From assembly GCF_000017845.1 (NCBI RefSeq), contig NC_010546.1, positions 3,240,001 through 3,272,000 of the forward strand: a stretch of DNA of 32,000 bases. The letters run 5' to 3'. The notes beneath the pieces are model-generated. The model was given only the letters and a program-made list of their open reading frames with translations. It was not told the origin of the DNA and searched no databases. The DNA comes from Crocosphaera subtropica ATCC 51142. GTDB taxonomy: Bacteria; Cyanobacteriota; Cyanobacteriia; Cyanobacteriales; Microcystaceae. Positions within the stretch are counted from its first letter, which is position 1. Each line of letters starts with the position of its first letter. Both the position numbers and the translations under genes were made by a program. Below, in pieces: positions 1 through 32,000 of this stretch.

Positions 1-164
1 ATAATTGTCTCCAAAGTATGCAAGTTTATGAGCATCAGTTACCTTTAATTAGTGAGGAAACCTTACAACCTAAAGTCATTAAGTCCAATGTTGAAGTGAT
101 TGATATTCCTGTTGGCAATGGTCACAACTCAGATGTTGATATTGAGGTAGTTGATCTCGTTTAG
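1..164 (+). CDS. 3' end of an unidentified gene (partial)
   Basis: Frame 3 is open from the window edge (...VIDIPVGNGHNSDVDIEVVDLV*) to TAG at 162-164, and a strong hairpin follows 20 nt later. The fragment is too short to assign a family. Confidence 0.35.
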   Translation, partial: NCLQSMQVYEHQLPLISEETLQPKVIKSNVEVIDIPVGNGHNSDVDIEVVDLV

Positions 165-183
165 ATTTTTCTGGGGTGAGTAA

Positions 184-212
184 GCTAAAACGCATTTTAA
201 ATGCGTTTTAGC
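184..212 (+). terminator. Near-perfect 29-nt palindrome (hairpin) downstream of the partial gene
   Basis: GCTAAAACGCATT-TTA-AATGCGTTTTAGC gives a 13-bp stem. There is no clean T-tract, so it could act in either direction or serve as an RNA-stability element. Confidence 0.5.
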
Positions 213-315
213 AAGGCAAAAATCAAAAGTCAAAAGTTAAAAACAAAGTAAATCATAGCTTTTTGATTGAGCTTATTATTTACTCTATTATTTTGTACAA
301 ATTTTTAACAATTTT

Positions 316-725
316 TTGAGGTATATTATGAGTCAAGATCGAATTTGTGGACATAATGAGTGTTTAAAGAATGGTGATGATGTTATTGCGTTTTCTGCTG
401 ATTCAATTTGTAAGTTAGCTATTTTGAAACAAAAAATAGAAACTTTTTTATCCAGTGAAGTTTCTAATCAATTAGTAGATTTTCTTGGAAAAGCAGGTAT
501 GAAATATTTACAAATTTTTCTAGTTCTAAAGGTTCTACTAAGCAGTATTTAACGAATAATAAATGGCTAACAGAGGGAAAAGAATGTGAAATATTACAAG
601 TGGGTTCTAATAGCTGGAAAAAAGGAAAAATCAGACTTAAAGTAAGCTTAGAATTTATTCCCGATGAACCAAAAATTAAGGAAATAGAATCACCTTTAGA
701 TGATATTCGTCAGTCTATAAATTAA
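316..725 (+). pseudogene. KGK-domain protein gene interrupted by a frameshift
   Basis: ATG 316 opens frame 1 (MSQDRICGHNECLKNGDDV...VDFLGKAG), which stops at 550-552. Frame 3 is open from 468 and reads ...FSSSKGSTKQYLTNNKWLTEGKECEILQVGSNSWKKGKIRLKVSLEFIPDEPKIKEIESPLDDIRQSIN* (TAA 723-725), with no ATG of its own. The WKKGKIRLKVSLEF...SPLDDIRQ tail is the cyanobacterial KGK-domain signature. Confidence 0.55.
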
Positions 726-822
726 GAATGAACCTTTGTCGGGTGGTTTAACTAATCAATTATTTTAGACGATAGCGACAAATTAATCCCTTGGAAATAA
801 TTTTCTCAATTTTCTGAAATAG

Positions 823-896
823 GGCGAACGATGGGACTTGAACCCACGAATGCCGGAACCACAATCCGGTGCCTTAACCACTTGGCTACGCTCGCC
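823..896 (-). tRNA. trnH: tRNA-His (anticodon GTG) with genomically encoded G-1
   Basis: The reverse complement reads G-GCGAGCG-TA-GCC-AAGTGGTTAA-GGC-A-CCGGA-TTGTGGT-TCCGG-CATTC-GTGGG-TTCAAGT-CCCAT-CGTTCGC-C. It has a 7-bp acceptor stem (one G-U pair), an anticodon loop with central GTG, and a TPsiC loop TTCAAGT. The extra 5' G pairs with discriminator C73, as is typical of tRNA-His. CCA is not encoded. Confidence 0.93.
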
Positions 897-937
897 ATAC
901 ACCTTTGTTATTATAACATCATTTTTTCATTATGCAC

Positions 938-973
938 AAAAAAATGTAGGGTCAGTTAATGAGTTGACCCTAC
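938..973 (-). terminator. Rho-independent terminator of the peroxiredoxin gene
   Basis: On the minus strand, GTAGGGTCA-loop-TGACCCTAC (9-bp stem, 946-954/965-973) is followed by T7 (plus-strand A-run 938-944). It lies 24 nt after the stop codon. Confidence 0.85.
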
Positions 974-996
974 TCTCGATATCTCAAGAATGAAAT

Positions 997-1569
997 CTAG
1001 CCAACAAAGGCTTTCACCGGTTCAGAAACGCCAGAAGACTCGGTTCCTTTGAGGTAAGCTAACATGGTATCAGCGTCAGACACTTCAAAGGGATCAGTAG
1101 GACAGTTATCTTCATAACCTGGTTCTACAAACATTTTCTCGATCTTGCAGTCGTTAACTAGCATAGAATAACGCCAAGAACGCATTCCAAAACCGAGGTT
1201 AGATTTATCAACTAACATTCCCATTTTACGAGTAAATTCACCGTTTCCATCAGGTAGTAAGAAGACGTTTTTAGCCTCTTGTTGTTTTCCCCATTGGAAC
1301 ATGGTGAAAGCGTCGTTGACAGAAATACAAATAACTTCGTCAACCCCTAACGCTTTGAATTCGTCGTATAACTCTTCGTAGCGAGGTAAGTGGTTAGAGG
1401 AGCAGGTGGGGGTAAATGCACCAGGTAAGGAGAAAACGATTACTTTCTTACCCTTGAAAATTTCTTCGCTGGTTAAATCTTGCCAACGATAGGGGTTAGG
1501 TCCGGGAACGGACTCATCACGAACACGGGTTTTAAATACAACACTGGGTACAGTTTCGATAGCGCCCAT
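997..1569 (-). CDS. Type II (Prx5-like) peroxiredoxin, AhpC/TSA family
   Basis: 190 aa. It carries the [17 protein letters not shown] peroxidatic-Cys motif and is collinear, as I recall it, with Synechocystis sll1621-type PrxII ([23 protein letters not shown]...SEPVKAFVG). Confidence 0.93.
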
Positions 1570-1619
1570 ATTTCACCTCTTGACAATCAGTTTTGTATCA
1601 GCTTTTACTGCTATATCTC

Positions 1620-1725
1620 AGAATAATTCTTATTTAAGAAAAAGTCAACAGTAATAATTACCTAATTTCTTGAATAATCTTAATATAAGACCTAATCTAA
1701 AAAACGTTAAATTATAATATAAGAA
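1620..1725. promoter_or_regulatory. Divergent prx/perR control region with candidate Fur/PerR-box-like AT palindromes
   Basis: AGAAT-A-ATTCT (1620-1630), GTAAT-A-ATTAC (1651-1661), the related TGAATAATCT (1671-1680), and TTATAAT (1712-1718). The last matches a half-site of the B. subtilis PerR box TTATAATnATTATAA and also looks like a -10 element about 34 nt upstream of ATG 1752. Confidence 0.3.
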
Positions 1726-1751
1726 GGCATCAATAAGAGAAAGCTAAGACG

Positions 1752-2165
1752 ATGAAACAAGAAGCAAATACCATCGTAAACATCTTAAAAAAGAAGAAAT
1801 TAAGGGTTACACCGCAGCGTTTTGCGGTTTACGCCAATTTACTTCATAGAACAGATCATCCTACTGCTGAGCAGATTTTAAACGACCTCAATAAAGATGC
1901 CCCGACTTCTTCTCAAGCAACGGTTTACAGTGCCCTGCAAGCTTTACGTCAAGTAGGTTTAGTGCGAGAAGTGTTGTTAGAGCCAGGAATTTGTCGTTAT
2001 GATGCTAATATCGAAGCACACCACCACTTTCGTTGTCGTTGTTGCGGTGTGATAGAGGATCTGCCTTGGGAAACCTTTGAATCGATTAATATAAACGGAT
2101 TACGCCAAGGGATTAAAGCAGAAAGATATGAAGTGATCGTTGAAGGTATTTGCGATCGCTGTTAA
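1752..2165 (+). CDS. Fur-family transcriptional regulator, PerR-like
   Basis: 137 aa. Winged-helix N-terminus (LRVTPQRFAVYANLL...HPTAEQI), an HHHFRCRCCG metal-site motif and a C-terminal CDRC. It is divergent from a peroxiredoxin, the same arrangement as the Synechocystis slr1738/sll1621 pair. Confidence 0.88.
   Translation: MKQEANTIVNILKKKKLRVTPQRFAVYANLLHRTDHPTAEQILNDLNKDAPTSSQATVYSALQALRQVGLVREVLLEPGICRYDANIEAHHHFRCRCCGVIEDLPWETFESININGLRQGIKAERYEVIVEGICDRC
2152..2159. repeat. HIP1 (GCGATCGC) site, representative of 22 copies found by eye
   Basis: Copies start at 2152, 3628, 4394, 4727, 5732, 7076, 7585, 10340, 11338, 12561, 15119, 15253, 19034, 19772, 21134, 21937, 23793, 23904, 24156, 26487, 26792 and 30000. 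A random 8-mer would be expected less than once in 32 kb. Confidence 0.9.
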
Positions 2166-2382
2166 TAATTCATTAAAGTTAAGCGATTAAATGGAAAACA
2201 ATCAGCCAAAATCAAATCGTTTCCACTTCTAAGGATAGTCAGGGATTTTCTTTGACTATTTATTAAGAAAAATTTTGCGGTTATAAGAGAAAAACGAGGA
2301 ATTGCCAAAATAACACGGGAGCATTAAAGCCATCGTCTTTTAAGGGATGTGGTGAATGGGACTCCCCTTGACTGGGGTAATG

Positions 2383-2452
2383 TCTGAACAGGTGGATTGA
2401 TCCCCTGTTCAGATAACCTCTAGAATGCCTATCAATTTATTGCAGGCATTCT
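2383..2452. terminator. Two consecutive strong hairpins between convergent genes
   Basis: TCTGAACAGG(2383-2392)/CCTGTTCAGA(2404-2413) and AGAATGCCT(2422-2430)/AGGCATTCT(2444-2452). The second abuts the stop codon of the minus-strand gene at 2460. There are no clean U-tracts. Confidence 0.5.
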
Positions 2453-2459
2453 CAAAACT

Positions 2460-2807
2460 TTATCTATTACTATCTAGACTCAGTGGAACAAAATCACCAT
2501 AAATGGTTAATCCTAATAACATCGGTTCCCCTCCTTGAATGAGTTTCCCCGTCAATACACAACTTTCATCTTTCCTAGCTACTGCTTCGATGGTGGCACG
2601 AATATCTACGCCCGAAAATTGCGGTCGATAGTCTCCTGACTTTTGCTGTACATAGTTCCAGAGAATATCCCTGATTAATGCTTGATAACCTTGATGGCCA
2701 GAAAGCTCTTTAAGCTTATCTTTGAGGGTTTTTTCTAAACGGATGCTGGTGACTTCCATTTCAGTGGTTGAAGTACGGGGAAGGGTTTTCATAATTTTTT
2801 TCCTCAT
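2460..2807 (-). CDS. Conserved hypothetical protein, possible ribbon-helix-helix N-terminus
   Basis: 115-aa ORF. The segment VTSIRLEKTLKDKLKELS resembles a CopG/RHH strand-helix. An alternative start is Met6 (2792). Confidence 0.7.
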   Translation of the reverse strand: MRKKIMKTLPRTSTTEMEVTSIRLEKTLKDKLKELSGHQGYQALIRDILWNYVQQKSGDYRPQFSGVDIRATIEAVARKDESCVLTGKLIQGGEPMLLGLTIYGDFVPLSLDSNR

Positions 2808-2841
2808 GAAAAAGTAGACATTTCAGTAATATAAGTGTAGT

Positions 2842-3138
2842 ATGAAAAAGTCTCTTTTAACACGGTTGAAAACCTTCATGTTACTTTTTTCTGGCCTCAA
2901 TTTATTTCTCCAGGTCTTCAGTGGTTGCCAAGGGTGGCCAACTGTGATCATGGGAAAGAAGGGGTTAGAGATAAAGAGTAATTGTCCAACTAAGCAAGCA
3001 ACAGCCTTTAATTTTCCCATAGGGAGTCTATTTCATCGAGATTATCCCCTCTCAGGCGATAATGAATCTCCAGAGATTAGAACATCCCTAACCCTCAAAA
3101 GCGGGTGGTGGAGGCAAATCTTCCCTATCCTTAGATAA
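2842..3138 (+). CDS. Possible small lipoprotein (hypothetical)
   Basis: 98 aa with MKKSLLTRLKTFMLLFSGLNLFLQVFSGC. This gives a basic n-region, a hydrophobic core and a lipobox-like FSGC. A canonical terminator follows 28 nt downstream. The composition is otherwise unconvincing, and the region could instead encode an sRNA. Confidence 0.4.
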   Translation: MKKSLLTRLKTFMLLFSGLNLFLQVFSGCQGWPTVIMGKKGLEIKSNCPTKQATAFNFPIGSLFHRDYPLSGDNESPEIRTSLTLKSGWWRQIFPILR

Positions 3139-3165
3139 ATACCTAATTCCTCAAGGTTTGTCTGA

Positions 3166-3207
3166 CCCCCCGCTTTACTCCTCTAGTAGAAAGTGGGGGG
3201 TTTTGTT
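3166..3207 (+). terminator. Rho-independent terminator
   Basis: CCCCCCGCTTT(3166-3176)/AAAGTGGGGGG(3190-3200) forms an 11-bp stem with one G-U pair, followed by TTTTGTT. Confidence 0.8.
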
Positions 3208-3311
3208 AGATAAACCAGAGTAAAAAAATGTGATATTTATCTATTATTGTTGTTCTCTTTCTTATCGACTCACATCAATGATTTCTGTCATTTTTAAAGC
3301 CAAAAAAGACG

Positions 3312-3689
3312 ATGTTAAAACTAACTTATACCCATAATGGATTTTATATTGATTATCTTCAAGAGTCCTTAGAGGCTTGGGTAACAACTCGTGTCATCTT
3401 AGCGTTACGGTCAGGAACCAGTCTTTGTGTTGAACCGAGTAGTGCTTCTTTTTTAATTTCTTTAGACTTACCTTATGTCAATCAACTATTAGAAGATGTG
3501 AACGAATTTACAGGGGAAATTGTCGAGGTTAACCGTTGTGATGAAGAAGCGATGGAAGTTGTTCTAGAAGGTACTTGGTTAGGTTCGGATATCGCTAGTG
3601 AAGAAGGGATATTTGTCTGTCGTTTAAGCGATCGCTTAGAATCTCTTCTGTATCAAATTTGGCAAGAGTCGCCGGTAAAGATTAATTAA
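3312..3689 (+). CDS. Conserved hypothetical protein
   Basis: 125-aa ORF with host-like composition that contains a HIP1 site (3628-3635). No family recognised. Confidence 0.75.
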   Translation: MLKLTYTHNGFYIDYLQESLEAWVTTRVILALRSGTSLCVEPSSASFLISLDLPYVNQLLEDVNEFTGEIVEVNRCDEEAMEVVLEGTWLGSDIASEEGIFVCRLSDRLESLLYQIWQESPVKIN

Positions 3690-3714
3690 GTATTAGATGG
3701 GACAAAATTCTATT

Positions 3715-3744
3715 AGTTGGGTTTCGTCCCTCTACCCAACCTAC
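3715..3744 (-). repeat. REP copy A
   Basis: The plus strand reads AGTTGGGTTTCGTCCCTCTACCCAACCTAC: a 7-bp stem GTTGGGT/ACCCAAC plus a terminal CTAC, which is GTAG on the minus strand. Confidence 0.85.
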
Positions 3745-3783
3745 AAGATTGCGCACCGCGAAGCTGATTTCTTCGAGATCGCA

Positions 3784-4392
3784 CTAAAACTCAATAATCA
3801 AATTATATTTAATACTAGCTAAACAAAAATTGTATAAGCATAAAAGAAGCATTTTTTCAAATCCTAATGGATCATTTTCAAGCTCATAAATTCTTTGCTC
3901 ATAGAGAAGTTCAAAATCAGGAGTATAATTACCTAAATCTAGTTTTAGCTTATCTGCTAATTCTGTTAATTCATCTTTTAACTGAATACTAGACCCCATA
4001 CTTGTTAGAAAATCATCGGGAAGAAGTACATCTTTAAAATCTATAGGAACATAGCAACCAAAATAGTTATGATGCCAGAGGAGGTGAGACTGTTTTTCTG
4101 TAAAAATTTCCTTAGCTAAAGATAAGAAAAATATTCGTTCACCAATAAAAAGAGAATCACTTTCAGGAGTCCAATCAGGATTAGCTTCTAATTCAAGAAA
4201 AACATTTTTTAAAAGATTAATATCTGAAAAACTTATATTCAGCCAGGGTAAGACAATATCATCTGGTAATCTGTCAGGGCAGAAATTATAAGTTGATAAA
4301 CCAATTTGTTTTAATTGCTCATTTATATCAGTAATTTTATCCAAAATTCCATCATATATTTTATATCCTAGTAATCTAATAATTAATGACAT
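3784..4392 (-). CDS. Hypothetical protein, AT-rich orphan gene bracketed by inverted REPs
   Basis: 202 aa counted from Met48 of the 249-aa track ORF (MSLIIRLLGYKIYDG...). The upstream 47 codons run through REP B and the 3' end of the RAYT gene, so I discount them. No family recognised; it contains LLWHHNYFGCYVPIDF. Confidence 0.65.
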   Translation of the reverse strand: MSLIIRLLGYKIYDGILDKITDINEQLKQIGLSTYNFCPDRLPDDIVLPWLNISFSDINLLKNVFLELEANPDWTPESDSLFIGERIFFLSLAKEIFTEKQSHLLWHHNYFGCYVPIDFKDVLLPDDFLTSMGSSIQLKDELTELADKLKLDLGNYTPDFELLYEQRIYELENDPLGFEKMLLLCLYNFCLASIKYNLIIEF

Positions 4393-4408
4393 AGCGATCG
4401 CTGATCTC

Positions 4409-4437
4409 GTAGGTTGGGTAGAGGAACGAAACCCAAC
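4409..4437 (+). repeat. REP copy B (opposite orientation to A, C, D and E)
   Basis: GTAGGTTGGGTAGAGGAACGAAACCCAAC, located 17 nt downstream of the RAYT stop codon. Confidence 0.85.
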
Positions 4438-4453
4438 AAAACAATATAAGAAA

Positions 4454-4996
4454 TTACTCCATCCCAACATTAACATCGAAAATAGGAATTTGTGAACTTC
4501 CCCAGTTAACATCATAAACACCGCGCTGCACATAACGATAAAAACTGGAATATTCCCAATCTTTTGGACAGGAAACTAACCCATGACGAACGGGATTATA
4601 ATGAATATAATCCGCATGATTCATAAAATCTTGTTCATCTCGAATTAAATGTTCCCAAAATCGTCTTTGCCAGATAGCCCTTTCTTGTTTACTTTGTCTT
4701 GAAGTGGAAACGTTGCTTTGATATTTGCGATCGCATCTACGGCTAAACCAACTTTTAATTAACCGCCACCGAGTCGAAAACTCAGCATCTCCTTGGGGTA
4801 ATGTCCAAATACAATGAAGATGATTAGGTAAAATAACAATAGCATCAATGACGAAAGGATGTTTTTCCATGACGCTACGAAATGAATCTCGCAATAGAGC
4901 TATATTTTCTGCTTCACAGAGAAATGAACGTCGATTATGGGTAACTAAGGTAAAAAAATAGCTACTTCCTGGTTGTTTGGCCCGACGATATTGCAT
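4454..4996 (-). CDS. REP-associated tyrosine transposase (RAYT, IS200/IS605-like Y1 HUH transposase)
   Basis: 180 aa. HUH motif in ILPNHLHCIW and the catalytic-Tyr motif ADYIHYNPVRHGLV. It is flanked by inverted REPs B and C. Confidence 0.9.
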   Translation of the reverse strand: MQYRRAKQPGSSYFFTLVTHNRRSFLCEAENIALLRDSFRSVMEKHPFVIDAIVILPNHLHCIWTLPQGDAEFSTRWRLIKSWFSRRCDRKYQSNVSTSRQSKQERAIWQRRFWEHLIRDEQDFMNHADYIHYNPVRHGLVSCPKDWEYSSFYRYVQRGVYDVNWGSSQIPIFDVNVGME

Positions 4997-5140
4997 AAAT
5001 TAATCATACTCAAGATGTTATGGGTTGGGTTTCCTTCCTCTACCCAACCTACTGTCTGGTTGTTTGGCCCGACGATATTACATAAATTGATCATACTCAA
5101 AATGTTATGGGTTGGGTTTCCTTCCTCTACCCAACCTACT
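4969..5140. repeat. Tandem duplication (2 units, period 87 bp) of the RAYT 5' end, its upstream region and a REP (REP C 5024-5052, REP D 5111-5139)
   Basis: CTGGTTGTTTGGCCCGACGATATTGCATAAATT...GTTGGGTTTCCTTCCTCTACCCAACCTACT at 4969-5053 recurs at 5056-5140 with 3 substitutions. In copy 2 the RAYT start reads ATG-TAA instead of ATG-CAA. Confidence 0.9.
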
Positions 5141-5189
5141 ATAAACTACGATAAACTTAATTATTCAATGTAAAAAAGGAAAAGCTGTA

Positions 5190-5408
5190 ATGTCACAAAC
5201 CCTTCAATTTCATCAAATTTTAGAAATAATTGACGATCTTTCTCTTGATGAACAAGAGGATTTAATTAACATTATTAGACATAGACAAATCGAAAAAAGA
5301 CGAGAAGAAATTGCTGAAAATATTAACCAAGCTCGTCAAGATTATCAACAAGGAAAAGGATTTCGAGGAACGATTGATGATATTATTGCAGAATTAAACA
5401 ATGACTAA
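5190..5408 (+). CDS. Putative type II antitoxin
   Basis: 72 aa and acidic. It overlaps the downstream RelE-like toxin gene by 8 nt (ATGACTAA). Confidence 0.75.
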   Translation: MSQTLQFHQILEIIDDLSLDEQEDLINIIRHRQIEKRREEIAENINQARQDYQQGKGFRGTIDDIIAELNND

Positions 5409-5685
5409 TTTAATTCTAAGCTCTTCCTTTAAACGCTCTTTTAAAGCTCTTATAAAAAGAAAACCTGACTTCAAGCAAAAAATTGAATCGAAATTAAGAC
5501 TATTAGCTGATGATCCCTATAATCCGATATTACGCACCCACAAACTCAAAGGAAAATTATCAGGGGCTTGGGCTTGTACAGTTGAATATGATTGTCGTAT
5601 TGTGTTTTGCTTCGAGCAAAATCAAGAAACTTTAGAAGAAGAAATAAATTTAATCGATATTGGCACGCATGATGAGGTTTATTAA
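5401..5685 (+). CDS. Type II toxin, RelE/ParE superfamily (RelE/StbE/YafQ-like mRNA interferase)
   Basis: 94 aa. FKRSFKALIKRKPD...LRTHKLKGKLSGAWACTVEYDCRIVF...LIDIGTHDEVY matches the RelE/YafQ pattern. Confidence 0.85.
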   Translation: MTNLILSSSFKRSFKALIKRKPDFKQKIESKLRLLADDPYNPILRTHKLKGKLSGAWACTVEYDCRIVFCFEQNQETLEEEINLIDIGTHDEVY

Positions 5686-5691
5686 GATGAG

Positions 5692-5832
5692 GTTTACTTT
5701 GTCTTGACGTGGAAACGTTGCCTTGATATTGGCGATCGCATCGACGGCTAAATCAACTTTGAATTAACCGCCACCAAGTTGAAAACTTACCATCACCTTG
5801 GGGTAACGTCCAAATAAAATGAAGATGATTAG
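5692..5832 (-). pseudogene. Internal fragment of a second RAYT gene
   Basis: A 141-nt ungapped match to 4687-4827 of the intact gene, with about 13 mismatches. It covers NHLH(HUH)...STSRQSK with an in-frame TGA where the intact copy has TGG. Both ends are truncated. Confidence 0.85.
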
Positions 5833-5838
5833 TGATGA

Positions 5839-5867
5839 GTTGGGTTTCGTTCCTCTACCCAACCTAC
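5839..5867 (-). repeat. REP copy E
   Basis: The plus strand reads GTTGGGTTTCGTTCCTCTACCCAACCTAC. It lies 6 nt beyond the RAYT fragment. Confidence 0.85.
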
Positions 5868-5959
5868 AGACTATGGAAAAAAGTTGATAACCCAGTTACC
5901 ATGATCATAATGAGATTAAACGCTTTTTCTTCAATCGCAACACCAAGACGAAAATAACA

Positions 5960-7198
5960 ATGACAACCACACCCATTTCCCCATCATCAAATCAAACCCA
6001 ATACCCTGATGAGATCGGACGCTTTGGCCAGTATGGGGGAAAATATGTGCCTGAAACCTTAATGCCGGCTTTGAGCGAACTGGAAACCGCTTATCGTCGC
6101 TACAAAGATGATCCTGACTTTCAAGCAGAATTATCACAATTATTAAAAGATTATGTCGGTCGTCCCAGTCCCCTCTATTTTGCTGAACGGTTAACCGAAC
6201 ATTACGCCCGTCCCGATGGTACTGGTCCACAAATTTATCTAAAACGGGAAGATTTAAACCACACTGGCGCGCATAAAATTAATAACGCCCTCGGTCAAGT
6301 TTTATTAGCGAAACGCATGGGTAAACAGCGTATTATCGCAGAAACCGGAGCCGGACAGCATGGGGTGGCAACGGCCACGGTTTGCGCCCGTTTTGGCTTA
6401 GAATGCGTCATTTACATGGGCATTCATGATATGGAACGGCAAAAACTTAATGTCTTCCGCATGAAACTGTTAGGGGCAACAGTGCAACCCGTAGAAGCAG
6501 GAACCGGAACCCTTAAAGATGCGACTTCAGAAGCCATTAGAGACTGGGTAACTAACGTAGAAACCACTCATTATATTTTAGGTTCGGTAGCTGGTCCCCA
6601 TCCTTATCCAATGATTGTACGAGACTTTCATCATATTATTGGCCAAGAAACCCGTCAGCAATGTCAAGAAAAATGGGACACTTTACCCGATATTTTACTG
6701 GCTTGTGTAGGTGGTGGTTCTAATGCCATGGGACTGTTTTATGAGTTTGTCAAAGATGCTGACATTCGTATTATTGGAGTAGAAGCAGCTGGGGAAAGTA
6801 TTGTTTCTGGAAAACACGCGGCAACCCTGACAAAAGGTCGTCCAGGGGTCTTACACGGGGCAATGAGTTATTTATTACAAGACGAAGAAGGACAGGTGAT
6901 AGAAGCCCATTCTATTAGTGCAGGGTTAGATTATCCTGGGGTTGGACCTGAACATAGTTATCTTAAAGATAGTGGTCGTGCTGAATATTATAGTGTTACG
7001 GATGCTGAAGCTGTGGCGGCCTTTCAACGGTTATCTGAGTTAGAAGGGATTATTCCAGCTTTAGAAACGTCTCATGCGATCGCCTATTTAGAAACCCTTT
7101 GTCCTCAACTTGAAGGCAGTCCCCGTATTATTATTAATTGTTCAGGCCGAGGAGACAAAGATGTGCAAACAGTGGCTAAATATTTAGGGAATGAGTAG
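5960..7198 (+). CDS. trpB: Tryptophan synthase beta chain
   Basis: 412 aa. [15 protein letters not shown], the PLP-lysine motif HTGAHKINN, and GGGSNAMG. Confidence 0.97.
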
Positions 7199-7210
7199 TT
7201 TATAGAAGCA

Positions 7211-7314
7211 GGGGAGCAGGGAGAAGGGAGCACAGGGAGAATAATATTAATTTTTTTTAATCTTCCCAAACTCCCCACACCCTACACCCTACACCCCACA
7301 GCCCACACCCAGAC
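7211..7314. repeat. Heptamer-period purine-rich and pyrimidine-rich arms flanking an AT spacer
   Basis: GGGGAGC-AGGGAGA-AGGGAGC-ACAGGGA (7211-7238), then an AT-rich spacer, then CCCCACA-CCCTACA-CCCTACA-CCCCACA-GCCCACA-CCCAGAC (7273-7314). Confidence 0.85.
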
Positions 7315-7325
7315 TAAAATTGTTA

Positions 7326-8048
7326 ATGATGTTCGTAGATAGTCGTAGAAAAAAACAATTAGAAACCTGCCTTCAAAAATTAGGGGTATGGGATACCTCA
7401 GTGGTTAATTTAGAATTGCTGGATCTCGCTCTAACTCATCCGACCATTTCTAGGGAAACTAACTATCAACAATTAGAGTTTGTAGGGGACTCTGTAATTA
7501 GATTGGTGTCTGCTGAGATATTATTAGAAACCTATCCCGATGAATTAGTAGGAGAATTTGCTGCTATTCGTTCTATTTTAGTGAGCGATCGCACGTTAGC
7601 GGAGTTTGCTGAACAATATGGCTTAGATCGTTATCTTCTCATGGCTGATAGCGTGGCACAAGATACAATGGGTCGGGTTTCTTGGTTAGCGGATGCTTTT
7701 GAAGCGGTATTGGGGGCATTATATCTCAGTACCAAAAACATGACGTTAGTGCGTCCTTGGTTAGATCCCTTATTACTGAAAAAAGCAGCCGAAATTCGTT
7801 CCGATCCAGCCCGTCAAAACTATAAAGATGCGCTGCAAGAATGGACTCAGGCTCAATACAAAATATTACCAGACTATCGTGTGACTGAACAACATAAAGA
7901 TCGCGGCCATGATGAACGATTTTTTGCCGAAGTTTCCCTTAAGGATCGTAAACTAGGATCAGGCTATGGTCGTTCTAAAAAGATGGCAGAACAAGCAGCG
8001 GCCAAAGATGCTTTTTACTCTGTTGTTCATCAAAAAATTGAAGGTTAA
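7326..8048 (+). CDS. rnc: Ribonuclease III
   Basis: The RNase III signature QQLEFVGDSV, a C-terminal dsRBD (YKDALQEW...GSGYGRSKKMAEQAAAKDA), and the first ATG at 7326 (the track ORF opens at TTG 7320). Confidence 0.93.
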   Translation: MMFVDSRRKKQLETCLQKLGVWDTSVVNLELLDLALTHPTISRETNYQQLEFVGDSVIRLVSAEILLETYPDELVGEFAAIRSILVSDRTLAEFAEQYGLDRYLLMADSVAQDTMGRVSWLADAFEAVLGALYLSTKNMTLVRPWLDPLLLKKAAEIRSDPARQNYKDALQEWTQAQYKILPDYRVTEQHKDRGHDERFFAEVSLKDRKLGSGYGRSKKMAEQAAAKDAFYSVVHQKIEG

Positions 8049-8050
8049 AC

Positions 8051-8794
8051 ATGACACAGTTAGACATTAAAACCGAAGACATTGTTATCAAGAATGGTGA
8101 CTTAAATATTGATGGTTATTTAGCAATGCCTACAGAAGACGGAGAATTTCCGGCGGTGATCGTTGTTCAAGAAATTTTTGGGGTTAATAATCATATTAAA
8201 GATGTCACCAGACGCTTTGCTAAAGAGGGATATGTAGCTATTGCCCCTGCTATTTATCAACGATTAGATCCTGGGTTTGAAACTGGTTACACCCCTGAAG
8301 CGATCGAGATCGGGCGAAAGTACAAAAATCAAACTAAAGCAGATGAATTATTATCAGATATTCAAGCAACAATTGACTATCTTTACACCTTATCTCAAGT
8401 GAAAAAAACAGGGGTAGGAACCATCGGTTTTTGTTTTGGGGGTCATGTGGTTTATTTAGTTGCAACCTTACCCAAAATTAAAGCGACGGCTTCTTTTTAC
8501 GGGGCAGGTATTGCTAACTGGAAACCAGGGGAAGAAGGTAAAGCGACAGTTGATTGTACGCCAGATATTAAAGGGACTTTATATGCGTTTTTCGGGAAAG
8601 AAGATGGGAGTATTCCTCAAGAACAAGTTGATATGATTGAAAAGGCTTTAAAAGATCATAATATTCCCCATAAAGTGTTTCGCTATAATGGTGCAGAACA
8701 TGGCTTTTTCTGTGATCAACGAGGCAGTTATAATGCAGAAGCTGCTCAAGATGCTTGGCCAAAGGTGTTAGAATTATTCAAAAGCGAATTATAG
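8051..8794 (+). CDS. Dienelactone hydrolase family protein
   Basis: 247 aa. PAVIVVQEIFGVNNHIKDV, the nucleophile motif GFCFGG, and C-terminal EHGF. It starts 2 nt after the rnc stop codon. Confidence 0.88.
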   Translation: MTQLDIKTEDIVIKNGDLNIDGYLAMPTEDGEFPAVIVVQEIFGVNNHIKDVTRRFAKEGYVAIAPAIYQRLDPGFETGYTPEAIEIGRKYKNQTKADELLSDIQATIDYLYTLSQVKKTGVGTIGFCFGGHVVYLVATLPKIKATASFYGAGIANWKPGEEGKATVDCTPDIKGTLYAFFGKEDGSIPQEQVDMIEKALKDHNIPHKVFRYNGAEHGFFCDQRGSYNAEAAQDAWPKVLELFKSEL

Positions 8795-8806
8795 GTCTAA
8801 TTCAAT

Positions 8807-8844
8807 AGCAAAACAGTCTTAAGTCGATGGTTTTGCTTGATTTT
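8807..8844 (+). terminator. Rho-independent terminator
   Basis: AGCAAAAC(8807-8814)/GTTTTGCT(8830-8837), followed by TGATTTT. Confidence 0.7.
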
Positions 8845-9013
8845 AACAAAAATTAAAGACTTACCCTAGGGCTTCAATGGTATGATAAGGCAGAAATATT
8901 GAGGTTATAAACAGGTTATGACTTGCCTCGTGTTTTTTGTAAGTTTGAACCTTAATTCTTAACTTTAATATGATCGCCTTAACTTCAAAAGATCATACCT
9001 TCTTTCCTCAGTC

Positions 9014-9961
9014 ATGAAAAAGAAATTATATTATTTACTGTGTGTTTTTTTAGGAATAATGGTTATGTTCCTAGTTTTTATCCCGTCTCACACAGTGGCT
9101 CAAAATTCTCCGATGGAAATTAAAATCGCCACAGGAAATGAAGCAGGAGAATATTACTCGGTTGCCAAAGATTTAGAAAAGTTTGCTCTTACTAAAAATC
9201 TCGATCTTGATCTCATTCCAACTAGAGGAGCATTAGATAATATTGATACTGTTTTTCGTCATGAAACAATTCCTTTAGGGGTGACACAAAGTGATCTTCT
9301 AGCCTTTCTTAATACCTTTGCTAACAAAGATGAAATGGCACGGTTAACAGCAGAATCCATTCGAGCGGTTTTACCTTTGTATGATGAAGAAATACATCTA
9401 ATTACCCGAAAAGACATTAATTCCGCCTCAGAATTAACAGGAAAACGGGTATCTATTGGAGAGTCAGGTAGTGGAACCAGTACCACCGCTTCTACATTAA
9501 TTTATCACTTAGATATTCAACCGAAAGCTATACAAGCTTTAGATATTAAACGCAGTATTGATGCTCTTCGTAAACAAGAAATTGATGGCTTTTTCTATGT
9601 AGTTGGTGTTCCTGCGAAAGTATTAGAAGAACAGATCCTACCAGAAGATAACTTTCAAGTTTTACCCTTAGCTTTACCGACCCAACCTAATGATGAATTT
9701 TTAGCGAAAATTTATGCAAATGCCGTTCTTCCTGCTAATACTTATAGTTGGCAAACAGAACCCGTTAATACCTTAAAAGTTAAATCCTATTTATTTACCT
9801 TTGCTGATGAAGACTGTAACTATGTCACTCCCGTAGCTAAATTAATCAGAGAAAATTTAGCTTGGTTCCAAGAAAACGGTGATCCTGTTTGGAAAAAAGT
9901 CAACCCAAAAGATTTATCACAACTTAATTCTCAACGGGTGTCGAGTTGTGCTGCTATGTAA
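9014..9961 (+). CDS. TAXI-family TRAP-type solute-binding protein (orphan; no permease adjacent)
   Basis: 315 aa with a signal/anchor sequence. KIATGNEAGEYYSVAKDL, GVTQSDLL and LYDEEIHLITRKD...LTGKRVSIGESGSGTSTTA fit the TAXI/NMT1-like pattern. Confidence 0.8.
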   Translation: MKKKLYYLLCVFLGIMVMFLVFIPSHTVAQNSPMEIKIATGNEAGEYYSVAKDLEKFALTKNLDLDLIPTRGALDNIDTVFRHETIPLGVTQSDLLAFLNTFANKDEMARLTAESIRAVLPLYDEEIHLITRKDINSASELTGKRVSIGESGSGTSTTASTLIYHLDIQPKAIQALDIKRSIDALRKQEIDGFFYVVGVPAKVLEEQILPEDNFQVLPLALPTQPNDEFLAKIYANAVLPANTYSWQTEPVNTLKVKSYLFTFADEDCNYVTPVAKLIRENLAWFQENGDPVWKKVNPKDLSQLNSQRVSSCAAM

Positions 9962-9985
9962 TTTATATTTTAAGGATAGAGAATA

Positions 9986-10582
9986 ATGATTATTAATTGC
10001 CTCAACCATTTTACTATTGTTACTGGTATTAGTCTGGGACTTCTCTTGCAGACTATTCCAGCAGAAGCTCAACGTACCATAACCTGTGAATCTTTTAAGT
10101 ATCGTTATCAATTTTGTCGCACTAATACCCGTGGAGGGGTAAGACTGACCCGACAACTGAGTAACACTCGGTGTGTCGAAGGAGATACCTGGGGCTATGA
10201 TCGAGAAGGTATCTGGGTCGATAGAGGTTGCGTGGCTGAGTTTAGCGTACGCGGCCGGGACCCTGGTTATGATAACAGTAATAATAGTAGTGGGGGTAGT
10301 GATGCGGCCGCTATTGTGGGAGGTGCGTTAGTGGTTGGGGCGATCGCTGCAGCCATTGCCGGTGGCTCGAATAATAATAGTAGTGATGGCCGAACCATTA
10401 CCTGTAATTCAGATAATGATCAATATACGACTTGTCCCGTCTCTCTGGGTAGGGATGACTGGATCGTTCTCGATCGCCAGTTGAGTCAAGCGGGTTGTTG
10501 GGAAGGGGATACCTGGGGCTATGACAGTCAAAAAATTTGGGTTGATAATGGCTGTCGAGGTGTCTTTGAAATTAGACGCTAA
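9986..10582 (+). CDS. DUF3011-type protein with two Cys-rich modules
   Basis: 198 aa with a signal peptide. Two repeats of RTITC-x-(Y)-x-C...RQLS...C.EGDTWGYD..(G)IWVD.GC...F (aa 30-89 and 136-198) are separated by an N/S-rich linker that contains AAAIVGGALVVGAIAAAIAGG. Confidence 0.82.
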   Translation: MIINCLNHFTIVTGISLGLLLQTIPAEAQRTITCESFKYRYQFCRTNTRGGVRLTRQLSNTRCVEGDTWGYDREGIWVDRGCVAEFSVRGRDPGYDNSNNSSGGSDAAAIVGGALVVGAIAAAIAGGSNNNSSDGRTITCNSDNDQYTTCPVSLGRDDWIVLDRQLSQAGCWEGDTWGYDSQKIWVDNGCRGVFEIRR

Positions 10583-10601
10583 TTAATAATTGTTGATTCT
10601 C

Positions 10602-10669
10602 AGAATGTAGAATGTGCAATCAAGAATGTTTAATCACACTAATTCTAAATTCTACATTCTAAATTCTCA
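10602..10669. terminator. Inverted heptamer arrays forming a hairpin between convergent genes
   Basis: AGAATGT x2 (10602-10615) plus a third copy at 10623-10629, opposed to ATTCTAA-ATTCTAC-ATTCTAA-ATTCTCA (10642-10669). A 12-bp stem forms between 10602-10613 and 10649-10660. Confidence 0.6.
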
Positions 10670-10673
10670 ATTT

Positions 10674-11873
10674 TTAACCTTCCCAGATGCCTAATTCTTT
10701 TAATCCATTGCGTAAACTTTCGGCTGCAACTTGATTGTTTTGGGCTTCATAAAGGCTAACGGCTTTTTTAAAAGCTTCGGAACTTTCAGGGAGTTTCTTC
10801 AACTTAAATAAAACAACCCCTAAGTTTTGATAAGCTGCTGCATAATTGGGACTTAAAGAGATTAATTTTTCATAAATAGCCACTGCGTCAGCTAACTTTC
10901 CCATAGCACTCAAAGTCATGGCAAAGTTATAGTATCCCGTGATAAAACTGGGATCAATTTTGAGGGTGGTTTCATAAGCTTGGGCTGCGTTTTTATAGTC
11001 TCCCATGCTCTGCAAAACTACACCAATATTATTGTAAGCTCCTAACTTTAAGGGTGGCATAATCGGCTGATCAATCGCTTTTTGAAAGTGTTTAATTGCC
11101 TTTTCTGTCTCTTCTTGTTTACTGAGGAGGTTTCCTAAGTGATAATGGAGTTCATATAAAACATGAGTATCGGCTTTATTGGATTTTAAACCCTGTTTAA
11201 ATAATTTGATAGCTTGTTTCTCTTTACCAATTTGAGCGTATAAAGCCCCTAGTTTACTACAAGTATAGGGATCATTCGGATGTTCTTTTATAAACTTTTC
11301 CATCGCCTGTTGAGCGCGATTATACTTATCTAAAGAGGCGATCGCCCCTGGAGTATAACCGTAATGAAACACAGTGATAGCAGGAAGATCAACAATTTTC
11401 CAATGACTTTCTTTTTTTATTAATTCACTGACACTATCATCAATAATGGCATGATAAGGTCGGGAAAAACTGACCTCTGGATGTTTCCGAAATAAACGAG
11501 AGACTAAAGAATAGGGAGACTGAGAAGAACCAATTTCATGACGAACTAAATTAACCACTAAATTTTCATCTTTATCGATGGCTTCTTTGATTTGTGGTGC
11601 TACTTTTTTGTTTAAAACTTCATCCGCATCTAAAATTAAAACCCAATCACCTGTAACATATTTTAATGCCTCATTTCTGGCCTCTGCAAAATCATTGCCC
11701 CATTCAAATGTCGGTATATTGGCCCCAAATTTTTGAGCAATTTCTACGGTTTTATCCGTTGATCCTGTGTCCATAACTACTATTTCGTCAACAACATCTT
11801 GGACACTTTCTAAACATTTGGATAGGGTTGCTTCTTCATTTTTGACAATCATGCAGAGGCTTAATTTTGTCAT
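10674..11873 (-). CDS. Family 2 glycosyltransferase with C-terminal TPR repeats
   Basis: LSLCMIVKNEE...MDTGSTD...ILDADE in the GT2 core, followed by several TPR-like repeats (A..Y..AL.L.P). ATG at 11873; the track ORF opens at TTG 11885. Confidence 0.88.
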   Translation of the reverse strand: MTKLSLCMIVKNEEATLSKCLESVQDVVDEIVVMDTGSTDKTVEIAQKFGANIPTFEWGNDFAEARNEALKYVTGDWVLILDADEVLNKKVAPQIKEAIDKDENLVVNLVRHEIGSSQSPYSLVSRLFRKHPEVSFSRPYHAIIDDSVSELIKKESHWKIVDLPAITVFHYGYTPGAIASLDKYNRAQQAMEKFIKEHPNDPYTCSKLGALYAQIGKEKQAIKLFKQGLKSNKADTHVLYELHYHLGNLLSKQEETEKAIKHFQKAIDQPIMPPLKLGAYNNIGVVLQSMGDYKNAAQAYETTLKIDPSFITGYYNFAMTLSAMGKLADAVAIYEKLISLSPNYAAAYQNLGVVLFKLKKLPESSEAFKKAVSLYEAQNNQVAAESLRNGLKELGIWEG

Positions 11874-11890
11874 GATGACTCCCAATATTT

Positions 11891-12646
11891 CTACTTCTTA
11901 CGTTGAGGAAAGTGGTCGATCTTAGCAATACCATAAAAGATGAGTTCCTTTTTACGGATACGAACCCGATCCACTTTTAATTGTGTTCCGTCTAAGGCAA
12001 ATTTATCTAAGTCTAGCAAGTTATTTACATGATCAATCAAAGATTTTCCTAAATTTTTCGCTTTCTCATCCCCTTTATAGGTGACGTTGACAAATTGAAT
12101 TTTGCGACGATCTAACACTTCAATTTCTGAAGTCATGTCTAGGTTCACCGTTTCACCAGTTTTCCCTAGCTGAATTTGACTTCTGAGAGTCAATGATTTA
12201 TCTTCATTGACTAGCATTTCTGTTTTTTTGAAGTTTAACGCCTGTCCTTCGTACTGTAAGCGTTGCAGCTTTTCGACAACAAAGGGGGTATTAAAGGAAG
12301 TGGTTAAGTCTTCTTCGGTGAGAACAACTCGCATGGTTGCTTGAGTGGGTTGTCTTAGTTTGACCTGTCCTTTGAAAATGGCACTAAAATCAATCGACAC
12401 CGCTTCGACATAGAGTTCCATCCCGTCGATGCGTAGGCCGTTGTACATCAGCATTCCATTACCGATGAAGTCAAAACCGTCCACACTGCCTTGTAATAAC
12501 TTGGCAACGGGTTCGGCCCTCACCATGGCTTCTATCTTACCGGTTCGCTTGAATAAAGCTGCGATCGCGGTACTCACTGCTTTACTGACGATCTGATCGC
12601 CACCTTGATTGGGAAAAGGAAGGGTTCCAAACACAACTGCTGTCAT
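11891..12646 (-). CDS. Conserved hypothetical protein (possibly DUF2993/LmeA-like)
   Basis: 251-aa ORF with host-like composition and a HIP1 site inside (12561). It is tightly packed upstream of the GT2 gene. The family assignment is from memory only. Confidence 0.75.
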   Translation of the reverse strand: MTAVVFGTLPFPNQGGDQIVSKAVSTAIAALFKRTGKIEAMVRAEPVAKLLQGSVDGFDFIGNGMLMYNGLRIDGMELYVEAVSIDFSAIFKGQVKLRQPTQATMRVVLTEEDLTTSFNTPFVVEKLQRLQYEGQALNFKKTEMLVNEDKSLTLRSQIQLGKTGETVNLDMTSEIEVLDRRKIQFVNVTYKGDEKAKNLGKSLIDHVNNLLDLDKFALDGTQLKVDRVRIRKKELIFYGIAKIDHFPQRKK

Positions 12647-12908
12647 TATCCATTACTGGGTTGTACGTCTTTTGATCTTAACATTAAGAAATATTAACTG
12701 CTGTTACTTTTCTTTATATTTTGCATTAAGAATAACCAATCATAGATATAAGCAAATTAATACAATTCACTTCAGTCTGGGATAAGGTTAAGAGTGTTGA
12801 ACGTAATTAGGTATCTTAAATCTATCCTAAATTTGGGTTTCCATAACAAAAATGAACGTTAAGATTGTACACGAAAATTTAGACATCAAAAGAAAAGGAC
12901 AATTAACA

Positions 12909-13268
12909 ATGAAAAATTTAAGACTGACTCAATCAGTAATAGTATTAACGGCAATTGTCGCAGGTGGGGGTATTAGTTCTAATGCCTATGCACAAGCTGA
13001 TCCACAAGATGAAATTCGCTATGTTCAAGAAACTGTAAAAGTGCTTTATGAAGAAGAACCGAATCAAGCATTTACCGTACGGGAATTGTTACAAGATGGT
13101 TATAAAATGTGTGAAACAATTGCGAATAATACTAATAATAACTCCCTAGAAAATTTAGCAGAAGATGCCATTCGCTCCGGGTTGGGAATAGGACGTAGTC
13201 GTTCTCAAGAATCCGAAGACAATCCTGAAATGATGAGAATTGCTCAACGATACCTTTGTGAGAGTTAG
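12909..13268 (+). CDS. Small secreted hypothetical protein
   Basis: MKNLRLTQSVIVLTAIVAGGGISSNAYA-Q signal peptide. The mature part has 2 Cys. A terminator follows 22 nt downstream. The track ORF begins at 12852. Confidence 0.7.
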   Translation: MKNLRLTQSVIVLTAIVAGGGISSNAYAQADPQDEIRYVQETVKVLYEEEPNQAFTVRELLQDGYKMCETIANNTNNNSLENLAEDAIRSGLGIGRSRSQESEDNPEMMRIAQRYLCES

Positions 13269-13289
13269 TTAACCTGATCTCGTTAACAG

Positions 13290-13334
13290 CCTCAACTTTT
13301 TTCAGTATTAATGCTGAATTTAGTTGAGGTTTTC
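13290..13334 (+). terminator. Rho-independent terminator
   Basis: CCTCAACT(13290-13297)/AGTTGAGG(13322-13329), followed by TTTTC. Confidence 0.8.
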
Positions 13335-13623
13335 ATCTGGCTAATATGAGTAAACATACGCTATTATTTTTCTTTTAATGGGGGATTAAGGGAATTTAAC
13401 TAAGGGATTCACTCCTAAAAATCTGTAACTTTGCCCTTTATTGTTTTCTCAAGCTCATGATACTTTTTTATATTTTCATATAATCACTTAATACTTTATA
13501 AAAACTTTAAAAAACTTGTTAACTATAAGGGTAAAAAATCATTCCGTAAATATTTGCAGATTTAAAAAAAAATGTTACATTGTTGTCTGTAAATAGTTAA
13601 AATATATTAAATAAATAACTCTT

Positions 13624-14853
13624 ATGAATGTTAGCCAATGCTTACTGTTTAGAAAAAAAGATAACCCTAATGGTGGTGCTACTTTGTTAGAACTATTACT
13701 GGGAAGTGCTTTAATGGCTTTTGTGGTTAGTATGGCAGGATGGGGATTAGTACATATCCTAGCAACGGATCAAAAAGCATCAGCAAAAGAGACGATTCAA
13801 TATAATTCCAATCGAGCTTTAGAATTTCTAACAGATGAAATAAAACTAGGAAGAAAAATAGACTCTGATGCGGTTGCAGCCTTAGCTGAGGCTCCTGATT
13901 TTACGCTTCCTGATGGAGCCAAACCTATTGTTGTTTTTCAAGTTCCTGATGTTCCTCAACGAGTGATTTACTATACAAGACCAATTGAAGAGGGAGAGGT
14001 TTGGGAAGGACCAGATGTGCTTGAACGATGGGGACCTCGCTTTAATGAGGAAGGTCAATATGATGAAACCGAAATTAATAATCCTGAAAATTGGGAGTCT
14101 TCTATCTTAATTGATAGTATTGATAACACAGCACACACCCCTACTTGTGACACAGATTGGCAAGCTAGTAACCCTAATTCAACTGAAGGATTTAACGCTT
14201 GTGTTAATTCTGAAGAAAAACTGGTAAAACTTCATTTAGCCACTACCATAGATAATCCTACTTGGCATAACGAGATTAATTATCAAGTTGAAACGACGGC
14301 TTTTGCTAGAAGCAACCTAACCCAAGGATTTACTGAGGATACGCCTATATTCAGTGTTAGTAATAAAAAGTTAATGCTTGAAAAACCAGCAACTGTCAAG
14401 TTTGAAGTCTTAGGAGGTGAGATTACTTGTGGTGCTGGAGGGGTAGAAATTCCTGTGGAAACCAATCTTTATATTGATGAAACTAAACACAGTTGGGATG
14501 GTGATTCTCCCTTAAACTTACCTAATCAATCAGCAGGAACAACCTTTGATGTAGAGTCGATCGCAGGAAATGGTTCAATTTGTAATAAACACAATCTAAC
14601 TGCTTCTAGTGCTGATCCAGACAGTCCACAGCTTGAAGTTCTGGTTAATGGAGATCCCGTGCCGGATGTTACCCCTTTTGCTGATCAGAATACCATTGAA
14701 TTCTTTTTACAAGAGTATATTAAGGATGGAAAAATTAACATTGCTGAAAATCAAGTTATTTATCTGTTTGAACTAGGATCACGAGACAAAGGATCTTCAG
14801 CTTTTGATCTACAAGATAATGTTGTCCTAGCAACCGTTGAGAGTGCTAATTAA
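13624..14853 (+). CDS. Prepilin-type N-terminal cleavage/methylation-domain protein, PilW-like minor pilin or pseudopilin
   Basis: 409 aa. Class III signal: KKDNPNGG-ATLLELLLGSALMAFVV, with Glu at +5 after the predicted cleavage. It is followed by ...NSNRALEFLTDEIKLGRKI, reminiscent of PilW. Confidence 0.75.
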   Translation: MNVSQCLLFRKKDNPNGGATLLELLLGSALMAFVVSMAGWGLVHILATDQKASAKETIQYNSNRALEFLTDEIKLGRKIDSDAVAALAEAPDFTLPDGAKPIVVFQVPDVPQRVIYYTRPIEEGEVWEGPDVLERWGPRFNEEGQYDETEINNPENWESSILIDSIDNTAHTPTCDTDWQASNPNSTEGFNACVNSEEKLVKLHLATTIDNPTWHNEINYQVETTAFARSNLTQGFTEDTPIFSVSNKKLMLEKPATVKFEVLGGEITCGAGGVEIPVETNLYIDETKHSWDGDSPLNLPNQSAGTTFDVESIAGNGSICNKHNLTASSADPDSPQLEVLVNGDPVPDVTPFADQNTIEFFLQEYIKDGKINIAENQVIYLFELGSRDKGSSAFDLQDNVVLATVESAN

Positions 14854-14947
14854 CGTCAATTCGGGATAAGTCCAAAGGTTAACCAAATCGTTGCCTAACA
14901 CACCTATTATTACGTTTGATATGCTCTTAACTCTTAACTCAGGTTAA

Positions 14948-15847
14948 TTAATTCTCTTCTCCGGCATGATAGGAACTACGAACTAAAGGACCAGAACGAA
15001 CATGAGAAAAACCCAAAGAACGAGCGATTTCTCCCAATTTTTCAAATTCTTCAGGAGTCCAATATTTCTGTACCGAAAGATGAGCTAAAGAAGGACGCAT
15101 ATATTGTCCTAACGTAATGCGATCGCATTGCACCCGTCTTAAATCCTTTAACGTTGTGATAATTTCTGTCTCGGTTTCCCCGTGACCTAACATTAACCCT
15201 GATTTTGTGGGAATGGTCGAATCTATTTCTTTAACCCATCGCAATACATCGAGCGATCGCTCATATTTTGCCCCTCGTCTCACTGGACCTTGTAAACGCT
15301 GCACCGTTTCAATATTATGGTTGTAGCAAGCTGGTTTTGCCTTTACAACGGTACTAATTCGTTCTTTTTGACTTTTTTGACCTCCTTGTCCTCCCCAAAA
15401 GTCCGGGGTTAAAACTTCTATGTCCGTGTTGGGGTTAAGGGTACGAATAGCAGTCATGGTTTTAACGAACCAGTTAGCCCCACCGTCTTCTAAATCATCC
15501 CGTGCAACGGAGGTAAGAACAACGTAGCTTAATCCTAATAATTTAACGGATTCTGCTACTTTTTGGGGTTCTTCTGGGTCTAGAGATATGGGTGCGTGAC
15601 CTTTATCTACTTGGCAAAAGGCACAAGAACGGGTACAAGTTGGCCCCATTAACAGAAAGGTTGCTGTTCTATTACTGTAACATTCTCCACGATTAGGACA
15701 ACGGCCTTCTTCGCAAATCGTATGAATATTACGAGTTTTTATAATTTTTTGAACGGTAGAAAGTTCACTTGCTTTTCCTATTGGTTTTTTTAACCAATAG
15801 GGAATTGGAGTAATATTAATATCATTTTTCAGAGAACTTTTAGCCAT
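14948..15847 (-). CDS. lipA: Lipoyl synthase
   Basis: 299 aa. [12 protein letters not shown] and the radical-SAM motif CTRSCAFC. Confidence 0.96.
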
Positions 15848-16013
15848 TACTTATAAAATTAATCTAAATCATCATTAATTATCTATTATTTATTAGAGCT
15901 TGTCAATTATTTTTTTAATGATAACTGTAAGATATTGTGAATTTAAAACACTTATTTTATCATCAAGTATAACACCTTAAAATTTTATGTCTTTACCTTT
16001 GCGTTAGTTTTAA

Positions 16014-16048
16014 GCTGATAGCTGACTGCTGATAGCTGAATACTGACA
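16014..16048. repeat. Heptamer tandem repeat GCTGAnn x5
   Basis: GCTGATA-GCTGACT-GCTGATA-GCTGAAT-ACTGACA, in the spacer between the giant membrane-protein gene and lipA. Confidence 0.85.
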
Positions 16049-16089
16049 TCTTGCAGTCTAAACTGGCAATTTATATGTTTACTAGCTTA

Positions 16090-19000
16090 TTAATCCCATG
16101 TTTCAAATTCTTGCATCCAATGATTAATTAGGGTGCTAATTTGAGTTCGTCTATTTTCAAAATTAGCAGCTATCCAAATAAATGTTAATCCTAATAGTAA
16201 ACCGATAATCCATTTTAACAGAGGATAACTAAAACTAACAATGACTAACTGATAAAAAACAGTGATTAAAAACGTGATCGTTCCATTAAATAAAAAACCA
16301 CGGGTTTTGAACCCTAAACCAATAATAATTAAAATAAATCCTAGCACCCCAGGAATAATTCCTGTTTCTCTGTAAAATAACAAGGAAACCATACCAACAA
16401 TTCCTGTGGCTATCAAACGAAGAGAATGTCTGACTGATTTTCCTTCTTCTCTTTGACAATAGGGTTCAAACACAATAATTGATAAAAGAGATAAACACAA
16501 TAAACTTGAATATAATAATAGGGATAATCGATCAACTGCACTTATATTATTATAAATAGCAACATTAATTAACAGTAAACTAGGATAGAATAAACGGGGT
16601 CTATTGGAGAGTTTGGAGAGAATACCATAACCAATAGAAGCAACCAGTAGAGTAATCGAATTGAAGCTACTAATAACTCCCAATAGAGGTAACGTAAATG
16701 CTAATAGATTCCAGGGTCTTTTTGACCATCCCCATTGTCTCCAAGGAAGAGTATAAATCACAATACTTAATAAAGAAAGGATAGAGCCTATTACATTAGA
16801 CAATAGAACAGAAGGAAAGCTTAAAAACCCATAAATAGTTGTTCCTCCCCCCTCTATAAATCCTAGATAAACCCAAATTTCTCCTTGTCTTTTGTCTAAA
16901 AAATTACGTCCTTCTAAAATAGCATATTGAGTTAAAAATAGTCCAGCACCTAACCCTATTAATTGTTGTGATTGAACAGGATATAATAAAGAGAATCCTA
17001 AACAAATACTACCGAAAATCCAATGTAAATGAGCAACAATTTTTAGCTCTCTGGTGGTTAAATAAAGATAGGAAGATAACCAAGGAGAAGCGAGGCGATA
17101 GCAATACATTATTCCTGTTGCTAATGCTGCCATACTTAAACATTTATCTCCCCAAGGTAAAGGCGAAATCTGATAAAATAAGAGTTCATAAGCAGAATAA
17201 GAAATAATAACAAGTGCTAGATAAATTAGGGGTTTAAACTTTTCTTTTCTGCGTCCAACTCCTATAATAATTAGGGCTAAACCCAGGGAAATTAAGCCAG
17301 TAAAATGATTAAAGAAATTCCACCGTAATGCCGTTCCTAATGCTCCATACAAAAGCGGTAAAATATGTAGACTACTTAAATATTGCGTTTCTCCTGTTCT
17401 TTTTTGCCACCATTCTCCAATGACTTGAAATAAAATACCTAAAACAATATTGATAAAAGCTAATAAGATCAAAGACTGACTCAACTTAGTTGTAATATTA
17501 ATTGTTAATAATTCCAACGTCCATCCTAACGTATAAAACATTAAATTATTAGGCTGTTTTTTAGTTCGATAAAGAATCCCTAGAAACAAAATACAGATCG
17601 CTACAATAACTGTTATAGAAGGATTCATGTAGTCCCAATAAATAGCAACAGAATGTAAAGTTAAAGTTGTTAATATCAAACCACAGATTATCATTCCCCA
17701 AACATCAACGACTTTTCTATAAACCTTAGCTAAGGATTGAGGTTTTTCTTTTAAATAACTCCAAACTAACCAAAGAGTCATTAAGGTGATACTATCGCTT
17801 ACTATCCAGATAGGAATTATGGATAAATCAAAAACTTCTATAACTTTTAAGAGGATAAGAGAACGGCAAAATATGATCATACCAACAGTTATCAATGCTG
17901 TAAAAAAATAAGGTAAAAAATAACTATGAATAAAAAGTAATGTCGTTCCCGTTGTCGAAGTAATAATTCTCGTTGGTAAAGGATTAGGATTTAAAAATTG
18001 TACAATTAAAATAACAATAACACTTGACCATAAAAAGACATTTTGTCTTGGATTTTGCCAACTCCGATAAGCCATACTTATCATAATCAGATTAAGGGTA
18101 ATTAGTAAAATGAGATCATTATTTAAAAGATAATCCGTGGATAATCGAAAAACAGTAAGAAAGATAATGTTGACTGTACATAACGTAATTCCCCATAAAT
18201 CTAATGCTTTTTTATAGTAATCAATAGAATTGCGTTGATAATAGTTAAGAAGATGATAAAGAATCCAAAAGATAGTAGCAGTAACTGATGCTAATAATGA
18301 CCAATATAGCCAAAATTGCTCTCCATACTTCAAACCATTATCTTCTAAAATAACAACAATTAATTCTAAGAAAAATCCAATGGTAATAAACCCTATACTA
18401 ACCTGCTTAAAAATCTGGGTTTGTACTACCATTAAAATGGTAGCAATTCCTAATTCTATCCATCCCCATGATGGTAAGGATAAAGCTGGAAGAGGCACAA
18501 CGGCTAATACTAATATGCTATACCATAATGATAATTTATTTTCTTCAGTCGTGGGTTGCCAACTACGATAAGTAACACTTCCCATTAAAATAACAGATGA
18601 AATTAAAACATTGGTTGTTGAAGTGTAAACTAAAGAAATATCAAACAATCTAATTAAAGTAATTAGAGATAAAATATAGGCATAACCATCAAAAGTTTGA
18701 GCATAAATAAACCCTAACTCTGACGTATTATCACTCAAAACATGGCGAACAAACCATAATAATAGGGTAATAATAACTCCTGATAGTATCCATAAAGAAG
18801 CAGATAAATTTAAAATATATAGATAGAAGAAAATTGAAGTTAATCCTAAACCAACAGTAATAATGACTGAATATAAATGACGTAAATATCGAGTATTGAT
18901 AATCATCAATATAGTGCCAATGACTAATCCAATTAACCGAGTTTCTGGAAAATAAACAGTTAATGCTTGTGTGAGACATATGGCAATAACACTTAATTCA

Positions 19001-21042
19001 CTAGCTAATTTTCTTCTCGGTACATACCAAATTGCGATCGCCGTTAACAAGCAAGGAACTAATAGCCAATTTAACCCCCAAAAAGATGAATTCACAGGCA
19101 ATTGAAACCATAATAGTCCATAGGATATAGTAGCTAACACTAATCCAATATTCCAGGTATTATAATTAATTAATTTGAGCAAAGATTCTTCAGAAAAAGT
19201 GATCAAAGATATTACAATCTCAGCCATCATTAACCCTAGTACAATTAGTGACCAAAGATTGATAGAAAGATCAGGGAAATAATAATTAATAGCAGAAATT
19301 ACTGTGAGAAGTACACCAATATGAGTTAATAAAGCTAATGGTTTTATAAAGAAATGTCGATTATGTTTGAGTTGGTATTTTGTTTCATAAGCTAATGTCA
19401 AGCTAGATAACATTAAATTAACGGTTCTAACTAGGGGATTGATTAAACTAATAGCTGTTAAAATAATTCCAAATAAAAAAGCTAACTGGCTGCTAAAATT
19501 ATATAATTTAACCTGATCTTGATCAATAAAAAAATGTCGTCCTAATACGATAAAAAATAAGAAAGGAAAAAGACCAACACTACTTAAAACAAAAGGATGA
19601 CTATTAGTGTTAGTCAAATCAATAATATTAGTCCATACAGTTTGAAGAATCGGTAAACGAACCATTAACCAATGAACTTGTAAACCGATGAGAAAAATCA
19701 AGATAAAATCACGCCGTGAACCAGAGATTTTAAAATGTTTTCCTAACCAAGTGATTGCCAACAAACTAATAGCGATCGCTTGACTGGGAATCACAAAAAC
19801 AGATAATAACCATCCTAGGGTTAATGTCCCACTCCCTAACCATTTCCAAGGGGTTTTGGGAGGTGATCGCCATCCCATTAACCAACCACATAAACTAATT
19901 GCTAAACCTAATTGAAAAATATTAACTTCAGCAATAAAAATAGCCCTCACTAAAAGAATCATCAAAGCATAAATAATAATCGCCTCAGTCAAACTAAAAG
20001 GCAAAAATCTTTTATTATTTATCTCAGTGTTTTTAGGAGAGATTAATGTAATAATTGTTGTGGCAATCACCCCTACATAAGTAGCAATTAAAGGAATTCC
20101 TGGGAGAGTCCATCCCCAGTGTAAATACGTTAAACCTAAATGATTTAATAACGGCAAAGAATGAGAACTAGATTGAGAGTTATCCTTAAATAACTTAATA
20201 GTTAATATTGTTAAAGATAGACTGCCGATTAACATTCCAATTAACCCTAAAAAAGTATGCCAGAGGGGAAAAGTATCCATGGCCAAGAAATTAATCGGAA
20301 CTAATAATAAAGTAACAATCCGTAATGCTTGGGTTGTTAATCTTAAATTTGCTTGTTTGCCTGTCCACCAACTAGCCACCCCAAACCCTAATGTATATAA
20401 CCAAAGAATGCCATATTGTAGAACCGCAGGAAACGTCTGCCACCAATTTGCTGCGATGACTCCCGAAGAAACCACCACCATAAACACCCCTAATAACAGT
20501 AACCAAATAACACTTAATTCTGCCATTAAGGATTGAATAATTTGGGGAATACTAGGAGTATTTCTCCGTTGATTACCAACCGTTGAAACTTTAGATTTAG
20601 AAGCCGATAAAGAGGGGATTAAAAATTGTTTAGTGGGGGGAACAGTTTGAAGCGGAACAGTCCGAACAGCACAAGTTAACTCTTTCTGTGCAATGTTTTT
20701 AACCTGTTCATGATTTAATAATCCTAATTGTAACCAACGATCTAATCCTTGTAATATACAGGGGTTAGTTGCTTCAATTTTAACTGTTAAATTAAATAGT
20801 GTTTCATCAGAAATACAATCAACCTCTTGTAAAACTTGTAATTGTTTAATTAAATTGCTAATACTTAGAGTCGTTTTAAAATTAACTTGAAACGAATCAT
20901 TACTACTAATAAGTCTAGCAGGAACTCTCTGTTCAGAAATCAAGCCTAAATCTAGCCAATATTGCCACCCTTCTAACAATTCAGAGATAGCTGTTTTTTG
21001 AGTGATTTGAATAGAAATGGAGTGTTCCCTTGGCGATGACAT
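16090..21042 (-). CDS. Giant (1650 aa) polytopic membrane protein of unknown function
   Basis: An uninterrupted 4953-nt ORF in AT-rich DNA with an ATG start. A soluble N-terminus of about 165 aa is followed by almost continuous hydrophobic helices. Internal ~165-aa repeats are described in the findings. Confidence 0.9.
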   Translation of the reverse strand: MSSPREHSISIQITQKTAISELLEGWQYWLDLGLISEQRVPARLISSNDSFQVNFKTTLSISNLIKQLQVLQEVDCISDETLFNLTVKIEATNPCILQGLDRWLQLGLLNHEQVKNIAQKELTCAVRTVPLQTVPPTKQFLIPSLSASKSKVSTVGNQRRNTPSIPQIIQSLMAELSVIWLLLLGVFMVVVSSGVIAANWWQTFPAVLQYGILWLYTLGFGVASWWTGKQANLRLTTQALRIVTLLLVPINFLAMDTFPLWHTFLGLIGMLIGSLSLTILTIKLFKDNSQSSSHSLPLLNHLGLTYLHWGWTLPGIPLIATYVGVIATTIITLISPKNTEINNKRFLPFSLTEAIIIYALMILLVRAIFIAEVNIFQLGLAISLCGWLMGWRSPPKTPWKWLGSGTLTLGWLLSVFVIPSQAIAISLLAITWLGKHFKISGSRRDFILIFLIGLQVHWLMVRLPILQTVWTNIIDLTNTNSHPFVLSSVGLFPFLFFIVLGRHFFIDQDQVKLYNFSSQLAFLFGIILTAISLINPLVRTVNLMLSSLTLAYETKYQLKHNRHFFIKPLALLTHIGVLLTVISAINYYFPDLSINLWSLIVLGLMMAEIVISLITFSEESLLKLINYNTWNIGLVLATISYGLLWFQLPVNSSFWGLNWLLVPCLLTAIAIWYVPRRKLASELSVIAICLTQALTVYFPETRLIGLVIGTILMIINTRYLRHLYSVIITVGLGLTSIFFYLYILNLSASLWILSGVIITLLLWFVRHVLSDNTSELGFIYAQTFDGYAYILSLITLIRLFDISLVYTSTTNVLISSVILMGSVTYRSWQPTTEENKLSLWYSILVLAVVPLPALSLPSWGWIELGIATILMVVQTQIFKQVSIGFITIGFFLELIVVILEDNGLKYGEQFWLYWSLLASVTATIFWILYHLLNYYQRNSIDYYKKALDLWGITLCTVNIIFLTVFRLSTDYLLNNDLILLITLNLIMISMAYRSWQNPRQNVFLWSSVIVILIVQFLNPNPLPTRIITSTTGTTLLFIHSYFLPYFFTALITVGMIIFCRSLILLKVIEVFDLSIIPIWIVSDSITLMTLWLVWSYLKEKPQSLAKVYRKVVDVWGMIICGLILTTLTLHSVAIYWDYMNPSITVIVAICILFLGILYRTKKQPNNLMFYTLGWTLELLTINITTKLSQSLILLAFINIVLGILFQVIGEWWQKRTGETQYLSSLHILPLLYGALGTALRWNFFNHFTGLISLGLALIIIGVGRRKEKFKPLIYLALVIISYSAYELLFYQISPLPWGDKCLSMAALATGIMYCYRLASPWLSSYLYLTTRELKIVAHLHWIFGSICLGFSLLYPVQSQQLIGLGAGLFLTQYAILEGRNFLDKRQGEIWVYLGFIEGGGTTIYGFLSFPSVLLSNVIGSILSLLSIVIYTLPWRQWGWSKRPWNLLAFTLPLLGVISSFNSITLLVASIGYGILSKLSNRPRLFYPSLLLINVAIYNNISAVDRLSLLLYSSLLCLSLLSIIVFEPYCQREEGKSVRHSLRLIATGIVGMVSLLFYRETGIIPGVLGFILIIIGLGFKTRGFLFNGTITFLITVFYQLVIVSFSYPLLKWIIGLLLGLTFIWIAANFENRRTQISTLINHWMQEFETWD

Positions 21043-21106
21043 GAAAAAGTCCTAACAGCAGTTTTCAAGTAGGTCTATCAATATTTTAGGTCAATCCTCA
21101 ATTATA

Positions 21107-21127
21107 CTGTTGCCTGTTGCCTATTTC
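21107..21127. repeat. Heptamer tandem repeat CTGTTGC x2 (+1 degenerate)
   Basis: CTGTTGC-CTGTTGC-CTATTTC, located 65 nt upstream of the giant gene start. Confidence 0.7.
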
Positions 21128-21189
21128 CTTAAAGCGATCGCCTATGTAGCTCACGAGCAGGAGAACTGTTATAGTCAACATTTTAATCC

Positions 21190-21217
21190 AAAAAAAATGG
21201 GTGAGTTGGACTCACCC
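21190..21217 (-). terminator. Rho-independent terminator of chlP
   Basis: On the minus strand, GGGTGAGT-CCA-ACTCACCC is followed by T8 (plus-strand A-run 21190-21197). It lies 29 nt after the chlP stop codon. Confidence 0.9.
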
Positions 21218-21245
21218 TAACACTTGACTTAATCAGATAAAAACA

Positions 21246-22466
21246 CTATGGGGCTAAAGCGTTGCCTCGTAGTAAACTACCGATGGTTTTAGCGGTAATT
21301 TTCATTTGTACTAGGGGGTTAGCCGGGACAACGGTTTTGTAGAGATAACTATCAAAGGTCATCCGTTGTACATCCTTATCCGCACACATTTCAACAAACG
21401 CCTCACGGGTAGCATCCGTACGATAGAAGACCCGTTGTAGGATATCTAAAACAAGGTAAGTCATACCGTATTGCTTATCCCAACGCTTGAGATAGACTTT
21501 TAAATCCTCTTCGGTGGGAATACGTTGACCGGCGTTGCTCATTTCCACGATGGTTTCAGCACACATACGGGCTGATTTGGCAGCGAAATAGATACCTTCC
21601 CCAGAGGACTTGGTAACAGTGCCGGCTGCGTCTCCTACCAACGCCACACGACCCACGACACGACGGGGACGGGGATGTTCGGGGATAGGATGGGCTTCTA
21701 CTTTAATAATCTCACCGCCTTCGAGTCTGCGGGCTGCACGGGCGCGAATACCGGCTTGTAGGTCTTTGATAAGGGTTTTGTTAACCTTCATGGTTCCCGT
21801 TCCTACGGCCACATGGTCGTATTTAGGGAATACCCAAGCGTAGAAGTCGGGGGAAACATCTTTACCCACATACATCTCTGCTAAGTCTTCGTAGTAAGCC
21901 ATTTTGTCTTGAGGTAAGCGGATACGCTCTTGGAAAGCGATCGCATAATTATAGTCCCCTGCATCAATGGCTTTGGCAATGCGGGAGTTTGCCCCATCTG
22001 CACCGATAACCACATCCACTTGCAGGGTTTTCTTTTCTCCTACAGCGTTACCGTTAGAATGATCGGCATAATGGAGGGTATAAGCACCGTTGCTTGTTTT
22101 CGGAATATCTAATTGATAAACCGTTCCATTAATCAGGTTAGCCCCCAACCTAGCAGCGCGATCTCTCAAGAAACCGTCCAGCACTTCCCGACGACACATT
22201 CCGATGTATTCGTCTTGGCGATCAAGATTAATATCAACTTCAATATTGGATGGGGAGATCATTTTCATCTTCCGCACCCGTCGATCAATAATTTCAGGGG
22301 GTAAATCAAACTCGCTTACCATACATAGGGGAATAGCACCCCCACAAGGTTTAGCGTTATCTAATTTTCGTTCAAATAAATATGTTTCTATGCCAGCTTT
22401 TGCTAATGTTTCGGCGGCGGAAGATCCGGCCGGCCCTGAACCGACAACAGCTACCCGTAAAACCAA
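21246..22466 (-). CDS. chlP: Geranylgeranyl diphosphate/chlorophyll reductase
   Basis: 406 aa. (M)VLRVAVVGSGPAGSSAAE FAD fold and LDNAKPCGGAIPLCMV. The start codon at 22464-22466 is TTG. Confidence 0.96.
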   Translation of the reverse strand: MVLRVAVVGSGPAGSSAAETLAKAGIETYLFERKLDNAKPCGGAIPLCMVSEFDLPPEIIDRRVRKMKMISPSNIEVDINLDRQDEYIGMCRREVLDGFLRDRAARLGANLINGTVYQLDIPKTSNGAYTLHYADHSNGNAVGEKKTLQVDVVIGADGANSRIAKAIDAGDYNYAIAFQERIRLPQDKMAYYEDLAEMYVGKDVSPDFYAWVFPKYDHVAVGTGTMKVNKTLIKDLQAGIRARAARRLEGGEIIKVEAHPIPEHPRPRRVVGRVALVGDAAGTVTKSSGEGIYFAAKSARMCAETIVEMSNAGQRIPTEEDLKVYLKRWDKQYGMTYLVLDILQRVFYRTDATREAFVEMCADKDVQRMTFDSYLYKTVVPANPLVQMKITAKTIGSLLRGNALAP

Positions 22467-22636
22467 GGCTATTCTCCTAATTTCCAGAAGGGATTACGGA
22501 TTGCATCGTATCATGGACGTTTACTTTTATGGGGTCAATCTGCGAAAATTAGCCAATTTTGCAATACAGCTTAACAACTCTTGTTACATTCCTTTACAAT
22601 TCATGAGAATAATCGCTCATTTTCAATAACTTTCAT

Positions 22637-24550
22637 TTAAGAATCTAAATACTCCTTAAATTTCTTTCTTAATTGTTCAATGCTCAAATCTTTGCTTAAA
22701 AACTCCACAAACGCTTGACCAAAGGCCCAAGCATTGTCTTGAATCTTTCCAGACGTATCTAATAATAATGGCCATAACGATAGTAAATCAAACTTTTGAT
22801 GATGATCATCATCTTCAAACAAACAAAACAGATCATAAGCCATTTGCAGTTTACCAATGACAATGGGTAATTGTTCGACGGGAATCTGTTCAGCTAAGGC
22901 ATAAGCTAACCCAGGAGAACCGGTACTTAAGGTAGAAATAAACTGTAATACAGGACTTTTTAATAAAGCAGTTATCCCTTGGGTGGTACTCAGTCTTAAA
23001 GTACAAGTTTCAATAATTTTAGTGGCAGCAACGGATCGCGCTTTTTGTTGTTGTAAAAAACGGGCTAACCTTAATTGTTTCGACGGTTCAATTGATTCTA
23101 ATAACGTATTCGTTAAAGCTTCTACCCCCCAACTATCTCGGTTTGTGGTTACGTCACTGGTAACCAGGGGTAAAACGATGTCGTATTCTTCCCCAAATAC
23201 CTCCATACGGTATGTTGTTGCCTCTCTGATACTTATTTCTTTGGGTAAGGTTCCCTGTTGCCAGTTATAAGGAGGTTGCCACTCTCTAATGGGTCGTAAG
23301 CGATCCACTTGGGTTACGATGACAATGATCGGTAAGTCTGCAATGTCTTCTTTAACCGCCTTAAGAAAGGTCATATCAATGTCTAAGGAGGGATCAAGGG
23401 CAGGGGTAACTAATAGCAATAAATCAGCCTTTGTACAATACTTTAACACCTGTTCTCGGAACTCAGGACGGTTAATTTGTTCATACCCCGGCGTATCCCA
23501 AAGGGTTAAAGAGTCCCCTGTTGGACTGTCCCAGTGATAAGCAGTAAAATCATCGGTACTGGGTAAAATATCAACTTCTGCTTTGTCTGTTTTAAATAAG
23601 GTATTGATCAGGCTACTTTTTCCGGCCCCCGTTCGTCCTGCGAGTAAAATATTAATGGGTTTGGCTTCTATTTCTTCAACTGGTTTGGCTTTTGCAAGGA
23701 TGTCTCTGAGGGTTTCGGTTTTAGCAGTAGAAGGACTTTTTTCTTTGACGGATAAGGAGTCTGAAGGAAGAAGATTTTTGTCGCTGTAAAGGGCGATCGC
23801 TTGTTGGGCCAGGGTTTTTAAAGCGGTTTCTCGGAAGGTTTGCCCTAAATTCACTAATAATTGTTGATTGGCTTGTTTTGTCGATTGTAAGCTAGTTTGT
23901 CTGGCGATCGCTGCAGCCGGGTTGAGTATCCATTGACTCCAGTTCCACACTCGCCAGAGTTTACGGGCATTGGGTTCTAATTTTTGATACACTTCATAGG
24001 CTTGGTATGCTTGGGCGATACTCACTTGAGTTAGGACAGGGGATAATTTTTGCATCCAGCGATCAAGATCGTCGACAGTTCCTCGGATCAGTCCGTATGC
24101 TTGGGGAATATAGATATTGAGTAACGGATATTTGATTTCTGGGTGATAAATTTGGGCGATCGCACTGACTAAATTTTGACACCGTTGCCAAAAAATTGCC
24201 CAGTCTTCCCAAAAGGGTGGATCATTGCGAGTTTCTTGGATAATCTCGCCTAGAATACTCTCTATCTTATTCAAAGTTTCTTTATCCCCAACGGTTGCAG
24301 CCATTTCTTTTTGTTCGTTATCAACTTCTTCGTTAACTTGAGTGATTAAGGTTTCAATTTGTTGTTCTACGGGTTTAGTCCATTTCACCAATAACCAACG
24401 CCAACCCAATAACATTAAGATAAAAATACCCCAAATCCAATTAATTCCCCATTGATGAATTTGTAATCCTGCTGCAATAATAAAAAAACTAACACTAATA
24501 ACTAGGGGACTGGCTAATACGAGCCATTGCCAAGATTTTAATTTAATCAT
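22637..24550 (-). CDS. Membrane-anchored P-loop GTPase (Era/MMR_HSR1-like domain in the middle of the protein)
   Basis: 637 aa. Two N-terminal TM helices, G1 motif LLAGRTGAGKSSLIN, G3 motif LWDTPGY and a G4-like TQVD, followed by an extra C-terminal domain of about 170 aa. Confidence 0.85.
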   Translation of the reverse strand: MIKLKSWQWLVLASPLVISVSFFIIAAGLQIHQWGINWIWGIFILMLLGWRWLLVKWTKPVEQQIETLITQVNEEVDNEQKEMAATVGDKETLNKIESILGEIIQETRNDPPFWEDWAIFWQRCQNLVSAIAQIYHPEIKYPLLNIYIPQAYGLIRGTVDDLDRWMQKLSPVLTQVSIAQAYQAYEVYQKLEPNARKLWRVWNWSQWILNPAAAIARQTSLQSTKQANQQLLVNLGQTFRETALKTLAQQAIALYSDKNLLPSDSLSVKEKSPSTAKTETLRDILAKAKPVEEIEAKPINILLAGRTGAGKSSLINTLFKTDKAEVDILPSTDDFTAYHWDSPTGDSLTLWDTPGYEQINRPEFREQVLKYCTKADLLLLVTPALDPSLDIDMTFLKAVKEDIADLPIIVIVTQVDRLRPIREWQPPYNWQQGTLPKEISIREATTYRMEVFGEEYDIVLPLVTSDVTTNRDSWGVEALTNTLLESIEPSKQLRLARFLQQQKARSVAATKIIETCTLRLSTTQGITALLKSPVLQFISTLSTGSPGLAYALAEQIPVEQLPIVIGKLQMAYDLFCLFEDDDHHQKFDLLSLWPLLLDTSGKIQDNAWAFGQAFVEFLSKDLSIEQLRKKFKEYLDS

Positions 24551-24669
24551 TTTCTTTAATTTTCCTGTATAATAATTATTATTTTATCTAAATAATATTG
24601 AAAATTTAGCAATAGTTGCAAAAACAATTCAATTCATCATCAATCTTTCTCTCTCCTTTATCGTAAATT

Positions 24670-25044
24670 ATGCCCTCTTTGACCCTCTCAGAAATTACTT
24701 ATTATCGTTCTCAACTGGCTGACTATCCTGATGCTATCATTGCTTTAGATGAAATTGTTGTTTGTGATGGTGACTTAGATGATGCGGCCATTAACCTGGC
24801 TTTGAGTGTGGGACAAACCCCCGATCGCACGGACTGGTTAGAGGGATTAGCTAAACGATATCGGGTAGAAATTTGTCAAGAAAACCTGATTAATGAATTG
24901 TCTCAAGGTCACATTATTCCTGTAATTAATCATTTAATGACCACTAAAATCGGCCCAGATATTTTAGTTCTACCTGTGGTTTTGTATGTTCTTAAAACAG
25001 GCGTTGATGAGTTTTGTTCTCCTTTAAATCTCAAAATAACATAA
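24670..25044 (+). CDS. Conserved hypothetical protein
   Basis: 124-aa ORF with an ATG start, divergent from the GTPase gene. No family recognised. Confidence 0.65.
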   Translation: MPSLTLSEITYYRSQLADYPDAIIALDEIVVCDGDLDDAAINLALSVGQTPDRTDWLEGLAKRYRVEICQENLINELSQGHIIPVINHLMTTKIGPDILVLPVVLYVLKTGVDEFCSPLNLKIT

Positions 25045-25157
25045 CCTAAGTTCGGAGTTCGGATTTAGATAAGATTTTATGGAATAATAGAAGTTCAAGA
25101 CAATGATTTTGTTGCCTTTGTCACTTATCCTAAATTCACACAAAAATGATTAATTTT

Positions 25158-26474
25158 TTATTGTTTCAAACGAGAATAAACGGTACTTAATCCCTGAATA
25201 TTTCCTACATTTCCAGGAAATAAAACTACAGGTAAATTAGGAAATAGGGGATGATCTTTTTCGGTTCTGACCATTGAACAGCCGGCTAAAACTTGTCCTA
25301 ATAATCGTACTGCTTGCAACTGTAAACCGGTACTTAAAACATCATTAGAGGTAATTCCCCCTTTGCTAATTAAAAAGCTAATATCACGGGGTAAACCTTG
25401 AACCACTTCCATTAATAAAGAGGAAACGGCTACCCCAAAATCTAACCTTTTTTGTACAGTTTCAAAGGTTAATTCTTCCCTACTGGTATAAACCACAGGG
25501 GTTTTATTTTGTTCAAAAACGTTCTTAACTTGTGCTAAAATACTGTTTAATAATTCATCTTTTTTATCAGGATGATCTCGTAATTCTTTAACATCAACTT
25601 CTATCCCTACTACATCAGATTGCGTTAATAAATCCTGTAATTGTTGGGTGGTTTTCTTGACATGAGAACCTACCAATACCACCCCAGGTTTATCCGTCGG
25701 TTTATATTCTGCCATTTTTTCGGCTGGAATGGGTTGTTTGCCCAGTTGGGCTAAGGAGGTTAAAATACTAGCCGCACTACGGAATAAAAACCGTTTTCCT
25801 GATGCTGCTGCGGTTAATAAATCTTGAGCAAATTGATCTAAATCTTCTTGTTTTTCGCCATCAACTACCCCACATTGATTACCTTGTAGCTGCATCAATC
25901 TTTCTAAACTGCCTTGTCGAATATCTGATAATAAAAACCGTTCAACTTCTGCTGCTTTAATACGTCCTTTTGTCTTTTCTTCTACATAGTCTGGCAAATA
26001 ACTATGATGATAGGCAAAAACAGAATCTTTGGCAAATTCCGTTTCATGAACTGGGGTTAATGTCCCTTCGATATTTAAATAATGAACACTGTCAAGGGTT
26101 TGTCTTCCTCCTTCAAAAAAGGCAGGAATAAGAAAATGAGCGTCAAAATCCCCTAATTCTTCGGCAATAACATCGGTTTCGATGGGATAATGACCTCTGA
26201 GAGTAGAATCAGAACGGCTGACAATTAAAAAATCTTTGATCTTTTCTGCTTCGAGAGCAATTTTAAGATTGTGACACACTTCCCTGGTGACTTCTGCTGC
26301 CTTTTCAGGGGTTAATGCCCTCGTATTGGTCAAAATGAAGAAAATGGGAACTTCATCCCTTAACCCTAATCTTAATGTCTCAACGTCCCACTGCATTAAC
26401 AGCAAACAGCTATGTACCGTTTGGGAACCGGTAGGATCATCATCTAAGACAATAATTTTCGGTTGCTGACTCAT
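25158..26474 (-). CDS. Four-carbon acid sugar kinase family protein (DUF1537, YgbK/OtnK/DtnK-like)
   Basis: The N-terminal KIIVLDDDPTGSQT motif and the length are typical. The likely start is MSQQPK at 26474; the track ORF opens 18 codons upstream. Confidence 0.8.
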   Translation of the reverse strand: MSQQPKIIVLDDDPTGSQTVHSCLLLMQWDVETLRLGLRDEVPIFFILTNTRALTPEKAAEVTREVCHNLKIALEAEKIKDFLIVSRSDSTLRGHYPIETDVIAEELGDFDAHFLIPAFFEGGRQTLDSVHYLNIEGTLTPVHETEFAKDSVFAYHHSYLPDYVEEKTKGRIKAAEVERFLLSDIRQGSLERLMQLQGNQCGVVDGEKQEDLDQFAQDLLTAAASGKRFLFRSAASILTSLAQLGKQPIPAEKMAEYKPTDKPGVVLVGSHVKKTTQQLQDLLTQSDVVGIEVDVKELRDHPDKKDELLNSILAQVKNVFEQNKTPVVYTSREELTFETVQKRLDFGVAVSSLLMEVVQGLPRDISFLISKGGITSNDVLSTGLQLQAVRLLGQVLAGCSMVRTEKDHPLFPNLPVVLFPGNVGNIQGLSTVYSRLKQ

Positions 26475-26546
26475 GGTTTGCCTACTGCGATCGCCTTTTC
26501 TATTGTCCCATGAGTTGTGGCGAAGCACTAAGGTTTTCCTATGAAT

Positions 26547-26589
26547 AATTGATAATGAAATATCAATTATCCATTATCAATTATCCATT
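26547..26589. repeat. Palindrome plus 14-bp (2x7) tandem repeat overlapping the rplT stop codon
   Basis: AATTGATA-ATGAAA-TATCAATT (26547-26568), then ATCAATT-ATCCATT-ATCAATT-ATCCATT (26562-26589). Confidence 0.85.
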
Positions 26590-26941
26590 ATTTAGCTGCA
26601 CTAGCGGTTTCTACCACCTTGGCAAAGGCTTGAGGATCAAGGATTGCCAGTTGTGCTAACATCTTACGATTGATTTCAATATTGGCCTTTTTCATGTGGC
26701 CGATTAATTGACTGTAACTCATGCCATTTGCTCTGGCTGCAGCATTGATCCGAGTGATCCACAAACGACGAAAATCCCGTTTCCGTTTTCGGCGATCGCG
26801 GTAAGCATTGCGTAATGCTTTCATCACCTGTTGATTAGCGGTACGGAATAAGCGAGAGTGGCTTCCTCTAAATCCTTTAGCCAGTTTAAGGATTTTTTTC
26901 CGACGTTTACGGGCAACATTGCCCCGTTTTACCCTTGTCAT
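26588..26941 (-). CDS. rplT: 50S ribosomal protein L20
   Basis: [26 protein letters not shown]... Confidence 0.97.
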
Positions 26942-26987
26942 AGTTACCTTGTTTCTATTTTAATGGACGTAAGCGATTGAGTTGTTG

Positions 26988-27191
26988 TTAGATATAAGGC
27001 AGCATTAAGCGAACATTAGGTTCATCCTGTTCGCTCACTAAGGCAGTGTTAGACAAGCGACGACGCTTTCTTTCAGCACTTTTATGATTTAATAAGTGAT
27101 TTTTGAAAGCTTTTCGCCGAACAATTTTCTTGCCGCTTCCTGTTACTCGAAAACGCTTAGCGGCAGCTTTGCGCGTTTTTAGTTTAGGCAT
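26988..27191 (-). CDS. rpmI: 50S ribosomal protein L35
   Basis: [34 protein letters not shown]..., starting at ATG 27191. The 15 upstream codons in the track ORF are discounted. Confidence 0.95.
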
Positions 27192-27277
27192 AAATTTATA
27201 TAAAATTTCGACACAATTACCTATAATAACATACAATATCCGCTAACAGCAAGACTATCTAACTCAAAAAGCAAAAG

Positions 27278-27877
27278 CTATGAACAACGATCCTGATTCC
27301 GTTTAGTCAACAGACCAACTAACCCGATGATAGCTAAAGCTGTCACCGATGTTGATTCTGGTATAGGGGTAGGATCGGGGGTTGGTGTCCCTGGATCATC
27401 ACCGCCGGGATTATCAGTATTGGGACCATCTGGATTATTTCCGTTAGGTTGTAGCATTGATGCCACTGTCATTAAATCAGTAGGACTATCACTGAAATCT
27501 GATGATATTATGTCATTAGTTTCTGTTCCACTATTATTACCATTACTATTGCTGTCATCGTTAGCATCCCCATCCCCATTATTACTGTTGCTATTAGAGG
27601 AACGTCCTGCGGTTGAAGAACTGGCAAACGGAGAAAAAAGTCCATTATTATTGGAATTAGATGAGTTGAGATTTCCCCCATTTACAAAGGGCGAAGCAGA
27701 AGGATCGATTGATGAAATCTCCGATGGTTCGTTAGCATCAGTCTTAATATTTAACAGTTCAAAAGGTTCAATTAGCAATTCTGCTGAGGCTGGATTAGAG
27801 GCTAACACAATTGCTGCAAATGATAATATAGAAGGAATTGACTTGTAATTTTTTTTTATTAATATTTTTTTTGACAT
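27278..27877 (-). CDS. PEP-CTERM sorting-domain protein, low complexity (N/S/D/G-rich)
   Basis: Signal peptide (...FAAIVLASNPASA-E). The C-terminus, IPESTSVTALAIIGLVGLLTKRNQ, gives a PE(P/S) motif, a TM helix and a basic cluster. Confidence 0.8.
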   Translation of the reverse strand: MSKKILIKKNYKSIPSILSFAAIVLASNPASAELLIEPFELLNIKTDANEPSEISSIDPSASPFVNGGNLNSSNSNNNGLFSPFASSSTAGRSSNSNSNNGDGDANDDSNSNGNNSGTETNDIISSDFSDSPTDLMTVASMLQPNGNNPDGPNTDNPGGDDPGTPTPDPTPIPESTSVTALAIIGLVGLLTKRNQDRCS

Positions 27878-28158
27878 TTTCCATAACCTTTGCTATCGGT
27901 AAAAATAATTATCCTAAAACATAAAAAACGGGCTTGGAATCAGCAAAACTCCAGGCAATAGAATTAATTTATAGCGTATTTCAATTAGTTAATAACTGAT
28001 CGAAATCACTTCATACTACCAGTTTATAACACTAAAAAAGGATTGTCTTGTTCATATAAAAAAATCATTATTTATACTGAGAAAATACTTTTTTTATTTA
28101 GAAACGATCCCTAAAAACACTTACTAAGTAGATTATAAAGATCCTAGTTAAGATTGCT

Positions 28159-28346
28159 GGGGAGCAGGGAGACTAGAGAAAGGGAGAAAGAAAGTAGGGG
28201 AGAAAGAATAAATTAGTGAGTATAGTTAGTTTTTTAGAATTTTATGGCGTTTAAAGTCTTTATTTCCTCTAAAATAGTTCTAAATAATCTCCTCTTCTCC
28301 CTGCTCCTCTGCTTCCTCTGCCTCCTCTGCTCCCCCTGCTTACCCC
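28159..28346. repeat. Purine-rich arm, ~115-nt AT-rich spacer, pyrimidine-rich arm
   Basis: GGGGAGCAGGGAGA (28159-28172) is identical to 7211-7224. Its complement parts TCTCCCTGCTCC (28296-28307) and CTGCTCCCC (28327-28335) lie in the C/T arm (28289-28346). Confidence 0.8.
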
Positions 28347-28392
28347 ACTATAAAATATAGTATTCAAAGAGATTTCATATGACTACTGAGTA

Positions 28393-29700
28393 TTACTTGC
28401 GCAATAATCGTCTTGTTTCATTAGCGGCTTTTTTCATGGCTTGTTCGGGAGTCATTTGATTGGTTATGGCTGCACTGAGATAACGTTGTAAGATATCAGA
28501 TGCTTGAGCATATTGAGCAATAGGAGGTCGCAAGGCTGCATTTTCAACCACTTCTAATAATTCAGAATAATAAGGATATTGGGCTAAAATTTGAGGATCG
28601 TTAAATAAAGCGCGACGACTGGGAACATATCCTGTGGCTAAGATAAATCTGCGTTGTATATCTTCGCTACTGAAAAATTTAGCCACTTCCCAAGCTGCGT
28701 CAGGATGTTGACTATTGACGGTAATACCAAGACCCCAACCCCCTAAACAAGCACCGCTAGAGTGGTTAGGGGTATGAACCATGGGTTTAATGGAAAATTT
28801 TCCCTGAACAGGAGAATCATCAGCAGATAAGAGTCCAAACGCATAAGGCCAGTTCCGCATAAACACAGCATCCCCATTTTGAAAGAGACGACGGGCTTCT
28901 TCTTCGGCGTAAGTGGTGATACCAGGGGGTGAGACTTGTTTTTCTAGGGTCGTGCGTAAAAAGTCTGCTGCTTCTATGGCTTCGGGACTATCTAACCCCA
29001 CTTCTAGGGTGTCTGGGTCGACCCAAAATGCCCCATATCCGGCTAAAATTTCCACGAACATGGCTGATAACCCTTCGTACTGTTTCCCTTGCCATAGATA
29101 ACCCCATTCTGCTAAGTCTTCTGTTTGTAAGGTTTGGGAGATATTTAATAATTCAGTAAAGGTGTTAGGGGGTTGGTATCCACCCTGGTCCAACAAGTCA
29201 GTCCGATAATAAAGCATTCCTCCATCAGAACGCACAGGTATCCGATACAATTCTCCGTTGTACCTTCCTCCGTCAATATCTCCCTCTAAAAATGCGTCTA
29301 GGTTTATGTTGTCCTTTTGCACTCGGTCTGATAAACCTCTTAACCATCCGGCCGCTGCAAATTTAGGAACCCAAACGATATCCATGAATACGAGATCATA
29401 AGGGGAATTCCCTAATAAAAATGAAGAGGTGTACAAGTCTTCTACTTGGTTACTTGCGTTGGGTCCTTCAATAATTTCTAATTCAATATCAGGATGGGTG
29501 TCATTAAATTCTTGTACGAAGGGTTCCCACTGGGCAGCTTCTAATGCTTGCATGAGTAGGGTAACCTTTGTCGGCGCAGCATTCAAACCAGGAATAATCG
29601 TTACTAAAACTAAGCATACACAGACAGCAACAGGGATGGCAAAACGAGTGACCGCAGAAAGTCTCTTGAAAAAGGGATTCATGGGTTGCTGATTTCTCAT
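28393..29700 (-). CDS. ABC transporter substrate-binding protein (family 1, sugar type); no permease or ATPase adjacent
   Basis: 435 aa. N-terminal anchor/signal, then a typical SBP_bac_1-like sequence (DLVFMDIVWVPKFAAAGWL..., YRTDLL..., FMRNWPYA). Confidence 0.85.
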   Translation of the reverse strand: MRNQQPMNPFFKRLSAVTRFAIPVAVCVCLVLVTIIPGLNAAPTKVTLLMQALEAAQWEPFVQEFNDTHPDIELEIIEGPNASNQVEDLYTSSFLLGNSPYDLVFMDIVWVPKFAAAGWLRGLSDRVQKDNINLDAFLEGDIDGGRYNGELYRIPVRSDGGMLYYRTDLLDQGGYQPPNTFTELLNISQTLQTEDLAEWGYLWQGKQYEGLSAMFVEILAGYGAFWVDPDTLEVGLDSPEAIEAADFLRTTLEKQVSPPGITTYAEEEARRLFQNGDAVFMRNWPYAFGLLSADDSPVQGKFSIKPMVHTPNHSSGACLGGWGLGITVNSQHPDAAWEVAKFFSSEDIQRRFILATGYVPSRRALFNDPQILAQYPYYSELLEVVENAALRPPIAQYAQASDILQRYLSAAITNQMTPEQAMKKAANETRRLLRK

Positions 29701-29786
29701 ACTTTAGGCTGTACTGATTTTGTTTAGCAAGATATGGATTAAGGGGAGATAGGGGAAGAGTCTCAACGCCTTAACCCCTCTATACT

Positions 29787-30023
29787 CTAGGCTGTTTCAA
29801 TGACTTCTACTTCGTTGTCACGGAAATGAGCGCGAAATCGTTTTTCAAACTTGACTAATATGGGTAGGTTAGCACTAACCGGCCTTCCTCGCCAGTTGGT
29901 GACGATATCGATTATCTCTCCCTCCATTCCTTTGATATCAAATGGCTCTTTCTTATGTTGAGGATGATGATAAACAATAACAGATTCTATAACACGGACG
30001 CGATCGCCAATTTTCATATTCAT
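29787..30023 (-). CDS. ftrV: Ferredoxin-thioredoxin reductase variable subunit
   Basis: 78 aa. IGDRVRVIESVIVYHHPQHK...PVSANLPILVKFEKRFRAHFRDNEVEVI matches FtrV. Confidence 0.9.
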   Translation of the reverse strand: MNMKIGDRVRVIESVIVYHHPQHKKEPFDIKGMEGEIIDIVTNWRGRPVSANLPILVKFEKRFRAHFRDNEVEVIETA

Positions 30024-30208
30024 TCAGTCTCTATGATCCTCCTATTAAGGCTATTATCGGGATGATTTACAACTTTACCATTTTTACTGAAGTAGAAATA
30101 GGATTCAATCAGATTGCTTGGTATTGGTAAGTTAATTAATATAAAGAAAACTTGAACTTTTGTCAATTTTATGGCTACAATAAGAGTTTATAGTTAAATC
30201 TTAAGAGC

Positions 30209-31915
30209 ATGATATTTCGTATCTTAAGAAAACAGTTATCTTATCGACAAGTTGCGGTTATTATTGGCCGATTACTGATTATCGAGTTTGTATTATTGGG
30301 TTTTGGTATATTAGCAATCAGTAAACATTATTATACCTATGAACATCATAGTTTTTCTCAATTGCAAAGTATAGAGCATACCAAAGTTTTTCCGACATTA
30401 CCGTTAGCTTTATCGTATGCCATAACTAATAATCAAACTGCTCAAATTAATGATATTTTGAATGCTGATTATGGTTTATGGAAATTAGTCATAACAGATC
30501 CAGAAGGTAAAAAAGTAATTACTTATTCTCAAAAAAATCTTGAACAAGAAATAGGTTTCATAGACAATAGATTACCAGAAAATCTTAACAGTTATTCTTA
30601 TCACTTACTTATTAATCCTTCTTCACCGAACGCTCAAGATTATTATTTTGGAGACAACCAGAGCCTTAATAAGTTAGATGAATTCATCAATTCCAAAATG
30701 CTACTGGGTCGAGTTTATTATATTGGAAATATTTCCTATAATTTTCAACAAGAATTATTACAGTGGCTAGGAAATCCTTTTGCTAATAATAGTCGTTTTC
30801 CTATTTATAATTTAACAATATTATTATTTATTATTGGCGGATTATTTATTTGGAGTTTTAGTGAGTTTTTCTTAGCGTATCGACTGTTGACCCATAGGGA
30901 AAAAGAACAATTATCCCAAAGACTGAAATTGGAAAAGGAATTAGTCAAACAAGAAATTGAGAAAAGACAAATCGCTGATCAAAATCAAGAAATTTTCAAA
31001 AATAAGCAAATTCAATTACAAAAAGAAATAACGATACTTCAAAATAACTTAAAAGAAAAAATTGCTCAAAATTCACGCTTAATTGAAGAGAGAGAAAAAG
31101 AACAAGAAAAATTAGAGGAATTAGAAAATAGTCAAACTCAAAAAATCAAGAATCTTCAAACTATTATTGAAGAATATGAAAAAGAAATTTTAATTTTAGA
31201 AGTGTGGCAAGATAAATCTCAAGAATTAGAAGAAATAAAACAAGAAAAAAATAACTTATTAGTAGAATTATCAGAATACGAAAACTTAGAGAGAGAAAGT
31301 AAAAAACAAATTAAATCCCTTAGACACAAAATTGAACTCTTGATGAATCAAAAACAAGAAGCTGAACAGAAGATAAATGATTTACAGGAGGTTCAATTAT
31401 CTAATAAAACATCTATCCAAGAAAGGGAAGAAATGATCCAACAAGAGTTTGAAAGACAAATTAATTTAGTCAAGTTAGAATCAGAATATGCGTTTGAAGA
31501 AGCGCAAAATATAGAACAAGAAAAAGAAAAAATACTGCTACAAAATAAGGCAATTCGAGAACAACTTAACTCCGAAATTGAAAAAAATAAATATTTAGAA
31601 TTTGCCTTAGAAAGCTATAAAAAAGAAAAAGATGAGATCACTCAAGAATTGACCATCAATAATAATAGTAATTATCCGTCTATACCTACATCTTATTTAA
31701 CTAATATATCGAGCAGAAAAGCCATTAAAGCCTTTCAGAAATTAGGATTTGAAAAAGATAGACATAATGGAGATCATTTTATCCTAAAGAAAACAGAAAC
31801 TAACACCATTACTGTTCCTATTCCTCATCCTCGACAAGAACTCAATCCTCTCACGTTGAAAAATATTTTAATACAAACAAACACTTGTTTAGAGGATTTT
31901 CTAGATAATTTGTAA
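30209..31915 (+). CDS. Two-TM, coiled-coil protein with a C-terminal HicA (YcfA-like) toxin domain
   Basis: 568 aa. TM1 at aa ~14-37, a ~155-aa extracytoplasmic segment, TM2 at aa ~197-222, and an E/K/Q-rich coiled coil at aa ~225-480. The C-terminal 70 aa, SSRKAIKAFQKLGFEKDRHNGDHFILKKTETNTITVPIPHPRQELNPLTLKNILIQTNTCLEDFL, follow the HicA pattern (..ALEKLGFE..RQKGSH.....G..TTVP.H...L..GTLRSIL.QAG...EEF). Confidence 0.85.
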   Translation: MIFRILRKQLSYRQVAVIIGRLLIIEFVLLGFGILAISKHYYTYEHHSFSQLQSIEHTKVFPTLPLALSYAITNNQTAQINDILNADYGLWKLVITDPEGKKVITYSQKNLEQEIGFIDNRLPENLNSYSYHLLINPSSPNAQDYYFGDNQSLNKLDEFINSKMLLGRVYYIGNISYNFQQELLQWLGNPFANNSRFPIYNLTILLFIIGGLFIWSFSEFFLAYRLLTHREKEQLSQRLKLEKELVKQEIEKRQIADQNQEIFKNKQIQLQKEITILQNNLKEKIAQNSRLIEEREKEQEKLEELENSQTQKIKNLQTIIEEYEKEILILEVWQDKSQELEEIKQEKNNLLVELSEYENLERESKKQIKSLRHKIELLMNQKQEAEQKINDLQEVQLSNKTSIQEREEMIQQEFERQINLVKLESEYAFEEAQNIEQEKEKILLQNKAIREQLNSEIEKNKYLEFALESYKKEKDEITQELTINNNSNYPSIPTSYLTNISSRKAIKAFQKLGFEKDRHNGDHFILKKTETNTITVPIPHPRQELNPLTLKNILIQTNTCLEDFLDNL

Positions 31916-31932
31916 GGTTATTAGACAATGAT

Positions 31933-32000
31933 TTAACGACCTAGAGTTAATTCTTCTTTTTTGCCTAGAATACCTTGGGGTCGCCAAACCATTAAAATCA
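31933..32000 (-). CDS. 3' end of an unidentified minus-strand gene (partial)
   Basis: The reverse complement reads ...ILMVWRPQGILGKKEELTLGR* with the stop codon at 31933-31935. Only 22 codons are visible. Confidence 0.3.
   Translation of the reverse strand, partial: ILMVWRPQGILGKKEELTLGR

Follow-up and report, generated by a model that had tools for sequence, protein, structure and literature searches.

A short, AT-rich gene of Crocosphaera subtropica ATCC 51142 is probably an orphan Rhs immunity gene, recently transferred, that occupies a hypervariable slot between two pre-existing, head-to-head GTAG-type REPs. The gene lies in the window, i.e., the whole stretch of 32,000 nucleotides that was analysed, to which all coordinates refer except those prefixed C1. 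It is a 202-aa ORF on the minus strand (3784..4392, start at 4392, stop at 3784), enclosed by REP A (3716..3744) and REP B (4409..4437) with gaps of 39 nt (3745-3783) and 16 nt (4393-4408), respectively, and located beside the gene of a REP-associated tyrosine transposase (RAYT). A preliminary description of the locus had already noticed this inverted REP pair enclosing one ORF, and the arrangement is confirmed, except that REP A had been placed one base early, at 3715. The REP-gene-REP block is best read as a capture product and would not be a transposon that moves as a unit.

The two REPs belong to one family. The pattern GTTGGGTTTCGTCCCTCTACCCAACCTAC matches at 3716-3744 on the plus strand (REP A) and, with 1 mismatch, at 4409-4437 on the minus strand (REP B), and the two copies differ by one base. 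The same pattern occurs 5 times in the window and in 0 of 100 shuffles. REP A has its canonical GTAG-hairpin on the minus strand and REP B on the plus strand, both with the head toward the ORF. GTAG-15/16 REPs have previously been reported in Cyanothece strains, including 51142 (PMC3733652). Genome-wide, allowing at most 5 mismatches, the family counts 22 copies, all on C1, which is low for a REP family; congeners carry 4-36 copies each. The arrangement GTAG-GTTGGGT-11 nt-ACCCAAC is found in 20 of the 22 copies, and a hairpin is predicted in all four copies that were folded. Inverted neighbouring pairs are limited to A/B and B/C, the rest being singletons or direct arrays. The polarity of the REPs relative to neighbouring genes is mixed across the 22 copies, and a strict cassette polarity ('gene then head-first REP') was rejected on these grounds.

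REP A is resident behind an alr0857-family gene (3312..3689, plus strand; NCBIfam NF045647, E=2e-45), which forms the conserved left flank of the locus and has orthologues in 12 of the 13 congeners searched. Its tail flank and a GGGAC loop variant are common to G013, G009 and the metagenome contigs L042-L044. On the head side, REP A continues into an extension, TAGTGCGATCTCGAAGAAATCAGCTTCGCGGTGCGCAATCTT (3745..3786, minus strand), which contributes the TAG stop codon of the ORF and is predicted to fold into a small second hairpin. The 39 nt that had been described as separating REP A from the stop codon are therefore correct in length but are part of this extension and not of the cargo. The REP at C1:3228263 is preceded by the same extension, which is also found in metagenome variant L044, and TAGTGCGATCTC has only 3 occurrences genome-wide. 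As a general junction motif, TAGTGCGATC was considered and rejected, since just 3 of the 22 copies, a small subfamily, carry it. The head flank of REP B, AGCGATCGCTGATCTC (4393..4408, plus strand), combines a HIP1 site with GATCTC, its C|T dinucleotide standing 1 nt ahead of GTAG; about 10 of the 22 REPs have a GATCTY flank in front of their GTAG.

The RAYT gene (4454..4996, minus strand; NCBIfam NF047646, E=7e-63, and PF01797) is upstream of the ORF and co-directional with it. Its product belongs to the Y1 HUH family, with HLH and YIHYNP motifs readable in the sequence. The gene is set between REP B, its 3' flanking REP (4409, plus strand), and the inverted REP C, its 5' flanking REP (5024..5052, minus strand), which stand tail-to-tail around it as in a REPtron; G010, G013, G011 and G012 share this arrangement. 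Because the nucleotide identity of the RAYT to its relatives tracks that of core genes, it appears to be vertically inherited at the locus. Beyond REP C, REP D (5111..5139, minus strand) belongs to a tandem duplicate of 87 bp that comprises the RAYT 5' end and the REP; this duplication is found in G011 and G012 too. The RelE-type TA pair that the preliminary description placed nearby is indeed present between REP D and REP E, as a second accessory cassette made of an antitoxin and a RelE/YafQ-type toxin (5190..5685, plus strand; PF15738, TIGR02385), and was not found at the locus in the relatives examined. REP E (5839..5867, minus strand), the trpB-proximal REP, forms the right boundary of the island and is fused to a fragment (aa 55-103) of a second RAYT copy (5693..5839, minus strand; 77.6% identity by tblastn, with one in-frame TGA). 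Every relative with a RAYT shares the REP E junction, REP|agacTATGGAAAAAAGT, and the empty sites contain TATGGAAAAAAGT.

The hypervariable character of the slot emerges from its content in relatives. Between alr0857 and trpB, the site is empty in three species (G008, G007 and G004), while G010 holds REP-RAYT-REP and a DUF29 gene, and in G013 an unrelated 121-aa ORFan lies between REP A and REP B. A pentapeptide-repeat gene stands at the REP B head in G011, G012 and G002, and in G009 and metagenome contig L044, REP A is followed by yet other sequences. REP A adjoins four different sequences in four lineages. REP B is kept at the equivalent position after the RAYT stop in G012, G011, G010, G013 and G002, and its head flank is identical in G012, G011 and G013 despite their other cargo. 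The two closest relatives, G012 and G011, have no REP A at this position, and the history of the slot must therefore comprise more than one event. Since REP A and REP B both sit at orthologous positions beside unrelated cargo in relatives, they are older than the ORF, and the comparison indicates that the ORF is a gene captured between pre-existing REPs. These empty and otherwise filled sites answer the earlier question of whether the orthologous locus lacks the cassette: it does, and the ORF is not resident at the site in relatives but is conserved elsewhere.

The capture reading has one serious competitor, in which the bracketing is a passive coincidence. The alr0857-trpB interval would then be a tolerant hot spot where foreign DNA enters by illegitimate or flank-homology recombination, and REP A and REP B would be bystanders that seem to bracket the cargo as the sole conserved intergenic sequences. 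We consider this unlikely, though it deserves real weight. Junctions at REPs are partly expected by default, as both REP tails adjoin conserved genes and head-side variability is trivial at this locus. In G005, the interval contains an unrelated TnpB-type IS without REP or RAYT, the polarity of the REPs is mixed genome-wide, and Pseudomonas REPs mark old, stable DNA and not new DNA (PMC3390384). However, for four independent variants of REP A and five of REP B, the junctions fall 0-9 nt from the GTAG head or at an extension linked to the REP, and the REPs found elsewhere in the genome also argue against mere coincidence. At least 13 of the 22 REPs have TA- or immunity-type cassettes next to them, with members of the GTAG family adjoining VapBC (twice), ParE-like, HicA, BrnT, MNT and XisI cassettes. 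REP-cassette adjacency is likewise seen in G007, G012 and G009, and REP-punctuated TA arrays exist elsewhere in the genome, away from the RAYT. Across 5 relatives, the head-side flank is present in 35 of 110 cells and the tail-side flank in 54 of 110, and only the head flank is missing for 8 REPs and only the tail flank for 0, an asymmetry to be read in the light of a test that scored presence anywhere in a genome and not synteny, on loci that are few and partly dependent. In addition, the REP at C1:1425605 is a rearrangement breakpoint, with a paralogous ORF on its head side in G012.

The gene between the REPs is recent. The GC content of the ORF is 27.8%, versus 37.9% for the RAYT, 37.6% for alr0857 and 44.5% for trpB, and the encoded protein has a pI of 4.4, which bears out the initial impression of an AT-rich and acidic cargo. 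A copy in the congener G005 shows 95.5% nucleotide identity to the ORF, compared with 86.2% for trpB and 80.4% for alr0857. The DNA common to the two genomes extends from about 3793 to 4394, that is, from CTATG to 3 codons before the stop. Because the ORF is 95.5% identical while core genes are only 80-86% identical, and because the homology is confined to the ORF, these comparisons indicate that the ORF is a recent acquisition by horizontal transfer.

The protein itself has no relatives among described families. A family search with the 202-aa protein returned 0 matches in Pfam, NCBIfam, PADLOC and PHROGs, and none of the 16 family members matches Pfam, which places them in no described immunity family, the Imm/SUKH families contemplated in the preliminary description included. 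A profile search of PDB sequences gave a chance match only (E=0.2). A fold search of the AlphaFold2 model (pLDDT 89) against PDB and BFVD returned nothing below E=1, which gives no ground for assigning the protein to any known fold of immunity, anti-CRISPR or DNA-mimic proteins. The 15 homologues share 44-66% identity with the ORF, every one beginning MSLII; as far as these searches extend, the family is conserved and unclassified.

A function is suggested by the company that the homologues keep. In 6 of the 6 toxin loci examined (L002, L029, L031, L039, L040 and L041), a homologue directly follows one and the same Rhs C-terminal toxin domain, co-directional with and immediately downstream of the C-terminal domain fused to an Rhs/YD core. 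Because of this position, the 202-aa ORF is most likely the immunity gene of an Rhs-type polymorphic-toxin system, as judged only from gene neighbourhood, and the initial guess of a toxin-immunity protein, made from its size, gains in substance. The toxin domain is widely fused to RHS/YD cores and displays an invariant PDF...GDxK motif; beside a 93%-identical copy of the immunity-type gene, it is of a 241-aa type. In a fold search, the domain resembled XPF, restriction-endonuclease and CdiA-CT folds only weakly (best E=0.02). It may be a PD-(D/E)xK nuclease, a tentative reading drawn mainly from the invariant motif, given the weak fold match. As a tblastn search of this genome detected neither a matching toxin nor an Rhs core, the copy in the window is an orphan. 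Orphan rhs-CT/immunity modules occur in the Rhs loci of Enterobacteria. The ORF family resembles them in that its members take the place of the immunity partner in main as well as orphan Rhs cassettes (L002, L029, L039 and L040), but the immunity gene described here stands alone, far from any Rhs gene. The 202-aa protein would neutralise an Rhs toxin delivered by neighbouring Crocosphaera-like strains. Because the ORF has no promoter-like site of its own, it may be transcribed by read-through from the same-strand RAYT 61 nt upstream; a promoter scan found no site between RAYT and ORF, in a result that is uninformative given 12 sites overall versus 11.8 expected.

The ORF could instead serve another role, in anti-phage defence, in anti-defence or as part of a toxin-antitoxin system, or be a decaying remnant. 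Such a reading draws on the lack of both family assignment and fold match, on the location of the ORF among TA cassettes and on several homologues that are themselves orphans, located apart from Rhs genes (L017, L030 and L003). We nevertheless hold it to be improbable: besides the constant position behind the toxin domain, ankyrin-type immunity genes and Rhs fragments lie around the homologues, and the frame is intact, family-invariant residues are retained and the comparison with the G005 copy gives dN/dS=0.42 at dS=0.084.

There is very little to recommend the RAYT-mobilisable cassette of the preliminary description, that is, REP A-ORF-REP B, or REP C-RAYT-REP B-ORF-REP A with IS200/IS605-like same-strand ends, moved as a unit by the RAYT: inverted REPs do closely flank a single gene next to their transposase, REP C and REP A share one orientation on one strand around RAYT and ORF, and HUH enzymes can move hairpin-bounded ssDNA (PMC8266576), but a genome search found no second REP-gene-REP unit or ORF copy, and none of the homologues elsewhere is bracketed by REPs. 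Orthologues of the REPs accompany unrelated cargo in relatives, the RAYT has been inherited vertically at the locus, and published work reports that REPtrons do not transpose as units (PMC6006769). Around homologues at seven other loci, GTAG hairpins amounted to one only, in the congener G012, and to none outside the genus.

For the capture of the gene at REP heads, two routes can be proposed, both of which would make these heads joining points for foreign DNA. In the first, the RAYT would cleave and transfer strands at the C|T adjoining GTAG, the REP-side 5'-phosphotyrosine being attacked by a foreign 3'-OH. In the second, recombination would take place between REP-linked sequences. At C|T near REPs, TnpA(REP) acts on single-stranded DNA, which it cuts and joins with GTAG as a guide (PMC8266576, PMC3333891), and the cleavage and joining by a RAYT of its own REP single strands are documented for the E. 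coli, S. maltophilia and Marinomonas enzymes only (PMC8266576). From this chemistry and the position of the junctions, we infer that the RAYT may have been involved in the capture of the ORF.

The locus shares much with the REPtrons of E. coli, Stenotrophomonas and Marinomonas (PMC3333891, PMC8266576, PMC6006769), namely a single, vertically inherited RAYT with HUH (HLH) and YIHYNP motifs, set between inverted REPs in which a 5' GTAG is followed by a palindrome, and the C|T dinucleotide beside GTAG in many copies. It differs in its very low copy number (22), mostly as singletons and without REPINs, in the protein-coding gene between one flank REP and an extra REP, and in REPs that stand mainly beside strain-variable TA/immunity cassettes and not in old core DNA. 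Two inverted, adjacent REPs of the same family near a RAYT also recall a REPIN, the REP doublet that forms a hairpin (Bertels and Rainey 2011, PMC3116915). Yet the spacer is about 664 nt here (3745-4408) and consists of a gene, unlike the tens of nt in a REPIN, and the genome has no further copy of the doublet. A check of all 22 copies showed that the GTAG REP family forms no REPINs in this genome, which disposes of the earlier suggestion of a gene captured into a REPIN.

A single putative immunity cassette lies to one side of the RAYT and a single TA cassette to the other; REPs bound both, and the cargo varies between species. In chromosomal integrons, attC hairpins are recombined as single strands, and the cassettes are rich in TA genes. 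The likeness lies in promoterless single-gene units bounded by imperfect hairpin sites next to an enzyme gene, in the frequency of TA cassettes and in strain-variable content, whereas the present locus has no IntI, attI or Pc promoter, and its hairpins are not uniform in polarity relative to the genes. Parallels to the gene itself are found in rAID-1, the recombinase-associated acquired interbacterial defence clusters of Bacteroidales (Ross et al., bioRxiv 10.1101/471110), where a low-GC orphan immunity gene is likewise co-directional with, and immediately downstream of, the gene of a DNA-strand-transfer enzyme, has repetitive sequences at its borders and is divergent from the cognate toxin-adjacent copies in other strains. 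Here, however, the adjacent enzyme is a Y1 HUH transposase instead of an XerD-type tyrosine recombinase, and the locus has no tyrosine recombinase of IntI or XerD type with its own attachment site; rAID-1 arrays hold up to 31 immunity genes and the present locus one, in a cyanobacterial host and with a toxin of the Rhs type.

A bolder generalisation, which we offer as a doubtful one, is that the low-copy GTAG REPs of Crocosphaera and their RAYT might together capture genes, much as integrons or rAID-1 do. ssDNA would be cut by the RAYT at the C|T by the GTAG head, and the enzyme would join incoming 3'-OH ends there, head-to-head REPs would trap the fragment, and a strain-specific stock of orphan immunity and TA genes would be built and reshuffled in this way.

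These findings bear on the biology of both the toxin system and the transposase. The Rhs toxin and the ORF family would define a new, unclassified toxin/immunity pair in marine nitrogen-fixing cyanobacteria, and would suggest that Crocosphaera strains antagonise one another on contact. What the host gains from RAYTs, which are widespread 'domesticated' transposases, is still debated, and REPs are usually seen as cargo-free markers of old, stable DNA; the REPtron described here comes with a precisely REP-bounded slot whose content differs between sister species. If REP heads are true joining sites, the locus would provide a simple model open to experiment, its components all being short and an assay for the enzyme being available, and RAYT and REPs would have a concrete role at the level of the host, that of acquiring defence and immunity genes.

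The 29-nt repeat is present five times in the window, as REP A to REP E at 3716(+), 4409(-), 5024(+), 5111(+) and 5839(+) on the query-match strand, and in none of 100 shuffles. Its canonical form is (GATCTY)GTAG-GTTGGGT-11 nt loop-ACCCAAC, for which a 7-bp stem is predicted when the repeat is folded as single-stranded DNA. By their sequence, these repeats are of the GTAG-tagged REP type, which is known from Cyanothece strains, 51142 among them (PMC3733652). The whole genome holds 22 copies at up to five mismatches, and ATCTY lies immediately 5' of GTAG in about 10 of these 22, including REP A and REP B. The RAYT gene (REP-associated tyrosine transposase; 4454-4996, minus strand; NCBIfam REP_Tyr_transpos, E=7e-63) is enclosed by REP B and REP C in tail-to-tail orientation, the tail being the end opposite to the GTAG head, and this is the classical REPtron arrangement (PMC6006769). 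REP A (3716-3744) and REP B (4409-4437), which are inverted and differ by one base, stand head-to-head, so that both GTAG heads point toward the 202-aa ORF (4392 to 3784, minus strand) that they enclose. The preliminary description of an inverted REP pair around a single ORF beside a RAYT, with gaps of 39 nt on the REP A side and 16 nt on the REP B side, is thus correct. The locus belongs to the REP/RAYT (REPtron) class; three other readings of it, as REPIN, IS200/IS605-type transposon and integron, were rejected. Genomic copies of this REP are singletons or short direct arrays, and because the only inverted neighbours are the A/B and B/C pairs, the family forms no REPINs in this genome, which does not fit the earlier suggestion of a gene captured into a REPIN.

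Beyond the RAYT, the order is an 87-bp tandem duplicate that comprises the RAYT 5' end and a REP (REP D), then a RelE/YafQ-type toxin-antitoxin (TA) pair (5190-5685), whose proximity had been rightly noted, then a second-RAYT fragment and REP E. This TA pair is itself REP-bracketed, by REP D and REP E (window 5190-5867), and the fragment 3' of it covers aa 55-103 with one in-frame TGA. The congener G012 also has part of a second RAYT, but a different part (aa 58-180) and on the opposite side of its cargo, and the differing truncations point to a locus with repeated REP-RAYT-REP duplications and deletions. In G011, a REP with REP B-type flanks (L020 1229-1257) has its 11-nt loop inverted, which suggests recombination inside the hairpin stem. 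The orthologous RAYT of G010 (L026 3966-4505) has one in-frame TAA, and despite this, G010 has the most REP copies (36) in the genus sample.

The interval between the alr0857-family gene and trpB, which contains the REP A/REP B slot, was compared in 12 congeners. Three of them (G008, G007 and G004) have an empty site, i.e., about 45 nt with another small hairpin, followed by the trpB leader. This hairpin (GGGGTCAA-N5-TTGACCCC; L008, L011 and L013, respectively), preceded by GTAG in G008, may represent either a terminator or a REP of another type. G005 has a TnpB-type IS in the interval (TnpB/OrfB_IS605-type gene at L023 792-2075); no RAYT is present in its genome, and REP copies number only 4. 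Other congeners have different cargo, and the proposed comparison thus shows the locus of relatives without this ORF. G010 carries a DUF29 gene, then REP B-RAYT-REP; in G013 and the metagenome contig L043, REP A and REP B enclose an unrelated ORFan of 121 aa, encoded on the other strand, and RAYT and REP follow. A search of 40 other genomes gave no match to the G013 ORFan. REP A is followed by other genes in G009 and contig L042 and by a fourth sequence in contig L044, and a pentapeptide-repeat gene lies at the REP B head in G011, G012 and G002. In every comparison, inter-genome identity ends 0-9 nt from the GTAG head or at a REP-linked extension. Nucleotide identity of the RAYT parallels that of core genes (G012, 93.7% vs 94.1% for trpB; G010, 88.4% vs 90.6%), which indicates that the RAYT and REP B are old residents. 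REP A occurs independently of any single cargo, and its tail flank and GGGAC loop variant in G013 and L043 are identical in kind to those in the window. As judged from these alignments, the ORF was inserted between REPs already present; the converse, REPs placed around a resident gene, is contradicted by the age of the RAYT and REP B and by the presence of REP A with other cargo.

The ORF is, as had been described, more AT-rich than its surroundings: its GC content is 27.8%, compared with 37.9% (RAYT), 37.6% (alr0857-family gene) and 44.5% (trpB). At the DNA level, it is 95.5% identical to a copy in G005, a genome with which trpB shares 86.2% and alr0857 80.4% identity. Homology begins at CTATG, two bases ahead of the start codon, and stops three codons short of the stop, the flanks being unrelated; the frame is intact (dS 0.084, dN/dS 0.42), with replacements clustered at residues 52-59. 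A 42-nt sequence on the REP A head supplies the ORF's final codons and its TAG stop. It is found again ahead of a REP at C1:3228263 on the main replicon, behind a ParE-like toxin gene, and after REP A in a metagenome variant whose cargo differs. Since this extension recurs at other REPs, the 39-nt gap is part of the repeat, which leaves little more than the bare ORF as cargo. The high identity to the G005 copy identifies the ORF as a recent import, and the junctions identify it as the only part imported.

A search of a large protein collection gave 15 homologues (44-66% identity), nearly all of 201-219 aa with the N-terminus MSLII. These lengths and starts, together with invariant residues that include S102, H103 and H107, mark the ATG at 4392 as the true start. 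The public gene call (P0001; 230 aa, window 3784-4533) begins in the RAYT 3' end and crosses REP B; the family alignment contradicts that start and supports the ATG at 4392. The product is acidic, as had been noted (pI 4.4). No family member matches Pfam, the ORF has no match in NCBIfam, PADLOC or PHROGs, and its confident AlphaFold2 model (pLDDT 89, pTM 0.89) gave no significant fold match in PDB or BFVD, so that genomic context must supply the function.

This context is an Rhs toxin domain. In G005, the 93%-identical copy lies directly 3' of a 241-aa ORF and is followed by an ORF bearing the Rhs core motif YDPESGRF and by an ankyrin gene. Homologues in Kamptonema sp. SIO1D9 and in metagenome contigs likewise lie within Rhs/YD arrays with ankyrin genes. 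The genes upstream of the homologues share a C-terminal domain of about 240 aa (61-68% identity), joined to the Rhs core. A search with this domain gave 76 proteins, mostly with RHS/YD-shell Pfam domains, in which PDF...GDxK...Q is invariant or near-invariant. Three extra loci were chosen from the toxin side, and in 3/3 the next gene is an ORF homologue (35-55% identity), which brings the pairing to 6/6 toxin loci examined. The ORF is therefore most likely an immunity gene, whose product we infer to neutralise the toxin. The earlier guess from size that it might be a toxin-immunity protein gains from this pairing; the suggested search of Pfam immunity families gave no match. As tblastn of the window's genome gave no match to the toxin domain or the adjacent Rhs core, the gene is an orphan here. 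The toxin domain itself (L002 41-766, L029 1660-2592, L031 1-870, L039 2501-3418) is unclassified, with no Pfam match, and is widespread in cyanobacteria (76 matches). Its model (pLDDT 80) weakly matches XPF, restriction-endonuclease and CdiA-CT folds (best E=0.02) and PD-(D/E)xK nucleases, and because these matches are weak, its reading as a PD-(D/E)xK nuclease is tentative.

At least 13 of the 22 genomic REPs adjoin small accessory cassettes. Two VapBC pairs at 584 kb are each followed by a REP, a DUF726/ParE-like/PIN array at 3227-3229 kb has three, and further neighbours are HicAB, BrnTA, an MNT nucleotidyltransferase and XisI. In both regions (C1:583877-585306 and C1:3226621-3229448), the REPs after the cassettes are in direct orientation. 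Similar REP-punctuated small-gene arrays occur in G007 (L033), G012 (L034, L035) and G009 (L036). The REP at C1:1425605 marks a rearrangement/synteny breakpoint. On the head side of its G012 orthologue (L003 1203-1235) lies a paralogue 55% identical to the ORF; in the window's genome, 193 nt stand there and the paralogue is absent. The gene upstream is groEL in G012 and an acyl-AMP-ligase-like gene in the window's genome. In a crude test of the 300-nt flanks of the 22 REPs against five congeners, scoring presence regardless of synteny, head flanks were present in 35/110 cells and tail flanks in 54/110; for 8 REPs the head flank was absent in 5/5 congeners and the tail flank kept in some, with no converse case. 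Because loci are partly dependent and synteny is ignored, this asymmetry is no more than suggestive. The pattern is opposite to that in Pseudomonas, where REPs are a sign of old DNA and newly acquired genes lie in REP deserts (PMC3390384).

The ORF is a captured gene of foreign origin with REP-bounded junctions, and the RAYT may have been the agent of its capture. TnpA(REP) cuts single-stranded DNA at C|T, 5' or 3' of the REP, with GTAG as guide, and stays on the 5' phosphate, after which any 3'-OH can be joined (PMC8266576, PMC3333891). If a foreign fragment met two such REPs, placed head-to-head and on opposite strands, both of its 3' ends could be joined to a REP head, and ligation at both heads would give exactly the observed REP A-ORF-REP B architecture. 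Recombination between REP-linked sequences of donor and recipient would have the same outcome, as would plain illegitimate recombination within a tolerant interval. Movement of REP-gene-REP as a unit, the RAYT-mobilisable cassette of the preliminary description, is unlikely, since it has one copy in the genome, homologues at the seven other loci searched are not REP-bracketed, and the REPs are orthologous in relatives carrying other cargo. Once captured, the ORF is probably transcribed by read-through from the RAYT, as the two genes share a strand, with 61 nt from the RAYT stop down to the ORF, and no promoter-like site was found in the gap; REP B would then be an intercistronic hairpin, and REP A with its extension the 3' structure of the transcript.

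The functionally nearest described system is rAID-1 of Bacteroidales, in which low-GC orphan immunity genes, with repetitive sequences between them, lie behind a recombinase gene and in its direction (bioRxiv 10.1101/471110); rAID-1 uses another enzyme class and has far longer arrays. A full-text literature search of incomplete coverage found no paper tying RAYT/REP to Rhs or immunity cassettes. What is new here is a REPtron whose cargo slot is bounded by REPs and differs between strains; the slot most likely contains an unclassified orphan immunity gene.

Follow-up and report, generated by a model that had tools for sequence, protein, structure and literature searches.

A cyanobacteria-only family of giant polytopic membrane proteins with a variable array of six-helix modules

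The window analysed here is a 32,000-nucleotide stretch of Crocosphaera subtropica ATCC 51142 (contig NC_010546.1, positions 3,240,001 to 3,272,000), and all positions below refer to it. On its minus strand it carries a gene which, as the first-pass annotation proposed and the list of open reading frames bears out, encodes a protein of 1650 residues (Table 1). The GC content is low (0.30-0.35). Between this gene and chlP lies an intrinsic-terminator-like element consisting of a GC-rich stem of 8 bp followed by T8 (21217-21199, minus strand). The separate transcription unit assigned to the gene at first reading stands in so far as this hairpin divides it from chlP; its promoter, however, is not supported by a consensus scan, which finds no promoter-like site in the gap 21043-21245. 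A TATAAT at 21106-21101, spotted by eye, is the sole promoter-like feature. An Rfam search of the window returns one tRNA, located elsewhere, and nothing else. Conserved synteny had been looked to for a context, but among 84 loci compared no gene neighbour is kept across orders. The neighbours chlP and lipA adjoin the gene within Crocosphaera only, and two genes situated ~4-5 kb away in the same window, one GT2-TPR and one LmeA-like, do not keep their association with it in homolog loci. An upstream ORF recurring near homologs was discarded as a pentapeptide-repeat artefact. Toastrack, PspC, PspA and LiaRS-type two-component genes are absent beside the gene in the window and in four annotated homolog loci.

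Table 1. Coordinates of the giant-protein gene, its encoded segments and the upstream hairpin
Feature	Position	Strand	Basis
Whole gene	16090..21042	(-)	ORF list; polytopic membrane protein of 1650 aa and its stop codon
Soluble domain at the N terminus, presumably cytoplasmic, aa 1-125	20668..21042	(-)	AF2 secondary structure, hhalign, shuffles, homolog deletions
Disordered Ser/Lys/Pro-rich linker, aa 126-169	20536..20667	(-)	AF2 pLDDT, dN/dS, conservation
TM1-4 block, most conserved part, DUF2157-like, aa 170-286	20185..20535	(-)	39% of columns >=90% conserved; sub-threshold DUF2157
TM5-17 block, unique sequence, aa 287-623	19174..20184	(-)	DSSP helices; no significant repeat
Module 1, six TM helices, family-wide orthologous copy, aa 624-779	18706..19173	(-)	Profile 100% probability; HMM envelope 628-777, 161 bits
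Module 2, six TM helices, extra copy, aa 780-942	18217..18705	(-)	HMM envelope 785-938, 131 bits
Module 3, six TM helices, extra copy, aa 943-1107	17722..18216	(-)	HMM envelope 948-1105, 131 bits
Partial module 4, merging into C-terminal block, aa 1108-1166	17545..17721	(-)	Profile positions 1-54, 92.5%; shuffle z=7.2 vs module 3
C-terminal block, aa 1167-1650	16093..17544	(-)	DSSP: ~17 TM helices plus terminal amphipathic helix; highly conserved
Intrinsic-terminator-like hairpin and T-tract, 3' of chlP, upstream of giant-protein gene	21189..21217	(-)	GGGTGAGTCCAACTCACCC then ATTTTTTTTG

The protein has at least 841 homologs, its relatives occur in at least 497 species genomes, and full-length orthologs share 30-79% identity. 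A profile of the repeat module described below retrieves 242 clusters among 1.84 billion (1.84e9) protein representatives, all of them from this family. Of the genomes carrying a relative, the 80 listed are cyanobacterial except for two MAGs, which are probably mis-binned, and the only named divergent family member is a cyanobacterium. The phyletic survey proposed earlier thus yields a family restricted to cyanobacteria, the two suspect MAGs aside; judged from these sequence relationships, the 1650-aa protein is a real, conserved member of a cyanobacteria-only family of giant polytopic membrane proteins.

Searches of the full protein against Pfam and NCBIfam give no match at E<=1, no PADLOC anti-phage defence family is matched at the same threshold, and a PDB sequence search with the family profile returns nothing. 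Over 32 diverse members, the Pfam and NCBIfam searches show only a sub-threshold similarity to DUF2157 (PF09925) and five single-member chance matches; a smaller set of 6 homologs searched against Pfam gives nothing beyond that DUF2157 similarity. When residues 80-256 are searched in isolation, the DUF2157 model aligns its positions 35-109 with aa ~178-252 (26.5 bits, E=5.7e-6); it matches 7 of the 32 members at E<=1, and the best homolog reaches 26.6 bits (E ~1e-5), some homologs spanning profile positions 3-113 of 146. All these scores, including that of the giant protein itself, lie below the Pfam gathering score of 32.4 bits, so that no clear HMM match to a characterised family, the outcome that the first-pass annotation had named as fatal to its view, is present. 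Database names of family members are limited to 'hypothetical' and 'DUF2157 domain-containing' (NCBI, UniRef), cluster look-ups give no link to any model strain, and no description of the family was found in the literature on DUF2157, PF09925, membrane solenoids or cyanobacterial repeat membrane proteins.

The N-terminal domain consists of three beta-alpha units of ~37-42 aa (~aa 6-41, 45-80 and 81-121), for which AF2 predicts the secondary structure E8-16/H19-32, E52-59/H61-73 and E82-90/H96-121; the last unit bears a motif, L..GLD.WL.LGLL..Q, that is found family-wide. The duplicated motif seen in this domain at first reading is real, since the first and third units are related both by shuffling (z=7.8) and by hhalign (80-115 versus 6-41, 93.6%). 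The duplication is probably in fact a triplication: residues 3-50 and 45-93 align with a probability of 92.5%, and the first two units give a shuffle z value of 3.8. Some homologs lack one unit (deletion of 3/8-48) or two (deletion of 6-79), and the domain ranges from one to three short beta-alpha units across the family. A SHOCT-like reading of the motif was dropped, the isolated units having no Pfam match even at E<=10, and a PDB sequence search with the domain gives one chance match only (E=2.5). The linker that follows has a pLDDT value below 50 throughout, contains no column conserved at >=90% and evolves near neutrality in comparison with Crocosphaera orthologs (dN/dS 0.5-1.36).

From aa ~170 onwards the protein is, as previously described, almost wholly transmembrane, with hydrophobic helices following one another in series. 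DSSP analysis of the AF2 models identifies 55 helices, 53 of which have a best-15-residue Kyte-Doolittle hydropathy of at least 1.0. This count, obtained from AF2 and hydropathy, corresponds to ~54 predicted membrane passes, probably with both the N and C termini inside. The K+R totals of successive loops alternate (39 versus 16), showing a positive-inside bias whose register shifts at a non-transmembrane helix (464-476). Interhelix loops are only 2-15 residues long, so nearly the whole mass of the protein would lie within the bilayer. The structure was predicted as two overlapping halves, and the half-models combine pLDDT values of 79.6 and 82.8 with pTM values of only 0.47 and 0.53. Foldseek searches of the PDB with both half-models place soluble alpha-solenoids (TPR/HEAT proteins and designed toroids) on top, with probabilities up to 1.0 and more than 1000 aligned columns but TM-scores of only ~0.05-0.25. 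These solenoids were rejected as homologs, TM-scores of ~0.1 reflecting local hairpin-stack likeness only. The membrane proteins listed (Na+-PPase, KATP channel and DdvA) have probabilities of at most ~0.3 and TM-scores of at most 0.1, and neither search returns a membrane fold at a meaningful TM-score. Together with the empty Pfam, NCBIfam, PADLOC and PDB sequence searches, this agrees with the earlier failure to assign the protein to any family of transporters, polymerases or glycosyltransferases; GT-C glycosyltransferases, O-antigen ligases and polymerases, DUF2339 and other large polytopic families likewise give no HMM or fold match.

The middle third of the protein is a tandem array of three six-helix modules of ~163 aa and a partial fourth, all contained within aa ~624-1166. 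Of the six helices of the unit, the partial copy comprises the first two, together with the LYRTKKQPN loop. All ten motifs quoted in the first-pass annotation lie at exactly the residues given there, and the periodicity of ~163-167 aa that it deduced from them is genuine, being significant by autocorrelation, BLAST, shuffling and profile-profile comparison. Indeed, the top autocorrelation peak of the protein falls at an offset of 165 (z=4.0), self-BLAST pairs occur at offsets of 158-167 and 323, and profile-profile probabilities between modules are 99.9-100%. When the sequence is shuffled with its composition preserved, the module pairs stand out at z values of 4.8, 9.5 and 9.0, and the comparison of module 3 with the partial copy at 7.2; the observed scores are not reached in any of 500 shuffles. 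The statement that the protein is built from tandem modules holds for the middle third, where three copies are full and one is partial, but not for the other two thirds, in which no repeat is significant and the pooled module profile reaches a probability of at most 0.2%. These flanks, an N-terminal block (TM1-17) and a C-terminal block (about the last 17 helices), are unique in sequence and more highly conserved than the rest of the protein. Two raised shuffle scores outside the array are out of register. A candidate repeat suggested at aa 1314 finds no support, and another at aa 624 is linked to the repeat, but as the start of module 1 rather than as an outlying copy. A faint, in-register match joins residues 517-606 to 680-762 (z=3.9 at an offset of 163; hhalign probability 7.5%, P=0.0047); an older, highly degenerate 'module 0' may lie at aa ~461-623. 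No long tandem repeat is present at the DNA level in the window gene.

The main point, absent from the first-pass annotation, is that the number of modules depends on lineage and, as read from homolog sequences, ranges from 1 to 4. A module HMM built on single-copy seeds counts one full module in 45, two in 53, three in 19 and four in 3 of 120 homologs, and an exhaustive search with the module profile finds at most five matched stretches per protein. Beyond the last full module, 35 of the 120 carry a weak partial copy (12-19 bits). When homologs are aligned with the window protein, insertions and deletions come in discrete sizes (-325, -163, +169/+176 and +334 aa): two-module homologs lack module 2 as a gap of 162-163 aa, and a Crocosphaera relative (P0011) has lost module 3 (deletion of 948-1112). 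In one-module homologs the single copy is closest to module 1 of the window protein, and module 1 is, by sequence comparison, orthologous family-wide. Another homolog (P0020) has 79% identity between its second and third module copies, and its gene contains a tandem repeat with a period of 495 bp (2.1 copies, 86% matches, 0% indels), a fresh in-frame tandem duplication of 495 bp. As these comparisons show, the array changes length in steps of exactly one unit (495 bp), which is either duplicated in tandem or deleted, in both cases in frame. With six helices the module is even-numbered and, we infer, has both ends on the cytoplasmic side, so gain or loss of a module would never flip the topology of the C-terminal block.

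All module copies are shown by their substitution patterns to be under purifying selection, the extra copies being more relaxed than copy 1. Compared with Crocosphaera orthologs, dN/dS is 0.09-0.50 in all transmembrane regions, with values of 0.09-0.27 for module 1, 0.21-0.41 for module 2 and 0.28-0.50 for module 3. Across 32 diverse members ~100 columns are invariant. In the alignment, conservation is concentrated in TM1-4 and in the C-terminal ~19 helices: columns conserved at >=90% make up 39% of TM1-4, 22% of the C-terminal block (120 of 543 columns over aa 1108-1650) and 11% of module 1. The invariant residues of TM1-4 are E175, S192, S193, Q209, Y210, N251 and D256, with N251 and D256 at the outer end of TM3. 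In the C-terminal block, conserved residues are found both within the membrane (E1177, N1198 and Q1206) and next to it (H1338/H1340/W1341 and R1538/H1539/R1542), the latter forming HxHW and RHxxR motifs that are predicted to be juxtamembrane on the cytoplasmic side. Deep within helices 38, 39 and 16 are invariant residues of polar or charged character. Glu, Asn, Gln and His residues that are invariant and sit inside the membrane would suit binding, but equally transport or catalysis.

Taken as a whole, these data may be explained by a modular giant membrane protein of cyanobacteria in which an array of hairpins joins two conserved end blocks, a reading to which we assign a probability of roughly 45%. 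In the predicted structure, helical hairpins appear to pile up in antiparallel fashion, much as in an alpha-solenoid embedded in the membrane. The mechanism that could go with it is tentative: the protein would act within the plane of the membrane, and the two end blocks would carry the activity through intramembrane E1177/N1198/Q1206/H574 and the cytoplasm-side HxHW and RHxxR motifs, the candidate activities being sensing and the binding of a partner, a cofactor or an ion. Between the end blocks, the module array would serve as a spacer or scaffold of adjustable length that sets their in-plane distance or the curvature between them, and the tethered N-terminal domain would dock cytoplasmic partners. 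As a spacer of this kind, the protein would be neither a classical enzyme nor a transporter of known type. It is also conceivable, with considerable doubt, that the family represents an undescribed architecture class, a single-chain membrane alpha-solenoid of ~42-60 transmembrane helices whose in-plane length is tuned in evolution by six-helix modules, and which might serve as a ruler, fence or curvature element specific to cyanobacterial thylakoid or plasma membranes.

The most serious alternative, itself unlikely, is a channel, transporter or mechanosensor. The C-terminal block, perhaps together with TM1-4, would form an ion or substrate pathway around E1177/N1198/Q1206/H574, and the modules would be a lipid-embedded lever or blade sensing tension or curvature, analogous but not homologous to that of Piezo. 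The charged and polar residues buried in helices 38, 39 and 16, the extended array of repeated transmembrane bundles with minimal loops and a copy number that is variable yet under selection all suit such a protein. However, Foldseek retrieves no Piezo, channel or transporter at a meaningful TM-score with either half-model, none of the 32 members matches a Pfam or NCBIfam transporter, and the units have six helices where those of Piezo have four.

An envelope-stress sensor or anchor resembling LiaI/LiaF is improbable. TM1-4 would sense membrane perturbation, and the N-terminal domain or the loops would recruit a PspA-family protein (Vipp1/IM30 or PspA in cyanobacteria). The resemblance of TM1-3 to DUF2157, which stays below threshold and is seen in the window protein and 7 of 32 homologs, the place given to DUF2157 in the LiaI-LiaF-TM domain (PMC11237479) and the exceptional conservation of TM1-4 point this way, but the argument takes two weak steps and covers less than 5% of the protein. 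Moreover, neither the window nor the annotated loci hold Toastrack, PspC, PspA or two-component neighbours, no neighbour is shared across orders, and ~50 further helices and the conserved C-terminal block are left unexplained.

We consider very improbable a highly divergent membrane enzyme (a GT-C-type glycosyltransferase, an O-antigen/EPS polymerase or ligase, or an acyltransferase) or lipid flippase with catalytic His, Arg, Glu and Asp at the membrane interfaces. HxHW and RHxxR on the cytoplasmic face, N251/D256 at the outer end of TM3 and the GT2-TPR and LmeA-like genes ~4-5 kb distant are consistent with it. Against it, none of the 32 diverse members matches such a family in Pfam or NCBIfam at E<=1, no PDB sequence or fold matches, none of the extramembrane loops is large enough to house the active site usual in GT-C enzymes or ligases, and the GT2 and LmeA genes do not stay beside the gene in homolog loci. 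Finally, a spurious or decaying hydrophobic ORF with a periodicity due to low-complexity composition, as the bare 'hypothetical' annotation and the low GC content might suggest, is effectively refuted by full-length orthologs in hundreds of species, dN/dS well below 1, the ~100 invariant columns and the shuffle controls, which reject a composition effect.

If the predicted topology holds, the modular giant protein would be among the most membrane-spanning single polypeptides known, with ~54 passes, and ~60 in its four-module relatives. Differences of whole multi-helix modules between orthologs of a polytopic membrane protein are rare, and the variation in module number seen here amounts to a natural experiment on the tolerance of membrane proteins to insertion of even-numbered helix bundles. 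Conserved in at least 497 cyanobacterial species genomes, the family would give access to unexplored membrane biology in this phylum.

Comparison with known systems places these features in context. DUF2157 is a 'predicted membrane protein' family of unknown function in Pfam. An arrangement of the kind expected for it, a short cytoplasmic N-terminal helix motif followed by a transmembrane cluster, can be made out in aa ~81-286 of the giant protein, where ~50 helices follow that the model does not cover. In some homologs the match extends as far as TM1-3, starting at the helix motif that comes last in the N-terminal domain. The model reaches neither the module array nor the C-terminal block, and the label 'DUF2157 domain-containing' describes less than 5% of the protein. 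TPR/HEAT solenoids such as Ski3, Ctr9 and the designed toroids share with the models a local stacking of hairpin on hairpin and, like the array, change length through tandem duplication of units. They differ in that the helices of the giant protein are hydrophobic, of membrane-spanning length and joined by positive-inside loops, and no TPR or HEAT Pfam signature is found in the full protein or in the 32 members. Given the hydrophobic spanning helices, TM-scores of 0.1-0.2 and the missing TPR/HEAT signal, the likeness to solenoids is one of packing, an analogy rather than homology. In Piezo, which has 38 transmembrane helices per protomer, the blade consists of nine repeated four-helix units. 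The giant protein resembles it in its very high number of transmembrane helices, its partly serial helical bundles, its short loops and its extended intramembrane array; it differs in its six-helix units, in a number of units that varies between orthologs and in belonging to a prokaryotic, cyanobacteria-only family. No Pfam match to Piezo is found, and no Piezo chain is among the matches listed in either Foldseek search. With LiaI-LiaF-TM, a four-helix stress-sensing domain in which a comparative-genomics study unifies DUF2157 with the transmembrane regions of LiaI and LiaF (PMC11237479), the shared trait is the conserved four-helix N-terminal block TM1-4, a link made through DUF2157 in that study only; the giant protein differs by having no Toastrack domain, no lia/psp context and ~50 extra helices. 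Piezo has been described as having the highest count of transmembrane passes (PMC9256749). Its per-chain count would be exceeded by the ~54 predicted here.

The open reading frame on the minus strand encodes 1650 residues, as the first-pass annotation had claimed from the sequence, and all ten motifs that it had located in the product lie at exactly the residues named. A Kyte-Doolittle scan shows dozens of hydropathy peaks, and two overlapping AlphaFold2 models (aa 1-1200, mean pLDDT 79.6, pTM 0.47; aa 451-1650, pLDDT 82.8, pTM 0.53) together place 55 helices within aa 164-1650, connected by loops of mostly 2-15 residues. The succession of hydrophobic helices, likewise described earlier, runs from aa ~170 onward; the best 15-residue hydropathy is at least 1.0 in 53 of the 55 helices and at least 1.5 in 45. 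Lys+Arg content alternates strongly in successive loops (39 vs 16), with a single register shift at a short, weakly hydrophobic helix (464-476). From these predictions and the positive-inside rule we infer that the chain crosses the membrane about 54 times and has its two termini in the cytoplasm.

Features of the giant protein (aa) and of the window (nt, strand), with dN/dS from codon alignments with six Crocosphaera orthologs
Feature	Position	dN/dS	Remark
Giant gene	16090..21042 (-)
N-domain beta-alpha elements	aa 8-32, 52-73, 82-121		AlphaFold2
Linker	aa 126-169	0.5-1.4	44 residues, predicted disordered
N-block	aa 170-623	0.17-0.31	includes TM1-4
Candidate module 0	aa ~461-623; ~19174-19662 (-)
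Module 1	aa 624-779	0.09-0.27
Module 2	aa 780-942	0.21-0.41
Module 3	aa 943-1107	0.28-0.50
Partial fourth module	aa 1108-1166
C-block	aa 1108-1650	0.15-0.31
Invariant polar residues	N251, D256		outer end of TM3
Invariant polar residue	H574		helix 16
Invariant polar residues	E1177, N1198, Q1206		adjacent helices 38 and 39, mid-membrane depth
Invariant residues	H1338/H1340/W1341		cytoplasmic juxtamembrane side
Invariant residues	R1538/H1539/R1542		cytoplasmic juxtamembrane side
Hairpin and T8 after chlP	21217-21199
TATAAT	21106-21101
Giant gene stop to lipA	15848-16089 (-)
Promoter-like site ahead of lipA	15906-15878
AGCTGAT repeats	16013-16046
GTPase-domain gene	22637-24550 (-)		637 aa
Possible pilin-like gene	13624-14853 (+)		409 aa
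GT2-TPR gene	10674-11885 (-)
LmeA-like gene	11891-12646 (-)
AT-rich ORF	30209-31915 (+)		568 aa
tRNA gene	823-895 (-)		63 bits

The top autocorrelation peak of the single sequence falls at offset 165 (z=4.0), and BLAST between 170-aa segments returns pairs offset by 158-167 and by 323 residues, all inside aa 672-1169. Against composition-preserving shuffles the three module pairs score z=4.8, 9.5 and 9.0, and module 3 against the partial copy that follows it z=7.2; none of 500 shuffles reached any of these scores, and most control segments stayed below z=1.5. In a 41-sequence family alignment, hhalign gives 99-99.9% probability across aa 618-1181 and nowhere above 50% elsewhere in the transmembrane region. 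A pooled module profile matches the three full copies at 99.9-100% and the partial fourth at 92.5%, the next best match in the protein having a probability of only 0.2%. Taken together, the shuffle, BLAST and profile evidence defines three complete copies and part of a fourth, amounting to one third of the protein. The proposed ~165-aa periodicity is thus a real repeat, with significance far above shuffles and profile probabilities of 99-100%, yet it does not extend beyond that third: the suggested outlying copy at aa 1314 finds no support, and the one at aa 624 is the beginning of module 1.

Each unit comprises six helices, and the YRSW/YRTKK motifs occupy the cytoplasmic loop following helix 2. 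Upstream, aa 517-606 faintly resemble aa 680-762 of module 1 at offset 163, exactly in repeat register, with z=3.9 in shuffles and an hhalign P of 0.0047 (probability 7.5%); the stretch around them is a candidate for a degenerate 'module 0' of ancient origin. No long DNA-level repeat was found in the window gene. The N-domain has repeats of its own: hhalign relates aa 3-50 to 45-93 at 92.5% and aa 80-115 to 6-41 at 93.6%, and in shuffle tests the comparison of units 1 and 3 reaches z=7.8, that of units 1 and 2 z=3.8. With the AlphaFold2 elements, these values make the duplicated N-terminal motif of the first-pass annotation real, and probably a triplication. The linker that follows evolves near-neutrally.

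The key fact beyond that annotation is that module number varies from ortholog to ortholog, modules being duplicated in tandem, or lost, in frame. With a clean module HMM of 157 positions, one full module is counted in 45 of 120 homologs, two in 53, three in 19 and four in 3, strictly tandem in every case with a spacing of 7-8 residues. Relative to the window protein, indels in the repeat region are quantised (-325, -162/163, +169/+176 and +334 aa). Module 1 is the orthologous copy family-wide and later copies form separate groups, duplication and loss being recurrent: identity among copies is 22-26% in the window protein, 49% in module pairs of the homologs P0038 and P0058, and 79% between copies 2 and 3 of the homolog P0020; the Crocosphaera relative P0011 has lost module 3. 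The P0020 duplication is a fresh, clean tandem one, its gene carrying a 495-bp tandem repeat (165 codons; 2.1 copies, 86% matches, no indels). At the locus of this four-module homolog (L085), DDE and ISL3 transposase genes flank at 1-1561 and 10979-12225; such mobile elements might promote rearrangement. N-domain indels in homologs measure -41/46 or -73 to -75 aa. Homologs carry 1-3 beta-alpha units in the N-domain and 1-4 transmembrane modules, and the two numbers vary independently, three-unit/one-module and one-unit/one-module homologs both existing, so that units are probably not paired one-to-one with modules.

Homologs number more than 841, and no fewer than 497 species-representative genomes contain a relative. 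Cyanobacteria account for all of the 80 loci listed except two, which lie in MAGs labelled otherwise, and among ten deep-branching relatives the sole named one is a cyanobacterium. Of the two MAGs, one is assigned to Crocinitomicaceae (6.3-kb contig; the copy is 43% identical to the query, as are those of Microcystis loci) and the other to Actinomycetota (49.6-kb contig; 38%). Both carry cyanobacteria-type copies, for which contaminated bins, not horizontal transfer, are the most likely source. When 1.84 billion representative proteins were searched exhaustively with the profile, the module turned up in just 242 clusters, each of family-sized proteins or fragments in which no more than five stretches were matched; it is thus confined to this family. 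Synteny is not kept past close relatives, and literature searches found no published description of the family.

The GC-rich 8-bp hairpin and T8 downstream of chlP support a separate transcription unit, as previously proposed; for the promoter, a consensus scan of the 203-bp gap between chlP and the giant gene returned no promoter-like site, and a TATAAT was spotted there by eye. No terminator-like hairpin separates the giant gene stop from lipA, into which transcription may read through; a strong near-consensus promoter-like site (TTGACA-17-GATAAT) lies ahead of lipA, as do short 7/14-bp AGCTGAT tandem repeats. The gene that immediately precedes chlP on the minus strand encodes a protein with N-terminal transmembrane helices and a central GTPase domain (Pfam MMR_HSR1, E=3.5e-14; Dynamin_N, E=2e-8), which may be a membrane-anchored dynamin-like GTPase. 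Another neighbour, with 0 Pfam matches, has the N-terminus GGATLLELLLGSALMAFVV, which looks like a prepilin-type cleavage/methylation segment; the protein is possibly a minor pilin or similar to a pseudopilin. The gene for an LmeA-like phospholipid-binding protein is followed directly by one for a GT2 glycosyltransferase that has TPR repeats fused at its C-terminus; the two may form an envelope-related pair, which is not kept beside the giant gene at other loci. A very AT-rich stretch (GC 0.28-0.29, AT skew +0.30) encodes N-terminal hydrophobic segments, a long Glu/Lys/Gln-rich coiled-coil-like middle and C-terminal ~60 aa (KAIKAFQKLGFEKDRHNGDHFILKK...) that we take to resemble a HicA-type toxin domain, an unusual fusion if correct. 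The sole Rfam match in the window is a tRNA gene.

The anatomical and evolutionary account of the giant protein we hold at a probability of about 0.9. It includes purifying selection, under which the extra modules are constrained more loosely than module 1, and conservation massed at the two ends: columns at least 90% conserved among 32 diverse members make up 39% of TM1-4, 22% of the C-block and 11% of module 1. Nearly all of the mass would lie inside the bilayer, and no signature of an enzyme or transporter is present; we tentatively favour an in-plane role. On this reading, the end blocks would hold the activity (partner, cofactor or ion binding, or sensing), the module array would act as a spacer or scaffold of adjustable length, and the tethered N-domain would be a docking element on the cytoplasmic side. 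Each module would make an even number of passes, starting and ending in the cytoplasm, so that its gain or loss would preserve C-block topology; presumably this is why variation in number is tolerated.

None of Pfam, NCBIfam and PADLOC matches the full-length protein at a threshold as loose as E<=1, and the family profile matches no PDB sequence. With no clear HMM match to a characterised family, the protein indeed cannot be placed among transporters, polymerases or glycosyltransferases. Foldseek with both models returns solely soluble TPR/HEAT solenoids and designed toroids, the few membrane-protein rows having low probability and TM-scores of at most 0.1. Solenoid homology is rejected, the matches combining high local probability with TM-scores of just 0.05-0.25; the likeness reads as hairpin-on-hairpin packing in the models. 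A channel or mechanosensor with a Piezo-like lever is rather unlikely, no Piezo chain appearing among the matches listed.

Scanned alone, aa 80-256 match DUF2157 over aa ~178-252 (E=5.7e-6) at 26.5 bits, below the cut-off of 32.4 bits; 7 of the 32 homologs show the same sub-threshold match, which accounts for the name 'DUF2157 domain-containing' in some sources. We know of no function for DUF2157. It has been merged into the 'LiaI-LiaF-TM' stress-sensing 4TM domain (PMC11237479), and a LiaI/LiaF-like stress anchor for Vipp1 or PspA is improbable, as the partner genes of that system are absent beside the giant gene, both among the window neighbours and at annotated homolog loci. A very divergent membrane enzyme is more improbable still, the Foldseek matches listed including no GT-C enzyme. 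The gene is clearly maintained by selection, and a non-functional ORF can be dismissed. That the protein represents a new architectural class has a substantial, if less than even, chance. The family is already catalogued; we class the protein as an internally duplicated polytopic membrane protein, loosely of DUF2157 type, and the weak likeness to DUF2157 at the N-terminal block is its sole tie to any described entity.

Follow-up and report, generated by a model that had tools for sequence, protein, structure and literature searches.

HicA and the toxins of the RelE superfamily are usually restrained by a cognate antitoxin. Among the close counterparts of the gene reported here is a class that has no such partner; these are the Class 14 'SMC-HicA' proteins of Gerdes 2024 (mBio 15:e03293-23, PMC10865869), in which a long coiled coil ends in HicA while HicB is missing; they are monocistronic, contain a further well-predicted globular domain and have NERD-bearing relatives, which the paper mentions. 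Their N-terminal part was interpreted as an SMC domain, a role like that of Wadjet or Lamassu was suggested and a function in defence was proposed. The words 'membrane', 'transmembrane' and 'periplasm' are absent from the main text of that paper, 'sensor' appears once, about CapRel, and there is no effector swapping in it. The same source cites CapRel(SJ46), a fused toxin-antitoxin of the cytoplasm, whose pseudo-ZFD recognises a phage capsid protein.

The window, by which we mean the whole stretch of 32,000 nucleotides from Crocosphaera subtropica ATCC 51142 that was analysed, carries close to its end a gene that combines a HicA domain with a long coiled coil and a membrane module. The gene, its parts and its neighbours are as follows:

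29787..30023, minus strand: ftrV (ferredoxin-thioredoxin reductase variable chain), the divergent upstream neighbour; Pfam PF02941, 122.8 bits.
30152..30181, plus strand: promoter-like site from a pattern scan, TTGAAC, an 18-nt spacer and TACAAT; a consensus match only, inside a conserved upstream block of about 85 bp.
30209..31915, plus strand: the whole gene, with an ATG start and 568 aa plus stop; a putative two-TM sensor module, a coiled coil and a HicA domain.
30209..30247, plus strand: cytoplasmic N-terminal stub, aa 1-13, with four K/R and no D/E; topology by the positive-inside rule.
30248..30319, plus strand: TM helix 1, aa ~14-37; maximum 19-residue Kyte-Doolittle mean 2.44, AF2 helix 12-60 with pLDDT >90.
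30320..30808, plus strand: extracytoplasmic alpha/beta domain, aa ~38-200, the core of an unnamed 'N-module'; predicted external loop of ~163 aa.
30809..30880, plus strand: TM helix 2, aa ~201-224; Kyte-Doolittle mean 2.13, conserved Y200, G211, W215 and E219.
30881..31642, plus strand: cytoplasmic coiled-coil stalk, aa 225-478; 254 aa, 47% E/K/Q, no Pro and no Gly.
31643..31708, plus strand: linker, aa 479-500, in which a conserved 'SIPTSYLTNIS' leads into HicA helix 1.
31709..31912, plus strand: HicA (dsRBD-like) putative RNase domain, aa 501-568, located by Pfam, profile and alignment.
31769..31777, plus strand: G521-D522-H523, the G-x-H motif with the presumed catalytic His; every one of 16 fused tails has this G and this H.
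31933..32000, minus strand: 3' end of an ABC permease (BPD_transp_2), cut by the window end, from the gene call and Pfam at the identical loci L001 and L002; convergent and not HicB.

Like the Class 14 proteins, the Crocosphaera protein has a long coiled coil, a canonical HicA at its C-terminus and no HicB. It differs from their description in lacking an SMC head or hinge, in having a two-TM ectodomain module as its N-terminus and in belonging to a family whose output is swappable. The first-pass annotation knew of no described system with such an architecture; with Class 14 published, the architecture is not wholly undescribed, but the membrane module and the swapping of effectors are absent from that account. 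What is mainly new here is the N-module family and its effector swapping.

The gene is surrounded by housekeeping genes at a position that is syntenic across Crocosphaera. Adjacency to ftrV is kept at every Crocosphaera locus examined (n=4), even where other flanking genes differ, and the BPD_transp_2 permease lies 18 nt downstream; the two neighbours had been described from the letters alone as one divergent and one convergent gene, neither resembling HicB, and Pfam bears this out. At the four orthologous Crocosphaera loci conservation of the intergenic region is confined to the ~85 bp that precede the ATG, a pattern that suggests a monocistronic gene with its own promoter. Independent genomes and metagenomes supply fourteen near-full-length homologues from Crocosphaera and Cyanothece, with lengths of 548-587 aa and identities of 60-80%. 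A profile of four cyanobacterial HicBs, of limited sensitivity, detected no HicB-like ORF across the 32 kb of the window (best E 0.32) and no HicB domain inside the 568-aa protein, and there is no HicB neighbour at the orthologous Crocosphaera loci examined or beside the HicA-type relatives in other genera. A type II HicAB pair, with its adjacent or fused HicB and its small free-standing toxin of about 60-100 aa, is therefore not what is encoded here.

HicA_toxin (PF07927) matches aa 503-557 (nt 31715-31879) with an E-value of 3.2e-14 and 53.2 bits against a gathering cut-off of 27, and the tail alone scores 58.5 bits against the same cut-off. A single-sequence phmmer search of the tail against the PDB gave no match and a profile of 16 tails was needed; this fused-HicA-tail profile matches solved HicAs, 1whz first (2.7e-11) and then 4c26, 6g26 and 9svk, and it is these sequence-profile matches that support the HicA fold. 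The AF2 model places the elements in the order alpha-beta-beta-beta-alpha (H502-511, E514-517, E524-528, E535-538, H547-557) at a low pLDDT of 44-70. The columns of G521 and H523, which read 'GDH' here, are invariant in 16 of 16 aligned fused tails from several cyanobacterial orders, and the His column aligns with the GGH of 1whz and with the GSA of 4c26 and 6g26; the Ala of the triplet in 4c26 is in this column, and that chain is the H24A mutant of Burkholderia pseudomallei HicA. By sequence, the HicA domain is canonical, with an intact and strongly constrained catalytic motif. The 68 C-terminal residues share with the HicA of HicAB pairs a score above the gathering threshold, the G-x-H and a 'vP.H...GTLk.Il' motif, and the predicted order of their secondary-structure elements is likewise alpha-beta-beta-beta-alpha; they differ in being the output of a membrane-borne protein about eight times longer, encoded without HicB by a probably monocistronic gene among housekeeping genes.

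At the other end of the protein, the basic N-terminal stub and an R/K-rich stretch after TM2 predict, by the positive-inside rule, an N-in/C-in topology with the ~163 aa between the helices outside the cytoplasm. Ectodomain positions P65, L68, S69, T96, P137 and Y170 are invariant and an RVYY motif occupies 168-171. An AF2 model of the N-module from a 48-sequence alignment (pLDDT 84.4, pTM 0.67) has four strands and about eight helices. Foldseek returned nothing better than E 0.14 for this model, whose TM helices may have hurt the search; DctB (3by9), CitA (2j80), TlpQ and GAF/PAS proteins appeared at E 0.6-2.4 with probabilities of at most 0.2, and the N-module has no PDB profile match and no Pfam or NCBIfam family. 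A Cache/PDC fold is thus neither established nor excluded by the model, and since none of the known ligand-binding domains is significantly similar to the ectodomain in structure or sequence, its reading as a sensor comes from domain context.

Between membrane and HicA lies the stalk, which AF2 renders as part of a single continuous helix, 198-477; the full-length model, from a shallow 17-sequence alignment (pLDDT 56, pTM 0.19), was used for secondary structure only. Hydrophobic residues recur in heptad fashion, with a period of exactly 3.5 residues (power 2.49, against a maximum of 1.49 in 500 shuffles), and a straight helix of this length would measure roughly 37 nm. At 254 aa the stalk is far longer than typical signalling helices and may be mainly a spacer or scaffold. 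The layout proposed by the first-pass annotation, with two TM helices around an external segment of ~155 aa, an E/K/Q-rich coiled coil of ~250 aa and a C-terminal HicA of ~70 aa that has the catalytic His of the GxH motif in place, is upheld throughout: Kyte-Doolittle and charge distribution for the helices, the 3.5-residue period and composition for the stalk, and PF07927 and the fused-tail alignment for HicA all agree with it.

The N-terminal part of the protein belongs to a large family. An exhaustive hmmsearch retrieved 196 representatives at E<=1e-3, of which 141 reach E<=1e-10, and the family profile, built from the Crocosphaera clade, retrieves members at E-values down to 1e-47; word-index searches gave only five matches with the N-terminal 242 aa (223 candidates) and one with the 83-aa tail (2 candidates), apparently a limit of the index. 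The defining features are present here: TM1, an alpha/beta ectodomain with P-x-x-L-S, T-D and R-V-Y-Y, a TM2 with W/E, and a coiled coil. In a genome scan with a 10-sequence alignment of main-family members, all 111 of the 111 taxonomically labelled matches were from Cyanobacteriota, including Obscuribacterales/Melainabacteria, and no relative was found on viral contigs. The Crocosphaera modules diverge from the rest as a separate branch whose identity to other N-modules does not exceed 33%. Of 115 N-modules, 96 have two Cys residues in the loop, spaced as T[DNS]C-x5-10-C, which is consistent with a periplasmic disulfide; the Crocosphaera ectodomain lacks this pair, together with many main-family motifs, so that its function could have diverged.

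What follows the coiled coil varies widely. HicA tails occur in 10 representatives outside Crocosphaera (Arthrospira/Limnospira, Microcoleus, Laspinema, Sodalinema, Geitlerinema and Lyngbya have this version), NERD tails in 29, and 17 paralogous representatives have HATPase_c as their C-terminal domain, complete with H-box (NI.HD..KAPLL), N, G1 and G2 boxes; the DHp H-box and HATPase_c are absent from the 568-aa protein. Other tails match YoeB (92.8 bits), Gp49/HigB (64 bits) and Schlafen AlbA_2 or are NsnC/HEC-07-like or DUF2325-like, and one resembles a Card1-like endonuclease weakly, at 24.2 bits, below the Pfam cut-off of 26.4. One more matches the C-terminal part of the PADLOC CARF7 model (2e-36), which is presumably the RelE-like domain of Cami1. 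N-modules that are 45-55% identical to one another bear different tails. In four representatives TM1 and the ectodomain are found instead at the C-terminus of CHAT-nSTAND1 NTPases. PADLOC-DB v2 contains no family that matches the 568-aa protein at E<=0.01, and its matches to paralogues arise only through effector tails (CARF7, NsnC, HEC-07) or coiled coils. We found no description of the N-module in the literature, and Kaur et al. 2020 (PMC7159879) mention neither HicA, NERD nor nSTAND1. Judged from these sequences, the N-module is widespread and independently mobile, and many toxin and nuclease domains are swapped in its output position; its interchangeable outputs and its place on CHAT-nSTAND1 NTPases are why we read it as a sensor that controls effectors. 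In Nostocales a NERD-type gene is followed by one for a lipoprotein in which a PhnD-like binding domain is fused to a staphylococcal nuclease, and at one Lyngbya locus SNase alone is the neighbour; no such SBP/SNase neighbour is present in the window, so that the Nostocales association cannot be transferred to the Crocosphaera gene.

We propose, at about even chances, that the gene product is a one-component transmembrane sensor-effector with HicA as its output. The ectodomain between the two TM helices would detect a cue in the periplasm or envelope, and the long coiled coil, presumably a parallel dimer, would relay the change to the cytoplasm and govern the C-terminal HicA endoribonuclease, which when switched on would cleave mRNA and arrest translation. 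Tethering, together with restraint within the polypeptide or dimer, would replace the missing HicB. What we infer in this scheme is that the protein dimerises, that a signal gates it and that HicA cuts RNA, as well as the kind of cue and the physiological role; growth arrest triggered from the envelope, or abortive infection, seems the most likely role, with regulation under stress a possibility. That an RNase might be gated by a signal without an antitoxin is partly supported, and the comparative support is substantial: an N-module common to sensor histidine kinases, its C-terminal position on CHAT-nSTAND1 proteins, and exchanged C-terminal tails. Selection also speaks for the proposal: dN/dS is 0.03-0.07 for HicA, the most constrained part, and 0.32-0.59 for the ectodomain, which evolves fastest, so that HicA is clearly a functional effector and the ectodomain the part most open to change. 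The housekeeping setting and genus-wide synteny are unlike those of most defence genes and count against the proposal, as does the lack of a PADLOC match.

The proposed arrangement has analogues among known receptors. Sensor histidine kinases and chemoreceptors have the same topology of cytoplasmic N-terminus, ectodomain, TM2 and helical cytoplasmic transmitter, but the Crocosphaera protein lacks a DHp/CA core and ends in an RNase-type output, its stalk has ~250 aa in place of a short signalling helix, and its ectodomain cannot be assigned to Cache, PDC or four-helix-bundle folds. The CARF-effector fusions of type III CRISPR systems, Cami1 (CARF plus RelE-like) and Card1 (CARF plus REase), follow the same logic of coupling a sensor directly to a toxin-type nuclease and dispensing with an antitoxin, and paralogues in the N-module family carry tails like the C-terminal part of CARF7 and, weakly, Card1; CARF fusions, however, sense cyclic oligoadenylate in the cytoplasm, while the N-module is predicted to be extracytoplasmic and embedded in the membrane and has no CRISPR association. 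With CapRel(SJ46) there would be in common a single polypeptide in which the part outside the toxin serves both to hold it in check and to detect the trigger, although the cytoplasmic part of the Crocosphaera protein is coiled coil only and contains no recognisable antitoxin-like domain.

More tentatively, and with somewhat less than even confidence, we suggest that Cyanobacteriota, including the non-photosynthetic Melainabacteria, possess an unnamed class of transmembrane one-component receptors, in which an ectodomain acts via a coiled coil to switch toxin-type nucleases (HicA, RelE superfamily, NERD, Card1-like, Schlafen) or kinase cores and is reused as the sensor of CHAT-STAND NTPases of cell death; in Crocosphaera, the HicA member would act as a conserved core-genome kill or arrest switch leading from envelope to translation. 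If so, 'TA toxins' would be controlled from outside the cell without antitoxins, toxin catalytic domains having been wired repeatedly to a membrane receptor that responds to an extracytoplasmic signal, and one sensor module would link toxin-antitoxin biology, two-component signalling and STAND-type cell death. Crocosphaera is a major marine nitrogen fixer, and a conserved switch of this kind would matter for its resistance to phages, its programmed cell death and its diel physiology. The ectodomain with its invariant motifs, the natural histidine-kinase chimeras as potential ligand reporters and the small putative RNase output with its single presumed catalytic His offer testable handles.

Two other explanations deserve weight, each of which we consider unlikely. 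One is that the protein is a membrane-tethered housekeeping RNase or RNA-binding scaffold, in which the two-TM module serves just for anchoring and oligomerisation and the coiled coil for spacing, and a HicA that is constitutively active at a low level, or only binds RNA, shapes membrane-proximal mRNA turnover or localisation. RNase Y, a housekeeping enzyme with one TM helix, a coiled-coil region, KH plus HD catalytic domains and no ectodomain, would be the analogue; the two share a membrane anchor, a coiled coil and an RNA-cleaving domain, putative in our case, and have no sequence relationship. Such a role would suit the core-genome behaviour of the gene, with one syntenic orthologue by ftrV at each Crocosphaera locus examined, and the genomic company of HicA-type genes elsewhere, that of Microcoleus following rplM-rpsI-rpmE-prfA and that of Phormidium preceding eno-mutL (neighbours named by eye from N-terminal sequences). 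It would also suit the lack of a defence-island context, of PADLOC matches and of viral relatives, and the strong purifying selection that acts on HicA and on the stalk. A plain anchor, however, needs no conserved folded ectodomain of ~160 aa with invariant motifs, and the same module recurs at the N-terminus of true histidine kinases and the C-terminus of STAND NTPases. That close N-modules bear NERD (DNA-nuclease-type), mRNA interferase or kinase outputs is better accommodated by an interchangeable effector than by a scaffold dedicated to RNA decay, and HicA without restraint is normally toxic in HicAB systems.

The other, on a par with the first and in effect a special case of the one-component sensor-effector, is a dedicated abortive-infection sensor against phages or other invaders, the ectodomain detecting an attached phage, injected DNA or a damaged envelope and HicA (NERD, RelE or others in paralogues) stopping the infected cell. 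The effector repertoire of toxin-antitoxin, CRISPR-ancillary and Abi types speaks for this, as does the presence of the ectodomain on CHAT-nSTAND1 proteins, STAND NTPases of a kind treated as putative conflict systems (PMC10907252). The rapid evolution of the ectodomain, the defence role that Gerdes 2024 proposed for Class 14, and the nuclease lipoprotein that follows the NERD-type gene in Nostocales point the same way. But no PADLOC family recognises the Crocosphaera protein, which is encoded outside defence islands at a position conserved throughout the genus, the ectodomain dN/dS stays below 1, and the main-family ectodomain motifs are highly conserved between orders, which suggests a conserved and possibly endogenous ligand over a variable phage protein.

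Far less probable than either is an SMC-like protein that surveys chromosomal or foreign DNA in the manner of Wadjet or Lamassu, with HicA as effector and a coiled coil belonging to an SMC ATPase. The only database matches of the stalk are sub-threshold SMC ones, PADLOC JetC and LmuB models match the coiled coils of relatives weakly, and IMG labels one family member 'Chromosome segregation ATPases'. Against this, SMC_prok_A (NCBIfam) reaches 9.5 bits over aa 230-484 where its cut-off is 729.4, Pfam and NCBIfam find no SMC_N, AAA or Walker motifs and hence no ATPase head, there is no SMC_hinge match in a helix that runs uninterrupted and without Gly or Pro, and the N-terminus is a membrane module; with neither head nor hinge, we reject an SMC identity for the protein. 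Because SMC labels and sub-threshold matches arise via the coiled coil only, Class 14 is probably the HicA branch of the N-module family with its coiled coil read as SMC, a comparison made by description; the Class 14 example WP_223300692.1 is not among the cluster members retrieved. The published SMC-fusion reading of such proteins would thereby be corrected.

A membrane protein joined to an orphan hicA by an assembly error or a frameshift, or a decaying gene whose HicA is a remnant kept as a fold, might be thought of because of the unusual size for a HicA protein and the AT-rich composition, but is scarcely credible and is refuted by conservation: the fourteen homologues of similar length, the same architecture in the other genera named above, and the low HicA dN/dS with its invariant catalytic His. 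The gene's AT-richness, also remarked on in the first-pass annotation, is real, with a GC content of 28.1% against 36.9% in the window and a GC3 of 20.6%, and stems partly from a K/E/N/I-rich composition. The absence of HIP1 sites, reported alongside it, carries no weight and we reject it as a sign of foreign origin, since the 22 sites in the window predict only about 1.2 per 1.7 kb.

The fusion gene and its immediate surroundings comprise the following features, in window coordinates:
29787..30023, minus strand: ftrV, the divergent upstream neighbour (PF02941, 122.8 bits)
30152-30181, plus strand: promoter-like site TTGAAC-N18-TACAAT, inside a conserved upstream block of ~85 bp
30209..31915, plus strand: the fusion gene, with an ATG start and encoding 568 aa

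The first-pass annotation had described the encoded protein as a membrane-anchored coiled coil ending in a HicA toxin domain, and each element of that anatomy is borne out. The Pfam model HicA_toxin (PF07927) matches aa 503-557 with 53.2 bits (E 3.2e-14) against a gathering score of 27, and the isolated 70-aa tail alone scores 58.5 bits. Two hydrophobic segments lie at aa ~14-37 (TM1) and ~201-224 (TM2); the N-terminal stub contains four K/R and is free of acidic residues, R/K-rich sequence follows TM2, and the predicted topology is N-in/C-in with an external loop of ~163 aa. The coiled-coil stalk (aa 225-478) is 47% E/K/Q and is free of Pro and Gly; its hydrophobic positions repeat every 3.5 residues exactly (power 2.49, against 1.49 or less in all of 500 shuffles), and AlphaFold2 draws one helix across aa 198-477, in a full-length model that is poor. 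The gene is AT-rich, as had been noted, with a GC content of 28.1% vs 36.9% for the window. The accompanying remark that it lacks HIP1 sites is true and carries no meaning, since the 22 sites in the window lead one to expect only ~1.2 there.

HMM, motif and profile matches all place the C-terminal domain in the HicA family. A profile of the fused tails matches solved HicA structures, best 1whz at 2.7e-11, followed by 4c26, 6g26 and 9svk. In 16/16 aligned fused tails neither G521 nor H523 (G-x-H) varies; H523 is the histidine picked out in the first pass. The His column of the profile aligns with the Ala of a GSA triplet in 4c26 and 6g26; we take 4c26 to be the H24A mutant of Burkholderia pseudomallei HicA, and the H523 column is therefore the catalytic position. 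Nei-Gojobori comparison of the fusion gene with three orthologues gave dN/dS values of 0.03-0.07 for the HicA domain, 0.09-0.31 for the stalk and 0.32-0.59 for the ectodomain; hence the effector is the most constrained part of the protein and the external domain the most changeable.

Sixteen homologues of the fusion protein are 60-80% identical, 14 of them 548-587 aa long, and all those whose organism is named by the source come from Crocosphaera or Cyanothece. The divergent pairing with ftrV is kept in four independent Crocosphaera contexts despite differing outer flanks (window 29787-30208 and loci L083, L084 and L086/L087, every Crocosphaera locus examined). Conservation of the intergenic region is limited to the ~85 bp before the fusion-gene ATG, and co-regulation with the ferredoxin-thioredoxin system is possible. 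Downstream, a convergent BPD_transp_2 ABC permease lies 18 nt past the stop codon; thus neither neighbour is a HicB, as had been claimed, and a four-sequence HicB profile found no HicB-like ORF in the window.

The N-terminal part of the protein (TM1, ectodomain and TM2, here the N-module) is a family of its own, unnamed and phylum-wide. When a profile of aa 1-238 was run exhaustively with hmmsearch, it recovered 196 representatives at E<=1e-3 and 141 at the stricter E<=1e-10, most of them 450-750 aa long and headed by the module. In a genome scan that took one genome for each species, relied on two peptide patterns and lists the best 80 loci, 111 matches were confirmed; among the matches listed, all that are taxonomically labelled belong to Cyanobacteriota, including Nostocales, Oscillatoriales, Leptolyngbya-like forms, Chroococcales, Gloeomargarita, Pseudanabaena and the non-photosynthetic Obscuribacterales/Melainabacteria. 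There were no relatives among 2.9 million viral contigs, the module falls outside all Pfam, NCBIfam and PADLOC models, and a sequence-profile search found no solved relative. An AlphaFold2 model from a 48-sequence alignment is confident (pLDDT 84.4, pTM 0.67) and shows a four-stranded alpha/beta domain flanked by long helices for TM1 and TM2. The first pass had named Cache/PDC-like folds as something to look for; Foldseek against the PDB returned no significant match (best E 0.14), and GAF, PAS and PDC sensors (DctB, CitA, TlpQ) and FtsX ectodomains were among the weak ones. Within the main family the ectodomain motifs are strongly conserved across orders, and a Cys pair, T[DNS]C-x5-10-C, lies between strands 1 and 2 in 96/115 N-modules, which would fit an oxidising, extracytoplasmic location of the loop. 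The Crocosphaera clade is a divergent branch, without the Cys pair and with an ectodomain at most 33% identical to the rest.

The part C-terminal to the module differs between representatives.

Output domains of N-module representatives (last 130 aa clustered, examples scanned)
NERD nuclease: 29 representatives
DUF2325-like: 20
HATPase_c: 17; an H-box ('NI.HD..KAPLL') together with N, G1 and G2 boxes
'IGYCGKHL' tail: 11; hits the C-terminal ends of PADLOC's NsnC and HEC-07
HicA: 10 outside Crocosphaera
HicA-like 'GKHYK' tail: 5
CARF7-type: 4; C-terminal part of the PADLOC CARF7 model, 2e-36
Gp49/HigB: 3
Card1-like endonuclease: 2; weak, 24.2 bits, below the Pfam cut-off of 26.4
DUF2293: 2
YoeB: 1 clear case, P0102, 92.8 bits
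Schlafen AlbA_2: 1

Given their H-box and N, G1 and G2 boxes, the HATPase_c members, P0071 among them, are real sensor kinases. The CARF7-type tail is presumably the RelE-like domain of Cami1, and further RelE/YoeB-like tails (P0045, P0106, P0167) are weak or were judged by eye. Different tails are borne by N-modules 45-55% identical to one another, which implies that the output has been exchanged repeatedly. In four representatives of 546-990 aa (P0103, P0121, P0125 and P0128) TM1 and the ectodomain instead form the C-terminus, and the proteins end soon after an RVYY motif, without TM2; the two that were scanned, P0103 and P0121, carry CHAT (caspase-like) and nSTAND1 NTPase domains. STAND proteins have their sensor at the C-terminus, the position that TM1 and the ectodomain take here, and by its domain order this layout would equip a cell-death-type STAND NTPase with a sensor outside the cytoplasm. 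One genus can hold members with different outputs, as a Crocosphaera sp. MAG carries a main-family paralogue with the NsnC/HEC-07-like 'IGYCGKHL' tail (L054:5935-7839).

The HicA-type members outside Crocosphaera come from Arthrospira/Limnospira platensis, Microcoleus, Laspinema, Sodalinema, Phormidium, Geitlerinema and Lyngbya, and are annotated merely as 'HicA family toxin' or 'hypothetical'; the Arthrospira gene is NIES39_E04200. No HicB-like neighbour was seen when the flanking ORFs of nine loci were judged by eye; the Microcoleus gene comes after rplM-rpsI-rpmE-prfA and that of Phormidium sits before eno-mutL.

Other members have distinctive neighbours:
L008:7627-9348, plus strand: NERD-type member with lipoprotein gene, Nostocales (also L003, L005-L015, L017, L021, L023 and L071)
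L077:7237-10494, plus strand: Obscuribacterales/Melainabacteria arrangement (also L064, L070, L072-L074 and L079-L082)

The Nostocales lipoprotein gene follows on the same strand at -43 to +41 nt, its product combining a PhnD-like phosphonate/phosphate-binding domain (PF12974, 79.5 bits) with a staphylococcal nuclease (PF00565, 75.8 bits); the next gene is usually one for a class B acid phosphatase. In Lyngbya, a secreted SNase is encoded 37 nt downstream of the HicA-type gene at L034, and an SBP gene lies near three kinase-type loci (L044, L068, L069). On this gene order, the ectodomain may in some lineages be partnered by a nuclease or binding protein of the periplasm; the lipoprotein/SNase arrangement is absent from the window. 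The Obscuribacterales/Melainabacteria members are short (374-412 aa), an N-module and coiled coil with no recognisable effector, and ~145 nt 3' of them lies a gene for a ~1085-aa SWIM zinc-finger SNF2-family helicase (SNF2-rel_dom 242.7 bits); their effector may be separately encoded. At L043:5935-6642 (Lyngbya CCAP 1446/10) and L039:125-820 (Microcoleus N9_A2) the family gene is apparently interrupted: the ORFs end at 101-131 aa while the tblastn match runs on, and NCBI records split fragments of 79 aa and 147/321 aa. Pseudogenisation or frameshift errors of sequencing in some strains may be the cause.

The likeliest reading, which we hold at about even odds, makes the fusion protein a transmembrane sensor-effector of the one-component type. 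Its ectodomain would take up a periplasmic or envelope cue, a dimeric coiled coil would transmit it, and the HicA RNase would be released or activated and cleave mRNA. The reading draws directly on the anatomy, the constrained and intact catalytic motif, the lack of an antitoxin, the occurrence of the N-module on kinases and STAND NTPases, and the swapped outputs; dimerisation, gating, RNase activity, the cue and the physiological role are what we infer. More tentatively, and with rather more doubt than belief, the family could represent a class of extracytoplasmically gated toxin-nuclease receptors shared with cell-death NTPases, in which case a toxin nuclease would be controlled from outside the cell without an antitoxin. 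The chief alternative, a constitutive RNase or RNA-binding scaffold tethered to the membrane like RNase Y, accounts for the synteny but leaves both the conserved ectodomain and the swapping of outputs unexplained. A role in defence or abortive infection is attractive, given the effector repertoire, the STAND link, an ectodomain that is the fastest-evolving part and the proposal of Gerdes 2024 (PMC10865869); however, a typical defence gene is not what one would expect in the core-genome, housekeeping context of the fusion gene, PADLOC has no match for the protein, and the main-family ectodomain motifs are strongly conserved across orders. A HicAB toxin-antitoxin module is ruled out, as HicB is absent and the protein, at 568 aa, is not small; an SMC protein likewise, with no ATPase head, no hinge and a match of 9.5 vs 729.4 bits covering only the coiled coil; and an assembly or frameshift artefact is dismissed by the 16 homologues, synteny, dN/dS and invariant G-x-H.

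The sensor fused to a toxin without an antitoxin has parallels in the CARF effectors Cami1 and Card1, there too with a nuclease, and in CapRel, while the topology parallels that of sensor kinases. The first-pass view that the architecture was undescribed holds only in part. Coiled-coil proteins that end in HicA and lack a HicB had been published before: Class 14 'SMC-HicA' of Gerdes 2024 comprises coiled-coil proteins with a C-terminal HicA and a further globular domain, some relatives carrying NERD (PMC10865869). This is probably the same family, because members of the present one draw SMC labels through their coiled coil. The words 'membrane', 'transmembrane' and 'periplasm' are absent from the main text of PMC10865869, where 'sensor' appears a single time, of CapRel. 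Within the searchable literature, three points appear to be new: that the two-TM ectodomain module forms a phylum-wide family without a name, that it is paired with some dozen different outputs, true kinases among them, and that it is reused on CHAT-STAND proteins. Existing names mislead: IMG calls P0195, a Microcoleus-type HicA member of 670 aa, 'Chromosome segregation ATPases', and NCBI annotates all members 'type II toxin-antitoxin system HicA family toxin', for a two-TM coiled-coil protein with neither ATPase head nor antitoxin.

Elsewhere in the window, the largest gene is an ORF of 1650 aa (16090-21042, minus strand) with no Pfam family at E<=1e-5, and the sole Rfam match at gathering threshold is a tRNA gene (823-895, minus strand). 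A 637-aa GTPase (22637-24550, minus strand), with MMR_HSR1, Dynamin_N and IIGP matches that mark it as a bacterial dynamin-like protein, recurs in the corresponding stretch of Crocosphaera chwakensis (L086/L087).
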